From an uncultured Bacilli bacterium (GTDB lineage Bacteria > Bacillota_I > Bacilli_A > RF39 > UBA660): DNA of 64,000 nt. The translations under genes and the position numbers were made by a program. Location of the stretch: NCBI GenBank assembly GCA_934096035.1, contig CAKOKX010000001.1:694989-758988 (forward strand), in the 5' to 3' direction. The notes below the pieces were generated by a model, which was not told the DNA's origin, searched no databases, and saw only the letters and a list, made by a program, of their open reading frames with translations. This document shows, piece by piece, positions 1 to 64,000 of the stretch. Positions within the stretch are counted from its first letter, which is position 1. The number at the start of each line of letters is the position of its first letter.

Positions 1-1
1 A

Positions 2-916
2 TTGAAAGAATATATAGAAACTCATAAAAGATATGTTAAATTTTATAATGATAGAAACTTAGAATTTGAAGATATGTTAATTAGTGATTATAATCATATC
101 AGAGCATTTATTAAAATTGAAGATGGATGTGATAACTTCTGTAGTTATTGTATTATTCCTTATGTTCGAGGAAGTGTAAGATCAAAAAACTTTGAAACAG
201 TAATTAAGGAAGCAAAATTACTTACTCAAAAAGGACATAAAGAAATAGTGTTAACGGGTATTCATACCGGACATTATATGGATAACAATCATGATTTAAC
301 AGACCTCATTAATGAATTGTCAAAAATTGATGACTTATTAAGAATAAGAATATCAAGTATTGAAATAACTGAGTTAAATGATAAATTCTTAAATATGTTA
401 AGTGAAAATAAAAAAGTATGTGATCACTTACATATTCCATTACAAGCTGGTAGTAATGAAATTCTAAAAAGAATGAATCGTAAGTATGATTTAAAATATT
501 ATGAAGACAAAATAAATAAAATTAGAATGATTAGACCTGATATATCTATAACAACAGATATAATCGTAGGTTTTCCTTATGAAACAGATGAATTATTTAA
601 TGAAACATTAGAATTTTCCCGAAAAATGAATTTTAGTAAAATCCATGTCTTTCCATATTCGATACGTATAGGTACAAGTGCAGCTAATATGCCTAATCAA
701 GTAGATGAAAAAGTAAAAAAAGAGAGAGTTAAAAAACTAATGGATTTAAGTGAAGTAATGGAAAAAGAATATTACAATAAATTTGTGGGTAAAGAACTTG
801 ATATTTTAGTAGAAGAGTGCGATAATAATGTAAGTATTGGTCACTCTAGTAATTATCTAATGGTAACATTAAATGAAACGCTAGAAGTAGGTCAAATATA
901 TAAAAGGATTATATGA
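2..916 (+). CDS. MiaB-family radical SAM methylthiotransferase (MtaB/YqeV-like); the window begins inside the gene, so the 5' end is missing
   Basis: CDNFCSYC radical-SAM CxxxCxxC cluster, followed by a TRAM-like C-terminus. The ORF is open to the window start. Confidence 0.7.
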   Translation: MKEYIETHKRYVKFYNDRNLEFEDMLISDYNHIRAFIKIEDGCDNFCSYCIIPYVRGSVRSKNFETVIKEAKLLTQKGHKEIVLTGIHTGHYMDNNHDLTDLINELSKIDDLLRIRISSIEITELNDKFLNMLSENKKVCDHLHIPLQAGSNEILKRMNRKYDLKYYEDKINKIRMIRPDISITTDIIVGFPYETDELFNETLEFSRKMNFSKIHVFPYSIRIGTSAANMPNQVDEKVKKERVKKLMDLSEVMEKEYYNKFVGKELDILVEECDNNVSIGHSSNYLMVTLNETLEVGQIYKRII

Positions 917-3087
917 ATTACATTAAAGGAAAATTAAAAAAACTTATATTTTATAGTAAAGAAAGTGGCTTTGTAGTCGCTTTATTTCGCGTTAAGGAGT
1001 CTAATCTAAAAGAAGTTGAAGCAAATAAAACAATAACTATAACAGGTTCGTTTCTAGACCCAAGTATAGATGTACCCATGACTTTATATGGAAATTATAA
1101 AAAAAATGAAAAGTGGGGCATGCAATTTGTAGTGGATTCTTATGAAGTAGAAAAACCAACTACCAAAGAAGCTGTTGAAGAATTTTTATCTAGTCCTTTC
1201 GTCGAAGGTTGTGGTGAAGTAACAGCTAAAAGAATCGTGGAAGAATTCGGAGAAAAGGCTATTGATATAATAAAAAATGATAAAGATAAATTATTATTAA
1301 TCGAAGGAATAACTGATAAAAGAAAAGAAAAAATATATGCTTCACTAATTAATTATGATAAAAGTGGAGATACAATTATTAAGTTACAAAATTTAGGATT
1401 TTCTCCGGTAGAATGTTACAAAATATATAATTATTTTAAAGCAGATATTGATTATATTTTAGAAAATAACTTTTATTTAATAAGTGAAATAATTGATTTT
1501 AGAAAAGTGGATAGTATATATGTAAATGCTTACGGAGATAAGACAGATGCTAGAGTATATGCCTGTATTTTAGAAAGTATGAAAATGTTATCTTTTACAA
1601 ACGGCGATACTTATTATTATGCTGATGAAGTAAAAAAAGAATTATTAAAGGAATTTTTTATAGAGCTTACTGAAGATGTTTTTAACGAATGTTTAGATTA
1701 TCTTGAAGAGAATAATGATGTAGTGCGTGTTGAAAAAAGAATATATTTAAAATCGTACTATGAAAAAGAAATAAATATTGCCATGAATTTAAAAAAGATA
1801 GATAGTAAAGCTCCGAAGATGTTTTATAATATTGATGAAAAATTAAAGGAACTTGAAGAAAAACTTAAAATTAATTATAATGAAACTCAAGAAAAAGCAA
1901 TAAAAGGAGCCTTAAATAATAATATAACCATTATTTCCGGGGGACCTGGAACAGGTAAAACAACCATTATAAATGCCATTGTTAAACTATATATTGAAAA
2001 AGAAAAATTAGGATCTGCAGATATTATGGAAACTATAGCATTATTAGCCCCAACTGGTAGAGCAGCCAAAAAAATGAATTCATCTACAGGTATTCCAGCT
2101 TACACAATTCATAGGTACTTAAAGTGGTATAAAGATAGTAATGAGTTTGTTTACAATGAATTTAATAAAACTCATCACAAATTAATTATTGTCGATGAAG
2201 TAAGTATGATTGATGTTGATTTATTTAATGCATTATTAAATGGGATAAATAGCAATATTAAGCTTATTCTTGTCGGAGATACATTCCAACTTCCAAGTGT
2301 GGGACCAGGTCTTGTTTTAAATGAGCTTATTGAAAGTGATTATTTTAATTATATACCTTTAAATCAAATTTATCGTCAAAGTGATAACTCTTATATTCCA
2401 TTTTTAGCTAAAGAAATAAAAAATAATGATTTAAGTGAAGAATTTCTAACTAAAAAAGATGACTATAACTTTGTAAAAGTAGACTCAAGTAATATTAAAG
2501 AAGCAGTAACTCAGATTACAAATTATTCTTTAAGTAAAGGTCTTGATGAGAGAAATGTTCAAGTATTAGCACCAATGTATAAGGGAGAAGCTGGAATAGA
2601 TGCATTAAACGTTATCTTGCAAAACATTTATAATCCAAGTAAAAGAAATAAAGAAGAAGTAATATATGGTGATTATATTTATCGGGAAGATGATAAAGTT
2701 CTTCAGCTAGTTAATGATTTAGATAATAATGTATTTAATGGCGATATCGGCTTTATTGAAAGAATAACTGGTAACAAAATAATCATCGATTTTGATGGTA
2801 ATAAAGTAGAGTATGAGAAAAAAGACTTAAAAAACATTAAACATGCCTATGCTATAAGTATTCACAAGAGCCAAGGTAGTGAATTTATGCATGTTATAAT
2901 GCCAATAAGTACCAGTTACTATAAAATGCTTTATAATAAATTAATTTATACTGGAGTAAGTAGAGCTAAAAAGAGTCTAACTCTTGTCGGAGATCCAGCC
3001 GCTTTCCAAAGAGCAGTTAATAATAATTATTCATCAAGTAGAAAAACAAGTTTAAAAGAACAAATAAGTATAGTATATAATAAATAA
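913..3087 (+). CDS. recD2: RecD2-type ATP-dependent DNA helicase
   Basis: Walker A motif GGPGTGKTT; Walker B motif LIIVDEVSM; a helix-hairpin-helix N-terminal domain; a RecD-like SH3/C-terminal domain; 724 aa. Confidence 0.8.
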   Translation: MNYIKGKLKKLIFYSKESGFVVALFRVKESNLKEVEANKTITITGSFLDPSIDVPMTLYGNYKKNEKWGMQFVVDSYEVEKPTTKEAVEEFLSSPFVEGCGEVTAKRIVEEFGEKAIDIIKNDKDKLLLIEGITDKRKEKIYASLINYDKSGDTIIKLQNLGFSPVECYKIYNYFKADIDYILENNFYLISEIIDFRKVDSIYVNAYGDKTDARVYACILESMKMLSFTNGDTYYYADEVKKELLKEFFIELTEDVFNECLDYLEENNDVVRVEKRIYLKSYYEKEINIAMNLKKIDSKAPKMFYNIDEKLKELEEKLKINYNETQEKAIKGALNNNITIISGGPGTGKTTIINAIVKLYIEKEKLGSADIMETIALLAPTGRAAKKMNSSTGIPAYTIHRYLKWYKDSNEFVYNEFNKTHHKLIIVDEVSMIDVDLFNALLNGINSNIKLILVGDTFQLPSVGPGLVLNELIESDYFNYIPLNQIYRQSDNSYIPFLAKEIKNNDLSEEFLTKKDDYNFVKVDSSNIKEAVTQITNYSLSKGLDERNVQVLAPMYKGEAGIDALNVILQNIYNPSKRNKEEVIYGDYIYREDDKVLQLVNDLDNNVFNGDIGFIERITGNKIIIDFDGNKVEYEKKDLKNIKHAYAISIHKSQGSEFMHVIMPISTSYYKMLYNKLIYTGVSRAKKSLTLVGDPAAFQRAVNNNYSSSRKTSLKEQISIVYNK

Positions 3088-3118
3088 AATTGTTCATAAT
3101 AATACCAGAGGTGGAAAA

Positions 3119-3280
3119 ATGAAAAATATGTTAAAAGCCGTTGGGCTACTTGGTGCTATGGCAGCTATCGGTGGGGGTATTTATTTAATGCAAGATAAAA
3201 AAACAATGAAAAAAGCTGGTAAAAAAGTAATTAGTGCCATGGATAGTGCAGAAAGCATGATAGCTAAGAAAATAAACTAA
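3119..3280 (+). CDS. small membrane protein (53 aa), not in the ORF track
   Basis: A GAGGTGG ribosome-binding site lies 6 nt upstream of the ATG. There is one hydrophobic helix (AVGLLGAMAAIGGGIYL) and a basic tail. A terminator hairpin follows the stop directly. Confidence 0.4.
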   Translation: MKNMLKAVGLLGAMAAIGGGIYLMQDKKTMKKAGKKVISAMDSAESMIAKKIN

Positions 3281-3307
3281 AAAAGGATAAAAACTATCCT
3301 TTTTTTC
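3281..3307. terminator. bidirectional rho-independent terminator
   Basis: An AGGATA/TATCCT stem flanked by an A-run and a T7 run. It overlaps the stop codon of the minus-strand ORF 3294..3992. Confidence 0.5.
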
Positions 3308-3992
3308 GTGTTAAATAACAATCACATTCATATTCATTAATTGCTCTTAGCTTTTCATCAGCAATTCTTTTAATCATCATAGCTTGTAACTTTTCTTTAA
3401 TTTCTGGTATTCTTTTAGGTACATTAAATGGATCCACATAAAATTCTTTTCTATACAAAGGTGCATACATAGCTTCATTTAATAAAAATCCATCAATATC
3501 AAGAGTGCCAAATAAAGAAACAATTCCATTTTTGGTAGAAACATCTTCTCGACATATAAAGTTTTCTTCTTCTTTATCAAATATTATTCTTGTAAAAGAA
3601 TCAGACATTTCTAAATTATGTTCAAAAGAATAAATAAATTCTTTGTATAAACCAGGAATAATTAATTCCTTGAAAGGCAATAAATCTCTATTAAATAAAT
3701 TACCATAATCTTTTTTTATTAGAAATCTTTCTCTTTGAATATATTCTTTTTCTTGATTATGATGGAAGATAAATAAAGTATAACAATTTTGTCTAGTACA
3801 TGGTTCACTTTTTTCTTTTTCAATAATAGCAAAATTTTCATCATCTAGCCATTTAAAAATAAATTTTCCTTTATGAAAATACAAAACAACTCCATTTACA
3901 TCTTTAACTTTTATTGAATCTTTATTAATAATTACCATTAAATTCATCTTTGGTATTATAGTTTCTGTCATACAAATCTCCTTTTTCTTCAT
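3294..3992 (-). CDS. hypothetical protein (232 aa)
   Basis: A long ORF with a plausible start. I recognise no motifs in it. Confidence 0.5.
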   Translation of the reverse strand: MKKKEICMTETIIPKMNLMVIINKDSIKVKDVNGVVLYFHKGKFIFKWLDDENFAIIEKEKSEPCTRQNCYTLFIFHHNQEKEYIQRERFLIKKDYGNLFNRDLLPFKELIIPGLYKEFIYSFEHNLEMSDSFTRIIFDKEEENFICREDVSTKNGIVSLFGTLDIDGFLLNEAMYAPLYRKEFYVDPFNVPKRIPEIKEKLQAMMIKRIADEKLRAINEYECDCYLTRKKG

Positions 3993-4062
3993 ATTATAGC
4001 ATATACCTTAAAATATGACAATTTTTTTATGTTTTTTGTGCTAGTATAAAGCTGGTGATGAT

Positions 4063-4506
4063 ATGAAAAAGTATTTAAAAATTCTGGGAGTAGCAATTAT
4101 ATTCGGGGGAATATTAGCTTATCTTTTTTATTATGATATTAATAAAGAGGTTCGTGCTATATCCAAAAAAGAAGAAGTTGTAACCCTTTTTCAAGTCGGA
4201 GTATTTAAAGACTACAATAACGCTTCAGCTTTTTCTGAAACTTTTCCATCAAGCCTAATTTATAAAGATAATGACTATTATAGAGTTATTATTGCTATAA
4301 GTTATCACGAAGAGACAAAGCTAAAGTTAGAATCAATATATCAAAATAATGAGATAGAATATTATGAAAAAGAAATCAGAATAAATAAAGATTTTATTGA
4401 AAAAATAAGTAATTATGAATCAATAATTTTAAAAAGTAATAAAGATGAAGTAATAAATAATGTTAACAATAGTATTTTAAATATATTTTCATCATATATT
4501 AATTGA
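4063..4506 (+). CDS. membrane protein with a SPOR-like domain
   Basis: An N-terminal transmembrane helix, then FQVGVFKDYNNASAF...YYRVIIAIS, which resembles the SPOR peptidoglycan-binding fold. Confidence 0.4.
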   Translation: MKKYLKILGVAIIFGGILAYLFYYDINKEVRAISKKEEVVTLFQVGVFKDYNNASAFSETFPSSLIYKDNDYYRVIIAISYHEETKLKLESIYQNNEIEYYEKEIRINKDFIEKISNYESIILKSNKDEVINNVNNSILNIFSSYIN

Positions 4507-4525
4507 TTTTATCCATAATAAAAAT

Positions 4526-5185
4526 ATGATAAAAAAATATAAAGATTACATTTTATTATTAATAGTATTTTTATTATTTATATTCTCAGGTAGTATAAAT
4601 AGATTTTTAATTGCTATAAATCCTAATTTAGATACTAAAAATATTGAATTAAATTATGATAAATATCTAAAAGAAGAACTAGATAATATAAAGAAAATAA
4701 ATAATATAGAATTTAATAATGATTTGAATCTACAAGTAAGTAGAGTTAAATATCGTAATGTTTATGAATATTCTGATACACTAACTATTTATAAGGGATT
4801 TAAAAATAATGTTTTTGTTAATGACGTTGTTTTAAATAATGATGGTCTTATAGGAATTGTAACTAAAACTTATGATTATTATTCTATCGTAACACTAATA
4901 ACTAATAAAAGTAGTAATATATCCGTTAAAATAAATGACGCTATAGGCATTCTTAAAGTTATTGATAATACTTTGGTAGTAACCAATATAAATAATTATG
5001 AAAAAGTAAATATAGATGATGAAATATATACTTCAGGTCTTGGTAATTTACCAGATAATATTTATATAGGAAAAGTAAAAAGTATTAATTTAAATAATAC
5101 GGAAATAGAAAAAGTAATTGAAGTAGACCTAAATGATAGATTAGAAAAATTAGATTATGTCTTTATAAGGAGTAACCATGATTAA
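4526..5185 (+). CDS. mreC: rod shape-determining protein MreC
   Basis: An N-terminal transmembrane helix; a DGLIGIVTK motif matching the MreC GLVGKV motif; and TSGLGNLPDNIYIGKV matching the MreC TSGLGG-FP-G-PVG motif. Confidence 0.6.
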   Translation: MIKKYKDYILLLIVFLLFIFSGSINRFLIAINPNLDTKNIELNYDKYLKEELDNIKKINNIEFNNDLNLQVSRVKYRNVYEYSDTLTIYKGFKNNVFVNDVVLNNDGLIGIVTKTYDYYSIVTLITNKSSNISVKINDAIGILKVIDNTLVVTNINNYEKVNIDDEIYTSGLGNLPDNIYIGKVKSINLNNTEIEKVIEVDLNDRLEKLDYVFIRSNHD

Positions 5186-5558
5186 TATATTTTTAGATTG
5201 CTTAATATATAATTTTACACCTTATAAATCATTTTTCTTTCTATCAAGTATTAATAATAAAAGTATAGTTTATAATATTGCAACAGGTTTATTTATAGAT
5301 ATATTTATTATTCATACATATTTTCTTAATACTATATTTATCATTTTGTTTTATATATTACATAAAGTAATTAAAATAAATTATTATAATATTATAAATT
5401 ATTATTTATTTAATATAACAACAATATTTATCTATTATATTATATTTTCATATCTTTATAATTTTAAAAATATCTTTTTTAATATGTTTATAATTAATAC
5501 CATATTTATTCTTTTATGTTATATGAAAGATACCAAAAGCATAAAATTGTATAGGTGA
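5178..5558 (+). CDS. mreD: rod shape-determining protein MreD-like polytopic membrane protein
   Basis: 126 aa and very hydrophobic. It overlaps the mreC stop, which is the canonical mreCD arrangement. Confidence 0.45.
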   Translation: MINIFLDCLIYNFTPYKSFFFLSSINNKSIVYNIATGLFIDIFIIHTYFLNTIFIILFYILHKVIKINYYNIINYYLFNITTIFIYYIIFSYLYNFKNIFFNMFIINTIFILLCYMKDTKSIKLYR

Positions 5559-5562
5559 GATA

Positions 5563-6159
5563 ATGGACGAATATATTAGTAATGCTAAAAAAAGAAGAAA
5601 TAAAAAAAGTTTTAATTTTAATAATAAAAGTCTTAAAAGTTTTATATCTAAATTTTTACTTGCTATAATATTTTTCTTATCTAGTATAATATTTACTAAT
5701 ATAAATGATAAAAATCTTTTGTTATATAAAGAATATGTCTTAACAGAAAGCCTACCTTTTACTAAAATAAAAGGATGGTATGAAGAATTATTTGGAGAAG
5801 TATTACCTAAGGATGATAATAATAAAATGGTTATAAAAGGTCATTTAGTTTATAAAAATATTGAAAATTATAAAGATGGGGAAGTTCTAACTTTAACCGC
5901 TAATACTCTAATAAATAGTTTTCAAAGTGGGATAGTAGTTTACTGCGGAGAAAAAGATGATTATGGAAATACAGTCATTATCCAAGGTGTAGATGGGGTA
6001 GATATTTGGTATGGAAATTTAACTAATGTTTCAGTTAAATTATATGATTACGTTGAAAAAGATAAATTAATTGGTGAAACAAATAGCGATTTACTTTATT
6101 TAGTTATCAAGAAAGATAATAATTATCTAAAATATGAAGATTATCAAGCTGGATTATAG
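5563..6159 (+). CDS. degenerate M23/LytM-domain protein (SpoIVFA-like position)
   Basis: An N-terminal transmembrane helix and a C-terminal region GIVVYCGEKDDYGNTVIIQGVDGVDIWYGNL that resembles an M23 peptidase fold without obvious catalytic histidines. It lies directly upstream of the M50 protease, as spoIVFA does in B. subtilis. Confidence 0.45.
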   Translation: MDEYISNAKKRRNKKSFNFNNKSLKSFISKFLLAIIFFLSSIIFTNINDKNLLLYKEYVLTESLPFTKIKGWYEELFGEVLPKDDNNKMVIKGHLVYKNIENYKDGEVLTLTANTLINSFQSGIVVYCGEKDDYGNTVIIQGVDGVDIWYGNLTNVSVKLYDYVEKDKLIGETNSDLLYLVIKKDNNYLKYEDYQAGL

Positions 6160-6880
6160 TATAGTTTTTATTCTTTTAACCTTACTTTTATGTGGATATA
6201 TAAGAATAGGCTTAATTATACTATTTATTGTTTTATTTCATGAACTTGGACATGTTTTAGTATGTTTATTTTTTAAATATAAAATAATTAATGTCACCAT
6301 ATATCCTTTCGGTGGTATAACTAAAATAGAAAAAGATATAAATACTAATCCGAGTAAAGAATTAATTCTCGCTTTTGCAGGAATTTTTATGCAAGTAATA
6401 TTAATATTTATAGTAAAAATATTTTCTATTCATGATTATGATCTGTTTTTAAAATATAATTATAGTATAATGTTATTTAATTTGCTTCCAATTATTCCTT
6501 TAGATGGAAGCATTATAGTAAATAGCATTTTAAATAAGTTTTTTTCTTTTAAAAAATCATATATCTTATACATTATTATAAGTATTATATCTGTTTTTTT
6601 ATATGTATTAATTAATTATAAATATAGTGTAAATAATTATTTAATAATAGGTATCTTTTTATATAAAATATATTATTCAATTAAAGAATATAAATACATT
6701 TATAATAGATTTTTACTTGAAAGGTATTTAAAAAAATATAAATTCAATAACATAAGTACTAAAAAGGGAAATTTAGATATATTAAAACTAGATACATATC
6801 AATATTTTAAAGAAGATGAAAAAATAGTAAGTGAGGCTAAAAAACTAGAAGAAAGGTTTGACAAATACAAGTATTTTTGA
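6134..6880 (+). CDS. M50 family site-2 metalloprotease (SpoIVFB-like)
   Basis: A HELGH zinc-binding motif inside a transmembrane helix; multiple transmembrane segments; an LDG motif. Its position before rplU matches the B. subtilis order spoIVFB-rplU. Confidence 0.65.
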   Translation: MKIIKLDYSIVFILLTLLLCGYIRIGLIILFIVLFHELGHVLVCLFFKYKIINVTIYPFGGITKIEKDINTNPSKELILAFAGIFMQVILIFIVKIFSIHDYDLFLKYNYSIMLFNLLPIIPLDGSIIVNSILNKFFSFKKSYILYIIISIISVFLYVLINYKYSVNNYLIIGIFLYKIYYSIKEYKYIYNRFLLERYLKKYKFNNISTKKGNLDILKLDTYQYFKEDEKIVSEAKKLEERFDKYKYF

Positions 6881-6886
6881 TAAAAT
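6858..6886 (+). promoter_or_regulatory. sigma-A type promoter for the rplU operon
   Basis: TTGACA, a 17-nt spacer, then TAAAAT. The promoter lies across the stop codon of the M50 protease gene. Confidence 0.4.
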
Positions 6887-6892
6887 TAATAT

Positions 6893-6988
6893 GTTTTTAA
6901 GTAATTTCTTAAAAAACCGCACAGAAAAGGTTATAAAACTGATAGTTACCTTAATGGCGCGACTTCAAAAAATATAAGGAGGTATGAA
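6893..6988 (+). ncRNA. candidate ribosomal protein L21 leader (5' UTR cis-regulatory RNA)
   Basis: An untranslated leader of about 95 nt with GC-rich segments (CCGCACAG...GGCGCGAC) in an AT-rich context. Low-GC Gram-positives carry a conserved L21 leader before rplU. Confidence 0.3.
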
Positions 6989-7282
6989 ATGAAAGCTATA
7001 TTTGAAACTGGTGGAAAACAATATTATGTTTCTGTTGGGGATACTATTTTTGTTGAAAAATTAGATGCAGAAGTAGGAAGCGATGTTACATTTGACAAAG
7101 TTTTATTTGCAGATGGTAAAGCTGGAAACCCATATGTTGATGCGAAAGTTGTATGTACTGTTGAAAAACATGGAAAAAACAAAAAGATTAAAGTGTTTAA
7201 ATACAGACCAAAGAAAAAATATCGTAAGACTCAAGGTCATAGACAACCATATACTAAATTAGTTGTTAAGAAAATTGGTTAA
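6989..7282 (+). CDS. rplU: 50S ribosomal protein L21
   Basis: [12 protein letters not shown]... is canonical L21. It is preceded by an AAGGAGG ribosome-binding site. Confidence 0.9.
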
Positions 7283-7581
7283 TGATAAAAGTTAATATTA
7301 AAAATAATATCATTATTATAACTGGACATGCAGGATATGATGATTTTGGAAAAGATATCGTATGTGCATCAGTATCATCGATTGTTATTACAAGTATCAA
7401 TTTATGTTTAAAATTTAATAAAGAAAGTATTAAATATAAAGAAGAGAAGGATAAATTAACAATTGAAATATTAAGTAATGATGATAATATTACATTAACA
7501 ATTGAAAATATGCTTATGATGCTTGAAGAACTTGCATCGACATACAAAAAAAATATTAAAATAATTAAGGAGGAAATATAA
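7282..7581 (+). CDS. prp: ribosomal-processing cysteine protease Prp (YsxB)
   Basis: [20 protein letters not shown] motif. It sits between rplU and rpmA, as in other Firmicutes. Confidence 0.8.
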
Positions 7582-7865
7582 TGAATTTCATGAAGTTAAA
7601 TATCCAATTATTTGCACATGTTAAGGCTCAAGGTTCTACTAAAAATGGTAGAGACTCAGCAGGTCGTAGACTTGGTGCTAAAGCTGCAGATGGTGAGACA
7701 GTATCAGCCGGATCAATCCTTTATCGTCAAAGAGGAACAAGAATTTATCCAGGTACAAATGTTGGAATAGGTAAAGATGACACATTATTTGCAAAAGTAA
7801 CTGGTGTTGTTAAATATGAAAGACTAGGAAAGAATAAGAAAAAGGTAAGCGTATACGAAGCATAA
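7581..7865 (+). CDS. rpmA: 50S ribosomal protein L27 (with N-terminal propeptide)
   Basis: ...[19 protein letters not shown]..., the conserved L27 core. Confidence 0.9.
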
Positions 7866-7893
7866 GTATTCGCTTTTTTAATATGGAGGGTTT

Positions 7894-8532
7894 ATGAAAT
7901 ATGATAATGAATTATTTCTTTTAAGTGAATTCTTTTCACATAATACAATAAATAAAAAAGATAGCAGAGAAATATCTGATAAAAAAAGAAAATTGTTTAG
8001 AATAGTATTAAAGGAATTTAGAAAAGAAACGAATTTGCAAGAGGGATTTTGCAAAATAAAGTTTATGGATCGTTTCTGGGGTGAATGTGATAAAGGTTAT
8101 ACTTTAGTTAAAGAATTGGTTGAAAATGATGCTTTTAAAAGTTTTTCAAAAGATTACTTAATTTATATAACGGATTTTTCAAATTTTTATGATGAATCAC
8201 ATTCTAGTTTCTATGAATTAACTTGGGATTATCAAACTTATTTTGAATTTATGAGATATCATAAAATCATCAAAGAATTAATGGAAATGCCTGAAAATGT
8301 TCGAAATGCTGCAGTTGAATCTATTGGTAGCACAATTGAATCCGCAAAACAAAAGCTTGAAACTAATAAAGGTCTTTGTCCAAAAATTGGACATAGTATT
8401 AGTAAATGGCATAAAATGGAAGGTGAAAATGGTAAGTCTCCATTCTGGTATGGAACATGCACAAAATGTGGAGAAACCCAAATTACTAGAAAAGATCCAA
8501 ATGGAATAAAATTAGAAAGAAACAAAAAATAA
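7894..8532 (+). CDS. hypothetical protein with a C-terminal zinc-ribbon-like Cys/His cluster
   Basis: A GGAGGG ribosome-binding site; the C-terminus reads CPKIGH...CTKCGE. It occupies the slot after rpmA. Confidence 0.5.
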   Translation: MKYDNELFLLSEFFSHNTINKKDSREISDKKRKLFRIVLKEFRKETNLQEGFCKIKFMDRFWGECDKGYTLVKELVENDAFKSFSKDYLIYITDFSNFYDESHSSFYELTWDYQTYFEFMRYHKIIKELMEMPENVRNAAVESIGSTIESAKQKLETNKGLCPKIGHSISKWHKMEGENGKSPFWYGTCTKCGETQITRKDPNGIKLERNKK

Positions 8533-8558
8533 AACTCGTAACAGAGTTTTATTTTTTA
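8532..8558 (+). terminator. rho-independent terminator
   Basis: AAACTC-GTAACA-GAGTTT hairpin followed by a T-run. Confidence 0.5.
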
Positions 8559-8680
8559 TCCTTTATAATTATTTCTAAATCATGTTTATCTGCAATATCT
8601 AGTAAATCACTAAAGTAATAGTATATATTTGCCTTATATCTTGATATTGTAGAATGACTTATTATCTACTTCTTCCACAT

Positions 8681-8767
8681 TCATTGGAATATTCCCATTG
8701 AAAGTCCTTGAGCTAATAGAATGTCAATTTCTACTTTCTTTTTTTCCGTTAATTGTTTATAATTCAT
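8681..8767 (-). pseudogene. 28-aa ORF resembling the N-terminal helix-turn-helix of an IS30-family transposase (remnant)
   Basis: An AGGAGG ribosome-binding site. MNYKQLTEKKKVEIDILLAQGLSMGIFQ* fits the M-x-Y-x-x-L-T-x-x-x-[KR]-x-x-I-x-x-L pattern of IS30 N-termini. The ORF then stops. Confidence 0.3.
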
Positions 8768-8807
8768 ATAGGAGCCTCCTTGCCGGGATTTGGCTCCTTT
8801 ATTATAT

Positions 8808-8835
8808 CAAAAAGCCGCACCCAAGTGGTGCGGTT
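8808..8835 (-). terminator. second GC-rich hairpin followed by a T-run
   Basis: On the minus strand: AACCGCACC-ACTTG-GGTGCGG-CTTTTT. Confidence 0.4.
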
Positions 8836-8851
8836 CAATTTTCAATTTAGG

Positions 8852-8878
8852 AAAAAGATACACGTGATTGTGTATCTA
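8852..8878 (-). terminator. rho-independent terminator of trmB
   Basis: On the minus strand: an AGATACAC-AATCAC-GTGTATCT hairpin followed by TTTTT. Confidence 0.55.
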
Positions 8879-8885
8879 TTTTGTT

Positions 8886-9524
8886 TTATTCATCAAATGT
8901 AGCATCTACATAGTAGATTGGTCTACCTTCTTTTTCATATTGTTTTTCAAAATCAGTCATGATATTACTAATTTGTCTTTCATCATGATGTAAGTCTAGA
9001 CTAACTTTATTAAAAGTGTACCAATATTGTGATAAAGTTTCTAATGAATAAGCAAATAAACCTTTGTTGTCGGTTTTTAAAATAATGTGTTTGTTCTTCT
9101 TGAAAATCTTGTCATAAAGCTTTAAATAACTTATGTGCGTAAATCTATTTTTCTCATCAATTCCTTTTGGCCATGGTTCTGAAAAAGTCAAATATATGGT
9201 AGATATTTCTTTTCCAAAAATTTTATCAATATTTCTAGCATCATCATTAATAAGTTTTAAATTAGTTATTTTTTCTGATTTTAATTTTTCAGTAGCCATC
9301 ACCATTTGCGATGGATAAAGTTCAAGTCCAATAAAGTTTACATTTGGATATTTTTTTGCCATGTTTATGATAAAATCTCCACGTCCCATTCCAAGTTCTA
9401 AAGAAATAGGATTCTTGTTACCAAATAAGTCATGCCATTTATTTTTATATTTATAAGGATCTTTAACAAAAAATTTACTTTCTGCAATTATTTTATCAGC
9501 GTTTTTAATTTTATTATATTCCAT
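8886..9524 (-). CDS. trmB: tRNA (guanine-N7)-methyltransferase
   Basis: 212 aa. An SAM-binding motif LELGMGRGDF. The length and motifs are typical of TrmB. Confidence 0.8.
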   Translation of the reverse strand: MEYNKIKNADKIIAESKFFVKDPYKYKNKWHDLFGNKNPISLELGMGRGDFIINMAKKYPNVNFIGLELYPSQMVMATEKLKSEKITNLKLINDDARNIDKIFGKEISTIYLTFSEPWPKGIDEKNRFTHISYLKLYDKIFKKNKHIILKTDNKGLFAYSLETLSQYWYTFNKVSLDLHHDERQISNIMTDFEKQYEKEGRPIYYVDATFDE

Positions 9525-9615
9525 AGTTTTTCCTTCTTTCCTAAAGATTATATCATTAATTTTTATTTATGTAAAATTAATTTGACAAAAATATTCAAAA
9601 ATTAGCAGTTATATA

Positions 9616-9644
9616 TTGACAAGTGCTAAGCATAATATTATAAT
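9616..9644 (+). promoter_or_regulatory. sigma-A promoter of the hrcA operon
   Basis: TTGACA, exactly 17 nt of spacer, then TATAAT. Confidence 0.6.
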
Positions 9645-9648
9645 GATA

Positions 9649-9675
9649 TTAGCACTAATAAAGAAAGAGTGCTAA
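9649..9675 (+). promoter_or_regulatory. CIRCE operator (HrcA binding site)
   Basis: TTAGCACT-AATAAAGAAA-GAGTGCTAA, which matches the CIRCE consensus TTAGCACTC-N9-GAGTGCTAA. Confidence 0.85.
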
Positions 9676-9688
9676 GAGAGGTAATATT

Positions 9689-10696
9689 ATGGATGAACGT
9701 AAAAACAATCTCTTAAAAGTAATTGTTGAGACATACATTAAAACAGTAAGGCCTGTTGGGTCAAAAGCTTTATGTGATATGTTTAATTTATCTAGCGCAA
9801 CGATTAGAAATGAAATGGCTCTGCTTGAAGAAATGGGCTATCTAGAAAAGAATCATATATCATCTGGTCGTATACCTAGTGAAGAAGGTTATAAGTATTA
9901 TGTAAAAAACTTAATGGAACCTGAAAAACTTACTGGTAGTGAAATGCTTCAATTACAAAGAATATTTGCAAATACTGATATAGAACTTAGTGATGCTATA
10001 AATAAATGTATGGATATCATAAGTGATATAACAAATTATACGAGTGTTGTTTTAGGTAAAAGTAGTAGTGATAATTCATTATTACAAATTAATATAATTG
10101 ATTTAGGAAATAATCAAGTCGTAGCAGTTGTATGTACCGATAAAGGAAATGTTGAAAATAAGATGTTTACTTTACCAAATACAATTAATGTTAAAGAAGT
10201 GGTAAAAACAAGCGAAATAATAAATAAAATGCTTGTAGGAACACCAATTAATGAAGTAAGTAAAAGACTTGAAATAGAAGTAAAACCAATTATTAAAACC
10301 CAAATAAAACAATATGAAACAGTATATAGTATATTCTATAATGCCTTTAATGATTTTGTAGCTAATAATAGTAATATTCATGTTACAGGAAAAACAAAGA
10401 TATTTGAACAGCCAGAATACAGTGATATAACAGAATTAAAAAGATTAGCTAATAAACTAGAAGATAAAAATCTTATTACTAAGATGGAAGAAAATAGTAA
10501 TGAGGATGAGATTAAGGTTTATATTGGCGAAGAGACTGAATTTGATTCAAATGTAACTATTATTAGAAAAAAATATCATATTAATGGTGAAGAAGGCACA
10601 ATTGCAGTAATAGGTCCAAAGAGAATGGATTATCAAAAAATTGTGGGACTTCTTGAATATATTGATGAAGAACTTGATAGTAGAAAGGATAAATAA
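9689..10696 (+). CDS. hrcA: heat-inducible transcription repressor HrcA
   Basis: An N-terminal winged helix-turn-helix (LLKVIVETYIKTVRPVGSK) and the HrcA C-terminal domain. Confidence 0.9.
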   Translation: MDERKNNLLKVIVETYIKTVRPVGSKALCDMFNLSSATIRNEMALLEEMGYLEKNHISSGRIPSEEGYKYYVKNLMEPEKLTGSEMLQLQRIFANTDIELSDAINKCMDIISDITNYTSVVLGKSSSDNSLLQINIIDLGNNQVVAVVCTDKGNVENKMFTLPNTINVKEVVKTSEIINKMLVGTPINEVSKRLEIEVKPIIKTQIKQYETVYSIFYNAFNDFVANNSNIHVTGKTKIFEQPEYSDITELKRLANKLEDKNLITKMEENSNEDEIKVYIGEETEFDSNVTIIRKKYHINGEEGTIAVIGPKRMDYQKIVGLLEYIDEELDSRKDK

Positions 10697-11223
10697 TGGA
10701 AGAAAAAAAGATTAAAGGTAAACAAAAAGTTAAAAGTGTAAAAAAGAAAGAACCTAACAAAATTAAAAATGAAACAAATAATAAATTAGTAGAAGAAAAT
10801 GCTAAATTAAATGAAAAACTTCTTAGAGTAATGGCAGAAATGCAAAATATGAAAAGAAGAAATGATGAAGAAATTAGTAAACTTTGCAAATATGATGGAG
10901 AAAAATTAATTACAAAGATATTACCAATCGTTGATAATTTTGAAAGAGCAATAATGCTTGATGATCGAGATTTATCTGATGAAGTTTCTAAATTCTTAAG
11001 TGGATTTAAAATGATTTATACTAATTTAATAAGTATATTAAATGAATTAGAAGTAAAAGAAATAGACTGTAAGGGACTAGAATTTGATCCAAATAAAATG
11101 GAAGCAGTTCTTACAGATAGTAATAAAGAATTACCAAGTAATGTAGTACTTGAAGTACTACAAAAAGGTTACACTTATAAAGATAAAGTTATAAGGGTAG
11201 CAATGGTAAAAGTAAATGAATAA
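10696..11223 (+). CDS. grpE: nucleotide exchange factor GrpE
   Basis: A coiled-coil N-terminus and a GrpE C-terminal beta domain. It sits between hrcA and dnaK. Confidence 0.9.
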   Translation: MEEKKIKGKQKVKSVKKKEPNKIKNETNNKLVEENAKLNEKLLRVMAEMQNMKRRNDEEISKLCKYDGEKLITKILPIVDNFERAIMLDDRDLSDEVSKFLSGFKMIYTNLISILNELEVKEIDCKGLEFDPNKMEAVLTDSNKELPSNVVLEVLQKGYTYKDKVIRVAMVKVNE

Positions 11224-11255
11224 TTAAGCTCAAGTAAAAGAAAAGAAAGGAATGA

Positions 11256-13082
<1,827 letters not shown>

Positions 13083-13099
13083 AAAAATATAAATTGGTA

Positions 13100-13128
13100 A
13101 AAAGAGAGCATCTTATACTCTCTTTTTG
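13100..13128 (+). terminator. rho-independent terminator after dnaK
   Basis: AAGAGAG-CATCTTATA-CTCTCTT followed by TTTT. Confidence 0.5.
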
Positions 13129-13147
13129 ACCGTTATAAGGAGAACAG

Positions 13148-14521
13148 ATGAAAAAAGAGAATCTTGAAAAAATGCTTGAAAATATGTTATCAACCGGTGG
13201 TGACTTTGCAGAAATATTCATTGAAGATAAAAAAACTACAATATATAATTACATTGATAGCAACCTAGATGGTTATAGCATTAACTATAGTAATGGAATA
13301 GGTCTTAGATTAGCTAAAGAAAATAATGTTTATTATGCTGCTACTAACGATTTTAGTAATAAGAATATTAATTTAATCATAAATTCTCTAAAAGAAAATA
13401 TTAATGGAAAAGTAATATACAATTATGTATCATTAAATAGAATAAAAAAATATAAAAATAATCATAAAACTCATTATACAAATGACGATATAAAAAAATT
13501 ATTTAATGATTTAGATAAAAAAATAAGAAGTAAAGATGAAAGAATTAATCAAGTAAGTCTAAATTTACAAAATGTTAAACAAAATGTAACTATCGCACGT
13601 GAAAATGGTTTATTTAAAGGAGAAGAAAGAGAAAGAACTAGATTATATATAACCATTAGTTTAAAAGATAATGATAAATCATGTAACATAACATATTCAT
13701 ATGGTAAAACAATTAGCTTGGATTTACTAGATGAAATAAATTATGATGAAGTAATAAATAATCTAATAAAAGAAGGTCTTGATAAACTATATGCAAAACC
13801 ATGTATTGGTGGAGAAATGCCAGTTATTATCGAAAATGGTTTTGGGGGCGTAATATTTCACGAAGCCTGTGGGCATGCAATGGAAGCAACATCTGTAGCA
13901 GATGGAATTTCTGTTTTAAGTCATGATTTAGGTAATAAAATAGCAGGTGAAAAGGTAAGTATTACTGACGATGGAACATTATGTAATGAATGGGGATCAT
14001 GTAGAATAGATGATGAAGGAAGAGAAACAAAAGTTAATAAACTAATTGATAAAGGAGTATTAACTGGGTATTTAATTGATGAAATAAATAATCGCAAAAT
14101 GAAAATGAATCCAACTGGAAGTAGTAGAAGAGAAAGTTACATATATGCTCCGACATCTAGAATGAATAATACCTATCTTGAAAAAGGAACAGATACTTTT
14201 GAAGATATGATAAAAGATATAAAAATAGGCCTTTATGCTAAAAAAATGGGTGGTGGATGTGTATCACCAGAGACTGGAGATTTTAACTTTGCTTGTGATC
14301 TAGCTTACATGATTCGTGATGGTAAACTTGCTGAATGTGTTAAGTCAGCTAGTTTAATAGGTAACTGTAAAGATATATTACAAAGTGTAGAAATGGTCGG
14401 AGATAACCTAGCACTTGGGCAAGGAATGTGTGGTTCAATCAGTGGCTCCGTTCCAGTAAATGTTGGAATGCCTCGTATAAAGGTTGGTCATATACTTGTC
14501 GGAGGTGAAAAAGATGAATAA
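13148..14521 (+). CDS. tldD: TldD-family metalloprotease
   Basis: An HEACGHAME (HExxxH) motif within the conserved TldD core and a GxC-rich C-terminus. Confidence 0.75.
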   Translation: MKKENLEKMLENMLSTGGDFAEIFIEDKKTTIYNYIDSNLDGYSINYSNGIGLRLAKENNVYYAATNDFSNKNINLIINSLKENINGKVIYNYVSLNRIKKYKNNHKTHYTNDDIKKLFNDLDKKIRSKDERINQVSLNLQNVKQNVTIARENGLFKGEERERTRLYITISLKDNDKSCNITYSYGKTISLDLLDEINYDEVINNLIKEGLDKLYAKPCIGGEMPVIIENGFGGVIFHEACGHAMEATSVADGISVLSHDLGNKIAGEKVSITDDGTLCNEWGSCRIDDEGRETKVNKLIDKGVLTGYLIDEINNRKMKMNPTGSSRRESYIYAPTSRMNNTYLEKGTDTFEDMIKDIKIGLYAKKMGGGCVSPETGDFNFACDLAYMIRDGKLAECVKSASLIGNCKDILQSVEMVGDNLALGQGMCGSISGSVPVNVGMPRIKVGHILVGGEKDE

Positions 14522-15779
14522 ATTAATTAAAATTGGTCAAATGCATAACATTGATATTGAGATATTTAAAGAAAAACATAACAGCACAGATATAAGCACG
14601 TTAAATAATAAAATTAAATTATTTCAAATAACTAATGTATCAAAATATATAATTAAAGCTATCAAAGATAATAGATGTGTTAAGATGGTTACTGAAAGCA
14701 TTAAAAATCCTGAAGAGTTAATAAACACTTTGGAAGATATATTTAAAACATCAGATAATAAAAATTCTAATAGACTATGTTCTGGTAATATAAAAAATAA
14801 ATTAAGAAAAAAAGAAATAGTTGATTATAGTAAAGTAAAAGAAGATTTATTATCATTAAACGAATTAAAGAAAAAGTATTCATGCATTAAATCAATTGAA
14901 GCAGATTATTCTCATACTGAATGCGGAAATTATATTACTAATTCAATAAATAGTTGTGATATGGAAGATGAAACATATTTTAATGCTTATGGAGCAGCTA
15001 TAACAGTTAATAAAGATGATATAACTAGAGTATTATATATAGGTTATTATACAAAAGATTATGATTTTAACGAGTTTAAAGAATATCTATTGAAAAAATT
15101 AGAATACTTATTAATTAAATTAGATAGTAAGTCAGTTACTACGAATAAGTATAAAGTATTACTTACTAATAATGTCGTAGAAAGTATATTACTTACATTT
15201 AAAGATTCATTTCAAAGTAAAAATATATTTTTAAATGAGTCAGTATTATCTGGCAAATTAAATAGTAAAATATTTAGTGAAAAAATAAATATTGTTGAAG
15301 ATTCTCCGAAAGGAATGTTAAATGCTAATTTTGATAGTGAAGGCACTTTAAAAAAATGCCAAACACTAGTTAAGAATGGTGTATTTATAAAAGAAATAAA
15401 CAATATTGAGTATGCTATTAAATTGAATAAAGAAGCATCAGGTAATGCTAATGGAGTTAATAATTTATATATAGAATGTGGAAATAAATCGTATGAAGAA
15501 CTAATAAAGGATCTTGATAACGGAATCATTATTGATGAAGCCTTTGGATTTCATTCTGGGGTAGATACAAAAACTGGTAACATATCAGTTCAAGCTGAAG
15601 GTCTACTTGTAGAAAATGGAAAAGTAACAAAAGGTCTAAATATGATTATATTATCTACGAATATTTTTGAAGTATTTTCAAATGTTTTAGAAGTTGGTAG
15701 TGATTTATCTAATTTTAGTTTAAGTGTTAGAACTCCATCACTTTTACTACATGATATAACTATCACTGGAAAGGAGTAA
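14484..15779 (+). CDS. TldE/PmbA-family protein, the partner of TldD
   Basis: PmbA/TldD fold with no HExxxH motif. It overlaps tldD and is followed 4 nt later by dnaJ. Confidence 0.65.
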   Translation: MVIYLSEVKKMNKLIKIGQMHNIDIEIFKEKHNSTDISTLNNKIKLFQITNVSKYIIKAIKDNRCVKMVTESIKNPEELINTLEDIFKTSDNKNSNRLCSGNIKNKLRKKEIVDYSKVKEDLLSLNELKKKYSCIKSIEADYSHTECGNYITNSINSCDMEDETYFNAYGAAITVNKDDITRVLYIGYYTKDYDFNEFKEYLLKKLEYLLIKLDSKSVTTNKYKVLLTNNVVESILLTFKDSFQSKNIFLNESVLSGKLNSKIFSEKINIVEDSPKGMLNANFDSEGTLKKCQTLVKNGVFIKEINNIEYAIKLNKEASGNANGVNNLYIECGNKSYEELIKDLDNGIIIDEAFGFHSGVDTKTGNISVQAEGLLVENGKVTKGLNMIILSTNIFEVFSNVLEVGSDLSNFSLSVRTPSLLLHDITITGKE

Positions 15780-15782
15780 AAA

Positions 15783-16913
15783 ATGAATAAAAAAGATTAT
15801 TATGAAGTCTTAGGAGTCAGTAAAACTGCCACAGACGAAGAAATAAAAAGAGCTTTTAGAAAATTAGCAAAACAATATCATCCAGATATAAATAAAGAAC
15901 CAGGAGCCGAAGAAAAATTTAAAGAAATTGGTGAAGCGTATGCAGTTTTATCTGATGCTACCAAAAGACGCCAATATGACCAATTTGGTCATGCTGCATT
16001 TCAAAATGGTGGAGGTGCAGGTGGCGCATCAGGATTCCAAGGTTTTAACATGGGTGACATTGATCTTGAAGACATTCTTGGAGATTTATTCGGTGGAGGA
16101 TTTTCAAGTTTCTCAGGATTTGGAAGAAGTTCGAAGTCAAGCAACAGAGCTAGAAAAGGTGAAGATATAAGGGTAATATTAAATCTTACTTTTGAAGAAG
16201 CTGCCTTTGGATGTGAAAAAGATGTTAAATTAAATCTTACAAGTGAATGTTCAAAATGTAAAGGTAAAGGTGGCTTTAATGAATCAACATGTAGAACTTG
16301 TGGCGGAGCCGGAAAAGTATTAGAACAAGCTCAAACCATATTTGGATACATGCAAACGCAAAAAACATGTCCAGATTGTAAAGGTTTAGGTAAAACTTAT
16401 GCAACAGTTTGTGACGATTGTCGAGGCAAAGGAATTGTTGATAAAGTTAAAACATTAACTGTAACTATTCCTGAAGGTGTTGATGAAGGATACCAACTAA
16501 GACTAAGTGGCAAGGGTAATGCCGGAGTAAATGGTGGACCAAACGGAGATGTTTTTCTAGAATTTAAAATCAAAGAACATCCTTTATTTGAAAGAGACGG
16601 AGCAGATATTTATTTAGAAGTTCCAGTAACTATAACCGATGCAGCTTTAGGATGCAAGAAAGAAATACCAACGCTTTATGGTAATATTATATTAGAGATA
16701 AAAGCTGGTACACAAAACTATACTAAGTTAAAAATTAAGGGTAAAGGAATTAAATTACCAAATAAAATCAGTAAAGGTGATATGTATGCTGTGGTAAATA
16801 TTATTACTCCAACTAAACTTGATAGAAAGCAAAAAGCATTATTACAAGATTTAGCAAAAACTGACCTTGAAGATGCCCCAGAATTTAAAAACTTTAAAAA
16901 ATATGTAAAATAA
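15783..16913 (+). CDS. dnaJ: molecular chaperone DnaJ
   Basis: A J-domain with HPD; a Gly/Phe-rich linker; four CxxCxGxG zinc-finger repeats. Confidence 0.95.
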
Positions 16914-16940
16914 AGGCTAAAAAATGCCTTTATTTTATTT
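16912..16940 (+). terminator. rho-independent terminator after dnaJ
   Basis: AAAGGC-TAAAAAAT-GCCTTT followed by a T-rich run. Confidence 0.5.
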
Positions 16941-17005
16941 TTATATAGACAATTATTCAAGAAAATGTTATTCTTATAATAGAATGAAAGTAGTGAGGGA
17001 TAAAA

Positions 17006-18835
17006 ATGAATGAAAATTTAGAAAACAATTTGAGTGACAGTGTGGGTTCAGAAAATAACACGAATGAATTAAATACTAGTCAACCAAATGAAATGGTTAA
17101 TGAAAATATTAGCCAACAAAATAATATGGAACAATTGAACATCAGTGAACCTATAGAAACGCCAAACGTAAATAATGATTTAAGCAATAACATAAGTCAA
17201 ATGGGAACTAATCAACCAGTTGAACCAATTAATGCCAGTGACGCTGGAGCAATGAACCAAGTTGGATTTAATCAACCTGAAGTTATGAATACTAACAATA
17301 ATATGGTTGGAGCTAATTACCAAGGATTAGATCCAAATACTCAAAATGTTAATGGTTTTAATTATCAAAATAACATAAATTCAAATAACAACATAGTTAA
17401 TAATCCTGTCAAAAAGAAAAATAAAGGATTAATAATAGGATTAGTTATTGCTATAGTAGCATTACTCATCGTTGTAGGTGGCTTTGTTTATATAAAGAGT
17501 ACATATAATGCTAAAAGTTTCTTAAACAAAAATGCTAAAAATATTATTGCATCTATTGATAAGTCCTTTGATGCCTTATCAATAAACGATGATTTAATCA
17601 ATAACATTGATAAATATGATATGATTAATGATACAAATATTACATTAACAACATCATCTACAACATTAAAATCATTAAATAATTTACAAATAAGTTTAAA
17701 TGAAAAGTCAAATATAAATGATAATTATTTAAGTTTAGACTTAGGGTTAAAACAAAATAATGAAAGTATAAACGGAACCATTGTTTACAATAACAATAAA
17801 ATCTATTTAAATAGTAAAGATATTTTTAATAGTCCTCTTTATACAACTTTAGATAAAAACATTTTTGCAAATACTGAAGAATATGTTGATATGGTTAAGA
17901 ATTTTTCAAATATTAATGATTTTGAAAATTCAATGAAAAATATCGTTAAATATGTAACAAGTGCATTAGAACAAGCAAATATGAATACCAAAACTAGTGG
18001 ACTAAATGTAACATATACATATGAAATAAATGAAAACAATTACAATAAAGTAATAGATAAATTTATTGAACTAGTTAAAAATGATAAAACTATAATGTCT
18101 TATTTAGAAAATGATACATCAATTTTAGATAGTTTAAAAGATAGTCCAATTAATATTAAATTTGAAATAACTATAAAAATTTTAACCAATGAAGTTCAAT
18201 CATTTGTATTAGATATTGAAGGAAGTAAATTAGAAGGTACAAAAGTTGAAAAAGATAAATATAAAATTGTTGGTGAAGATACAGAATTGTATTTAGAATG
18301 TAAAGATGATGTTATAACAATAACTGAAGGAACAAATAAAATAAGTATTGAAATAAGTGATAAAAAATTAGGGTTAACAGCCAATGTTGAAAACTCAATT
18401 ATAGAATTAACATTACAAAATGATAAGAAAAGTTCAACTCTAACAGCAAACATCGATGTTGAAGGAGTAAAAGTTAAGTGTAATATCAAAGTAAACGAAG
18501 ACTCTAAAAACAATAAATCTGATGCAACTGGAAAGATTGATATAACTTACAATAATGAAAATGTAGTAATAGATTTCACTAATAAAATGGAATATGGAAA
18601 AAATAAAATTACAAAAAGTGATATTACAAATGCCAAAGATTTTGAACAACTTACTGATTCAGAATCAAGCACTATAATGTTAAATTTATATAGTAAACTT
18701 GGAGCATTTGAATTCTTTAAAGATATTTCAAGTATAATTGGTGATATTGATGAACCGGATTATTCAGATGACGATTATGATTTTAGTGATACTGAAGACG
18801 ATAGTGATTATAATTGGGACGACTTTGAATTTTAA
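17006..18835 (+). CDS. single-pass membrane protein with an N/Q-rich N-terminal region and an acidic C-terminal tail
   Basis: Residues 1-135 are low-complexity and N/Q-rich. A transmembrane helix (GLIIGLVIAIVALLIVVGGFVYI) follows, then a large extracytoplasmic domain and a DEPDYSDDDYDFSDTEDDSDYNWDDFEF tail. Confidence 0.5.
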   Translation: MNENLENNLSDSVGSENNTNELNTSQPNEMVNENISQQNNMEQLNISEPIETPNVNNDLSNNISQMGTNQPVEPINASDAGAMNQVGFNQPEVMNTNNNMVGANYQGLDPNTQNVNGFNYQNNINSNNNIVNNPVKKKNKGLIIGLVIAIVALLIVVGGFVYIKSTYNAKSFLNKNAKNIIASIDKSFDALSINDDLINNIDKYDMINDTNITLTTSSTTLKSLNNLQISLNEKSNINDNYLSLDLGLKQNNESINGTIVYNNNKIYLNSKDIFNSPLYTTLDKNIFANTEEYVDMVKNFSNINDFENSMKNIVKYVTSALEQANMNTKTSGLNVTYTYEINENNYNKVIDKFIELVKNDKTIMSYLENDTSILDSLKDSPINIKFEITIKILTNEVQSFVLDIEGSKLEGTKVEKDKYKIVGEDTELYLECKDDVITITEGTNKISIEISDKKLGLTANVENSIIELTLQNDKKSSTLTANIDVEGVKVKCNIKVNEDSKNNKSDATGKIDITYNNENVVIDFTNKMEYGKNKITKSDITNAKDFEQLTDSESSTIMLNLYSKLGAFEFFKDISSIIGDIDEPDYSDDDYDFSDTEDDSDYNWDDFEF

Positions 18836-18862
18836 AAGCATTTTTAAAAATGCTTTTTTTGT
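18835..18862 (+). terminator. palindromic terminator
   Basis: AAGCATTTTT/AAAAATGCTT followed by a T7 run. Confidence 0.45.
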
Positions 18863-18872
18863 TTATAAATTT

Positions 18873-18901
18873 TTGACATTATATGGGTATAGTGATAAAA
18901 T
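18873..18901 (+). promoter_or_regulatory. sigma-A promoter
   Basis: TTGACA, a 17-nt spacer, then TAAAAT. It lies upstream of the 18919 ORF. Confidence 0.4.
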
Positions 18902-18918
18902 AATAATGGTGTTAACAA

Positions 18919-19881
18919 ATGAATAAAGAAATTTTATTAGTTGTAAACTATTATAATGAGAGTATTATTGATTTTGAAAAACAATTAAAGCCCACTCATG
19001 AAATTTTTGAAAATATTGTTATTTGCAATAAAAACAACTGTGATATAAAAAGTAATTATCCGATTTTCAGTGGAAGAAATTATGATTATTTAGACCAAAT
19101 TAATAATTATATTAAAAAACAAAAGTTAAATATTAAATCAATAGTTTTCGTAGATAATATTAACAACATTGATAATGAAGATATTGCTAAATGTGCTTTA
19201 GATGCTATGAATAATGAAGATACAATAGTACTTGGCTCTAACGAAAACAATAATATGAGTAAAGATCTAATAAACAAAATATTTAATACATTATTTAATA
19301 CTAATTTTAAATCTGTTTTGCCAGAAATAAAAGCCATTAATATAAAATTATTCAATAAATTAATAAACAATTTAAAAAAAGATAATAATTACATGATAAC
19401 TGTAATAACTGAAAATATTGCTTTAAAAGAAAATGAAATTAACACAATTTGGCGAAAAAGCACGAATAGAGTAGGGAAGGATAGTTTTAAAATGCTCCCC
19501 TATCTAAAAGGGCTTATGCCATATATCATTAAATCAATAATACCATATTTAATAAGTTATATATTATTTATGATAATATTTTATTTAAAATCTTCAACAA
19601 ACGATTTAGAAGGAATCATTTTTGCAAATTTAATTTCCGAAGGAGTAGGGATAGTACTACATATAATAATCAACTATAATTGTATATACAAATATAATCT
19701 TGTTTCTAGAAACATCCTGTTTTTACTAAAAAAGATCTTCAGAATAATATTATCTTGTTTCTTCATTTATATTTTATATAATTTATTAAATATAAATTTA
19801 TTTGTAAGTAAATTATTAGTAGACTTAATACTTATGATAGTAATAGCATTAATTTTTACTTCTGTATCAAAAAAAGAATAA
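18919..19881 (+). CDS. putative glycosyltransferase-like N-terminal domain fused to a GtrA-like C-terminal membrane domain
   Basis: The N-terminal 180 aa are soluble (IVFVDN...). The C-terminal region has four predicted transmembrane helices similar to GtrA. Confidence 0.35.
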   Translation: MNKEILLVVNYYNESIIDFEKQLKPTHEIFENIVICNKNNCDIKSNYPIFSGRNYDYLDQINNYIKKQKLNIKSIVFVDNINNIDNEDIAKCALDAMNNEDTIVLGSNENNNMSKDLINKIFNTLFNTNFKSVLPEIKAINIKLFNKLINNLKKDNNYMITVITENIALKENEINTIWRKSTNRVGKDSFKMLPYLKGLMPYIIKSIIPYLISYILFMIIFYLKSSTNDLEGIIFANLISEGVGIVLHIIINYNCIYKYNLVSRNILFLLKKIFRIILSCFFIYILYNLLNINLFVSKLLVDLILMIVIALIFTSVSKKE

Positions 19882-19887
19882 TTAAAG

Positions 19888-19926
19888 TCCCCTACTTAAG
19901 ATAAGTCATAAGATAGGGGACTTTTC
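19888..19926 (+). terminator. rho-independent terminator
   Basis: AAGTCCCCTA...TAGGGGACTTTT. Confidence 0.55.
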
Positions 19927-20646
19927 ATATATACATACACGCATATATCCTTATTTATAATAAATATAAGGTTATAAACGCGCAATATTAACCTTATTAA
20001 AATATAAATAAGGTTATAAAATACTTTTTTAAATTTTAAAACTTATTATAAAAAATAATTTTGTTTTTGTTATAAAAATAATTTTATGTTATATTTATGA
20101 TTAATTATATTTATTGAGTAAAGAAAAGTTATTTAAAAAGATAAGAACGATTTGAAAAATATAATATAATTTTAATTAAAAATCAAGAATTTAATATACA
20201 AAATAATATATATTATGTTAACTTAGTCATTGAAAAAATACAAATATAATTTGTTGATTTTGTATCGCTATTTGTATTTATATTAATAACATTAATCTTT
20301 TCTTTCTTTGAAAATTTATTCATAAGTAACTTAACAATATTTATAAACAATTTAATCATAATAAACATCAAATTATAAATATTTATCTTTTATATATGAA
20401 ATATCTTTCCCAATCTGTTCTAATATTTTTCTTTGTTTCTTAAGTTCATTATATGTTAAAATTGGCAAAATAGATTTTATAATTGTAACTAATATTATTA
20501 TTACTCCGATTATAATTATATAATTTGCAATTACTTCATAATCAATATTTAGTCCCATAAAAACACATCCTTACTTTTTGTAGTTTAACACAGACAAGAT
20601 TAAATGTAAATACTCTCCCCCACTCTTTTTGATGTGTCAACACATT

Positions 20647-21405
20647 TTAACTAATCATCACATTTACTATTACTAGGATTGTTCCTATAATAAGACCTAA
20701 ATAAATCCACTTATTTTCTTTATATTTTAATGCTCTAGGAAGCATTTCTTGTATTGACAAAGTAATCATTAGCCCTGCTACTACAATTAAGACTATACTT
20801 ATCATGAGTTCTGATACAAATCTTTTTAAAAATACATAAGCTAGGATAGCACCTAAAGGTTCAGATAATCCAGATATTAGTGTAGATTTTATAGCCTTTT
20901 TTCTACTACCAGTTGCATAATATATTGGCACTGCAATAGAAATTCCTTCAGGAATATTATGAAGCATAATAGCAATTGATAATCTTAAACCTAGATCAAT
21001 ACTATGATAACTACTTAAAAATGTTGCAATACCTTCCGGTAAATTATGAAGAATTAAAACAATCATGTTTAGAATACCAAGTTTATATAAATCAATACCT
21101 TTGCTTTCTTTTTCTACTAAGGAACTTAGATATGTAATAATTATATAACTAATAATAAATGCTATTAATAAAATTATTAAAGTTTTTCCAATTCCATAGA
21201 AGTTAACTATTTCAAAAAATGATGTTGGAATTAAATCTAAAATACTTATAGAAATCATTATTGCAATAGAAAAAGAAAGACAAAAACTTATAAATTTACT
21301 TAAGTTCTTCTCTTTAATTTTAAAAAATATTGGAATAGCTCCGATTAACGTTGATAGACCAGCTAATGTTGATAATATAAGTGGAATTATAATCTTTTGC
21401 ATCAT
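20647..21405 (-). CDS. zupT: ZIP-family zinc transporter ZupT
   Basis: HNLPEGIATF and HNIPEGISIAVP motifs; eight transmembrane helices. Confidence 0.8.
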   Translation of the reverse strand: MMQKIIIPLILSTLAGLSTLIGAIPIFFKIKEKNLSKFISFCLSFSIAIMISISILDLIPTSFFEIVNFYGIGKTLIILLIAFIISYIIITYLSSLVEKESKGIDLYKLGILNMIVLILHNLPEGIATFLSSYHSIDLGLRLSIAIMLHNIPEGISIAVPIYYATGSRKKAIKSTLISGLSEPLGAILAYVFLKRFVSELMISIVLIVVAGLMITLSIQEMLPRALKYKENKWIYLGLIIGTILVIVNVMIS

Positions 21406-21428
21406 ATCACCACTTAATTATATTCAAG

Positions 21429-22124
21429 TTATCTTACTAAATTTCGTTTTAATTCTTCATTATGGAAAATTGAATGATCAACAGTTGCTGTTTTCATTGA
21501 TTTCATAATAGCTCTTTTTTGTGGTGCTAATTTAGCTAAATCTTGCAAAAGAAAGTTGTAAACTGATAAATAACTAATTACAGGAATTATAGTTATTAAA
21601 GAGTCAGCCATAATATCCCAAGTACATTCAGTTAATGATGATTCATACCATATTGGTTGTTTCTTATTTATCCTTTCATTTAAAGCTTCCATTACCTTTT
21701 CTAATATTTCGCATTCAGATGTTGATAAGAACGGACTTTTAGTATTTTCTAGTCTTTTTAATTCATATCTTAAAGCTTTAACAAAGAAAGTTTTTTCTCC
21801 ATCACTATGGCATAATAAATTTTCACTAAATAGTAAATTGCCATGTTGAAAAATCTCCTTTTTATAAACCATTGAAAAGTATAATCTTAAAAGTAAGTTT
21901 ATAGAAGCACTATCCGATATTAAATAATCATTAATATTGCTTCCTCTTTTTTCAATTGTAGCTTTCTCATATTCTAAAAACGCTTCTAAATTAAATGTTT
22001 TTTTAGAAAATCTTCTTTTTAATTCTTCGTAGGCATCTTTTTGTAATTCAATACTAAATTGATTAGAAAAAATAATAAAAGATAACTCAGACAAGCTAAT
22101 ATTTTGTATGTTTTTTGTTCTCAT
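21429..22124 (-). CDS. hypothetical protein (231 aa)
   Basis: A long ORF with no recognised motifs. It is probably co-transcribed with zupT. Confidence 0.45.
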   Translation of the reverse strand: MRTKNIQNISLSELSFIIFSNQFSIELQKDAYEELKRRFSKKTFNLEAFLEYEKATIEKRGSNINDYLISDSASINLLLRLYFSMVYKKEIFQHGNLLFSENLLCHSDGEKTFFVKALRYELKRLENTKSPFLSTSECEILEKVMEALNERINKKQPIWYESSLTECTWDIMADSLITIIPVISYLSVYNFLLQDLAKLAPQKRAIMKSMKTATVDHSIFHNEELKRNLVR

Positions 22125-22167
22125 ATATATCTCCTTATCTAGATAGTATCATATAGTATGTTAAAAA

Positions 22168-22776
22168 TCAAATTAAACTGATAAAATATCTAAACAATTT
22201 GTCTTGATCTATATCATCCATATCTTCTGGATGCCATTGAACCCCGAATATAAATTTATAGTCATTTAAACTTATTGCTTCAATAATACCATCATCACTT
22301 CTTGCTTCTACTTTAAAGAAATTTTCGTTTATAATCGTATCATGATGTCTACTATTAACAGATATTTTATTTTTGCCGATTATATCTTTTAAAATTCCTT
22401 CATTTATATTAATTTCATGAACATATTTTTTATTAGGCACATAATGATTAATATCGCTATCTACTTTAATTGTATGATCCATAAATGTATTTATATTAGC
22501 AATTGCTTGCATACCAGCACATATTCCTAGCAAAGGTTTATTATGTTTCATCGCATATTTTAATACTTTAACATCAACACCATTCCAAGTATTTCCCCCA
22601 GGTATAATAAAACCATCACACAAGTCTAAATAAAAACTAACATCACTAACACAAGGTATAATTATAACAGTAACGTCAAGCTTTTCTATTTTTTCTATTA
22701 AAGAATGAGGTATTTTTTCTATTTCAAGATTAATATCATTATTTAAAATTCTGGTTGTAATACCGATTTTTTTCAC
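22168..22776 (-). CDS. class-I glutamine amidotransferase / gamma-glutamyl hydrolase (PuuD / peptidase C26-like)
   Basis: A GICAGMQ nucleophile-elbow motif (Cys) and a conserved His in the HPE region. Confidence 0.65.
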   Translation of the reverse strand: MKKIGITTRILNNDINLEIEKIPHSLIEKIEKLDVTVIIIPCVSDVSFYLDLCDGFIIPGGNTWNGVDVKVLKYAMKHNKPLLGICAGMQAIANINTFMDHTIKVDSDINHYVPNKKYVHEININEGILKDIIGKNKISVNSRHHDTIINENFFKVEARSDDGIIEAISLNDYKFIFGVQWHPEDMDDIDQDKLFRYFISLI

Positions 22777-22859
22777 TTAAATCACTTCCTTAATTTACCA
22801 TAAAATATATGATTAAAAAATAATATTTGTTACATAATAATAGTGGGAGGTATATATAC

Positions 22860-22976
22860 ATGAGCAAGAATAAAGAAAATGCTAGAAACAAAGCTAAAAA
22901 AACAGCTAGAAGTTCTAGTAAAGCTAGTGCAAGATCAAATGCACGTAATGAAGCTCGTAATGAAAACTGCAGATAG
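22860..22976 (+). CDS. small, highly basic protein (38 aa), not in the ORF track
   Basis: A GGGAGG ribosome-binding site 9 nt upstream. The protein is MSKNKENARNKAKKTARSSSKASARSNARNEARNENCR, with repetitive ARN units. Confidence 0.35.
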   Translation: MSKNKENARNKAKKTARSSSKASARSNARNEARNENCR

Positions 22977-22979
22977 TTT

Positions 22980-23876
22980 TTAGATATGCGCATGAGGATG
23001 ATTACTATAATCTTCCTCTATTTTTTTATTTTGTAAATGAGAATATATTTCCGTTGTTTCTAAATTTTCATGACCTAAAAGTTCTTGAATAACCCTTAAA
23101 TCTGCTCCATTATTAAGAAGATTCGTAGCAAATGAATGTCTTAATGTATGAGGACTTATTTCCTTTTTTATACCAGCTTTATTAGCTAAATCTTTTAATA
23201 TCTTAAAGAACCCTTGCCTACTTATTTTTGTTCCATTCTTGTTTAAAAAAACATAATCACAAGTAATATTTTTTACTAAGAATGCCCTATAATTATTTAC
23301 ATATAGCTTTAAAGCTTCTAAAGCAGTATTACCTATAGGAATAATTCTATCTTTTTTTCCCTTGCCTGTAACTCTAATTATACATTCTTCAAAGTTTATT
23401 TGTTTTAACTCTAATGAAGTAATTTCACTAATTCTAGCTCCAGTTGCATAAATTATTTCTAGCATTGCTTTATTTCTATAATCAATTGGTTTAGTAAGTC
23501 TAATATTAAATAATTTATCTATTTCTTCACTTGTTAAATAATTTGGCAACTTTTTTTCTAACTTCGGAGCTTTTATTCCGTCACAGGGATTATTTTCTAT
23601 TTTATCCATAAATACCAAATACTTATAAAAGGAATTAAATACTGTTAAATAATGAGCTTTTGTTCTTGGGGTAGAATCTATATCATCTAAAAACTTTTTT
23701 ATATCATTTTTCTTTAGTTTAATTAAATTTTTATTTACACTATTACTTAAAAGAAGTAAGTTTTCTCCATAAGAATCAATCGTATTTAAAGATACTCTTC
23801 TTTCATACTTTAAATATTCTAAATAATCTATTATATCTGGATCTTTAATACTATCAATAATATTTCTCATAAACAA
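22980..23876 (-). CDS. tyrosine site-specific recombinase of the XerC/XerD type
   Basis: An N-terminal SAM-like domain; a catalytic RHxxR...LGHxxxxTTEIY motif ending in Tyr. Confidence 0.8.
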   Translation of the reverse strand: MFMRNIIDSIKDPDIIDYLEYLKYERRVSLNTIDSYGENLLLLSNSVNKNLIKLKKNDIKKFLDDIDSTPRTKAHYLTVFNSFYKYLVFMDKIENNPCDGIKAPKLEKKLPNYLTSEEIDKLFNIRLTKPIDYRNKAMLEIIYATGARISEITSLELKQINFEECIIRVTGKGKKDRIIPIGNTALEALKLYVNNYRAFLVKNITCDYVFLNKNGTKISRQGFFKILKDLANKAGIKKEISPHTLRHSFATNLLNNGADLRVIQELLGHENLETTEIYSHLQNKKIEEDYSNHPHAHI

Positions 23877-23940
23877 CCACCTAACTATAATTATTGTACC
23901 AAATTTTCTTAAAATGTGCTATAATTAAACATGTGATATT

Positions 23941-25137
23941 ATGGAAATTTTAGCAGATAAATTAAGACCTAAAAAAATAGATGACATTATTGGCCAAGAC
24001 CATCTTATCGGTAAAGGCAAAATTCTTTCCAATCTTGTAAAAAACAAGAAACTTTTTTCAATGATTTTCTATGGAAAGCCAGGTATTGGAAAGACAAGTA
24101 TAGCCAATGCTTTAGTTAATGAACTTAATATTCATTATAAGTTTTTAAATGCCACAGTTAACAATAAAAGTGATTTCGATAGTGCTATCGCAGAGGCTAA
24201 AATGTATGGAGATATGGTTTTAATAATTGATGAAATCCATAGAATGAATAAAGATAAACAAGATTTATTATTACCATATATTGAAAATGGTACGATAATC
24301 CTTATTGGGCTTACTACATCTAACCCATATCACAAAATTAATCCTGCTATACGAAGTAGATGTCAAATATTTGAATTACATGAATTAACTAAAGATGATA
24401 TAGTAAGAGGCTTAAAAAAAGCTTTAGAAGATTTTAAAGATATTACAATAGATGATGAATCTCTAGATTATATTGCTACCCTTTCTAGCGGCGACATGCG
24501 TTTTGCTTTAAATCTACTTGAAGTTGCATATTATTCTAGTGATAATAATATTAATATTGAAGAAATAAAAAAAATAAATAGTAAACCTGTATTTTTCCAT
24601 GATAAAGATGGTGATGGACATTATGATGTATTAAGTGCCCTTCAAAAATCAATTCGTGGAAGTGATGTTGATGCATCCCTACACTATTTAGCTAGGTTAA
24701 TTGAAGCAGAAGATTTAGATAGTATCTATCGAAGATTAAGTGTTATTGCTTACGAAGATATTGGTATGGCTAACCCTGGAATTGGTCCAAGAGTAATGGC
24801 GGCAATTCATGCATCAGAACTAGTGGGATTACCTGAGGCAAGAATACCTTTAGGCCAGATAGTCGTAGAAATGGCATTGTCCCCCAAAAGTAATAGTTCG
24901 CATTTAGCATTAGATGCGGCTATAAATGATATAAGAAGAGGAAATACAGGTAATGTTCCGGATAATATTAAAACCACTAGCCCCGATTATTTATATCCAC
25001 ATAATTATCCAAATGACTGGGTAAAACAAAATTATATGCCTAAGAATTTAATTGGCAAGAAATATTATATTCCAAAAGATAATAAAGTAGAAAAAAGTTT
25101 AAATAAATTACATGAAGAAATGAGGAGTGAAAAATGA
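23941..25137 (+). CDS. rarA: replication-associated recombination protein A (RarA/MgsA AAA+ ATPase)
   Basis: Walker A motif GKPGIGKTS; Walker B motif LIIDEIHR; a MgsA C-terminal helical domain. Confidence 0.85.
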   Translation: MEILADKLRPKKIDDIIGQDHLIGKGKILSNLVKNKKLFSMIFYGKPGIGKTSIANALVNELNIHYKFLNATVNNKSDFDSAIAEAKMYGDMVLIIDEIHRMNKDKQDLLLPYIENGTIILIGLTTSNPYHKINPAIRSRCQIFELHELTKDDIVRGLKKALEDFKDITIDDESLDYIATLSSGDMRFALNLLEVAYYSSDNNINIEEIKKINSKPVFFHDKDGDGHYDVLSALQKSIRGSDVDASLHYLARLIEAEDLDSIYRRLSVIAYEDIGMANPGIGPRVMAAIHASELVGLPEARIPLGQIVVEMALSPKSNSSHLALDAAINDIRRGNTGNVPDNIKTTSPDYLYPHNYPNDWVKQNYMPKNLIGKKYYIPKDNKVEKSLNKLHEEMRSEK

Positions 25138-26111
25138 AAATAAGTGTTATAGGCCTTGGAATTTACAGCCTTGCGATAAGCAAAATGTTAGCTAAAAAAA
25201 GTGAAAACGAAATAATTATATGGACAGAAAATGAAGAAACATATGAAGAATATAAAAAAACTAAAAAAATAAAGTCTGTTTTTGATACAAGTATCCCTAA
25301 AAATATAAAAGTAAGTGCTAGTATGGAAGAAGTATTAAGTAATACCGACTTAATATATATAATAACAGCTAGTAAATATGTAGATATAGTTACAACTAAA
25401 ATGAAAGAATACTATCACAGTGATACCCCAATATGTATTGCATCAAAAGGAATTGAAGAGTCAAAGGAAGAATTATTATCAAATATTGTAAGTAAAACTT
25501 TAAAAACTAATAATATTGCAGTTATTTCCGGTCCAACATTCGCAGTCGATATATTAAATAATGAACCAGTTGCTTTAGCTTTGGCATCTAAAACAAAAAA
25601 AGCTAAAGAATATGTATTAAATACTTTAGCTAATGATACTTTAAAATTAAGACCATCAAAAGACATAATTGGTATCCAAATGTGTGGATCTATAAAAAAT
25701 GTTATAGCTATAGCATCAGGAATATTAAGTGGTCTAGGATATAGTAATTCTACGCAAAGTTTTTTAATTAATGAATCTCTACATGATATAAAAGATATCA
25801 TAAAAATATTCGGAGGAAAACCTAAGACTATTTTATCTTTTGCAGGTGTTGGTGATTTAATGCTAACATGTACAAGTACCAAAAGTAGAAACTTTAGCTT
25901 TGGATATATCGTAGGCAAAACAAAAAATCAAAAAGAAATAAATGAGTATTTAGCTAATAATACAGTTGAAGGATATAACACATTAGAAATAATATATAAA
26001 ATGCTAAATAAAAAAGGTATTGAAATCAAATTAATTACCACAATATATAATATTGTATATAATGGTGAAGACCCCAATACTTTAGCAACATTCTTAATAA
26101 CAAAAAAGTAA
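25134..26111 (+). CDS. gpsA: NAD(P)H-dependent glycerol-3-phosphate dehydrogenase
   Basis: An N-terminal Rossmann fold and a conserved GSIKNVIAIASG segment. Confidence 0.8.
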   Translation: MKISVIGLGIYSLAISKMLAKKSENEIIIWTENEETYEEYKKTKKIKSVFDTSIPKNIKVSASMEEVLSNTDLIYIITASKYVDIVTTKMKEYYHSDTPICIASKGIEESKEELLSNIVSKTLKTNNIAVISGPTFAVDILNNEPVALALASKTKKAKEYVLNTLANDTLKLRPSKDIIGIQMCGSIKNVIAIASGILSGLGYSNSTQSFLINESLHDIKDIIKIFGGKPKTILSFAGVGDLMLTCTSTKSRNFSFGYIVGKTKNQKEINEYLANNTVEGYNTLEIIYKMLNKKGIEIKLITTIYNIVYNGEDPNTLATFLITKK

Positions 26112-26780
26112 TCAGTCATTGATTACTTTTTCTATTATGTAATAAGCAAGCATTAAACCTGCTGTTGAAGGAACAAATATACTAGATGCAATAACACGAT
26201 CTTTATTGATAGGTTCCTCTTTAGAACAAACAACAGGAACATTTAATTTTAATCCCCTTTTTCTTGCTTCGTATCTCATTTTTTTAGCTAAAGGATCATT
26301 GCTTGTTTTATCTAGTCGTGTAATTATAACATTACTTGGATTAAGTCTCTTACCTGTTCCCATAGAACTAATTAATTTAATATTATTTCTACTTGCATAT
26401 TCCATCAAAGCTAATTTAGCATTAATATCATCACAAGCATCAATAACATAATCAAAATTACCTAATTCGTTAATATTCTCTTCATCTAAATTAATTTTTA
26501 AACCTTTAATATTTACATCAGGATTAATACTTTTACATCTATCTATTCCTACATCAACTTTATATAAGCCAATAGAATCTCTAGTAGAAAGAATTTGTCT
26601 ATTTAAATTACTTTCACTAAATACATCTTTATCAATTATTGTAATATTTTTTACTCCACTTCTAACTAGTGCTTCTAAAGCGGTTCCACCTACTCCTCCA
26701 ATACCTACAATTAAAACATTTATCTTACTTATTTTTTCTATATTTTCTTTACCAATAAGTAATTCCAATCTATCAAACAT
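26112..26780 (-). CDS. tcdA: tRNA threonylcarbamoyladenosine dehydratase (ThiF/MoeB-family E1-like)
   Basis: VLIVGIGGVGG Rossmann motif. I prefer the start at 26780 (MFDRLELL..., with GGAGG 5 nt upstream) to the longest-ORF start at 26813. Confidence 0.7.
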   Translation of the reverse strand: MFDRLELLIGKENIEKISKINVLIVGIGGVGGTALEALVRSGVKNITIIDKDVFSESNLNRQILSTRDSIGLYKVDVGIDRCKSINPDVNIKGLKINLDEENINELGNFDYVIDACDDINAKLALMEYASRNNIKLISSMGTGKRLNPSNVIITRLDKTSNDPLAKKMRYEARKRGLKLNVPVVCSKEEPINKDRVIASSIFVPSTAGLMLAYYIIEKVIND

Positions 26781-27013
26781 AATTTCCTCCAAAAGAAAAC
26801 CCAAAGGCGCCATGCATTGATAAAAACCCGCTCTCGCGAGGTGGGCATCACATGAATTACTTTAGGATCCTTACTCACTTAATGGTTAAGTCTTCTACAC
26901 CATAATTCAATTAGATTCCCTTATTATCTATCTAGTCGGTTTTATATTGACATAGACATTTACCCTTTAGGTATCTTAATTATATCAAAATAATTTTTTT
27001 AAAACAAGTCATA

Positions 27014-27811
27014 CTAATTATTTTTTAAATTATTTAGTATAGTTGTGTCAACATCTTCAATATCATTGAAATTTTCCATTGCTAATTTAACATTATAAAC
27101 CCAGGTAGGTTTAGCTATTTTTACTCCAGATTCATTAAACATTGGATTATATATTCTTCCTATATCTTCCACTGTTGTAAGACCCTTTCCAAAATAACCT
27201 TCACTTAATAGTTTTATATATTGAAGTGTACCATATTCAATATTTTTATAACCTATTAAGTTACCATTATACATACCACCAAATATATTGTTTTTATTTA
27301 ACATATATTTAGATACATAACCAGATTCAACATTTGCAATACCAGCAGCAATAGTAAATTCTACATTATCATAAATATTACTAAAATATTTAACTAATCT
27401 TACAATGTAATTTTTATCTTTATTACCATTTGTTCTTACATTATTAAATGATGTTTTCTCACTAGTTTCTAACTCAAATAAATAATTAATTACAATTTTA
27501 TCAAAATCATCAATATTTTCAACAAAACCTAATTCCTTATAGTTTTCTTTTAATTTATTAGTTAAAACATCTTCATCGATTTGGAAAGTTTCTGCTAAAA
27601 ACTTAATAGAATCTTTCTTTTCTTTTAATGTCATGCTAACTTGATCTTCATAAGATAATTTATTTAAGCTCTCCAGGGGAACACCATTTTCTACATCGTT
27701 TTCTACTTCAAGATGTATTGTGCCACTTGGTTGTAATAATATTATTACTCCAACTAACACCCCAATAATAATAAATATTTTATTCTTATTGGTTTTTATA
27801 TAATTTATCAT
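27014..27811 (-). CDS. membrane-anchored protein with a glucosaminidase (peptidoglycan hydrolase, FlgJ/LytD-type) domain
   Basis: An N-terminal transmembrane helix, then YIVRLVKYFSNIYDNVEFTIAAGIANVESGY...NNIFGG, which matches the N-acetylglucosaminidase domain. Its own TTGCAT-17-TATAAT promoter lies at 27846..27874 on the minus strand. Confidence 0.55.
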   Translation of the reverse strand: MINYIKTNKNKIFIIIGVLVGVIILLQPSGTIHLEVENDVENGVPLESLNKLSYEDQVSMTLKEKKDSIKFLAETFQIDEDVLTNKLKENYKELGFVENIDDFDKIVINYLFELETSEKTSFNNVRTNGNKDKNYIVRLVKYFSNIYDNVEFTIAAGIANVESGYVSKYMLNKNNIFGGMYNGNLIGYKNIEYGTLQYIKLLSEGYFGKGLTTVEDIGRIYNPMFNESGVKIAKPTWVYNVKLAMENFNDIEDVDTTILNNLKNN

Positions 27812-27901
27812 AATTTTAAATACTCTCCTTTAACAGTACATACTAATTATAACATATTTTCCTTAAAAATGCAAATTTCACTGTCGAAAAGCCATAGTTA
27901 T

Positions 27902-27935
27902 AAACAAATAAGAAGTATTATTTTAAATACTTCTT
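27902..27935 (-). terminator. rho-independent terminator of the HerA-like gene
   Basis: On the minus strand: AAGAAGTAT-loop-ATACTTCTT followed by ATTTGTTT. Confidence 0.5.
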
Positions 27936-27946
27936 ACTATATTATA

Positions 27947-29728
27947 TTAAATAAATTCTTCAACATTTCCTTCTGGCATTTCCATCTTCCAACAATTAGA
28001 TACATCACAATTACTACTATAAGGCATTGGATTAGGCATTTGCATCTTAACAATCATAGGTATTTTAAATGCTCCTCCAAAACATACACAAGTACCAGGT
28101 TGTAATACTTTTTGTTTATCAAGTATATCTTGACTAATATTTGGAAGCATTTCGCCAATATATTTAATATCCAAAGGATGTGTCATTTTAAATATTAAAA
28201 AGTTATTACATTGTGCTATAACAGTATCACTTATTTCAACAGGTCTTTGACTAATAATATCAAGTATAACCCCATATTTTCTACCTTCTTTAGCTATTCT
28301 ATCAAATATATTATATCCAAGTAAGAATGTATCGTTATCTTTTTGAATATATCTATGGGCTTCTTCTAAGAATAAATGAAATGGCATTGAGGCTCTCTTA
28401 GCACTACCTTTAGCAAAGTCAAATATAATTCTTGAAAAAATCTTAACAAATACCTTAGCATATATATCATCTACATCTTCTAAGTTAATATTTATAATTT
28501 GAGCTTTCTTTCCATCATTATCAATTAATGATTTAATATAATCTTCCACAGGCATAAATTCATTTGAAAAATACTCCCCTAGTTTACTATTAATGATTGT
28601 ATTAAGTCTAACTCTTAAAATAACTGCATCATCATGTAGATTTTGATTATGTAAAAAGCCTTCACTAATTAAAGTAAATTCCATTGCTTTAGCAAAATCT
28701 TTCAATGAATAACTAGCATTATCTGGAGCCTTAATACTATCTAAATTATCATTTATCTTACTTAATATATAATTAGTAATTAAAACTGATTCACCAAAAT
28801 TACCATTTGAATCAATTTCAAAACATTCACTAAAAGTTCTAGTATAACCCAGTCCAGGGATAACTGTATCAAAATTAAACTCTTTAGTATTACATACTTC
28901 TATAATAGTAAATATTTCATTTTTTTTACTTGATATAGTTTCATTACTAAATAATACTGCCAGTAAGGCTTTAGCAATTAAATGATTCTTATAATCATTT
29001 GCTTCATCAGTATTCGTAGAAAATATTTTTGCCAGCTTAATAGTATTTTCTATAATTGGTAATTGTGCATGATTACTTGCTTGAAGTAATAATGCCATAT
29101 CATCCAAAGTTAATAAACTAACTGGTATTTTAAGTAATTTATCACTTTCTTCATGAGGATTACTTGTAATAAATTTATATGAATAGTTACTATTTATTTC
29201 ATTTAGTTTACCAAAGGCATTTTTATATTCTCCAAATGCATCAAATATAAAGATATTAGCATTATATTGTACTTGATATATTGATGAAAATAAATTTTGG
29301 ACAATTCTAGCAACTCCACAGGATTTCCCAGATCCACTATTACCAAATATAGCTAAATGATTAGAAAATAAGCTATTAATACTTGGATGTATATTAAATC
29401 CTTTATATATAGCACTTTCCCCAAGAATAAAACTACTTGCATTATATGTTCCAACTAATTCTGTTAATTCATCTTTAGTAATCATTCTAATTTTAGATGA
29501 CAACAATGGTTTTCTTAAAACCCCGTTTATATACTTTCCATTTATATATTCTCCAAGAAATCTTATTTTTATAATATCACTATTTAATTCTTGAACTTCA
29601 CCAAGTATTCTTTGATTATTATCTTCAAATACAACATTTACATTCATTAAATCTGCTGTATTAGCATCTTTAATTAAATTTTCAACGTGAGCTTCAGACT
29701 CTCCAATATATATAATTTTCCCAAACAT
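27947..29728 (-). CDS. HerA-like (DUF87) P-loop ATPase
   Basis: An N-terminal barrel-like domain (MFGKIIYIGESEAHV...); Walker A motif GNSGSGKS; Walker B motif FLEEAHRY; EGRKYGVILDIISQRP, which is typical of HerA/FtsK-clade ATPases. Confidence 0.6.
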   Translation of the reverse strand: MFGKIIYIGESEAHVENLIKDANTADLMNVNVVFEDNNQRILGEVQELNSDIIKIRFLGEYINGKYINGVLRKPLLSSKIRMITKDELTELVGTYNASSFILGESAIYKGFNIHPSINSLFSNHLAIFGNSGSGKSCGVARIVQNLFSSIYQVQYNANIFIFDAFGEYKNAFGKLNEINSNYSYKFITSNPHEESDKLLKIPVSLLTLDDMALLLQASNHAQLPIIENTIKLAKIFSTNTDEANDYKNHLIAKALLAVLFSNETISSKKNEIFTIIEVCNTKEFNFDTVIPGLGYTRTFSECFEIDSNGNFGESVLITNYILSKINDNLDSIKAPDNASYSLKDFAKAMEFTLISEGFLHNQNLHDDAVILRVRLNTIINSKLGEYFSNEFMPVEDYIKSLIDNDGKKAQIININLEDVDDIYAKVFVKIFSRIIFDFAKGSAKRASMPFHLFLEEAHRYIQKDNDTFLLGYNIFDRIAKEGRKYGVILDIISQRPVEISDTVIAQCNNFLIFKMTHPLDIKYIGEMLPNISQDILDKQKVLQPGTCVCFGGAFKIPMIVKMQMPNPMPYSSNCDVSNCWKMEMPEGNVEEFI

Positions 29729-29951
29729 ATATCACACATCCCTTTAGTATATTAAAATTATATCACGATAAAGAAAAAAGTAAAAGATTTTTTATCATTT
29801 ACATAATAATACAGTAACAATAAACAATTTTTAAATATAAATTTAATTGTTTCAATATAAACATTTTATTTATTATAGTAATTACTTCTCCTATACACTA
29901 TCACTATTCTTTAATTCACAATTAATATTCAAATTGAAAAAACATATAGAA

Positions 29952-29986
29952 TCAAAATAAGACAAGCAATTAATCTAGCTTGTCTT
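29952..29986 (-). terminator. terminator of the gatCAB array; it overlaps the last codons of gatB
   Basis: On the minus strand: AAGACAAGC-loop-GCTTGTCTT followed by ATTTTG. Confidence 0.45.
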
Positions 29987-31406
29987 TTAGTATTTTTTTA
30001 GTTAAGTTTGGATTTGCTTTACCTCTAGTTTCTTTCATTACTTGACCCACAAAGTAATCAAAAAGATTGGTTTTTCCATTTTTATATGCTTCAACTTGAC
30101 TTGTATTATTATTTAATATATTATCTATAATAATTTCAAGTTCATTACTATCAGATAATTGAGCATTATCTTTACTAATAAAGTTTTTAGGTTCTTTTTG
30201 TTCTTCTAAAGACTTATTAAATATTTCTTTAGCTTGTTTAGAAGAAATATTTCCATTTTCTAACTCAGTAATAATTTGATTTAATAAATTAGGTTTTAAG
30301 TAAAATTCATTTAAACTAACAGCTTCTTTATTTAAGTATGCAATTATATTTACAATTAAATAATTAGCAGCAATTTTTTTATCCATTCCTAAACTTACAC
30401 ATTCTTCAAAATAATCAGCATATTCCTTAGTTTTAATAATTATATTAGCGTCATATTCACTTAATCCATACTCATTTATATATTTAATCTTTCTTTCATT
30501 AGGAAGAACTGGAATACATTTTTTTATTTCTTCAACCCAGTTTTGATCTATTTTATATTTAGGAATATTAGGTTCCACAAAATATTTATAATCTATTGCA
30601 TCAGCCTTAGTACGCATTCTTTTCGTAGTACCACTTTCTTCATCCCATCTTCTAGTTTCTTGTACTACTTCATCATATCTTCCCTTATCTTTTAATTTAC
30701 TTTGTCTTTCTATTTCATATTTAATAGTTTCATAAACATTACCAAATGAGTTAACATTTTTAACTTCAACTTTTGTACCTAACTCCTTAGAATCTACATC
30801 CATTATAGATACATTAACATCGCATCTTATTTGACCTTTTTTAGTATCAGCATCAGATATATCGGCATATTGATATATTCTTCTCATCTCTTCCAAGAAG
30901 GCAACTGCTTCTTCAGGTGATTCAATACAAGGTTCAGTAACAAGTTCAAGTAATGGAACACCTGCTCTATTATAGTTAATCAATGATACATCTGTAAAAT
31001 GGTCCATTGAAGCAGAATCTTCTTCTAAATGAATATCATGAATAAGGATTTCTTTTGTTGTTCCATTACAATCAATTTTTATCGAACCATTTACCCCAAC
31101 TGGATCATGCATTTGGGTAATTTGATATCCTTTAGGTAAATCTGGATAATAATAATTCTTTCGATCAAAGTACATATATTCTGGTAACTTACAATTAAGT
31201 ATTAAAGCAGCCATAATTGCTTTTCTAATAGCTTCTTTATTTACCATAGGAAGAGTTCCTGGAAATCCCATATCTACAGGTCTAACATTTATATTAGGTA
31301 TTTCACTAAAATCATTTTTTGCACTTGAAAATACTTTCGTATTACAATTCATTTCACAATGCATTTCAAGACCAATTACTGCTTTATATTTATTCATTAT
31401 TATCAC
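29970..31406 (-). CDS. gatB: Asp-tRNA(Asn)/Glu-tRNA(Gln) amidotransferase subunit B
   Basis: A conserved GatB N-terminus (KAVIGLEMH...), a YqeY-like C-terminal domain; 478 aa. Confidence 0.9.
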   Translation of the reverse strand: MIIMNKYKAVIGLEMHCEMNCNTKVFSSAKNDFSEIPNINVRPVDMGFPGTLPMVNKEAIRKAIMAALILNCKLPEYMYFDRKNYYYPDLPKGYQITQMHDPVGVNGSIKIDCNGTTKEILIHDIHLEEDSASMDHFTDVSLINYNRAGVPLLELVTEPCIESPEEAVAFLEEMRRIYQYADISDADTKKGQIRCDVNVSIMDVDSKELGTKVEVKNVNSFGNVYETIKYEIERQSKLKDKGRYDEVVQETRRWDEESGTTKRMRTKADAIDYKYFVEPNIPKYKIDQNWVEEIKKCIPVLPNERKIKYINEYGLSEYDANIIIKTKEYADYFEECVSLGMDKKIAANYLIVNIIAYLNKEAVSLNEFYLKPNLLNQIITELENGNISSKQAKEIFNKSLEEQKEPKNFISKDNAQLSDSNELEIIIDNILNNNTSQVEAYKNGKTNLFDYFVGQVMKETRGKANPNLTKKILKDKLD

Positions 31407-32847
31407 CTACTACCATATCTTTATAATTCATTTCAGATTCTAATGCATATGCTAAATTTAAAACAGTTTGATCATCATAACAATTACCTGTAATATTAAC
31501 TCCAACAGGAAGGCCATTTATAAGCCCATTTGGTATTGTAATAGATGGAAATGCTCCGAAGTTACCAATTTGTAAATGATTTTCTAAAATAGATAATTCA
31601 TCATCAGAAACTTGTTCCATAACATCTTTAATTAAAGGTGCTACTCCACTACCAACAGGCAAAATAAATGCATCATATTCTTTAAATAAATCTTTAAATT
31701 TATTTACAATTAATCTTCTTACTCTACAAGCATTTAAGAAATATCTTTCTTGATTTTCTTTTTGCAATACATATGAACCTATTACAAATCTTCTTTTAAT
31801 AAGGGGTGAAAATCCTTTAGTTCTATAATCTTTAATCATGTCCATGATATTATCTCCAGTTCCTCTAGGGCCAAAAGATATTCCTGTTAAATTAGACATG
31901 TTGCTAGTAGCTTCAGCACAAGAAATACAAACATAAACACTAGGAATTGTACTAAGTAGAGTTTTATCTATAGATATTTCATCTACAATAACACCAATAT
32001 TTCTTAGTTTTTCTATTGTTTCATTAAAGTTGTTTAAATGTAATTTTAATTCCTCACTAGCATTCGGATAATTACTAATATCAGTAATTTCTCTTATATA
32101 AAATAATTTCTTTTCATTCACATCTTTATTCAAATTTTCAAATAAATTTATATTGCTTGAATCCCAAGAAGTTTGGTCATTTTCATCTATACCTTTCATA
32201 GCATCAACTACTAATGCCGCATCACTAACACTTCTTGTTAAAACTCCACAAGTATCTAAACTAGATGCAAATGGAAATAAACCATATCTTGAAATCATTC
32301 CATAAGTAGGTTTATAGCCTACAATTCCACAGTATCCTGCAGGTTTACGAATAGAATCTCCAGTATCACTACCTAAAGCATAAGGATAAACACCTGCCGC
32401 AACACTACATGCAGAACCTGCTGAAGAACCACCACAAATTCTTGTATCGTCCCATGGGTTCTTGATAATTCCTGTGTGAGCAGTTAACCCAGTACCACCC
32501 ATTCCAAATTCATCTAAAGCAGTTTTAGCAACTCCAACAGCACCATTATTTTTCAAATTAACAATCGCAGTTGCATCAAAGAATGGCACATAATCTTTTA
32601 ATGTATTACTAGAACCTGTAGATAAAATATCTTTCGTAGAATAATTATCTTTAATACCATAAGGAATCCCGCTTAAATAGTTATTTTCATCAAATTCCCC
32701 ATTTGCATCATCAATTATAGTTACAAACGCATTACATTTTTTTTGTAATTCATAAGCATTACTAATTGAGTCTTTAATTAATTCCGCACTTGTAACTTCT
32801 TTATTTTTTAACATTTCATGAAATTCAATAATTCCTGGCTTTTTCAT
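31390..32847 (-). CDS. gatA: Glu-tRNA(Gln) amidotransferase subunit A (amidase)
   Basis: An amidase signature (GGSSGGSA region) and an S-cisS-K triad context; 485 aa. Confidence 0.9.
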   Translation of the reverse strand: MKKPGIIEFHEMLKNKEVTSAELIKDSISNAYELQKKCNAFVTIIDDANGEFDENNYLSGIPYGIKDNYSTKDILSTGSSNTLKDYVPFFDATAIVNLKNNGAVGVAKTALDEFGMGGTGLTAHTGIIKNPWDDTRICGGSSAGSACSVAAGVYPYALGSDTGDSIRKPAGYCGIVGYKPTYGMISRYGLFPFASSLDTCGVLTRSVSDAALVVDAMKGIDENDQTSWDSSNINLFENLNKDVNEKKLFYIREITDISNYPNASEELKLHLNNFNETIEKLRNIGVIVDEISIDKTLLSTIPSVYVCISCAEATSNMSNLTGISFGPRGTGDNIMDMIKDYRTKGFSPLIKRRFVIGSYVLQKENQERYFLNACRVRRLIVNKFKDLFKEYDAFILPVGSGVAPLIKDVMEQVSDDELSILENHLQIGNFGAFPSITIPNGLINGLPVGVNITGNCYDDQTVLNLAYALESEMNYKDMVVGDNNE

Positions 32848-33143
32848 TATCCCACCACCTTTGGAACACTAACAAAATCATCTTCTACAGAATCACAATT
32901 TTGTAATAAATTTTCAACTGGAATACTTTCTTTTGCAACATCTTCTCTTAATATAAAAGAAAAATCATCTAAAGTATGTGTCATAGGTTCAACTTTTTCT
33001 ATATCAGGCATATTTGCAATTTTTTCCATTGATTTTTCAATAACATCAAACTCTTTTAAAACCATATTATTTTCATCATCAGTTAAACCAATAAGCAATT
33101 TACCAGCATAATCATCAATCATTTCTTTTGTAAATTTATTCAA
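32847..33143 (-). CDS. gatC: Glu-tRNA(Gln) amidotransferase subunit C
   Basis: 98 aa, overlapping the gatA start. A GatC-like acidic helix. Confidence 0.75.
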   Translation of the reverse strand: MNKFTKEMIDDYAGKLLIGLTDDENNMVLKEFDVIEKSMEKIANMPDIEKVEPMTHTLDDFSFILREDVAKESIPVENLLQNCDSVEDDFVSVPKVVG

Positions 33144-33150
33144 AAGTACT

Positions 33151-33693
33151 TCACTCCTCTATATTATTTAAAATTTCATCTAATCTATTATGAAAATCAT
33201 TAATTGTACCATTGTTGAAAATATAATAATCAGCATAAGCTATTGGTCCCGCCTTAGCAATATTTTCAATTTCTGAAATATCTCTTTTTATAGCATCAGA
33301 TTCACTAAAAGGTCTTTCAATTCTCTTAGAAAGTCTATCATATCTAATTTTTTTATCTGCAACAACTGCAATCGTAGTCATATTAAATTCATTATTTAAA
33401 ATAACTAATTCATCCCACGAATAAAGTCCATCAAGAACAACATCATTATTTAAAGATAATTCTTTAATAGTTGGAAGTAAAACTTTAGCATAAGCTCCCA
33501 TCCCAAGTTCACTACGAAGTTTTTCTCTCATCATTTTTTCATTATCCGGAGTTATATCTAGACCATTTTCTTTTAATTTATCCATTGTAACTCCACCGAA
33601 ATAAACCCTTTTATAACCCAATCCAATCAAATACTCACTAGCAACAGATTTACCACTACCGCACATTCCAACAATTGCAATAATTTTTCCCAT
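33151..33693 (-). CDS. P-loop nucleoside/nucleotide kinase-like protein (dephospho-CoA kinase-like fold)
   Basis: Walker A motif GMCGSGKS at the N-terminus and a small LID-like region; 180 aa. It is translationally coupled between asnS and gatC. Confidence 0.45.
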   Translation of the reverse strand: MGKIIAIVGMCGSGKSVASEYLIGLGYKRVYFGGVTMDKLKENGLDITPDNEKMMREKLRSELGMGAYAKVLLPTIKELSLNNDVVLDGLYSWDELVILNNEFNMTTIAVVADKKIRYDRLSKRIERPFSESDAIKRDISEIENIAKAGPIAYADYYIFNNGTINDFHNRLDEILNNIEE

Positions 33694-33702
33694 AAAAACC
33701 CT

Positions 33703-35079
33703 CTAAAATTCACATGAACCAGGTGTTCTTGGATAAGGAATAACATCACGAATATTTTCAATGCCTGTTAGATACATAATAAGTCTTTCAAATCCCATTC
33801 CAAATCCTGAATGAATGCATCCACCATATCTTCTTAGATTTACATACCATTCAATGCTTTCTTCTTCTACACCTAATTCTTTCATTCTAGCCAGTAAAAC
33901 ATCTAATTTTTCTTCTCTTTGTGATCCACCAATAAGTTCACCAGCTCCTGGTACTTCTAAATCAACACCAGCAACAGTTTTTCCATCTTCATTTAATTTC
34001 ATGTAATATGCTTTAATTCCTGCTGGCCAATTTTTAATAAATACTGGAACACTAAAATGATTTGTTAACCATCTTTCATGTTCTTTAGCAATATCTTCTT
34101 CATAAGATGGTTCAAATTCCCATTTTTCACCACTATTTTTTAATAAATCAATTGCTTCTTTATGATCAATTCTTATAAAAGTACTATTTGCTACATTTTC
34201 TAATTTTGCTTTTAATCCTTTTTCTACAAATTTATCAAAGAAATCAATTTCATCTGGACAATTTTCTAAAACATATTTAACAATATATTTTAGGAAATCT
34301 TCTTCAATATCCATTAAATCATTGATATCTGCAAAAGCTATTTCAGGTTCAATCATCCAGAATTCATTTGCATGAGTCTTAGTATTTGAATTTTCTGTTC
34401 TAAAAGTTGGCCCAAAAGTATAAATCTTACTAAATGCTAAAGCAAATGTTTCGCCATGAAGTTGTCCTGAACCAGTAATAAATGTCTTTTTATTAAATAA
34501 ATCTTTACTAAAGTCTACTTTCCCATCTTTTTTTGGTAGATTATCAAAATCAAATGTAGATACTTTAAACATTTGATCACTACCTTCACAATCTGCAGTT
34601 GTTAAAAGTGGTGTATGAACATAAATATAATTTCTATCTTGGAAATATTTATGAATGGCATAAGCTGCTACACTTCTTACTCTAAATACTGCTTGAAAAG
34701 TGTTAGCTCTAGGTCTTAAATATGCAATACTTCTTAAAAATTCCATACTATGTTTTTTAGGTTGTAATGGATAATCTTCAGAGCAATCTCCCAACAATTT
34801 AATACTTTTAGCTTTTAATTCATAATCTTGTCCACTGCCTTCAGATTTAACAAAATTCCCGATAACCTCAATACTTGAACCATCATGTAATTTTACAAGA
34901 TTACTAAAATCTTCTAATTCATTTGTATATACTACTTGTAAGTGTTTAAAACTAGTTCCATCTGAAAAATCAATAAAACCAAATTCCTTTTGAGGTCTAT
35001 GATTTCTAATCCAACCACTTATCTTAATTTCCTTATCTAAATATTCTTCACTACTCTTTTGTAATTCTTTAATTGTCAT
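33703..35079 (-). CDS. asnS: asparaginyl-tRNA synthetase
   Basis: A class IIb aaRS with an N-terminal OB fold, motif 2 FRTENS..THANEF, and motif 3 GFGMGFERL; 458 aa. Confidence 0.9.
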   Translation of the reverse strand: MTIKELQKSSEEYLDKEIKISGWIRNHRPQKEFGFIDFSDGTSFKHLQVVYTNELEDFSNLVKLHDGSSIEVIGNFVKSEGSGQDYELKAKSIKLLGDCSEDYPLQPKKHSMEFLRSIAYLRPRANTFQAVFRVRSVAAYAIHKYFQDRNYIYVHTPLLTTADCEGSDQMFKVSTFDFDNLPKKDGKVDFSKDLFNKKTFITGSGQLHGETFALAFSKIYTFGPTFRTENSNTKTHANEFWMIEPEIAFADINDLMDIEEDFLKYIVKYVLENCPDEIDFFDKFVEKGLKAKLENVANSTFIRIDHKEAIDLLKNSGEKWEFEPSYEEDIAKEHERWLTNHFSVPVFIKNWPAGIKAYYMKLNEDGKTVAGVDLEVPGAGELIGGSQREEKLDVLLARMKELGVEEESIEWYVNLRRYGGCIHSGFGMGFERLIMYLTGIENIRDVIPYPRTPGSCEF

Positions 35080-36127
35080 TTTTCTTCCTTCTTTCTCTTT
35101 TTAAATGAGTATTTAAACTCTTAATGAAATCATTTTTATTATAAGCATCTTTAAAATATATTTTTAAATTTATGCTAACTAAAATATATTGTTTCATAAG
35201 TTCTTCAAATTCAAATTCACTACCACGCAAAGCTAAATTAATAGTTCTTTCAATATTAATACCTAATACATGCATTGCCATTATTGCATCAAGAAAATCT
35301 TCAGAATGATTTGTAATAAATGCTGTAACTATTTTATATTCTTCTTGTTCACTAGTAAATTCACTAACATTACTCCACCACTCTAATAATAAATGTCCTG
35401 TTTTACTAATATTCTCTTTAGAATTTAACCATTCATTTACAGTCTTTTCTTCTTCATAGCTATAAAAATTATTTTCAATATCACTATGATCTTTATCAAT
35501 ATTGCTTTCAATACTTAATATAAAATCATTTCTTAATGCTTGATATTTATCTTTATATAATAATTTTAAATTTCTAGAAATAACTAATATTTTATCTACT
35601 TCTTTTTCCAAACAATTTTTCTTTATTGCTTCATCTATTATTTCTTTTATATTTTTTTCTTGCCAATTGCATATAAATATTGCTTCAAAAACATCATCTG
35701 GTCTTTTGCAAATTAAATTGCTTAATATTTGATATTCATTTGAATCTTTAGAATATGTATTAGAATTTGCTAATAACTTTAATAATAAATTTTCTAAATA
35801 ACTATGCTTAACATGTTCATTTTCATGTTTATTTTTATTTACATTTTCACTTAAGAACTTTTCTTCTAATAAATTACCATATCTAGTAGAAAAATTATCA
35901 GCTTTATTCTTTAAATAATTCATATTATCTACAAATCTATTGCCTATAGCATAATTTATAATAACTTTACTATTATACCCTAAAGAATATAAATAAGAAG
36001 TAATTTTTAAAGCATCATCAAGTTTTTCTTTTACAAACCTTGTAATTTTACACTTTGCTTTATAAGTATATACTTCTTCACTACTATAAAGTATCCAATT
36101 TAATACTATTTCTTCAATATAACCCAT
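35069..36127 (-). CDS. hypothetical protein (352 aa); it overlaps the asnS start
   Basis: A long ORF. I see a weak resemblance of the N-terminal region to DnaD/DnaB-type helical domains but cannot confirm it. Confidence 0.45.
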   Translation of the reverse strand: MGYIEEIVLNWILYSSEEVYTYKAKCKITRFVKEKLDDALKITSYLYSLGYNSKVIINYAIGNRFVDNMNYLKNKADNFSTRYGNLLEEKFLSENVNKNKHENEHVKHSYLENLLLKLLANSNTYSKDSNEYQILSNLICKRPDDVFEAIFICNWQEKNIKEIIDEAIKKNCLEKEVDKILVISRNLKLLYKDKYQALRNDFILSIESNIDKDHSDIENNFYSYEEEKTVNEWLNSKENISKTGHLLLEWWSNVSEFTSEQEEYKIVTAFITNHSEDFLDAIMAMHVLGINIERTINLALRGSEFEFEELMKQYILVSINLKIYFKDAYNKNDFIKSLNTHLKRERRKKNDN

Positions 36128-36136
36128 AGTTCCTCC

Positions 36137-36862
36137 TTATATATTACCTAAGATATATTCAAGCACATCAGCTTCATCTATTTTTATTACTTCTTCAGTA
36201 TAATTATCTTTAATACTAATTATACCTTTAATTAAATTTTCATCATCTAACAATATATTAAATTTACTATTAACTTTTTCATTTAACACAACATTAATAT
36301 TATTCATTCTTAAATCCTGTGCTATTTTTAAAGCATGATAACTTTCTTCTTCACTAATACCAATTATACTTACATCAATATTTACATCTAAAGCATTATC
36401 CCTAATAATGTTCATTACTTCATTAATTAATGTCTCAATATTAATTTTAATATTAATTTCATTATTATTTTTACATCCAACACCCATAATTACATCTTCA
36501 TAAATATAATTCCAAGTTAATTCATTACTTTCAATATTATTTACACAATATATTTCCAACACTTCTAATAAGTTTAATATTTCATCATTACAACTAATAC
36601 TTAATTCTATATCCTCTAATCCAAATCTTTTAAATAAATTGTATCCTAAACTTATTGCTTCAACATCACTAACTAAATCATCCGAATTTTTTACATGAAT
36701 TTCAATATCTTCTAAATTATTAGTATAATATTTATTACTATCTGACTTTCCTATAACAAATACATAATTATAATTATCCATATGTTGATTCAAAATTTCT
36801 ATTAAATAATTATACAGCCTTGTTTTCTTTCCACTCAATGTCATATTTATCAGTCCTTTCAA
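36137..36862 (-). CDS. stand-alone fragment resembling the C-terminal part of HisRS, including its anticodon-binding domain
   Basis: DVSIIGISEEESYHALKIAQDLR...INVVLNE...KFNILLDDENLIKGIISIKD aligns with the HisRS anticodon-binding domain pattern D-YIV-G-ea---al-la-LR-aGi---d---k--kqfk-A----a-ailGe-E. The N-terminal catalytic core is absent. Confidence 0.5.
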   Translation of the reverse strand: MKGLINMTLSGKKTRLYNYLIEILNQHMDNYNYVFVIGKSDSNKYYTNNLEDIEIHVKNSDDLVSDVEAISLGYNLFKRFGLEDIELSISCNDEILNLLEVLEIYCVNNIESNELTWNYIYEDVIMGVGCKNNNEINIKINIETLINEVMNIIRDNALDVNIDVSIIGISEEESYHALKIAQDLRMNNINVVLNEKVNSKFNILLDDENLIKGIISIKDNYTEEVIKIDEADVLEYILGNI

Positions 36863-36883
36863 TTACTCTTTATTTTACCATAT

Positions 36884-36910
36884 TTAAAAAGGAAATAGAA
36901 TACTATTTCC
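36884..36910 (-). terminator. terminator separating the aspS unit from the HisRS-like gene
   Basis: GGAAATA-GAATAC-TATTTCC with A and T runs on either side. Confidence 0.45.
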
Positions 36911-36954
36911 CAAATTTTTACAAAACTTTATTGGTAAACAAAAAGAAAGCATCA

Positions 36955-37677
36955 TTACTTTCCTTCATTTGTTTTTAGCCAAAGCATAAAATCATCTAAT
37001 AAATCATATTTAGTATCTTTATAATTGTCATACACATATTTTAAAATATCAACTACATTAGCATCTAAAACATCCAATTTTACAACTCTGATATCCTTAG
37101 TCATAACATATCTTCTTCTAAATGTACTCATATTCCACGATTCCATTACTTTACTATCAAAATCACTATAATCACCATATATTTTTTTCATAATTAAATA
37201 ATCTGTAGAATCTTTATCTAAATTATATTTTACTTTTACCTCATCATATTCATCTTTATTATAATCACATGCATTAGAAACATTAATAACTAAGTATGTA
37301 CATTCTAACATATCGTGATAATATTTAGTAAATACAGTATTTTTCTTATATTCGTCATTTTTATACTCATTACTTAAAAATTCTTTAGTCCACTCATACA
37401 TTTTAGTTTTAAATACATCATCATCATATTTTTTTCTTAAGTTTTTTTCTCCATATGTATTATTCATCATCCATTTAAGATAGACATCATGATATTTTAA
37501 CATACCATTTACACCCGTCGAAAAATAAAGTCTTCTAGAACTATCAACCATCGCCAAACTAGCACTAATCTCTGGAGTTAAGTTATTTTTTTCAATACGA
37601 GCTAAATCAATTGTTTTCGTAAAATGAAAATATGCTCTATCAAAATCTAAATCACACAAATTTACCCTTCTTAACAT
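36955..37677 (-). CDS. hypothetical protein (240 aa), translationally coupled to aspS
   Basis: The start lies 8 nt after the aspS stop, with a weak AGGA ribosome-binding site inside the aspS 3' end. The next terminator is downstream of this ORF. Confidence 0.5.
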   Translation of the reverse strand: MLRRVNLCDLDFDRAYFHFTKTIDLARIEKNNLTPEISASLAMVDSSRRLYFSTGVNGMLKYHDVYLKWMMNNTYGEKNLRKKYDDDVFKTKMYEWTKEFLSNEYKNDEYKKNTVFTKYYHDMLECTYLVINVSNACDYNKDEYDEVKVKYNLDKDSTDYLIMKKIYGDYSDFDSKVMESWNMSTFRRRYVMTKDIRVVKLDVLDANVVDILKYVYDNYKDTKYDLLDDFMLWLKTNEGK

Positions 37678-37684
37678 AGTAATC

Positions 37685-39424
37685 CTACAAATCTAATTTT
37701 ATATGTGCTTCTTTTAATTGTTCAGGGAAAGCTTCTCCAGGGCATCCCATCATAGCATCTGCACCATTTGCTCCAATTGGGAATGGTACAATCTCCCTAA
37801 TATTTTCTTCATCTTTTAAAAGCATTATAATTCTATCAATACCAGGGGCCATACCAGCATGTGGAGGTGCTCCATATTTAAATGCTTCATATAAACTTGG
37901 AAATTTGCTTCTTACAACATCCTCATTATAACCAACAAGTTCAAAGGCTTTTTTAAGAATTTCCGGAGAATGGTTACGAACTCCACCAGAAGCCATTTCA
38001 TATCCATTACAAACAAAATCATATTGGAATGCTTCAATTTCAAATGGATTTTTATTATTTAGAGCATTTAAGCCACCTTTTGGCATACTAAATGGATTGT
38101 GTGAAAATTCAATTGCTCCAGTATCTTCATTTTCTTCATAGAAAGGAAAATCATTTATAATACAAAATTCATATCTATTTTTATCAATTAAATCAAGTTC
38201 ATTACCTAATTTAGTTCTTAAGTTACCCATAATTCTTGCACATCTTTTTTTATCTGCAACAATAAATAAAGCATCATTTTCATGTAAATTCATTCTTTTA
38301 ATTAATTCATTTTTAACTTCATCACTCATAAATTTAGTTAAAGATGATTTTAATTCCATACCAGTTTTTACTTGAATATAACCTAAATTACCATGAAGTC
38401 CTTTTACATATTCTTCCATAGATTTATACCACGAATTAGATTTTTCAATATTTTCTACTTTAATACATCTAACAACTGTATCTTTAAATGGAGCAAAATC
38501 ACTTTTATTCATTATATCAGATATATCTTCAATTATTAATGGATTTCTTAAATCTGGTTTATCGCTACCATATTTTAATATCGCATCTTTAAATTTAATT
38601 CTTCTAAATGGAGCTGGACTTACATACTTATCACTAAATGTACTAAATACATCATAAAATACTTTTTCACCAACTTTATATACATCTTCATCAGTTGCAA
38701 AACTCATTTCAAAGTCTAATTGATAAAATTCCCCATATAATCTATCACTTCTTGGATCTTCATCTCTAAAGCAAGGTGCTATTTGGAAATACTTATTAAA
38801 TCCAGAAACCATTAATAATTGTTTAAAGATTTGTGGTGATTGAGGTAGCGCATAAAACTTACCTGCGAATTTTCTTGAAGGAATTATAAAGTCTCTGGCT
38901 CCTTCTGGACTAGTGGCAGTAATAATTGGAGTTTGTACTTCCAAAAAGTCCATTTCTTTCATAGTTTTTCTTAAGAAATCCATAATCTTACTTCTAAATA
39001 TAATATTATCATGAACTTCTTTATTTCTTAAATCTAAATAACGATATTTAAGTCTTGTATCTTCATTAGATTCTTTAGACTTATTAATTTCAAATGGTAA
39101 AACATTTACACAATCTCCAAGAACTTCAAGTGTTTCAAGTCTAACTTCAATTTCTCCAGTTTTCATGTTCTTGTTAACCATATCAGGTGTTCTTGCTTCA
39201 ACTACTCCAGTAATTGTAACTGTTGCTTCACGATGTAAATTCTTATATCTTTCTACATCTTCAGATATTAATTGCACAATCCCGGTTTCATCTCTTAGCG
39301 TAATAAATACTAAATTACCAAGATTTCTAATACTATTAACCCATCCTGCTAACCTAATATTCTTACCAATATATGAAGAATCTACTTCTCCACAATAAAT
39401 ATCTCTGTACATATTTTCTTTCAT
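37685..39424 (-). CDS. aspS: aspartyl-tRNA synthetase
   Basis: A class IIb aaRS with an OB-fold N-terminus, motif 2 FRDE, a GAD insertion domain, and motif 3 GGVRNHS... then GMAPGIDRI; 579 aa. Confidence 0.9.
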   Translation of the reverse strand: MKENMYRDIYCGEVDSSYIGKNIRLAGWVNSIRNLGNLVFITLRDETGIVQLISEDVERYKNLHREATVTITGVVEARTPDMVNKNMKTGEIEVRLETLEVLGDCVNVLPFEINKSKESNEDTRLKYRYLDLRNKEVHDNIIFRSKIMDFLRKTMKEMDFLEVQTPIITATSPEGARDFIIPSRKFAGKFYALPQSPQIFKQLLMVSGFNKYFQIAPCFRDEDPRSDRLYGEFYQLDFEMSFATDEDVYKVGEKVFYDVFSTFSDKYVSPAPFRRIKFKDAILKYGSDKPDLRNPLIIEDISDIMNKSDFAPFKDTVVRCIKVENIEKSNSWYKSMEEYVKGLHGNLGYIQVKTGMELKSSLTKFMSDEVKNELIKRMNLHENDALFIVADKKRCARIMGNLRTKLGNELDLIDKNRYEFCIINDFPFYEENEDTGAIEFSHNPFSMPKGGLNALNNKNPFEIEAFQYDFVCNGYEMASGGVRNHSPEILKKAFELVGYNEDVVRSKFPSLYEAFKYGAPPHAGMAPGIDRIIMLLKDEENIREIVPFPIGANGADAMMGCPGEAFPEQLKEAHIKLDL

Positions 39425-39655
39425 ATTCTTTACTCCTCCTTAAATATAAAAAATTCTATAAATTAATTTAGCTTAAGGACGAGTATAACCCGCGGTGCCA
39501 CCTTAATTCATAGAATTCTATGCATCTTAATTTGCTATATCGGGCATTTCCGTTTACTTTCAAGGTACTATCTTCACTAACTTAAGTTACTAGTTTTCAC
39601 CATCCACTAGTTCTCTATAAACTATCAGTTACCTACTGGTTTACCAAATAAATCA
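39425..39655 (-). promoter_or_regulatory. T-box riboswitch leader of aspS
   Basis: On the minus strand, AATTAAGGTGGCACCGCGGG (plus-strand 39489..39508) matches the T-box consensus AANNNGGGTGGNACCGCGG. AGAGA and AGTA K-turn-like motifs lie upstream. A GAAGAUA candidate specifier (plus-strand 39569..39575) contains the Asp codon GAU followed by a purine. Confidence 0.75.
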
Positions 39656-39662
39656 TAAGTAG

Positions 39663-39691
39663 AATATACTACTTTTTTCATCATTTGTCTA
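39663..39691 (-). promoter_or_regulatory. candidate promoter for the T-box leader
   Basis: On the minus strand: TAGACA, a 17-nt spacer, then TATATT. The -35 element overlaps the stop codon of the upstream J-domain gene. Confidence 0.35.
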
Positions 39692-41161
39692 GATATTTTC
39701 TTTATTTTTCTCTCTTTTTAATATATTATTTTCATTATTTTTAAACTTTATTTCTTTTTTGCTTTTTAAGAAACTATTATAAAATCTATCATATAACGCT
39801 TGCTTATCTTTATATGTTCTACTAGCGGTATCCGTTGCATGAGTATTTAACGAATGAAATTCATCAAAATTCACTAGTAATATTTTATCATTTTCTGTTA
39901 AAAGAATATAACAACCAGTATTTTCATAATAATATAATGCTGTAGTTATAAATTTTGTATTTAAATATTGAATATAACCTTTGTCTCCTAAGAAATTCAA
40001 ATCTTTTAAAACATCTTTAAAATTATTATATTTTTTATAAAACTCTTCTTTAGTCATAAAAACTTCTTCTGCCATACCAGATGGGAACTTCTTTAAAAAG
40101 GATACAAGATTTCCTACTTCACCCTTTTTCAAAACAATCTCAGTTTCTTCATTATCAGAAAAATTGGCTGTAATATATAATTCATATTCACTTTCTTTAA
40201 GTTCATCACTATTTGTAAAAGTTAAATTACCAAGAATACCCAAAACTTTTTCATCGATTCTACCCAATTGAATGGCTTTTAATTTAGTCATAGCTCTATT
40301 AAATACATTCATAGCGATATCAATATCTTCTGTATCTGTTGGTTTTAACTTCATCATTCTTTTATTAAAGTTGTTCATTATTGCTTTATAAGTATCCCAC
40401 ATTTTATTATTTAATTCTTCATCTTTTAAAATTCTTACCTTTATTTCAGTTTGTAATCTATATATACCATCCTCTATTGTAATTTTTTCATCAACAATTT
40501 CTTTAAGTATTATTTCTTTTAAATCAGCAATTTCTTCTAATATTTTACTATTAACTTTTTTATCCTTAAACATGGATAATATAATTTTATCTAAATTTTT
40601 ATCAACTTTTTCATATTTTGTTCTAATTTTATTTACTTCATTTACATAAGCATCAAAAGAACAATTATCATTAATTGGTTCAAACTTGCTTATCCAAAAT
40701 TCAGGTACATTTTTTAATATTTCATTTTTATAACTTTTAAATAAATCTTTTATACTACCTATAGCAACATTATATTTAAAATCTACATGTAGTTTTTCTT
40801 TAGAGAAAGAAAATGCTTTAACAACATCCTCAATTGCCTTTGCATATTTGTATTCAGGTGTATCTGGTAAATAAACTGTTTTACTAACATAAAAATCTAA
40901 TTTCCGTCTTAAATTATTATAATACATTAAGAATTCATCATAATTTTCTTGTTTATTTTGCGTTCTACGACTTTTTGTTACTTCATATGAACCACCTTTT
41001 TTTAACACTTCATATGCATAATTAACTTTCTTCATCATCTCTTCATCACCATTTAAATCTGGATGGTATTTTTTAGATAATTCCAAGTATCTTTTCTTTA
41101 ATTCTTCTTTTGTAAAATTACTTGTAAATCCAAATAACTTTAATGCTTCACTATAATTCAC
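39689..41161 (-). CDS. J-domain protein (490 aa) with a large uncharacterised C-terminal region
   Basis: The first 60 residues read like a DnaJ J-domain (LSKKYHPDLNGDEEMMKKVNYAYEVL, with the HPD tripeptide). I recognise nothing in the remainder. Confidence 0.6.
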   Translation of the reverse strand: MNYSEALKLFGFTSNFTKEELKKRYLELSKKYHPDLNGDEEMMKKVNYAYEVLKKGGSYEVTKSRRTQNKQENYDEFLMYYNNLRRKLDFYVSKTVYLPDTPEYKYAKAIEDVVKAFSFSKEKLHVDFKYNVAIGSIKDLFKSYKNEILKNVPEFWISKFEPINDNCSFDAYVNEVNKIRTKYEKVDKNLDKIILSMFKDKKVNSKILEEIADLKEIILKEIVDEKITIEDGIYRLQTEIKVRILKDEELNNKMWDTYKAIMNNFNKRMMKLKPTDTEDIDIAMNVFNRAMTKLKAIQLGRIDEKVLGILGNLTFTNSDELKESEYELYITANFSDNEETEIVLKKGEVGNLVSFLKKFPSGMAEEVFMTKEEFYKKYNNFKDVLKDLNFLGDKGYIQYLNTKFITTALYYYENTGCYILLTENDKILLVNFDEFHSLNTHATDTASRTYKDKQALYDRFYNSFLKSKKEIKFKNNENNILKREKNKENI

Positions 41162-41175
41162 GATTTATCCTCCAT

Positions 41176-42486
41176 TTAAATTTTTTCTCTTTTTAAAACA
41201 ACATTTTTATTACTTTTATTAATTGCTCTTTTAGCATCAAGATAATCTACAGCTTTATTAATTATACTTATTTCACTAGAATTTTGCAAATCTTCATCTA
41301 AAGGCATTCCAATCATACTAGCAAATTCTAATAAATATTTTTTATCAATTTTTCCTGAAGTTAACAAATCATATAAACTAATATAATTTCTAATAAATGT
41401 TGATCTATGAAATTCAAATGTTTCTTCTCCAAATGGTGTAAAACCTGTACAATAAAGTTTACTATTAGCATAACCTGTTTTAAGTAAGATATTTTCACCA
41501 TCATATTTTTCTTTTATTTTAACAAAAACATTTTTCGTTTTAGATTGAACTATGTCATATATTTCTTCAATATTTTCAAACTTAATACTTGTAAGAGTTC
41601 TTAAAATATCTCTACTTTCTTGACCTTTTAATACTCTTTTTAATATTTCCTTTATCATTTCAAGCATTTTATTGGCAACATCTATTTTACTTAAATCATT
41701 TTTACCTAATGAATTTATTCTAGTATTATAATTTTCTTTAATTAAAGCTAAACTAGAAAAAACGTCACTTTTTCTTGATTGGAATTTTTCTAAAGATAAA
41801 TTCATACCAAAAACTAATGAATCTAAATATGCATAACGTCCTTCCCAAAGAGCTAGATTAATATTGTTTAGAAAAATTATTAATGAATCTGGTGCACAAT
41901 CTCCGATTATATTTTCTAATTTTAAAACTGTTTCACAATATACTTGATGTTTATTTATCATAGTAGATAATTCTTTTAACATTCTTCTTATTTCATCTAT
42001 ATTTTTATTAAAATCTATAGAACTATCAATTTCAATTAATTTACGTTTTATTTCATCAATAAAATTAATTATTACTAAATTTTTTTCTTTTCCTTCAGTT
42101 AATTCTTGTATTCTTTTTTCTGTTTTAAATACTAAACGTCTATTTCTAACATAAACTTTTATTATTTCATGCACTTGATCAACAAATGTATCAAAATTAC
42201 AATCAAAATTTAAATCAATATGTGCCGTTATTTTATGGCTTGCAAATATTTCATTAGCATATTCTTTGAACTTTATTTTTAAATTATTTATTAAAATGCT
42301 ATATTCTTCCTCTAATTTTTTTTGATCTTCATAAAAATCAAAACTATCAATTAATCTATTAATAGATGTAGCATATTTTTCTTCTAGGGAATCACTTAAA
42401 TATTTTCTACTACCCCTTATTTTAATTAGTTTGTTTACTAAACATTCGTAATATTTATATAACGTAAATCTTTCATTATCACTCAT
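41176..42486 (-). CDS. hypothetical protein (436 aa)
   Basis: A 14-nt gap separates it from the neighbouring gene in the same operon. I see no motifs. Confidence 0.5.
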   Translation of the reverse strand: MSDNERFTLYKYYECLVNKLIKIRGSRKYLSDSLEEKYATSINRLIDSFDFYEDQKKLEEEYSILINNLKIKFKEYANEIFASHKITAHIDLNFDCNFDTFVDQVHEIIKVYVRNRRLVFKTEKRIQELTEGKEKNLVIINFIDEIKRKLIEIDSSIDFNKNIDEIRRMLKELSTMINKHQVYCETVLKLENIIGDCAPDSLIIFLNNINLALWEGRYAYLDSLVFGMNLSLEKFQSRKSDVFSSLALIKENYNTRINSLGKNDLSKIDVANKMLEMIKEILKRVLKGQESRDILRTLTSIKFENIEEIYDIVQSKTKNVFVKIKEKYDGENILLKTGYANSKLYCTGFTPFGEETFEFHRSTFIRNYISLYDLLTSGKIDKKYLLEFASMIGMPLDEDLQNSSEISIINKAVDYLDAKRAINKSNKNVVLKREKI

Positions 42487-42498
42487 AACTTTTCTCCT

Positions 42499-43938
42499 TT
42501 ACTTAACTTTCTTTCTTGTAACTGATGTTTCAATCACTAAATTTCCGTCTAAAACCATTTTATTTCTAGCATCATCATTTTTCATTAGTTCTTTTAATTC
42601 TTCAATATACTTTTTATTTAAATGATATCTATTTATATCTAAGTTAAAACCTTCATTTATGGAATGCACTCCAATAATTAGATATGTATCATATGCTATT
42701 TTACAAAAACTAATTGATAAATTAGAACCATTTATAAATAGTAATTCACCAGCTTTTAAGTTTCCATCTAAAACTGTACGATGATTATTACCACTTTTAA
42801 CTTTTTCAAGTAATAAATCTATTTTACTTTTTAAACTATTATCAATATTATCTAAATCTTCTTTAAAATAGCAATTACCTTTAATATCACTTAAGAAAAC
42901 AACTTCTGGCTTTCTAATCCTTTTATCTATATGAAACATATTTAATAATATTTTTAATTTATTAATGGCGTCATTTATTATTTCATCAAAATACTCTCTA
43001 TCTTCATCATTATATAATTCTTCAAGGCTTTGAATATCTAATAAAGCTTCCATATAATAATCATAATCACTTCTGCCAACAAGAGAACTTATAAGGGTAC
43101 ATGCCATAAGATAAATTTCTTTATCTTCATCAGTTAAAAAACTTAATTTTTCTGTTTCTACTATAACTGGTTCAAGAGTTTCTTTCATTACTTCTGGCTT
43201 TTTTTCTTTTTTTATTTCAAGTTTTACTTCTGCTTTTACAATATTATTTAAATATTCTTCATAACTACTTCTTAATTCAATCATTAATTTGTTAGATAAA
43301 GAAGTATACTTTATTAATTTTAATTCATCATTATTTATAGCAAGTTCTTTTAGTCTTGTAGCTTTACTTAATTGATTAAATAAAATCATTAGTAATTCAC
43401 TATCTCCCCCATTTTGAAAATTACCATAAATATCAAAATAATTACTTAGTGATTTTAAACTTTCAAAATCGCATTTCCATAAATCTTCGGGAGTTTTATT
43501 TTCACCATTTTTCTTACTTTTAAAGGAAATGGCACTACCAAAAATTTTAATAGCTTCTTTGTTTGTTAGGTAATTTTTACAAATTATTGATATTAGTGTT
43601 ACATAAAATAGTGGAAAGTCTTCAATTGCACCGATAGCTTTTTCATTATCAAAAGCTCTAATTTGACTATCACACGTATAAATATGTGTACTTAATATTT
43701 CAATATGTTCTTTTAATACTACTTTAGCACTTTTAATATCATATTTTGTTAAATCACCAAGAGCTTCTTTTAACATATTTGTTAATTCATTTGATTTAGT
43801 GTCTTTTAGCATTTCAACATACTTTTGAAAATCTAATGGCCAAAGTTCTAACATATTTACAATATTTTTATAACCTTGCAAATCACTAATCATATTACTT
43901 TTAACATTTTTCATATATTTTTTAAATTTAACAAACAT
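42499..43938 (-). CDS. hypothetical protein (479 aa)
   Basis: A strong AAGGGGGA ribosome-binding site and a TTGTAA-17-TGgTAAGAT promoter at 43968..43996 on the minus strand. The C-terminal 60 aa are weakly RelE/YoeB-like. Confidence 0.5.
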   Translation of the reverse strand: MFVKFKKYMKNVKSNMISDLQGYKNIVNMLELWPLDFQKYVEMLKDTKSNELTNMLKEALGDLTKYDIKSAKVVLKEHIEILSTHIYTCDSQIRAFDNEKAIGAIEDFPLFYVTLISIICKNYLTNKEAIKIFGSAISFKSKKNGENKTPEDLWKCDFESLKSLSNYFDIYGNFQNGGDSELLMILFNQLSKATRLKELAINNDELKLIKYTSLSNKLMIELRSSYEEYLNNIVKAEVKLEIKKEKKPEVMKETLEPVIVETEKLSFLTDEDKEIYLMACTLISSLVGRSDYDYYMEALLDIQSLEELYNDEDREYFDEIINDAINKLKILLNMFHIDKRIRKPEVVFLSDIKGNCYFKEDLDNIDNSLKSKIDLLLEKVKSGNNHRTVLDGNLKAGELLFINGSNLSISFCKIAYDTYLIIGVHSINEGFNLDINRYHLNKKYIEELKELMKNDDARNKMVLDGNLVIETSVTRKKVK

Positions 43939-44003
43939 ATATATCCCCCTTAAACAAGTGTTTTTCTATCTTACCACAAAATGCCCAATTTTACAAGAAA
44001 ATA

Positions 44004-44032
44004 TTGACTTCTATTATTAATTATCATATAAT
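44004..44032 (+). promoter_or_regulatory. consensus sigma-A promoter for the large plus-strand gene
   Basis: TTGACT, exactly 17 nt of spacer, then TATAAT. Confidence 0.55.
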
Positions 44033-44059
44033 AAAAACCACTTTAGGATGGGGGTACTT

Positions 44060-46972
44060 ATGGGAATATTTTCTATTTTTTTCAAAAAATCTAAATTAAA
44101 CCAAGAGGTTTTATGTCTTGTAAGTTTACAAGATAGTATTGTTATGCCTCCGAATAGTTTTTTTGAAAGCAATAAAAATAAAGAACTTTGTGAACAATAT
44201 TATCAAGAATATAAAAGTATTTTATCTTCTAAAAAAACAATATTAAGTATTCACTTAAAAGATACAGAAACAGATGATATCAGGGTTTATATTGATATAT
44301 TAACAAGTTTAGAATTACATATTCATGATATTTTAAGTAATACAAATAGCAAAGGATATAACTATGAATATGTAACCAATTTACTTGCAAGACTTAATGG
44401 TTATGCTCACATTTTAAAGGCCATCGAAGAAGAATCTTTCTTAAGAATGGCAGCATTATCAAATTTAAAATCTATTCCATTTTTATCTAATAACAAAAAG
44501 AATGCTATAGATAATGAAATATCTAGATTACAAATTCAAATATTTAATGATCAGAAAGATATTGAATTAATAAATTTACAAACTAACTCATGTTTATCAA
44601 TAATAGAAAATTTAAATTTAGAAAAAGATCCTAAATATTATAATGAATTACGTGTAAGACTCATTGGTTATATTTCTGAATTTATACCTGATTCATTAAA
44701 AGAATATGTACAAAATTATCAAAACAAAAATTATCTTACGTTAATGCAAATAAAATTAGAAGTATTACTTTTTAAAAATAAAAATATATTAAAAGATTTA
44801 GAAAATGAATTTGATAATCTTTTAGAATTTACACATTTAGATAGAACTACAAGAATACATTCTATAAATAGATTAATTATAAAATATATGGCAATCAAAG
44901 AATATAAAAGAATTGAAGATAAAGAACTTCTTTATAAACTCGTAGAATTTAAAGTAAATTCTTACGAAATAGATTATGGTAACCATAGAGAAATTTTACA
45001 TGATTGTGCAAGGTCTAAAGAAGAAAAAGAAATAATGAAAGAGGTATTCTTTAAAAAAGTAAGTACATTTATGCAAAGTAATTGTGTTTTTGAAGAATAT
45101 AAAAGATTTGATTTTTCAAAAAGAGATTATAGAATATTAGCTAATTTAATAAATAATGCTGTAAAAAATAAACATGGTGTTTTTGATTATGGTAGAATAT
45201 TATGTTCTCCAGAACTAACAATGTTATTATTTTCTATTAATAATCCTTATAAAATGAAAGATTTCTTTAAAAACTTTCAAGTAAGTGATTGTACATATCT
45301 TGCTGTTACATCTTTAAGAAGAAATATGTTTGATTTTGAAGAATATATTCCACTTGAAACCGTAATGCGATTAACCGTAGTGTTTTTAAAAAATCCTCAT
45401 CATAAAGAAAAGATTTTAGAAGATAAAGAACTTTATGATTTATATAAGATTTATGATTGCTTATTATATTCTGTAATAAAGCCCAAATCCCCATCTCACG
45501 TTTTTGAAAATGTTTCAAAAATTACAATTACCGATCAAAAAATTTTATTTTATCCAGAATTAATAAAAATTTATAACAAAGAAATGGCGCAAGGAAGAAA
45601 GTTAGTATTTCCTAAATCATTAAAAAAACTAACTATTAGAGTAGATAACTATGATAGAGAATTTTTAAAATTTTACGAATTTGAACTAAATGAAGGGCTT
45701 GAATATTTATCTATTTTAGAAACACCTACCTATGCAACACCACCAAAAGTATTAGAGTTACCTTCTACTCTTGAACACTGTGAGATAACTATAAGGCCAG
45801 AAACTATAAGATTTAGAGATTATACAAATTCACAATTATTAGTAAGCGAAATAAGATTTAAAAATTTTTTGAAAAATTTAATGCATGCCCAAAGATTATT
45901 AACACCCAATGAATTACCACTAATTAAAACTATTGAATTCAAAGGAAAATCATCTATTACAACTTTTAGTCTTAATATTAGAAAACTTGTATTTGGTCGT
46001 AAATTTGACTGTGAAACAATATATAATGATTTTCAAAATAAAGTAAAAGAAATGTATGAAAAACTATATGAAATAGTTCAGGCATTTGAGTTAGAAATTC
46101 CTAAAGAAGAAGCAAATTTTGATAATTTAAAAAAACTAGAAGATGAATTATATAATTATGTACAATCAGAATACAAAGAAATAACAAGTTTTGATATAAT
46201 GATGGAAACAGATATACTTGCAGCAAAATATGATAAATATACAAGAGATGCAGAAGCAGACAAAGATAAACTATTAAAAGAAATGAATAATAAAATTTTA
46301 AAATTAAGATATATTATTGAAACTTTATCAATTTACACAAATACTGAAGATGCAATTGAAGATTTTAAATCACTTTTAACAATAAAGTTTAAATTATTAA
46401 TTAGTATTCTTCCTGAGTCAAGTAAACCACTTATTGATGAAAATACTCCAAAAGATGAAACGGAATTATTTAAAGATTTATTAATTGATTATTTGAAGAA
46501 TTTTGTAATTTATATTTATAAAGATAAAGAATTATCAAAAAAAATAGAAGAAATAATTGAAAAACATCGTGGAGACTATAGTTATTTTGAATACTTATTA
46601 AGAAATCCATTTTTATTAAAGTTAAAATTGTCAATTGAAGACCCTAATTATCATGATACTATATTGGATGTGTTTAAAAAACATAAAGTAAAAACACCTA
46701 AAGAAATAATTGATAAGGTGAAAAACAAAAATCAAGAAAATTGTATTTCTTATCTTCAATTGATGGAAATTATTATAAAAAATGAAAATAGCTCTACTCC
46801 ATCAAAAAGTAATTTTACTTTTAATGCCTATCTTGATGATTTATCTCTTATATATAAATCTGCTAAATCTAAGCTATATAATCATAATTTTGTAATTAAC
46901 TATGAGTCTGAGGAATGCAAAAACCTTGAACTTGATGCTAGTGAAAACCCAAAACTAATTAGGAAAAAATAA
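44060..46972 (+). CDS. large hypothetical protein of about 970 aa (the ORF track starts at 44048; I prefer 44060)
   Basis: An AGGATGGGGG ribosome-binding site 6-8 nt before the second ATG. No P-loop, polymerase or nuclease motifs. The central segment around LKKLTIRV...LEHCEITI is weakly reminiscent of leucine-rich repeats. Confidence 0.5.
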   Translation: MGIFSIFFKKSKLNQEVLCLVSLQDSIVMPPNSFFESNKNKELCEQYYQEYKSILSSKKTILSIHLKDTETDDIRVYIDILTSLELHIHDILSNTNSKGYNYEYVTNLLARLNGYAHILKAIEEESFLRMAALSNLKSIPFLSNNKKNAIDNEISRLQIQIFNDQKDIELINLQTNSCLSIIENLNLEKDPKYYNELRVRLIGYISEFIPDSLKEYVQNYQNKNYLTLMQIKLEVLLFKNKNILKDLENEFDNLLEFTHLDRTTRIHSINRLIIKYMAIKEYKRIEDKELLYKLVEFKVNSYEIDYGNHREILHDCARSKEEKEIMKEVFFKKVSTFMQSNCVFEEYKRFDFSKRDYRILANLINNAVKNKHGVFDYGRILCSPELTMLLFSINNPYKMKDFFKNFQVSDCTYLAVTSLRRNMFDFEEYIPLETVMRLTVVFLKNPHHKEKILEDKELYDLYKIYDCLLYSVIKPKSPSHVFENVSKITITDQKILFYPELIKIYNKEMAQGRKLVFPKSLKKLTIRVDNYDREFLKFYEFELNEGLEYLSILETPTYATPPKVLELPSTLEHCEITIRPETIRFRDYTNSQLLVSEIRFKNFLKNLMHAQRLLTPNELPLIKTIEFKGKSSITTFSLNIRKLVFGRKFDCETIYNDFQNKVKEMYEKLYEIVQAFELEIPKEEANFDNLKKLEDELYNYVQSEYKEITSFDIMMETDILAAKYDKYTRDAEADKDKLLKEMNNKILKLRYIIETLSIYTNTEDAIEDFKSLLTIKFKLLISILPESSKPLIDENTPKDETELFKDLLIDYLKNFVIYIYKDKELSKKIEEIIEKHRGDYSYFEYLLRNPFLLKLKLSIEDPNYHDTILDVFKKHKVKTPKEIIDKVKNKNQENCISYLQLMEIIIKNENSSTPSKSNFTFNAYLDDLSLIYKSAKSKLYNHNFVINYESEECKNLELDASENPKLIRKK

Positions 46973-47098
46973 AATTGAAAATAACCATGTTTTGTGGTAC
47001 GAAGTATATAGCAAAGAAAATTTGCATAAATAAAAAAAGAAACATCCAGTTTTTTCGCGAGATTGGATGCTACCAAATATTGGTTTTGCATCTAAACC

Positions 47099-47125
47099 AA
47101 CCTCGTTGATTTAGAGGTTTTTTAA
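47099..47125 (+). terminator. rho-independent terminator of the large gene
   Basis: AACCTC-GTTGATTTA-GAGGTT followed by TTTTT. Confidence 0.45.
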
Positions 47126-47138
47126 TTTTACAATTATA

Positions 47139-47175
47139 AAAACTACAATGTGTCACAGCACCTTGTAGTTTTTAG
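47139..47175. terminator. bidirectional terminator
   Basis: AACTACAA-loop-TTGTAGTT with A and T runs on either side. It overlaps the stop of the GtrA gene. Confidence 0.5.
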
Positions 47176-47579
47176 TTTTTCCTAAATATAACTAATTTTT
47201 GTAGGAAATAATTTATAATGAATATAATAGAATCTATAATAACTTTTATGAATGTAGCATTTAAATGTATATAATTATAAACCTTAGTTACAAGTAAACC
47301 AGAGATTGTAATATTAATTATAACAAGTAAGAAATATTCTATAAAAGCTTTATAATTTCTTTTCTTTTCATTTTTAAATACATATTTTTTGTTAACAATA
47401 TAATTAACTACACTAGATATTGCTCTAGCAACATAAGAAGATAACAATATTGCATCAACAAATCTATCTTTTATAAAATAAAGTATTATGGAAAATGATA
47501 TTATATCAACTATAAAAGATAATCCGCTAGATAGTAAATAAGTAAATACAGTTTTATACTTATTTAAAAAATTTTTCAT
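47172..47579 (-). CDS. GtrA-family membrane protein
   Basis: 135 aa, four transmembrane helices, with the conserved GtrA pattern. Confidence 0.6.
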   Translation of the reverse strand: MKNFLNKYKTVFTYLLSSGLSFIVDIISFSIILYFIKDRFVDAILLSSYVARAISSVVNYIVNKKYVFKNEKKRNYKAFIEYFLLVIINITISGLLVTKVYNYIHLNATFIKVIIDSIIFIINYFLQKLVIFRKN

Positions 47580-48014
47580 TTAAAACTCCATTATTAAAGT
47601 TATTGGACCATCATTAGAAATGTTAACCATCATTTCTGCTCCGAAAATACCTGGTTTAGTTACAACATACTTATTCATTTCTTCATTAAATATTTCGTAT
47701 AACTTAATTGCTTCTTCACCATTTAAGGCTTTCATATATGAGGGTCTATTTCCTTTGGTGGTATCTCCATATAAAGTAAATTGTGATATTGATAATATTT
47801 CTCCACCAGCATCTAAAATTGACTTATTCATAACGCCATTTTCATCATCAAATATTCTTAAATTAGCAATTTTTTTAGTCATTTTCATAATATTATCTAT
47901 TGTATCTCCTTGAGTAAAAGAAACTAATAAAACCATGCCATTATCTATTTCATTTACTAATTTTCCTTCAACACTAACACTACTTTTTTTACTTCTTTGT
48001 ACTACTACTTTCAC
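47580..48014 (-). CDS. dtd: D-aminoacyl-tRNA deacylase
   Basis: MKVVVQRV-type N-terminus; the C-terminus reads ...SNDGPITLIMEF where DTDs carry the conserved SQFTL/NxGPVT motifs. Confidence 0.85.
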   Translation of the reverse strand: MKVVVQRSKKSSVSVEGKLVNEIDNGMVLLVSFTQGDTIDNIMKMTKKIANLRIFDDENGVMNKSILDAGGEILSISQFTLYGDTTKGNRPSYMKALNGEEAIKLYEIFNEEMNKYVVTKPGIFGAEMMVNISNDGPITLIMEF

Positions 48015-50185
48015 TATATTTCCTCCTTAACATCTATAACATTATGTATTTTTCTAATATTTTTCATAACATTATCTAGTTCCACTTTATCCTTTATTCT
48101 TATATTTATTTCATACATGGTTTTATTATCAAATTCTTTAGTATTACAAGACCTTACAATACAACCAAGTTTACCAACTTCAGTAATAATATTTACAAGT
48201 AAATCAAAACCAGCAGTAACATAAACATAAATATTAGTAAAATAATAATTACTTGCATCCATATTCCATGATACATCCACTACTCTTTCACTATTATCAG
48301 GTACATTAGAGCATCCCTTTTTATGAACACTTATCCCCTGTCCTTTTGTAATAAAGCCAACAATTTCATCTCCTTTAATTGGCATACAACATTTAGCAAT
48401 ATTAACCATTATATCTGAATTGCCTTCAACTAAAATATCACTTTTGTAATTAATCTTAGGAATTGATAATTTTCTTTCAAATAAAGCATCATCAACTTCA
48501 TGTCTATCAGCTTTTGTTAAATTAATAATATAACCTGCTGTAAATCTTAAAGATCCAATACTTAAATATATTTCATCTAAATCTTTTACTTTTAAATCTT
48601 TTATTAACTTTTCTATTGTTTCTGGTGTTAATACTTCATTAAAAGCCATCTTTCTTTTTCTAAGTTCCGCTTCTAAAATATTTTTACCTTTTTCAATATA
48701 TTCTTCTTTATCTTGTTTACTAAAAAATGCTTTAATTTTATTTTTTGCTTGGCTAGTTTTAACAAATGATAACCAATCCTTATTTGGGGTACTATTATTA
48801 TTTGTTTTAATATTTACCACATCATCATTTTTAAGTTCATATGAAAGCGGTACAATTTGATCATTTACAATTGCTCCGACCGTCGTGTCACCAACTCTTG
48901 AATGAATTCTATAAGCAAAGTCAATCGGTGTAGAACCAATTGGAAGTTCCACAACATCACCTTTCGGAGTATATGTATATATTAAATCACTAAATATATC
49001 CGCATTAACAGCACTTTCAAAATCTGCATCAGTATCATTATTACTTGATTCAATAACATTTCTAAACATTTCTAACTTTTGTTCCATAACATTTTGAATC
49101 TTTTTAGTACCTTTTTCCTTATATGACCAATGACTAGCTATACCCTTTTCAGCTATTTCATCCATTTCATAAGTTCTTACTTGAATTTCAAAAACATGTC
49201 CTTCAACACCAAAAACAGTGGTATGTAGACTTTGATACATATTTTCTTTTGGACTCGCAATATAATCTTTAAATCTTTTTGGCATTGGTCTAAACCTTGA
49301 ATGTATCAAACCAATAACTTGATAACAATCAGATTCTTCTTCTACAAATATTCTTAAAGCTAAAATATCATATATTTTATTCCATTCTTTACCATTAGAT
49401 AGTTTATTATATATACTATAAACACTTTTAACTCGTCCTTTTATTTCAAATTTAATACCAGCTTCAGTTAAAAGATCAATAATACTTTCTTTCATTTCTT
49501 CTAAACAACCATTTAATTCATCAACAGTTTCATTTAATTTTTCTAAAATATCATTATATACATCTGGTTTTAAATAATATAAAGATAAATTTTCAAGTTC
49601 ACTTTTAATAGAATTAATACCAAGTCTATGAGCAATTGGTACTAAAACTGACATAGTTTCTTCAGCTTTTTGTTTTTGTTTTTGAGGATTAATTGCCCAA
49701 TTAGTTCTCATATTATGAAGTCTATCTGCAAGTTTAATATATAAAACTCTAACATCTTGAGCTAGTCCAACAAGTATTTTTCTTAAATATATTACACTAG
49801 ATTCATTATTATCAGGTAATTCCAACTTATTAATTTTAGACACACTTAAAACAATCTTAGCTATATCTTCTCCAAAATCGTTAACCAGATCATCATAAGT
49901 TTTATTACCATTATTAATAACTTCATGCAACAAAGCTGCAATAATCGTAGTATCATCAACATTTAAATCCATAAGAATTTTAGTAACTTCTAAAGGATGG
50001 GTAATAAAGTCATCCCCAGTAAGTCTTTTCATACCCTTATGTTCATTACAAGCATATAAATATGCTTTTTTTATTGTTTCAAATTGTTCTCTTTTTTCAA
50101 GTCTTGGAACTAATTCTTCAAAATTAATTGTATCTGGCAAAATAACCACCTTCCAACATATATTTATTATATAACAAAATTGCAT
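48014..50185 (-). CDS. relA: bifunctional (p)ppGpp synthetase/hydrolase RelA/SpoT
   Basis: An HD hydrolase domain, a synthetase domain (RVKSVYSIYNK..., DILALRI), then TGS and ACT domains; 723 aa. Confidence 0.9.
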   Translation of the reverse strand: MQFCYIINICWKVVILPDTINFEELVPRLEKREQFETIKKAYLYACNEHKGMKRLTGDDFITHPLEVTKILMDLNVDDTTIIAALLHEVINNGNKTYDDLVNDFGEDIAKIVLSVSKINKLELPDNNESSVIYLRKILVGLAQDVRVLYIKLADRLHNMRTNWAINPQKQKQKAEETMSVLVPIAHRLGINSIKSELENLSLYYLKPDVYNDILEKLNETVDELNGCLEEMKESIIDLLTEAGIKFEIKGRVKSVYSIYNKLSNGKEWNKIYDILALRIFVEEESDCYQVIGLIHSRFRPMPKRFKDYIASPKENMYQSLHTTVFGVEGHVFEIQVRTYEMDEIAEKGIASHWSYKEKGTKKIQNVMEQKLEMFRNVIESSNNDTDADFESAVNADIFSDLIYTYTPKGDVVELPIGSTPIDFAYRIHSRVGDTTVGAIVNDQIVPLSYELKNDDVVNIKTNNNSTPNKDWLSFVKTSQAKNKIKAFFSKQDKEEYIEKGKNILEAELRKRKMAFNEVLTPETIEKLIKDLKVKDLDEIYLSIGSLRFTAGYIINLTKADRHEVDDALFERKLSIPKINYKSDILVEGNSDIMVNIAKCCMPIKGDEIVGFITKGQGISVHKKGCSNVPDNSERVVDVSWNMDASNYYFTNIYVYVTAGFDLLVNIITEVGKLGCIVRSCNTKEFDNKTMYEINIRIKDKVELDNVMKNIRKIHNVIDVKEEI

Positions 50186-50210
50186 TTAAATAAAGGAGAA
50201 ATCACATTAC

Positions 50211-51497
50211 ATGAAAAAAAACTTATTTATAAAATCAACCTTAATACTTATTTTAAGTGGTTTTCTTACTAAAATATTAGGTTTTATTATCAAAGTAATT
50301 TATACCAGAATAATCGGAGAATATGGTATCAGTTTATTTACTATAGCAACTCCAACATACTCTTTATTACTTACAATATCCACACTAGCTATTCCAATTT
50401 CTATCTCTAAATTAGTATCAGAAAATAAAGGTCGTTCTATAAGAATCATTACATCTGCAGCATTTTTAATTTTATCAATTAATTTCTTACTTATTTTACT
50501 TATCTTATTAACCAGAGATTTTATAGCTATTAACTTGCTTAAAGAACCTCTTGCTTCTCCAATATTACTTGCTTTTGCCCTAACTTTACCATTTGTATCT
50601 ATTTCATCTGTTTTAAAAGGCTATTTCGCAGGTAAACAAAATATGGTTCCTCATGCTACAAGTAATATTATAGAACAAATTATAAGGTTAATAATTATTA
50701 TTACAGTATTACCTATATTAATGAAAAAATCTGTTATGCACGCCGTATTAGGTTTAATACTTTTAACCATTTTATCAGAAATTTCTTCAATAATAGTATT
50801 TTTATTTTTCTTACCAAAACATATTAATTATAAAACAAAATTACTTCCTAGTAAAAAACATACTAAAGATATATTAGATATATCGCTTCCTACGGTATCA
50901 AGTAGAATAATTGGAAATATTGGTTATTTCTTAGAACCAATTATTCTTACAAATTTACTTCTTTTTTCAGGTTATACAAATTCCTACATACTTCGTGAAT
51001 ATGGAGCTTACAATGCCTATTCACTAGCTCTTTTAACTATGCCAGGCTTTTTTATTGCTGCAATATCAACATCACTTTTGCCAGAAATAAGTAAGTTCCA
51101 TGGTGAAAAAAACAACATAATGGTAAAGAGAAGAATCCACCAAGCCCTTTTATTTGCTTTAATCATCGGTACATTCTTCTCATTTATTATATTTACATTT
51201 CGGGATAAACTTTTATTTTCATTATATAACACCACGAACGGTTCTAATTACATCAAAATACTTGCTCCATTCTTTGTTTTATTTTACTTAGAAGGTGTTC
51301 TTACATCTGCCCTTCAAGCTTTAGGTTATGCTAAAATTACTATGAATATAACTTTATGGGGTGTTATATTAAAATTAGTCGTTATGTCCATTCTATCCTT
51401 ATGTCACATTGGTATATATAGTTTAGTTATTGCTGAAATAGTAAACATTTTATTTGTGGTTTTATTAAACTTTAAGTATTTAAAAAAGTACATTTAA
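50211..51497 (+). CDS. MOP-superfamily flippase (MurJ/SpoVB-like)
   Basis: 428 aa with about 12 transmembrane helices. The N-terminus LSGFLTKILGFIIKVIYTRIIG is typical of MurJ/SpoVB. Confidence 0.65.
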   Translation: MKKNLFIKSTLILILSGFLTKILGFIIKVIYTRIIGEYGISLFTIATPTYSLLLTISTLAIPISISKLVSENKGRSIRIITSAAFLILSINFLLILLILLTRDFIAINLLKEPLASPILLAFALTLPFVSISSVLKGYFAGKQNMVPHATSNIIEQIIRLIIIITVLPILMKKSVMHAVLGLILLTILSEISSIIVFLFFLPKHINYKTKLLPSKKHTKDILDISLPTVSSRIIGNIGYFLEPIILTNLLLFSGYTNSYILREYGAYNAYSLALLTMPGFFIAAISTSLLPEISKFHGEKNNIMVKRRIHQALLFALIIGTFFSFIIFTFRDKLLFSLYNTTNGSNYIKILAPFFVLFYLEGVLTSALQALGYAKITMNITLWGVILKLVVMSILSLCHIGIYSLVIAEIVNILFVVLLNFKYLKKYI

Positions 51498-51571
51498 TAA
51501 TTTTTAATAGAAAAAGTAGACAGTTCATTCTTTAACTATCTACTTTTGTCATTTCAAAAATTAATTGGCTC

Positions 51572-52984
51572 TTAATATTGTCTTCCAATATATAGTCTTG
51601 TTTTAGCTTCCTTACCACATACAGTACATGGTCCAGTTACTTCTTCATTTTCAATTAAACATCTTGATTTTATACCAAAATCATCTTTAATTTTATTTTC
51701 ACAAGTAACATCACCACACCAATTAATTTTAGTAAATCCACCATCTTTTGTCGTAGCAATTTCTCGAAGTTCATCATAAGTTTTTGCATCATATATCATA
51801 GAATCTCTTCTTGTTTTAGCTCTTTCAAACATATCCTTTTGAATTGTTACAAGTAACTCTTTAACTCTAGGTACTATTTCATCAAAAGTAACAATTATTT
51901 TTTCTAAAGTATCTCTTCTTACTAAAGTTACATGACCATTTTCCAAGTCTCTTTTACCAAGTTCAATTCTAATTGGATACCCTTTAACTTCTGCTTCTGC
52001 AAATTTAAAACCTGGAGTTTTATTAGATTCATCAACTTTAAAAGTAATATTATTTTCTTTTAAAGTATTTTTTAAACTCTCTAATTCAGTTGCAACATCT
52101 CCGATAGGAACAATTATAACTTTAAAAGGTGCAATCATTGGTGGAAGAACTAATCCATGATCATCACCATGAGTCATAATTATAGCTCCAATCATTCTAG
52201 TTGAAACTCCCCAGCTAGTTTGATATGGAGTTTTAAGTGTATTATCACTATCTGTAAATTTAATACCAAATGCTTTAGCAAAATGATTACCAAAGTAATG
52301 ACTTGTACCATTTTGAAGAGCATAACCATTATACATCATAGCTTCTAAAGTATAAGTTTCTTCAGCGCCGGCAAACTTTTCTTTTTCAGTTTTTCTTCCT
52401 GTAATTACCGGCAAAGCTAAATAATCCTCTTGAAAAGTTTTATAAACATTAAACATTTTTAAAGTTTCTTCTCTTGCTTCTTCAGCAGTTCTATGCATTG
52501 TATGGCCTTCTTGCCATAATATTTCACGGCTTCTAAGAAAAGGTCTTGTAGTTTTTTCCCATCTAACTATTGTACACCATTGATTATAAAGAATGGGTAA
52601 ATCTCTATAAGTGTTAATTATTTTTTTATAATGGTCACAAAATAATACTTCACTAGTTGGTCTTACACACATTCTTTCTTCAAGTTTTTCTTGTCCTCCA
52701 TATGTAACCCAAGCAACTTCTGGAGCAAACCCTTTAACATGTTCTTTTTCAACGTTAAGAAGTGACTCAGGGATAAACATTGGCATTTGTACATTTTCAT
52801 GACCAGTTTCTTTAAACATTCTATCCATGTTTTTTTGTATTTCTTCCCAAATGGCATATCCAAGTGGTCTAATTATCATACTTCCCTTTACACTTGAATA
52901 ATCTACTAAATCTGCTTTTCTACATACATCTGTATACCATTTAGCAAAATCTACATCTCTATTTGTAATATCTTTTACTTCCAT
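51572..52984 (-). CDS. proS: prolyl-tRNA synthetase, short archaeal/eukaryal-like form
   Basis: Class IIa motifs and a C-terminal zinc-binding domain (CxxC...CxxC); 470 aa. Confidence 0.8.
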   Translation of the reverse strand: MEVKDITNRDVDFAKWYTDVCRKADLVDYSSVKGSMIIRPLGYAIWEEIQKNMDRMFKETGHENVQMPMFIPESLLNVEKEHVKGFAPEVAWVTYGGQEKLEERMCVRPTSEVLFCDHYKKIINTYRDLPILYNQWCTIVRWEKTTRPFLRSREILWQEGHTMHRTAEEAREETLKMFNVYKTFQEDYLALPVITGRKTEKEKFAGAEETYTLEAMMYNGYALQNGTSHYFGNHFAKAFGIKFTDSDNTLKTPYQTSWGVSTRMIGAIIMTHGDDHGLVLPPMIAPFKVIIVPIGDVATELESLKNTLKENNITFKVDESNKTPGFKFAEAEVKGYPIRIELGKRDLENGHVTLVRRDTLEKIIVTFDEIVPRVKELLVTIQKDMFERAKTRRDSMIYDAKTYDELREIATTKDGGFTKINWCGDVTCENKIKDDFGIKSRCLIENEEVTGPCTVCGKEAKTRLYIGRQY

Positions 52985-52993
52985 ATTCTCACC

Positions 52994-53212
52994 TTATTCT
53001 GCATTAAATTCTTTTAATTCATTATCTTCAGTTAAGATTTTATTAACTTTTTTAGTGGCATCATTTAATTTTTCTCCACAATATTTAGCCAATTTCATAG
53101 CTTGTGTATATTTATTTATTGCATCATCCAAATTAACATTTCCGCTTTCAAGTTCTTTTACAATACCTTCTAATTCTTGTAATGATTCTTCAAAATTTTT
53201 ATTTTCTTCCAT
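52994..53212 (-). CDS. xseB: exodeoxyribonuclease VII small subunit
   Basis: 72 aa; FEESLQELEGIVKELESG is canonical XseB. Confidence 0.8.
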   Translation of the reverse strand: MEENKNFEESLQELEGIVKELESGNVNLDDAINKYTQAMKLAKYCGEKLNDATKKVNKILTEDNELKEFNAE

Positions 53213-53243
53213 AACTTATTTCCTTTCTTCATTATTATACCAA

Positions 53244-53786
53244 TTATTTTAAATTAATCCAATACCTATTTAAAGGATCATTATTCCATATAACAGTATT
53301 TTCTAAAATTCCACCTTCAGAAATAATAGTCTTATTACTTACAATATTTTCAACATCTGCAGTTATTAAACAATTTTTTATACCTAAACTTTTAGCTATT
53401 TCTAACCCCATATTAAGTTGTAATTTACCATAGCCTTTACCACGTTCACTCGGAGTAATCGAATATCCAATATGACCTCCAAAATTAAATAAAAAGTCAT
53501 TTAACTCGTGTCTAATACTAATAGAACCACATACTTTATTATCACTCATTCTTTTTAAAAATAATGTTGTACACGGAACATAACCATCTCTTAAATCAAT
53601 ACCATTTTTTTCATTTGCTTTTTCTTTAACCCAATCTTCATAAGATGTTGCCTCTTCCAAATTAGCAAGGCCTGAATATTGCCATGGAAGCCCAGCATCA
53701 ACAACTTTAATTTCATCAAGCATTAAAAGAGCACTTTTTTTATCATTATTATCTGGTATAACTAATTTTAAATCATTCATTTTCAT
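53244..53786 (-). CDS. GNAT-family N-acetyltransferase
   Basis: An acetyl-CoA-binding motif (R/Q-x-x-G-x-G/A) at SERGKGYGKLQL. Confidence 0.6.
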   Translation of the reverse strand: MKMNDLKLVIPDNNDKKSALLMLDEIKVVDAGLPWQYSGLANLEEATSYEDWVKEKANEKNGIDLRDGYVPCTTLFLKRMSDNKVCGSISIRHELNDFLFNFGGHIGYSITPSERGKGYGKLQLNMGLEIAKSLGIKNCLITADVENIVSNKTIISEGGILENTVIWNNDPLNRYWINLK

Positions 53787-53888
53787 TCCTCCTTAAATTA
53801 AATTGTATTTACATTATTTTATTTTGCTTGACACATTTTTATTTTGGTGTATTATTGTTATTTTTTGTTCAAAAAATGTATCACAAGC

Positions 53889-55148
53889 CTATTTTTCTAC
53901 AACCTTTGCTTTAATATTTCCCTCATGTAATTTAATATTAATAATATCATCAATATTTACATCATTACTTGACTTAATTACCTTATCATTAATAGTTGCT
54001 AAAGAATAGCCTTTTTCTAAAATACCAAGAGGATTTACTAGTTTCAAAGTATTAATAAGTAAATTATATTCATTTTTCTTCTTATCAATCAAACTCATTG
54101 GATTTTGAATTACATATGACATTTTTATTTTATTTAGTTTCATTTCATTATTTTGTAATATTACTTTAATATCTTTATTTAATTTATCAAGCAAAGCATC
54201 TAATTTTTGTTCTTTAATTTCATACATACTCATAGGATTTTTTAATACAAAACTATTTTTTAAGCTTCTCCATTTAATGAATTTAGTATTTATCATATTT
54301 TTAATATTTTTATTAAGTCTAATTTTATAATTATTTAAAAGTGTATTAATATCAATAACAGTCGGTACAGCCATTTCAGCAGCTCCCGTTGGAGTTGGTG
54401 CCCTTAAATCAGCCACAAAATCCGCAATCGTCCAATCTATTTCATGTCCAACAGCGCTTATAATCGGAGTATTACATTCATAAATTGCTTTCGCAACAAT
54501 TTCTTCATTAAAAGCCCATAAATCTTCAATAGATCCGCCACCACGACCAACTATAATAGTATCAACACCAAATGCATCAGCTTTTTTAATTTGTCTAACA
54601 ATATCCGGTGCAGCATCACGTCCTTGTACTAAGCATGGAAATAAAATTGCTTCACAAATTGGATATCTTCTTCTAATTGTACTCATTATATCTCGAACAG
54701 CTGCCCCAGTTGATGCCGTAATAACTCCAATCTTTTCGGGAAATTTAGGAATTGCTTTTTTATGTTCTGGATTAAATAATCCTTCACTTGCTAACTTTTT
54801 CTTTAACTTTTCATATTCTATATATAAAGCACCAAGTCCATCAGGTTCCATTTTTTCAATATAAATCTGATAACTGCCTTGTGCAGGATAAGCACTTATT
54901 CTACCTTCAACTAAAACATTCATTCCATCTTCAGGTACAAATGTAAGTTTAATTGCACTACTTTGAAACATAACTGCACTTATTCTAGAATTATCATCTT
55001 TCAAAGTAAAATATAAATGTCCTCTGGTATGATTTTTAAAATTACTAATTTCCCCTTTTAAATAAACCTTATTTAAAAAAGAATCTTTATCTAAAATGTT
55101 TTTTATATAATTATTTAAATCACTAATATTAAGATAGTCTTTTTCCAT
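53889..55148 (-). CDS. xseA: exodeoxyribonuclease VII large subunit
   Basis: An OB-fold N-terminus, a catalytic core with GRGGGS, and a coiled-coil C-terminus; 419 aa. Confidence 0.85.
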   Translation of the reverse strand: MEKDYLNISDLNNYIKNILDKDSFLNKVYLKGEISNFKNHTRGHLYFTLKDDNSRISAVMFQSSAIKLTFVPEDGMNVLVEGRISAYPAQGSYQIYIEKMEPDGLGALYIEYEKLKKKLASEGLFNPEHKKAIPKFPEKIGVITASTGAAVRDIMSTIRRRYPICEAILFPCLVQGRDAAPDIVRQIKKADAFGVDTIIVGRGGGSIEDLWAFNEEIVAKAIYECNTPIISAVGHEIDWTIADFVADLRAPTPTGAAEMAVPTVIDINTLLNNYKIRLNKNIKNMINTKFIKWRSLKNSFVLKNPMSMYEIKEQKLDALLDKLNKDIKVILQNNEMKLNKIKMSYVIQNPMSLIDKKKNEYNLLINTLKLVNPLGILEKGYSLATINDKVIKSSNDVNIDDIINIKLHEGNIKAKVVEK

Positions 55149-55932
55149 CTAAAATACCCCTTTCTAAAAGTAAGTTTCCAATCAATTCATAATATTTTTT
55201 ATAAAGTATTAAAGAATATCCTTGATTTTCTAGAGTAAAGCCCATTTTATTAAGTTTTTTCATTTCCAAAAGAATTAAATCTGGAGTTAAAGTATTATAA
55301 AATTCTAAAACAATATCATAAAATTCCTGAGCAGAAGTTGCAAGAAAATACTCTAAAGACTCAATATTCTTAAGTACACATATAGGCAATCTATTATCTA
55401 AACTATCAGCACACTTATAACTTTTTAATCTATCACAAAAAAATAACTTTGGTAATAAATTTGCTGCTCCGAAATCACTAAAAACATATTCGTTATCTAA
55501 AATGCATAAATCTGCTACACCATCACGAATTAATATACCTAAATTTCCTAAGTTGCGATCACTATTCATCATAAAAATATCAAAAAGATAAACTCTAATT
55601 AATTGATAAGTAAGTTTTTCACTATCCTTTGGATAATTCTTTTCAAAGAACATCCATATATCATATAATCCATTAGATTTAATCCCTAATTGATTTCCAT
55701 CTTTAAAAATTCCATCATTATTAAAACTATAACTTAAATAATAATAATCTCCATCAACTTCAATAATATAGTCTTTTGCACATATAATACCAAGTTTTTC
55801 TGCAATAGCATTAGCAAATAATTGATCTCCTGGATCCATAGCATTTTTACAATAATATTCTTTACCTTTAATTTTTATGAACTTACCATCATAATGAGCC
55901 AAATTTCTTTTTATTTTCATTGGTATTAACAT
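55129..55932 (-). CDS. atypical small protein kinase-like protein (PI3/4-kinase- or HipA-like catalytic motifs)
   Basis: MMNSDRNLGNLGIL resembles the DRHxxN catalytic loop, and VFSDFGAANL resembles the DFG activation-loop motif. 267 aa. Confidence 0.4.
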   Translation of the reverse strand: MLIPMKIKRNLAHYDGKFIKIKGKEYYCKNAMDPGDQLFANAIAEKLGIICAKDYIIEVDGDYYYLSYSFNNDGIFKDGNQLGIKSNGLYDIWMFFEKNYPKDSEKLTYQLIRVYLFDIFMMNSDRNLGNLGILIRDGVADLCILDNEYVFSDFGAANLLPKLFFCDRLKSYKCADSLDNRLPICVLKNIESLEYFLATSAQEFYDIVLEFYNTLTPDLILLEMKKLNKMGFTLENQGYSLILYKKYYELIGNLLLERGILDGKRLS

Positions 55933-55933
55933 A

Positions 55934-56329
55934 TTATTCCTTAATATATTTATCTAAAACTGCATTAATTATTTTTCTAACAGAATCATCACAATATTTC
56001 TTAGCTAATTCAATAGCTTCATTAATAACAACAATTTCTGGAGTATCTGTAAATTTTAATTCATATAATCCCATTCTTAATATTGCAGCTCCAGTTTTAT
56101 CTATTCTATCAATGGTCCACCCTTCAATATATTTATTAGCAATTTCATCTAAACTATTTTTATATGTAGCTACGCCATAAACTATATCTTTAACAAATTC
56201 ATTATCTACATTCAAATTCTCTTTTATTACTTCATCAATATTAAACGGGACCCCACGAGTTTCATATATATCAATTTGATATAAAATAACCATAATAATA
56301 TTTCTAAGTTCACTTCTAGATTTTGCCAT
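55934..56329 (-). CDS. nusB: transcription antitermination factor NusB
   Basis: 131 aa; RSELRNIIMVILYQ...GAAILRMGLYEL is canonical NusB. Confidence 0.85.
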   Translation of the reverse strand: MAKSRSELRNIIMVILYQIDIYETRGVPFNIDEVIKENLNVDNEFVKDIVYGVATYKNSLDEIANKYIEGWTIDRIDKTGAAILRMGLYELKFTDTPEIVVINEAIELAKKYCDDSVRKIINAVLDKYIKE

Positions 56330-56389
56330 AACTACATCTCCTTGCAGTTAATTATATCAAATATTTAAAAAAAATAATAGTTAAAACAA

Positions 56390-56863
56390 TTAATTTACTA
56401 AATTTCCTTCAACAATTAATTGGTATCCTTTCCTTATTTGATTACAAGTAGTTAAAATAACTTGATTTTCTTCCATTTTTATATTAATTTTACCATTTTT
56501 TACTTCATTTCTAATACTACTTACAATATAGTGATTTACTTTATTATTAAATTTCAAAATAATTTCATCACCAATATCAAGATATCTTAAATCATTAAAA
56601 TACGCTAATTTTCCTGTTCCTGAATGAGCAGCTAATAAATACGTATTTTTTATATTAGTATTAATCAACATTACATTTTTATTTACATCATTATTTTTAT
56701 TATTTTCATCATAAAAACCTAAATACATATTTATTTTAGGAATAATAAGTACTCCATAATAATTTACTATTTCTTCATGATAATTACTTTCTTCAATTGC
56801 TTCTATATTATAATTACATCCACATAATAATAAACAAAAAAGCACTATAATAACAATCTTCAT
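56390..56863 (-). CDS. sortase-family transpeptidase-like lipoprotein
   Basis: A lipobox LLLCGC, then LAAHSGTG (catalytic His region) and VILTTCN (the TLxTC Cys motif). Confidence 0.45.
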   Translation of the reverse strand: MKIVIIVLFCLLLCGCNYNIEAIEESNYHEEIVNYYGVLIIPKINMYLGFYDENNKNNDVNKNVMLINTNIKNTYLLAAHSGTGKLAYFNDLRYLDIGDEIILKFNNKVNHYIVSSIRNEVKNGKINIKMEENQVILTTCNQIRKGYQLIVEGNLVN

Positions 56864-56976
56864 TAAATCAACTCCCTGCCCACTACTTTACCACATCCAC
56901 TTCTTTATATAAATAAATTATTTTATCAAAAAAGGAAGAATTTTCATTCTTCCTGTCAAAATTGATCGAAAATATA

Positions 56977-57087
56977 TTATTTACTTTTCTTTTTATTATT
57001 TTTGTTAATTAATCTTACTTTTACACCTTTATATAAAGCAAATTGTTTTTTTACACCTTCAGGTAAATTTTTCTTAAATGTTTTCAT
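56977..57087 (-). CDS. small lysine-rich ORF (36 aa), not in the ORF track
   Basis: A GAGGTG ribosome-binding site 5 nt upstream. The protein is MKTFKKNLPEGVKKQFALYKGVKVRLINKNNKKKSK. A terminator hairpin AGGAAGA-loop-TCTTCCT with a T-run follows at about 56935..56965. Confidence 0.3.
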   Translation of the reverse strand: MKTFKKNLPEGVKKQFALYKGVKVRLINKNNKKKSK

Positions 57088-57143
57088 AAACGCACCTCAC
57101 TTCTTTCTTAAAGATTATATCATAAAAAATAATAATTTATCAA

Positions 57144-58700
57144 CTAATTTTTATAGGTTTTATAGATACTTTCAAATATTTTCATGCCATCCATAGCACT
57201 CGTGGTAATTCCTCCGGCATAACCTGCACCTTCACCACACGGATATATTCCTTTAATACTTGCTTCCAAATTTTCATCTCTTAAAATTCTTATTGGACTA
57301 CTCGTTCTAGTTTCTGGAGCAGCTATAATTGCATCTTTACCATTAAAGCCTTTAATTTTATTATCAAAATAATCTATTCCTTCTTTTAAACTATCATTAA
57401 TAAACTCTGGAAAAATATCATTAATATTACCATAGCCAATATTTCCTTTAAATGCATCTATATCAATATTTTTAGAAACAACATTATTTTTATAATCTTC
57501 ATAACCTTGAACAGGTATCAATCCATCACAAATCTTATATGCTCTTTTTTCTATCATTTCTTGAAAATACATACCATCTAATATATTTACACCATAGTCG
57601 TTAGGTCCAACGGTAACCACAATTGCACTATTAGCGTATTTTGTATCTCTTTTATAATTACTCATTCCATTAACACAAATGCCATCATTTTCACTTTTAG
57701 CATTAACTACATAGCCCCCAGGACACATACAAAAACTATAAATCCCACGGCCACTTTTACTTTTATAAGTCAGTTTATAAGATGCCGGAGGCAAAAAAGG
57801 GTAATTAATTGGATATTGATTTTCATTTATCATATCTTGAGGATGAATAATCCTTACTCCAACAGCAAAAGGTTTTGATACTAAATTCAAATTATTTTTA
57901 ACAAGCATTTTAAATGTGTCTCTAGCAGAATGTCCAATTGCTAAAACTAATATATCTGTACCAATTAATTTTCCATTTATTTTTACTTGGCTAACTTTTC
58001 CGTTTTTAATAACTATATTCTCTAGTAATGAATTATAATAAATTTCACCCCCAAAAGATAATATTTTTTTTCTTATATTAATAATTACACTTCTTAATAT
58101 ATCTGTACCTATGTGAGGCTTATTATCATACATAATTTCTTGTGGTGCACCACATTCCACAAATATTTTAAATACTTCCCTCATTCTATTTTCCTTATCC
58201 TTAACTAAAGTATTTAATTTTCCATCACTGAAGGTACCAGCTCCTCCTTCTCCAAACTGAACATTGCTATTTTTAGCAAATTTATTATTTTGCCAAAATT
58301 CTCCAACGCTTTTAACACGATCTTCGATTTTTTCCCCACGTTCAATTAATATTGGCTTATAACCGTATTTTGCAAGCATATAAGTACAAAAAAGACCTGC
58401 TGGACCAGCCCCAACTACAATTGGCCTGTTACTTAAAATATTATTACCCATCTGAGGTAAAACATAATCTTCATTTTCTACCAAAATTACATCATTACCC
58501 ACATATTTATTCTCATTATCAATAGTTACATCCAAATCATATACATAAGCAAACATTTTCTTGTTTCTAGCATCAATAGACATTTTATGAATAGTTACAT
58601 CTTTTATATCATATTGATTTACTTTTAGTTTTTTCGAAGCTAAGTATTTTATGTCAATATTTTCTTTTGGACACACTCTAATATTTTTAATTCTTATCAT
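57144..58700 (-). CDS. FAD-dependent oxidoreductase (uncharacterised dehydrogenase, COG2509-like)
   Basis: GAGPAGL FAD-binding motif after an N-terminal about 85-aa domain; 518 aa. Confidence 0.55.
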   Translation of the reverse strand: MIRIKNIRVCPKENIDIKYLASKKLKVNQYDIKDVTIHKMSIDARNKKMFAYVYDLDVTIDNENKYVGNDVILVENEDYVLPQMGNNILSNRPIVVGAGPAGLFCTYMLAKYGYKPILIERGEKIEDRVKSVGEFWQNNKFAKNSNVQFGEGGAGTFSDGKLNTLVKDKENRMREVFKIFVECGAPQEIMYDNKPHIGTDILRSVIINIRKKILSFGGEIYYNSLLENIVIKNGKVSQVKINGKLIGTDILVLAIGHSARDTFKMLVKNNLNLVSKPFAVGVRIIHPQDMINENQYPINYPFLPPASYKLTYKSKSGRGIYSFCMCPGGYVVNAKSENDGICVNGMSNYKRDTKYANSAIVVTVGPNDYGVNILDGMYFQEMIEKRAYKICDGLIPVQGYEDYKNNVVSKNIDIDAFKGNIGYGNINDIFPEFINDSLKEGIDYFDNKIKGFNGKDAIIAAPETRTSSPIRILRDENLEASIKGIYPCGEGAGYAGGITTSAMDGMKIFESIYKTYKN

Positions 58701-59881
58701 TTTTCACCTGCTAACATACCTGTTATAAAAGCTACTGTTAAATTATAGCCACCACAATCACCATCTAAATCAAGTACTTCACCCGCAAAATATAAGTTTT
58801 TAACCAACTTGGATTCCATAGTATTTAGATTAATTTCATTTAAACAAATACCACCACTAGTAACTTGAGCATCTAAAAAATCCTTTGTTCCGACCATTTC
58901 AATTTTAAAGTCTTTTAAAGTATTACAAAAATTATTTTTTTCCGAATAACTTAATTCATTCCATTTTTTATTTTTATTAATTTTTAAATATTTTAGTAAT
59001 ACTTCAGTTATTTTATAATCAAGAAATCCATCACATACTTCGAAAATAGTTTTCTTAGATATATTTTTATTTTCTATAAAAGTTTCTAAAGTTTCATTAT
59101 TTAACCAAGGCACAAAATTAATAGATATTTCTTCTTTCAAACCATTTTTTAATCCAATGCAAATATTTCTACTTAAATTAAAAACACAAATTCCACTTAA
59201 GCCATAATTAGTAAATTGTATTTCTCCATGTTCCTGTTTTATTTTTTTATTATTTTCTAAAAGTGTAACAAGAACTTCACACCTTTTTCCAGCCCAGTCT
59301 TTTTCAAGACCTGTATTAGTTATAACGGGCATCAAACTTGGATTTAAAGGCACAATGTTATGACCAAAAGAAGATGCAAAAAAATATCCAATACCAGTAC
59401 TACCAGTTTTAGGATAACTACACCCTCCAGTAGTTATAATTACTTTATCAAATTCTTCATCATTTATTAAAAATTTTTCATTTAACTTTTCTATTTTATC
59501 AATAATTGAATTAAATTTAAACTTTACATTATTATTAATACAAGCACTTTTTAAAACAGATAAAACACTACTAGACTTTTCACTATATGGATACAAATAG
59601 CCATTTTTATTTTTTATAACAAGTCCAATATTTTCAAATACATTTTTAATAATATTTATATTTTGTTCACTAATTACTTGTTTAATTAATTCATCATTAC
59701 TAGAATGATATTTACTTAAATCATTATTTACATTACCAATATTACATCTTCCATTACCAGTAAGTAATAATTTTTTTCCAGCATCACTATTTCCGTCAAA
59801 AACCACTACCTCATTACTTTTGGATGCAAACAAACTTGCCATTAAACCTGAAGCTCCAGCTCCAATTACTGCTACCCTCAT
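58697..59881 (-). CDS. HI0933/YhiN-like flavoprotein (aminoacetone-oxidase family)
   Basis: VAVIGAGASGLMAS plus GNGRCN, the signature of the HI0933 family. Confidence 0.7.
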   Translation of the reverse strand: MRVAVIGAGASGLMASLFASKSNEVVVFDGNSDAGKKLLLTGNGRCNIGNVNNDLSKYHSSNDELIKQVISEQNINIIKNVFENIGLVIKNKNGYLYPYSEKSSSVLSVLKSACINNNVKFKFNSIIDKIEKLNEKFLINDEEFDKVIITTGGCSYPKTGSTGIGYFFASSFGHNIVPLNPSLMPVITNTGLEKDWAGKRCEVLVTLLENNKKIKQEHGEIQFTNYGLSGICVFNLSRNICIGLKNGLKEEISINFVPWLNNETLETFIENKNISKKTIFEVCDGFLDYKITEVLLKYLKINKNKKWNELSYSEKNNFCNTLKDFKIEMVGTKDFLDAQVTSGGICLNEINLNTMESKLVKNLYFAGEVLDLDGDCGGYNLTVAFITGMLAGEK

Positions 59882-59901
59882 AAAAAAACTCCTTTCTTTT
59901 A

Positions 59902-62900
59902 TTATATAATTTCCTTAGTAACATTATCAAGTATAGAATATAAGTACATATGAACATCTTTATTACTTATACATTTAACATAATTATAATATACATTTAA
60001 TTGCTTTATATAATTTTCATCATCAATATTTTTTAATTTATAATCAATTATAAATATTTTATCTTCATATTCTAACATTAAATCAATAATCCCATGATAT
60101 AAAACATCATCCAGTTCATATGAAAACTCTAGTTCTTGATAAATTTTAGCACTGTTAAAATCAAATGTATTAAGTAAATGATTCACATATTTATTGTCTG
60201 TATTGGCATTTTTAAAATCAGTAAGTTCAAGTAATTCATGAATCTTAGTCCCAAACTCTAAAGTTTTTTCATCACTAACAGATAATATCTCTTTAATAGT
60301 TTTTGATGCATGTTTTTTTTCAATTTCAATAAAAGGTATTTCATCCTCAATAAATAACATATTAGACTCTTCATTATTAACCATATTTTTACTTAAACTT
60401 TTACTAAACTCATAATCTTTAGTAACTCCGACATTATTTAAATCAATATTAATCATATATTTTGATAAATTTCCTGATATAGATTTTATAAAATCATAAA
60501 AAGATCTGAATTTAATTCCATCCATAAAAGATATTTCATCTTTAACATATTTTTTATCTTCAATATTAGGCATAACCATAATCATTTTTTCTTTAGCTCG
60601 AGTTAAAGCTACATAAAATAATCTTATTTTTTCTGCTACTTCATTTAAATAATAATTATTTTTAGCCAAAGTTTTAACAAATGTTTCTCCAATACCTTCC
60701 TTATAAAACGGAGTAAGAATTCCATATTTATTATCAAACATAAATTTATTTTTCAAATCACTTATATTAAATGTCTTAGGAAAACCTGCAAAATAACAAA
60801 TAGGAAATTCAAGCCCTTTAGATTTATGAATATTCATAATCTTTACAGAAATACTATTACTCTTACCCTCTTTATATTTAATTTCTTGATCACTATCTAT
60901 CATTTCATTTAAATAATTACTAAAATCAATAATAGAAAAGCCTAAATTTTCAACATTCTTAGATAATTCAAGCAAATAATTAATTCTTTTAATCGCGGCA
61001 TCAACATTACCTACCAAAATAAATTTATCATAAAAATCAAAGTCTTTAATAATTCTTTTAAGTAATATATTCGGAGTCATAATATCAATATCTTTGCTTA
61101 TTTCATAACATTTATTATATATATCTGTTTTAAAAATTTTATTTTCTTCAAAGCATTTAAATATTTCATTATCACATAAATTACCAATATAACTTCTGGC
61201 AACGCTTGTAAAATAATATTTTAAATTTTTATTATATATCCCATCTTTAATAGATAAAATTAGTCCTATAATATTTTTAATTATAAAAATATCATTTTCT
61301 TCTATCAAATTATTATCCTTATACACCTCCATTGGTATATCTAGGTACTCAAAAACTTTTTTAAATAAACTCATCTTGCTTCCACGATCTAGAATAATAC
61401 AAAAATCATTATAAGTTACATCTCTATTACATTCTTTATCAAAATCAAAAACTAAATACTTTTCTTCTATTTTCTTCTTTATATCCTTAGCTATTATAAA
61501 CGCTTCTATTTCATCATTTGTATATTTTTTATCTTCATTATTATAGGTTAAAATATCTAAATAGTTATTATAATCATTAGCACCTTTTTCAATATAGGCT
61601 TTATTACCATATACCATAGCATGACTTTCTTTATAGTTTATTCCCCCAATATCTTGTGTCATTAATGGCGCAAAAATTTCATTTATATTATATAATACTT
61701 CTTCTCTAGATCTAAAATTTTTAAGTAAATCAATCTTTTTTCCACCATTATTAATACTATATCTATCATATTTATCCTTAAATATTAATGGATTTGCATT
61801 TCTAAATCTATAAATAGATTGTTTAATATCTCCAACCATATAAACATTATCATTTTCTAATAATTTAATAAATGTTTCTTGTAAATCATTAGTATCTTGA
61901 TATTCATCTATCATTATCTCATTGAATTTATCTTTTAATTCTAATCTTATATCTTCATTGTCTTTAACTATTGATATAGCCATTTTAGCAATATCTGTAA
62001 ATTCATAAGAATTGTGTTCTTTCTTATATAAGTTTATTTTTTCATCTAACATTTTAATTATTTTTAATATTACTTCCACATAATCTCTAGTGCAAAAATA
62101 ATTGTTTTTGAGCTCATCTTCACTATATATAACTAATTCATTTAACTCCTTAAACAGTTCTTGAATATTTTCTTTTACACTTATGCCACTTGAATCTACC
62201 TTTGTAAATCTAGGCAAAATAATATTATTATTCTTGTATAAATCATTATAACTATTTGGTCTAAATAATTTACTTAAGGAATTATAAATGTTTTCATAAC
62301 TTGATGAATCCATAAAGTTTTCTAATATTAAAACAGAATCTTCAAGTTCTAAAGATATTTTCTTTAAATAATTAAAATACTCAGCAAATAATTGCTCTAT
62401 ATATTTATTATTATAAAAGTTATTTACATAATTATCGATATAATCTTCTTTATCGTATTTCAAATCTAGACTTTTATTAATACTTAAAATAGCTTTTTTA
62501 ATAACTTCATCATCACGTGTAGTAAAATCTCCAATTAACTTTAAAAATTTTTCATCTTTTGCATCATAAAGACTTAAAAATATTTCTTCTAAAAATTCAT
62601 TTCTTTTTAAATCAATAATTGAAGAATCTATAATATCAATTGATTTATCAATATTTAAAACATAATGATATTTTTTTACCAAACTTAAGGCAAAAGCATC
62701 AAATGTTGTAATATAAGCTTGATCTAAAAACTCTAGTTGACTAGTTAATCCTGCTTTTTTTATTTTTTTTCTAATTCTATTAGCCATTTCTCCAGCAGCT
62801 TCATTAGTAAATGTTAACATTAAAATGTTTCTAATATCTATTCCATCTTTTAATTTTCTAATAACCCTTTCTGATAATACTGCGGTTTTACCAGACCCAG

Positions 62901-62979
62901 CACCTGCAGAAACTATAATATTTGTTCCCTCTAAGTCAACCGCCAATTGTTGTTCAGGCGTTAAATTCATCATCTTCAC
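59902..62979 (-). CDS. addA: ATP-dependent helicase/nuclease subunit A (AddA)
   Basis: A UvrD-like N-terminus (SAGAGSGKT) and a C-terminal PD-(D/E)xK nuclease with IIDYKL. Confidence 0.8.
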   Translation of the reverse strand: MKMMNLTPEQQLAVDLEGTNIIVSAGAGSGKTAVLSERVIRKLKDGIDIRNILMLTFTNEAAGEMANRIRKKIKKAGLTSQLEFLDQAYITTFDAFALSLVKKYHYVLNIDKSIDIIDSSIIDLKRNEFLEEIFLSLYDAKDEKFLKLIGDFTTRDDEVIKKAILSINKSLDLKYDKEDYIDNYVNNFYNNKYIEQLFAEYFNYLKKISLELEDSVLILENFMDSSSYENIYNSLSKLFRPNSYNDLYKNNNIILPRFTKVDSSGISVKENIQELFKELNELVIYSEDELKNNYFCTRDYVEVILKIIKMLDEKINLYKKEHNSYEFTDIAKMAISIVKDNEDIRLELKDKFNEIMIDEYQDTNDLQETFIKLLENDNVYMVGDIKQSIYRFRNANPLIFKDKYDRYSINNGGKKIDLLKNFRSREEVLYNINEIFAPLMTQDIGGINYKESHAMVYGNKAYIEKGANDYNNYLDILTYNNEDKKYTNDEIEAFIIAKDIKKKIEEKYLVFDFDKECNRDVTYNDFCIILDRGSKMSLFKKVFEYLDIPMEVYKDNNLIEENDIFIIKNIIGLILSIKDGIYNKNLKYYFTSVARSYIGNLCDNEIFKCFEENKIFKTDIYNKCYEISKDIDIMTPNILLKRIIKDFDFYDKFILVGNVDAAIKRINYLLELSKNVENLGFSIIDFSNYLNEMIDSDQEIKYKEGKSNSISVKIMNIHKSKGLEFPICYFAGFPKTFNISDLKNKFMFDNKYGILTPFYKEGIGETFVKTLAKNNYYLNEVAEKIRLFYVALTRAKEKMIMVMPNIEDKKYVKDEISFMDGIKFRSFYDFIKSISGNLSKYMINIDLNNVGVTKDYEFSKSLSKNMVNNEESNMLFIEDEIPFIEIEKKHASKTIKEILSVSDEKTLEFGTKIHELLELTDFKNANTDNKYVNHLLNTFDFNSAKIYQELEFSYELDDVLYHGIIDLMLEYEDKIFIIDYKLKNIDDENYIKQLNVYYNYVKCISNKDVHMYLYSILDNVTKEII

Positions 62980-64000
62980 CTCCGATAATTACTTCATCAC
63001 TTTTTGTTTTAAAACATATATCTTTAAATTTACAATAAGTACAAGAAATATTTTTACCTTTTAAAACTTTTGGATTTATAAAAAACTTCCCAGTAATAAC
63101 ATTTTTTATTGTATCATCAATAATATTTTGAACTTTAACAATCATATCATCCATTTCTTTATTACTTAACACCTTACTTGTAGAATAAAAAGAACCATCT
63201 TTTTTAAATTTTAAACCTTTAATCATTTTACTATTTAAGTAATTTGAATCTATTAAAGAAATTATATTTTCATCACTATTAGTATATCCTTGTAATCTTA
63301 AATTTTCATTTTTTAGTTCTTCCAAGGATTTATTCTTTGTTATGTTAAAAACATTGTTCAATACTTTTTCGATATAAAATCCAGCAATAACGGAATCTTT
63401 AAATCTTTCAGAATTTTTAAGTAAATATAAGTAAATTGGTAATTGAATGTTTAATCCATATTCTAAAGTATCTAACTTTATATTTTTATCACCAGTTTTA
63501 TAATCTACAACAGCAATAACTTCTTTGCCATTATACTCTGTATTCATTACTTTATCTATAAATCCTTTAAACACTACATTTATATTATTATATTTTTTTT
63601 CTACAGCAAGCTCAGTTTCAAACAAATAATTTGTAAGCTTCGAATTTTTTTCTTGTTCATGTAAATATTTAAGCAAATAATCTAGCTCAGCACTTAGTTT
63701 GTGAACATAAAATAATTCTCTAGGGCCAAATGAAAAGTCTAATGTTTTCATAAATTCACTTATTTCCAAATCTATATCAATATCATTTTCTAATCCTTTT
63801 TCTAATATATGATGAACAATTTTTCCAATAATAATTTTAAAAGTTTCTTCATAAATATCTAAATTCATTATTCTAGATAAATAATATTTAAATCCGCATT
63901 CATTAAAAGATTCTAAACTTGTATAAGATAAAGTAAAATTATCATTAAGTCTTTCTTTTAATAAATCTGTGTCAATCATATTATATTTATTATTGTATTC
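62954..64000 (-). CDS. addB: ATP-dependent helicase/nuclease subunit B (AddB); only the C-terminal part lies in the window
   Basis: A RecB-type nuclease motif VVDYKTG and a C-terminal Fe-S Cys cluster CTYCKFKDIC. The ORF is open at the window end. Confidence 0.75.
   Translation of the reverse strand, partial: EYNNKYNMIDTDLLKERLNDNFTLSYTSLESFNECGFKYYLSRIMNLDIYEETFKIIIGKIVHHILEKGLENDIDIDLEISEFMKTLDFSFGPRELFYVHKLSAELDYLLKYLHEQEKNSKLTNYLFETELAVEKKYNNINVVFKGFIDKVMNTEYNGKEVIAVVDYKTGDKNIKLDTLEYGLNIQLPIYLYLLKNSERFKDSVIAGFYIEKVLNNVFNITKNKSLEELKNENLRLQGYTNSDENIISLIDSNYLNSKMIKGLKFKKDGSFYSTSKVLSNKEMDDMIVKVQNIIDDTIKNVITGKFFINPKVLKGKNISCTYCKFKDICFKTKSDEVIIGGEDDEFNA

Follow-up and report, generated by a model that had tools for sequence, protein, structure and literature searches.

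A stand-alone HerA-family ATPase at a conserved housekeeping locus of AT-rich, uncultured gut Bacilli

The literature consulted treats bacterial HerA ATPases as motors that depend on a docked effector (NurA, SIR2 or DUF4297). The FtsK/SpoIIIE/SftA translocases belong to the same superfamily; B. subtilis SftA is a soluble division-associated translocase and offers a functional analogy for the protein described here. In S. aureus HerA the N-terminal 35 residues are needed for Sir2 binding, and DUF4297 likewise docks on the HAS domain (PMC11514289, PMC11291478). Full-text searches on HerA topics turned up no account of a housekeeping clade of stand-alone HerAs. In this work we analyzed a HerA-family gene in a window of 64,000 nucleotides (the whole stretch of DNA under analysis) from an uncultured Bacilli bacterium (contig CAKOKX010000001.1, positions 694,989 to 758,988). 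The features are listed below by window position.

27014..27811, minus strand: downstream neighbour, 265 aa, N-terminally anchored, weakly wall-hydrolase-like (profile match)
27875..27846: promoter-like hexamers upstream of the 265-aa gene (consensus scan)
27898..27938, minus strand: intrinsic-terminator-like hairpin and U-rich tract after the HerA stop (RNA fold)
27947..29728, minus strand: HerA-family ATPase gene, 593 aa plus stop, ATG start (ORF list, Pfam, PADLOC, AF2, PDB folds)
27950..27988, minus strand: C-terminal tail, short and variable (aa 581-593, KMEMPEGNVEEFI), following the conserved ending ...SSNCDVSNCW
28241..28288, minus strand: EGRKYGVILDIISQRP, aa 481-496, the most conserved stretch (conservation 0.97-0.98 over 80 orthologues)
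28355..28372, minus strand: Walker B/catalytic Glu motif FLEEAH, aa 453-458 (sequence, motif scan)
29321..29344, minus strand: Walker A motif GNSGSGKS, aa 129-136 (sequence, motif scan)
29483..29728, minus strand: HAS-like beta-barrel domain at the N-terminus, aa 1-82 (from the strands of the AF2 model)
29757..29784, minus strand: promoter-like site TTTACT-16-(TG)TATAAT upstream of HerA (consensus scan)
29959..29986, minus strand: hairpin terminator of the upstream gatCAB operon, after gatB (dG -12.2 kcal/mol, z -3.13, RNA fold)

The gene is a real, intact HerA-type ATPase gene. Its 593-aa product scores 68.9 bits against Pfam PF01935 (DUF87/HerA central domain; cutoff 23.2, E 8.6e-19), above the gathering threshold, and is also matched by the PADLOC HerA model PDLC04102 (E 5.5e-106) and by NCBIfam HerA models. 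In an alignment of 40 sequences the Walker A residues G129, G134 and K135 are invariant; A457 of Walker B is invariant and E456 and H458 nearly so, while K484 and G486 are invariant in the EGRKYGVILDIISQRP stretch, within which we assume, by analogy with other HerAs, that the arginine finger lies. The EGRKYG motif is intact. A degenerate Walker B was found by motif scan in three relatives (P0126, P0131 and P0138), so some members of the clade may not be active motors. The AF2 model (pLDDT 88.2, pTM 0.85) shows the HerA architecture: the N-terminal barrel, a RecA-like core with Walker A/B and a conserved arginine, a helical bundle insert and a C-terminal brace; pLDDT falls below 50 at aa 590-593. 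The C-terminal tail is 0-75 aa long among the 80 orthologues and reaches ~250-360 aa in P0121, P0122 and P0126, which are distant relatives. Foldseek gave probability 1.00 to many HerA chains and the best PDB folds are HerAs only, the top matches being HerAs from HerA-DUF4297 and from Sir2-HerA systems, the HerA of Sulfolobus and Thermococcus HerA-NurA; the PDB sequence search likewise matched HerAs exclusively. Pfam, PADLOC, motif scan and AF2/Foldseek thus agree with the original prediction of a HerA-like ATPase with an N-terminal barrel, GNSGSGKS, FLEEAH and the EGRKYGVILDIISQRP motif.

Next, we compared the protein with the described systems. With the HerAs of Sir2-HerA (Nezha) systems, such as S. 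aureus SaHerA (8yho/8yhx), E. coli (8j4u, 8sub), Paenibacillus (8wiv/8wld) and the Listeria/Enterococcus plasmid copies, it shares the beta-barrel, RecA-like core, helical bundle and equal catalytic motifs, at 32-38% identity over ~90% of the length and with a TM-score up to 0.74-0.78. In contrast to them, it has no SIR2 gene and it occupies a fixed housekeeping locus under core-gene-like constraint rather than a mobile or defence-island context. Its barrel is also shortened: a motif scan places Walker A at aa 148-173 in SIR2-type HerAs and at aa 127-134 in 21 out of 22 stand-alone-clade sequences (the sole outlier, P0124, has it at aa 296 after an N-terminal extension of ~165 aa), so that the barrel of the clade is 15-45 aa shorter than that of these effector-binding HerAs. 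The HerAs of HerA-DUF4297 systems (PDB 9c1m, 8xau, 8ziq) give the best PDB sequence match (E 4e-43) and the top Foldseek match, and the C-terminal half aligns well, including EGRKYG...SQRP, as far as the 'NP.P' motif close to the C-terminus. However, identity is ~24%, the tree branch is a different one, and no DUF4297 or PD-(D/E)xK nuclease neighbour is present in the window or in ~165 related loci. With the HerA-NurA helicase (Sulfolobus 4d2i, Thermococcus 9x1m, Deinococcus) the protein shares the HerA fold and the predicted character of a hexameric dsDNA translocase, but it has no NurA, Mre11 or Rad50 linkage and is 15-19% identical. Although xerD lies in the conserved block around the gene, the protein is not a member of the FtsK/SpoIIIE group, as it has neither gamma domain nor membrane anchor. 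No hydrophobic N-terminal segment was seen in the translation, Pfam FtsK_SpoIIIE (E<=0.01), T4SS and other secretion families do not match it, and the relatives P0123 and P0125 have only 'faint' precomputed FtsK_SpoIIIE matches.

The stand-alone proteins are recovered as a single clade in 100/100 NJ bootstraps, and this clade groups with the SIR2-type HerAs (96/100), the nearest being Firmicute SIR2-associated HerAs; it is a neighbour-joining tree alone, with no established root, and in it descent from a defence HerA is indistinguishable from a sister relationship. Apart from the Listeria and Enterococcus plasmids, no loci but L095, L174-176 and L178, all of them in the outgroup, showed a SIR2 gene overlapping HerA, and the overlaps in true Sir2-HerA loci are -14 to +1 bp. 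We rejected a mobile-element origin: every plasmid match is under 35% identity and belongs to a Sir2-HerA pair. Among the matches listed, viral contigs carry only relatives of 23-29% identity. The clade is confined to very AT-rich, uncultured gut Bacilli and is vertically inherited.

In the window HerA is flanked by gatB and the gene for the 265-aa membrane-anchored protein. A perfect 13-bp stem with a 6-nt loop follows the HerA stop at 27907..27938 and is succeeded by UUUGUUUAU (dG -15.4 kcal/mol, z -3.27); it is absent from the consensus-scan output because its stem is AT-rich. The original prediction had placed the terminator at 27902..27935. With the gatCAB hairpin on the other flank HerA is bracketed by terminators, the intergenic gaps being 241 and 135 bp, which supports transcriptional separation from its neighbours and agrees with the earlier view that HerA and the downstream gene are not obviously an operon. 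The promoter also claimed for the downstream gene corresponds to hexamers that do exist, but the scan found 37 promoter-like sites in all against 42 expected in shuffled AT-rich sequence, and such sites carry little weight. The 'glucosaminidase-domain' label of that gene fares no better: there are zero Pfam matches even at E<=1, and a 14-sequence profile gave a weak match to the phage cell-wall hydrolase PDB 8yxk (E 9e-4). The downstream gene has a dN/dS of 0.17-0.26. We rejected it as a HerA partner, since only 35 out of 80 loci, those of the nearer sub-clade, have it, and in some of them insertions lie between it and HerA.

The search for a partner was extended to the rest of the window and to related loci. 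No SIR2 was detected in the window or in the 80 orthologous loci by tblastn with seven SIR2 partners as queries, and no Pfam match to NurA (E<=1) was obtained among the genes flanking HerA and 10 unannotated ORFs of the window; these ORFs also gave no match to PADLOC models. The absence of a visible partner (adjacent nuclease, SIR2 or other effector) was correctly noted in the original prediction. These searches cover 64 kb of this genome, so a partner could lie at another site in it. AddA/AddB and RecD2 are encoded in the window. HerA lies 7.7 kb from a dif-like site, a proximity seen in this sub-lineage only.

The 80 related genomes share one arrangement, gatCAB-HerA-...-tcdA/gpsA/rarA/xerD, in which no immediate neighbour of HerA on either side is conserved across all loci. 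HerA is the most conserved protein of this block except RarA; its conservation exceeds that of gatB in 35 out of 37 loci, gatA in 33 out of 34, tcdA in 56 out of 56, gpsA in 57 out of 57 and xerD in 50 out of 50. Its dN/dS is 0.024-0.076 (0.08-0.09 for gatB), and the gene is under very strong purifying selection. In most related loci an ORF ends 2-60 bp before HerA, and across the 80 loci these upstream ORFs belong to at least eight unrelated families, including a 150-aa membrane-anchored protein (32 loci), ~430-aa cadherin-like repeat proteins, serpin-like and Fic-like proteins and others. None of those inspected or scanned is recognisably an effector; the 150-aa family has no Pfam match and has left no remnant in the window. 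As unrelated families occupy this position in different loci, the upstream ORF was rejected as a conserved partner.

About 85 more distant relatives, ~32-45% identical to the alignment lead sequence P0129 and all in DNA of 23-32% GC, are also solitary. Their contexts are housekeeping operons: HerA-sepF-divIVA, ftsY-ylxM-HerA-ffh, HerA-sufCDS and yqeGH-HerA. The distribution of these contexts matches the HerA tree and so points to vertical descent, and each (sepF/divIVA, ylxM/ffh, suf, yqeGH, terminus block) corresponds to one HerA sub-lineage. Each context thus counts as one event in the history of the gene, which makes guilt by association a weak argument. Gene neighbourhood was rejected as a clue to function on this basis, since sepF/divIVA, ftsY-ylxM-ffh, sufCDS, yqeGH, RmuC, the dnaA-origin and the ParA-like gene are each found on a single branch. 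No adjacent effector is present in about 160 related loci. The solitary state is a clade-wide property and not an accident of one genome. The gene had been taken for an odd solitary copy of a defence-type gene, and a survey of orthologue neighbourhoods for a recurring partner had been suggested; that survey yields a conserved housekeeping context instead, the outcome named beforehand as refuting, and the earlier reading is not supported. The results support a vertically inherited, strongly conserved housekeeping-context gene and not a stray anti-phage piece.

What does such a protein do? We give an even chance to the view that it is a functional, effector-less ATPase of the HerA branch of FtsK-HerA that acts on the cell's own chromosome, and we infer that an effector-less hexameric DNA translocase in chromosome maintenance is its most likely identity. 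A chromosome role is proposed because the docking barrel, the platform for NurA, SIR2 and DUF4297, is shortened and no effector gene accompanies HerA. By homology, the subunits would assemble into a ring, probably a hexamer, with ATP bound at the subunit interfaces by Walker A, Walker B and a trans-acting arginine. ATP hydrolysis would drive the passage of double-stranded DNA through the pore at the centre of the ring. The motor would presumably handle DNA of its own chromosome (segregation, clearance or a repair-type process) in a housekeeping maintenance role, rather than serve as the sensor or motor of abortive infection.

A DNA-repair motor that works in trans with an unlinked nuclease (NurA-like, RmuC, AddAB or other), as a bacterial counterpart of archaeal HerA-NurA end resection, seems to us rather unlikely. 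HerA-NurA is the founding function of the family (PMC9960219, PMC12977600), the conserved block contains rarA and xerD, and in one sub-lineage RmuC lies directly upstream of HerA with a 43-bp gap in three contigs. That adjacency, however, is limited to the single sub-lineage, and among ~170 loci no NurA-like protein stands beside HerA and no nuclease neighbour recurs. The NCBIfam equivalogs for double-strand-break repair are far under cutoff (helicase_HerA, 83 bits vs 970; HerA_Thermprot, 122 vs 800), the shortened barrel is the one that binds NurA, and with AddA/AddB and RecD2 already in the window an end-resection role is not obviously needed.

A more elaborate version of the chromosome role is speculative and, in our estimate, improbable in its entirety. 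A defence-type HerA, sister to the Sir2-HerA ATPases, might have been domesticated at the base of the AT-rich, small-genome gut Bacilli with loss of the effector and part of the barrel; it might now act in segregation or terminus processing as an indispensable soluble pump of the FtsK/SftA kind, tethered perhaps by its variable disordered C-terminal tail.

By analogy with the VirB4/EssC branch, the motor might instead handle a protein or envelope-related substrate, perhaps in membrane targeting or division. One large sub-lineage has HerA inside the ftsY-ylxM-ffh operon (gaps of 2-14 bp in eight loci), another has it before sepF-divIVA, and in the window it precedes the wall-hydrolase-like gene. 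Since each of these contexts is a single evolutionary event, the close structural relatives are all dsDNA translocases, and neither a transmembrane segment, a secretion-system neighbour nor a match to the FtsK_SpoIIIE, T4SS or other secretion families of Pfam was found, we consider a non-DNA substrate very doubtful.

Defence genes are typically patchy and fast-evolving. In sequence and in fold, defence HerAs are the closest of the characterised relatives, and the clade is sister to the SIR2-associated ones, so the protein could belong to an anti-phage system built on HerA (Sir2-HerA or DUF4297-HerA type), as an ATPase whose effector has been lost, leaving an orphan remnant, or lies elsewhere in the genome. 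We judge this to be highly improbable: the gene holds a fixed place in 80 genomes with conservation above that of aminoacyl-tRNA amidotransferase subunits, and the NCBIfam anti-phage equivalogs are far under cutoff (HerA_antiphage, 154 bits vs 800; HerA_antiphage_2, 166 vs 850). Neither the window nor the 80 loci hold a SIR2, whereas real Sir2-HerA genes overlap; the effector-docking barrel is shortened, and the unannotated window ORFs gave no PADLOC match. A decaying pseudogene or mis-called ORF, for which nothing beyond the missing partner speaks, is already refuted by the intact full-length ORF in ~165 loci, its intact catalytic motifs and a dN/dS of 0.02-0.08.

The new element here is a well-delimited clade in which the HerA motor occurs alone, in core operons, through a whole bacterial radiation. 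Defence finders that score an isolated HerA, as PDLC04102 does here, should not call members of this clade immunity genes. If the chromosome-maintenance role is true, the protein would be a DNA pump, either a missing or an alternative one, for a large group of uncultured, medically relevant, reduced-genome gut bacteria, and a clear case of machinery exchanged between immunity and housekeeping; if the domestication reading were true as well, it would document the conversion of an immune ATPase into a core cell-cycle component.

The HerA gene encodes a 593-aa protein whose sole Pfam domain is DUF87 ('Helicase HerA, central domain'; E 8.6e-19, 68.9 bits versus a cutoff of 23.2). The PADLOC HerA models match it strongly (top model PDLC04102, E 5.5e-106), and its NCBIfam matches are to HerA-type models only, all far under the equivalog cutoffs. 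The motifs of the original prediction were all recovered from the sequence and by motif scan:

27947..29728, - strand: HerA ORF, 593 aa (from the ORF list)
aa 129-136: Walker A motif, GNSGSGKS
aa 453-458: FLEEAH motif
aa 481-496: EGRKYGVILDIISQRP motif

AlphaFold2, given an alignment of 40 sequences, produced a confident model (pLDDT 88.2, pTM 0.85) in which a beta-barrel forms the N-terminus (aa 1-82), alongside a RecA-like core and a long insert of helices. With this model as the Foldseek query, the top PDB matches are all HerAs: HerA-DUF4297 (9c1m, 8xau, 8ziq), Sir2-HerA (8yhx with TM 0.74-0.78, 8wld, 8j4u, 8sub), Sulfolobus HerA (4d2i) and Thermococcus HerA-NurA (9x1m). The protein belongs to the HerA/DUF87 family. 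It differs from Sir2-HerA, HerA-DUF4297 and HerA-NurA in having no partner gene and equivalog scores far under cutoff, and from FtsK/SpoIIIE in that the motor-domain match is absent. After a conserved ...SSNCDVSxCW the C-termini (window 27950-27988; L004-L080; distant relatives P0121, P0122, P0126) carry low-complexity tails in which S, T, N and P abound; tail length is 0-75 aa among the 80 orthologues and about 250-360 aa among the three distant relatives. Many finish with a short tip, either acidic or hydrophobic (EEFI, EYFA, EHFI, PEIIAA, SNFA), which might serve as a tethering peptide.

When one genome per species was scanned, 80 orthologous loci were recovered, their HerAs 66-99% identical; all are from uncultured gut bacteria, possibly of GTDB order RF39 (labeled 'Tenericutes', 'Bacilli', CAG:460, CAG:472, Ca. 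Onthocola, Ca. Ventrenecus), and the gene order gatC-gatA-gatB-HerA-(265-aa gene)-tcdA/gpsA/rarA/xerD recurs throughout. HerA is conserved along its full length, helical insert included, and its conservation exceeds that of gatB in 35 of 37 loci, gatA in 33/34, tcdA in 56/56, gpsA in 57/57, xerD in 50/50 and RarA in 42/58. Against the three closest genomes its dN/dS is 0.024, 0.042 and 0.076, under that of gatB (0.079-0.094) and far under that of the downstream 265-aa gene (0.17-0.26). Such a pattern marks a core gene under constraint, not a defence-island gene; the earlier hint of an orphan defence gene gives way before the fixed gatCAB-HerA-...-xerD order, the low dN/dS and the conservation above gatB, gatA, tcdA, gpsA and xerD.

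The window is very AT-rich (GC about 25%), and HerA is bracketed by two hairpins:

27898..27938: HerA terminator, 13-bp perfect hairpin plus U-rich tract after the stop codon (dG -15.4 kcal/mol, z -3.3)
29959..29986: hairpin ending the upstream gatCAB operon (dG -12.2, z -3.1)

With terminators on both sides and intergenic gaps of 241 and 135 bp, HerA is very probably monocistronic, as originally claimed. Promoter-like hexamers occur on both sides at a frequency not above shuffles of such composition. The 3' end of HerA and its terminator are overlapped by a 78-aa antisense ORF (27869-28105, + strand); a few related loci have similar antisense ORFs, and it is probably a by-product of constrained sense sequence.

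The search for a partner gave no consistent candidate. An ORF ends directly before HerA in most related loci, and the idea that it is a partner lost from the window was ruled out by the unrelated families found there: cadherin-like repeat proteins of about 430 aa (16 loci), Fic-like and further proteins, and a 140-187-aa N-terminally membrane-anchored protein (32 loci, e.g., L007:7484-7945) that is separated from HerA by 1-216 bp, in most cases by less than 100 bp. The last has no Pfam match, leaves no remnant in the window and is absent also from L001-L003 and distant sub-lineages. In one sub-lineage (eight loci, among them L063:6817-7992, L064 and L069) a 391-aa ORF, serpin-like by eye, lies directly upstream. 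Among the characterised upstream families there is no nuclease or NADase; several families are without annotation. Downstream, 35/80 loci have the 265-aa gene, in some cases with insertions between it and HerA. The gene's glucosaminidase label is only weakly sustained: no Pfam match appears even at E<=1, and a 14-orthologue profile matches the phage cell-wall hydrolase 8yxk weakly (E 9e-4). With SIR2 proteins from true Sir2-HerA loci as queries, no SIR2 was found in the window or the 80 loci, and neither PADLOC nor NurA models match any of ten unannotated window ORFs, so 'no visible partner' stands.

We then looked at more distant family members. Searched exhaustively with HMMER, 1.84 billion cluster representatives yielded 4222 matches at E<=1e-3, of which only 219 reach E<=1e-30. 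Relatives that are close to full length and align from residue 1 (38-53% identity) stand alone in housekeeping DNA:

P0127: asnS-PP2C-HerA-sepF-divIVA...ileS
P0124: HerA-sepF-divIVA
P0122: ftsY-x-ylxM-HerA-ffh
P0129: rpmH-rnpA-yidC-jag | HerA-dnaA-dnaN
P0131: ParA-like-HerA
P0125: RmuC-HerA
P0128: alone, beside ltaS

Unlike these, P0133 (38% identical) extends further at the N-terminus and has an overlapping SIR2_2 gene in a methylase/helicase island; SIR2 + HerA pairs also make up the best plasmid matches (Listeria, Enterococcus, 32-34% identity), and in viral contigs the matches listed are all relatives at 23-29% identity. A further 80 HerA loci came from a metagenome scan. All stand-alone-type loci have GC of 23-32%, with sepF/divIVA (about 17 loci), ylxM/ffh/ftsY (about 15; ylxM-HerA gap of 2-14 bp in eight), sufCDS (about 8) and yqeG/yqeH (4) as Pfam-confirmed recurrent neighbors; five outgroup loci, and no others, have SIR2 at position -1. 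Neighbour-joining (84 full-length HerAs, 100 bootstraps) places the stand-alone proteins in one clade (100/100), joined to Firmicute SIR2-associated HerAs in 96/100. Within the stand-alone clade each genomic context falls in one sub-lineage, a pattern consistent with vertical descent and an occasional relocation. L098 (P0134) and L168, two HerAs placed with the SIR2-associated clade, show no SIR2 gene in their short contigs; effector loss may have occurred more than once. In three distant stand-alone relatives (P0126, P0131, P0138; loci L094, L097) the Walker B/catalytic glutamate is degenerate (LLIDNAH, IILEKAD, AIIESAE versus hhhEEAH), so part of the clade may consist of ATPases that are inactive or regulatory. 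What the data show is an intact HerA-fold ATPase that is strongly constrained and has no effector throughout an entire bacterial radiation.

The position of Walker A is aa 127-134 among the stand-alone proteins (one with a disordered N-terminal extension excepted), 148-173 in the SIR2-type group and, as a median, 172 elsewhere, so the N-terminal barrel is 15-45 aa shorter in the stand-alone clade. In solved systems the barrel is the effector docking platform (PMC11514289, PMC11291478): deletion of SaHerA residues 1-35 abolished Sir2 binding (PMC11514289), and DUF4297 contacts the HAS domain (PMC11291478). By analogy with established HerA biology, the protein would assemble into a ring, probably hexameric, with ATP sites at the interfaces and dsDNA threaded through the central pore. 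Because the docking barrel is trimmed and the effector absent, we propose that this motor may act on the host chromosome, in segregation, clearance or repair-type handling.

The sign of the GC skew flips at about 19.5-20.5 kb, where gene orientations converge, and a dif-like Xer recombination site lies exactly there:

20196-20223, + strand: dif-like 28-mer ATACAAAATAATATATATTATGTTAACT, in the convergent intergenic gap 19882-20646 (0.04 expected by chance)

The window thus spans the replication terminus. The site, orientation kept, is found in 21/80 orthologous loci and L122 and is absent from the loci of other sub-lineages. In this lineage xerD (22980-23876) lies 2.8 kb and HerA 7.7 kb from it, a nearness that is suggestive of an FtsK-like role but is an association of one lineage only. 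Elsewhere in the window, four large ORFs form a block at 39689-46972, the first (490 aa) with an N-terminal DnaJ domain only and the others (436, 479, 974 aa) without Pfam or PADLOC matches. Between asnS and aspS (35069-37677) lie three unannotated ORFs (352, 241, 240 aa), poorly conserved (31-86% identity in related loci); the 241-aa ORF may be a truncated synthetase-like protein, given its weak HGTP_anticodon match (E 0.003).

A functional, stand-alone, core-type HerA clade is highly probable. Its role as a chromosomal DNA translocase is a tentative assignment, and the two combined are evenly poised. A repair motor with an unlinked nuclease is unlikely: the window encodes AddA/AddB, and the NCBIfam DSB-repair HerA models score 122 bits versus 800 and 83 versus 970. 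RecD2, RarA and XerD are encoded in the window as well. A non-DNA substrate tied to division or membrane targeting, as the sepF/divIVA or ffh neighbors might suggest, is improbable; with one context per sub-lineage each is a single event, and function is therefore not read from such adjacency. Slightly less probable still is a defence ATPase with its effector lost or distal, for which the kinship with SIR2-associated HerAs may be cited and against which stand the anti-phage HerA models (166 bits versus 850, 154 versus 800). Full-length conservation makes a pseudogene hardly credible.

The HerA papers searched and read contain no description of an effector-less stand-alone HerA clade; what is new here is an effector-less, vertically inherited HerA within the known HerA/DUF87 family. 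Its function we infer only, and for the specialist the surprise is its clade-wide solitude together with its extreme conservation.
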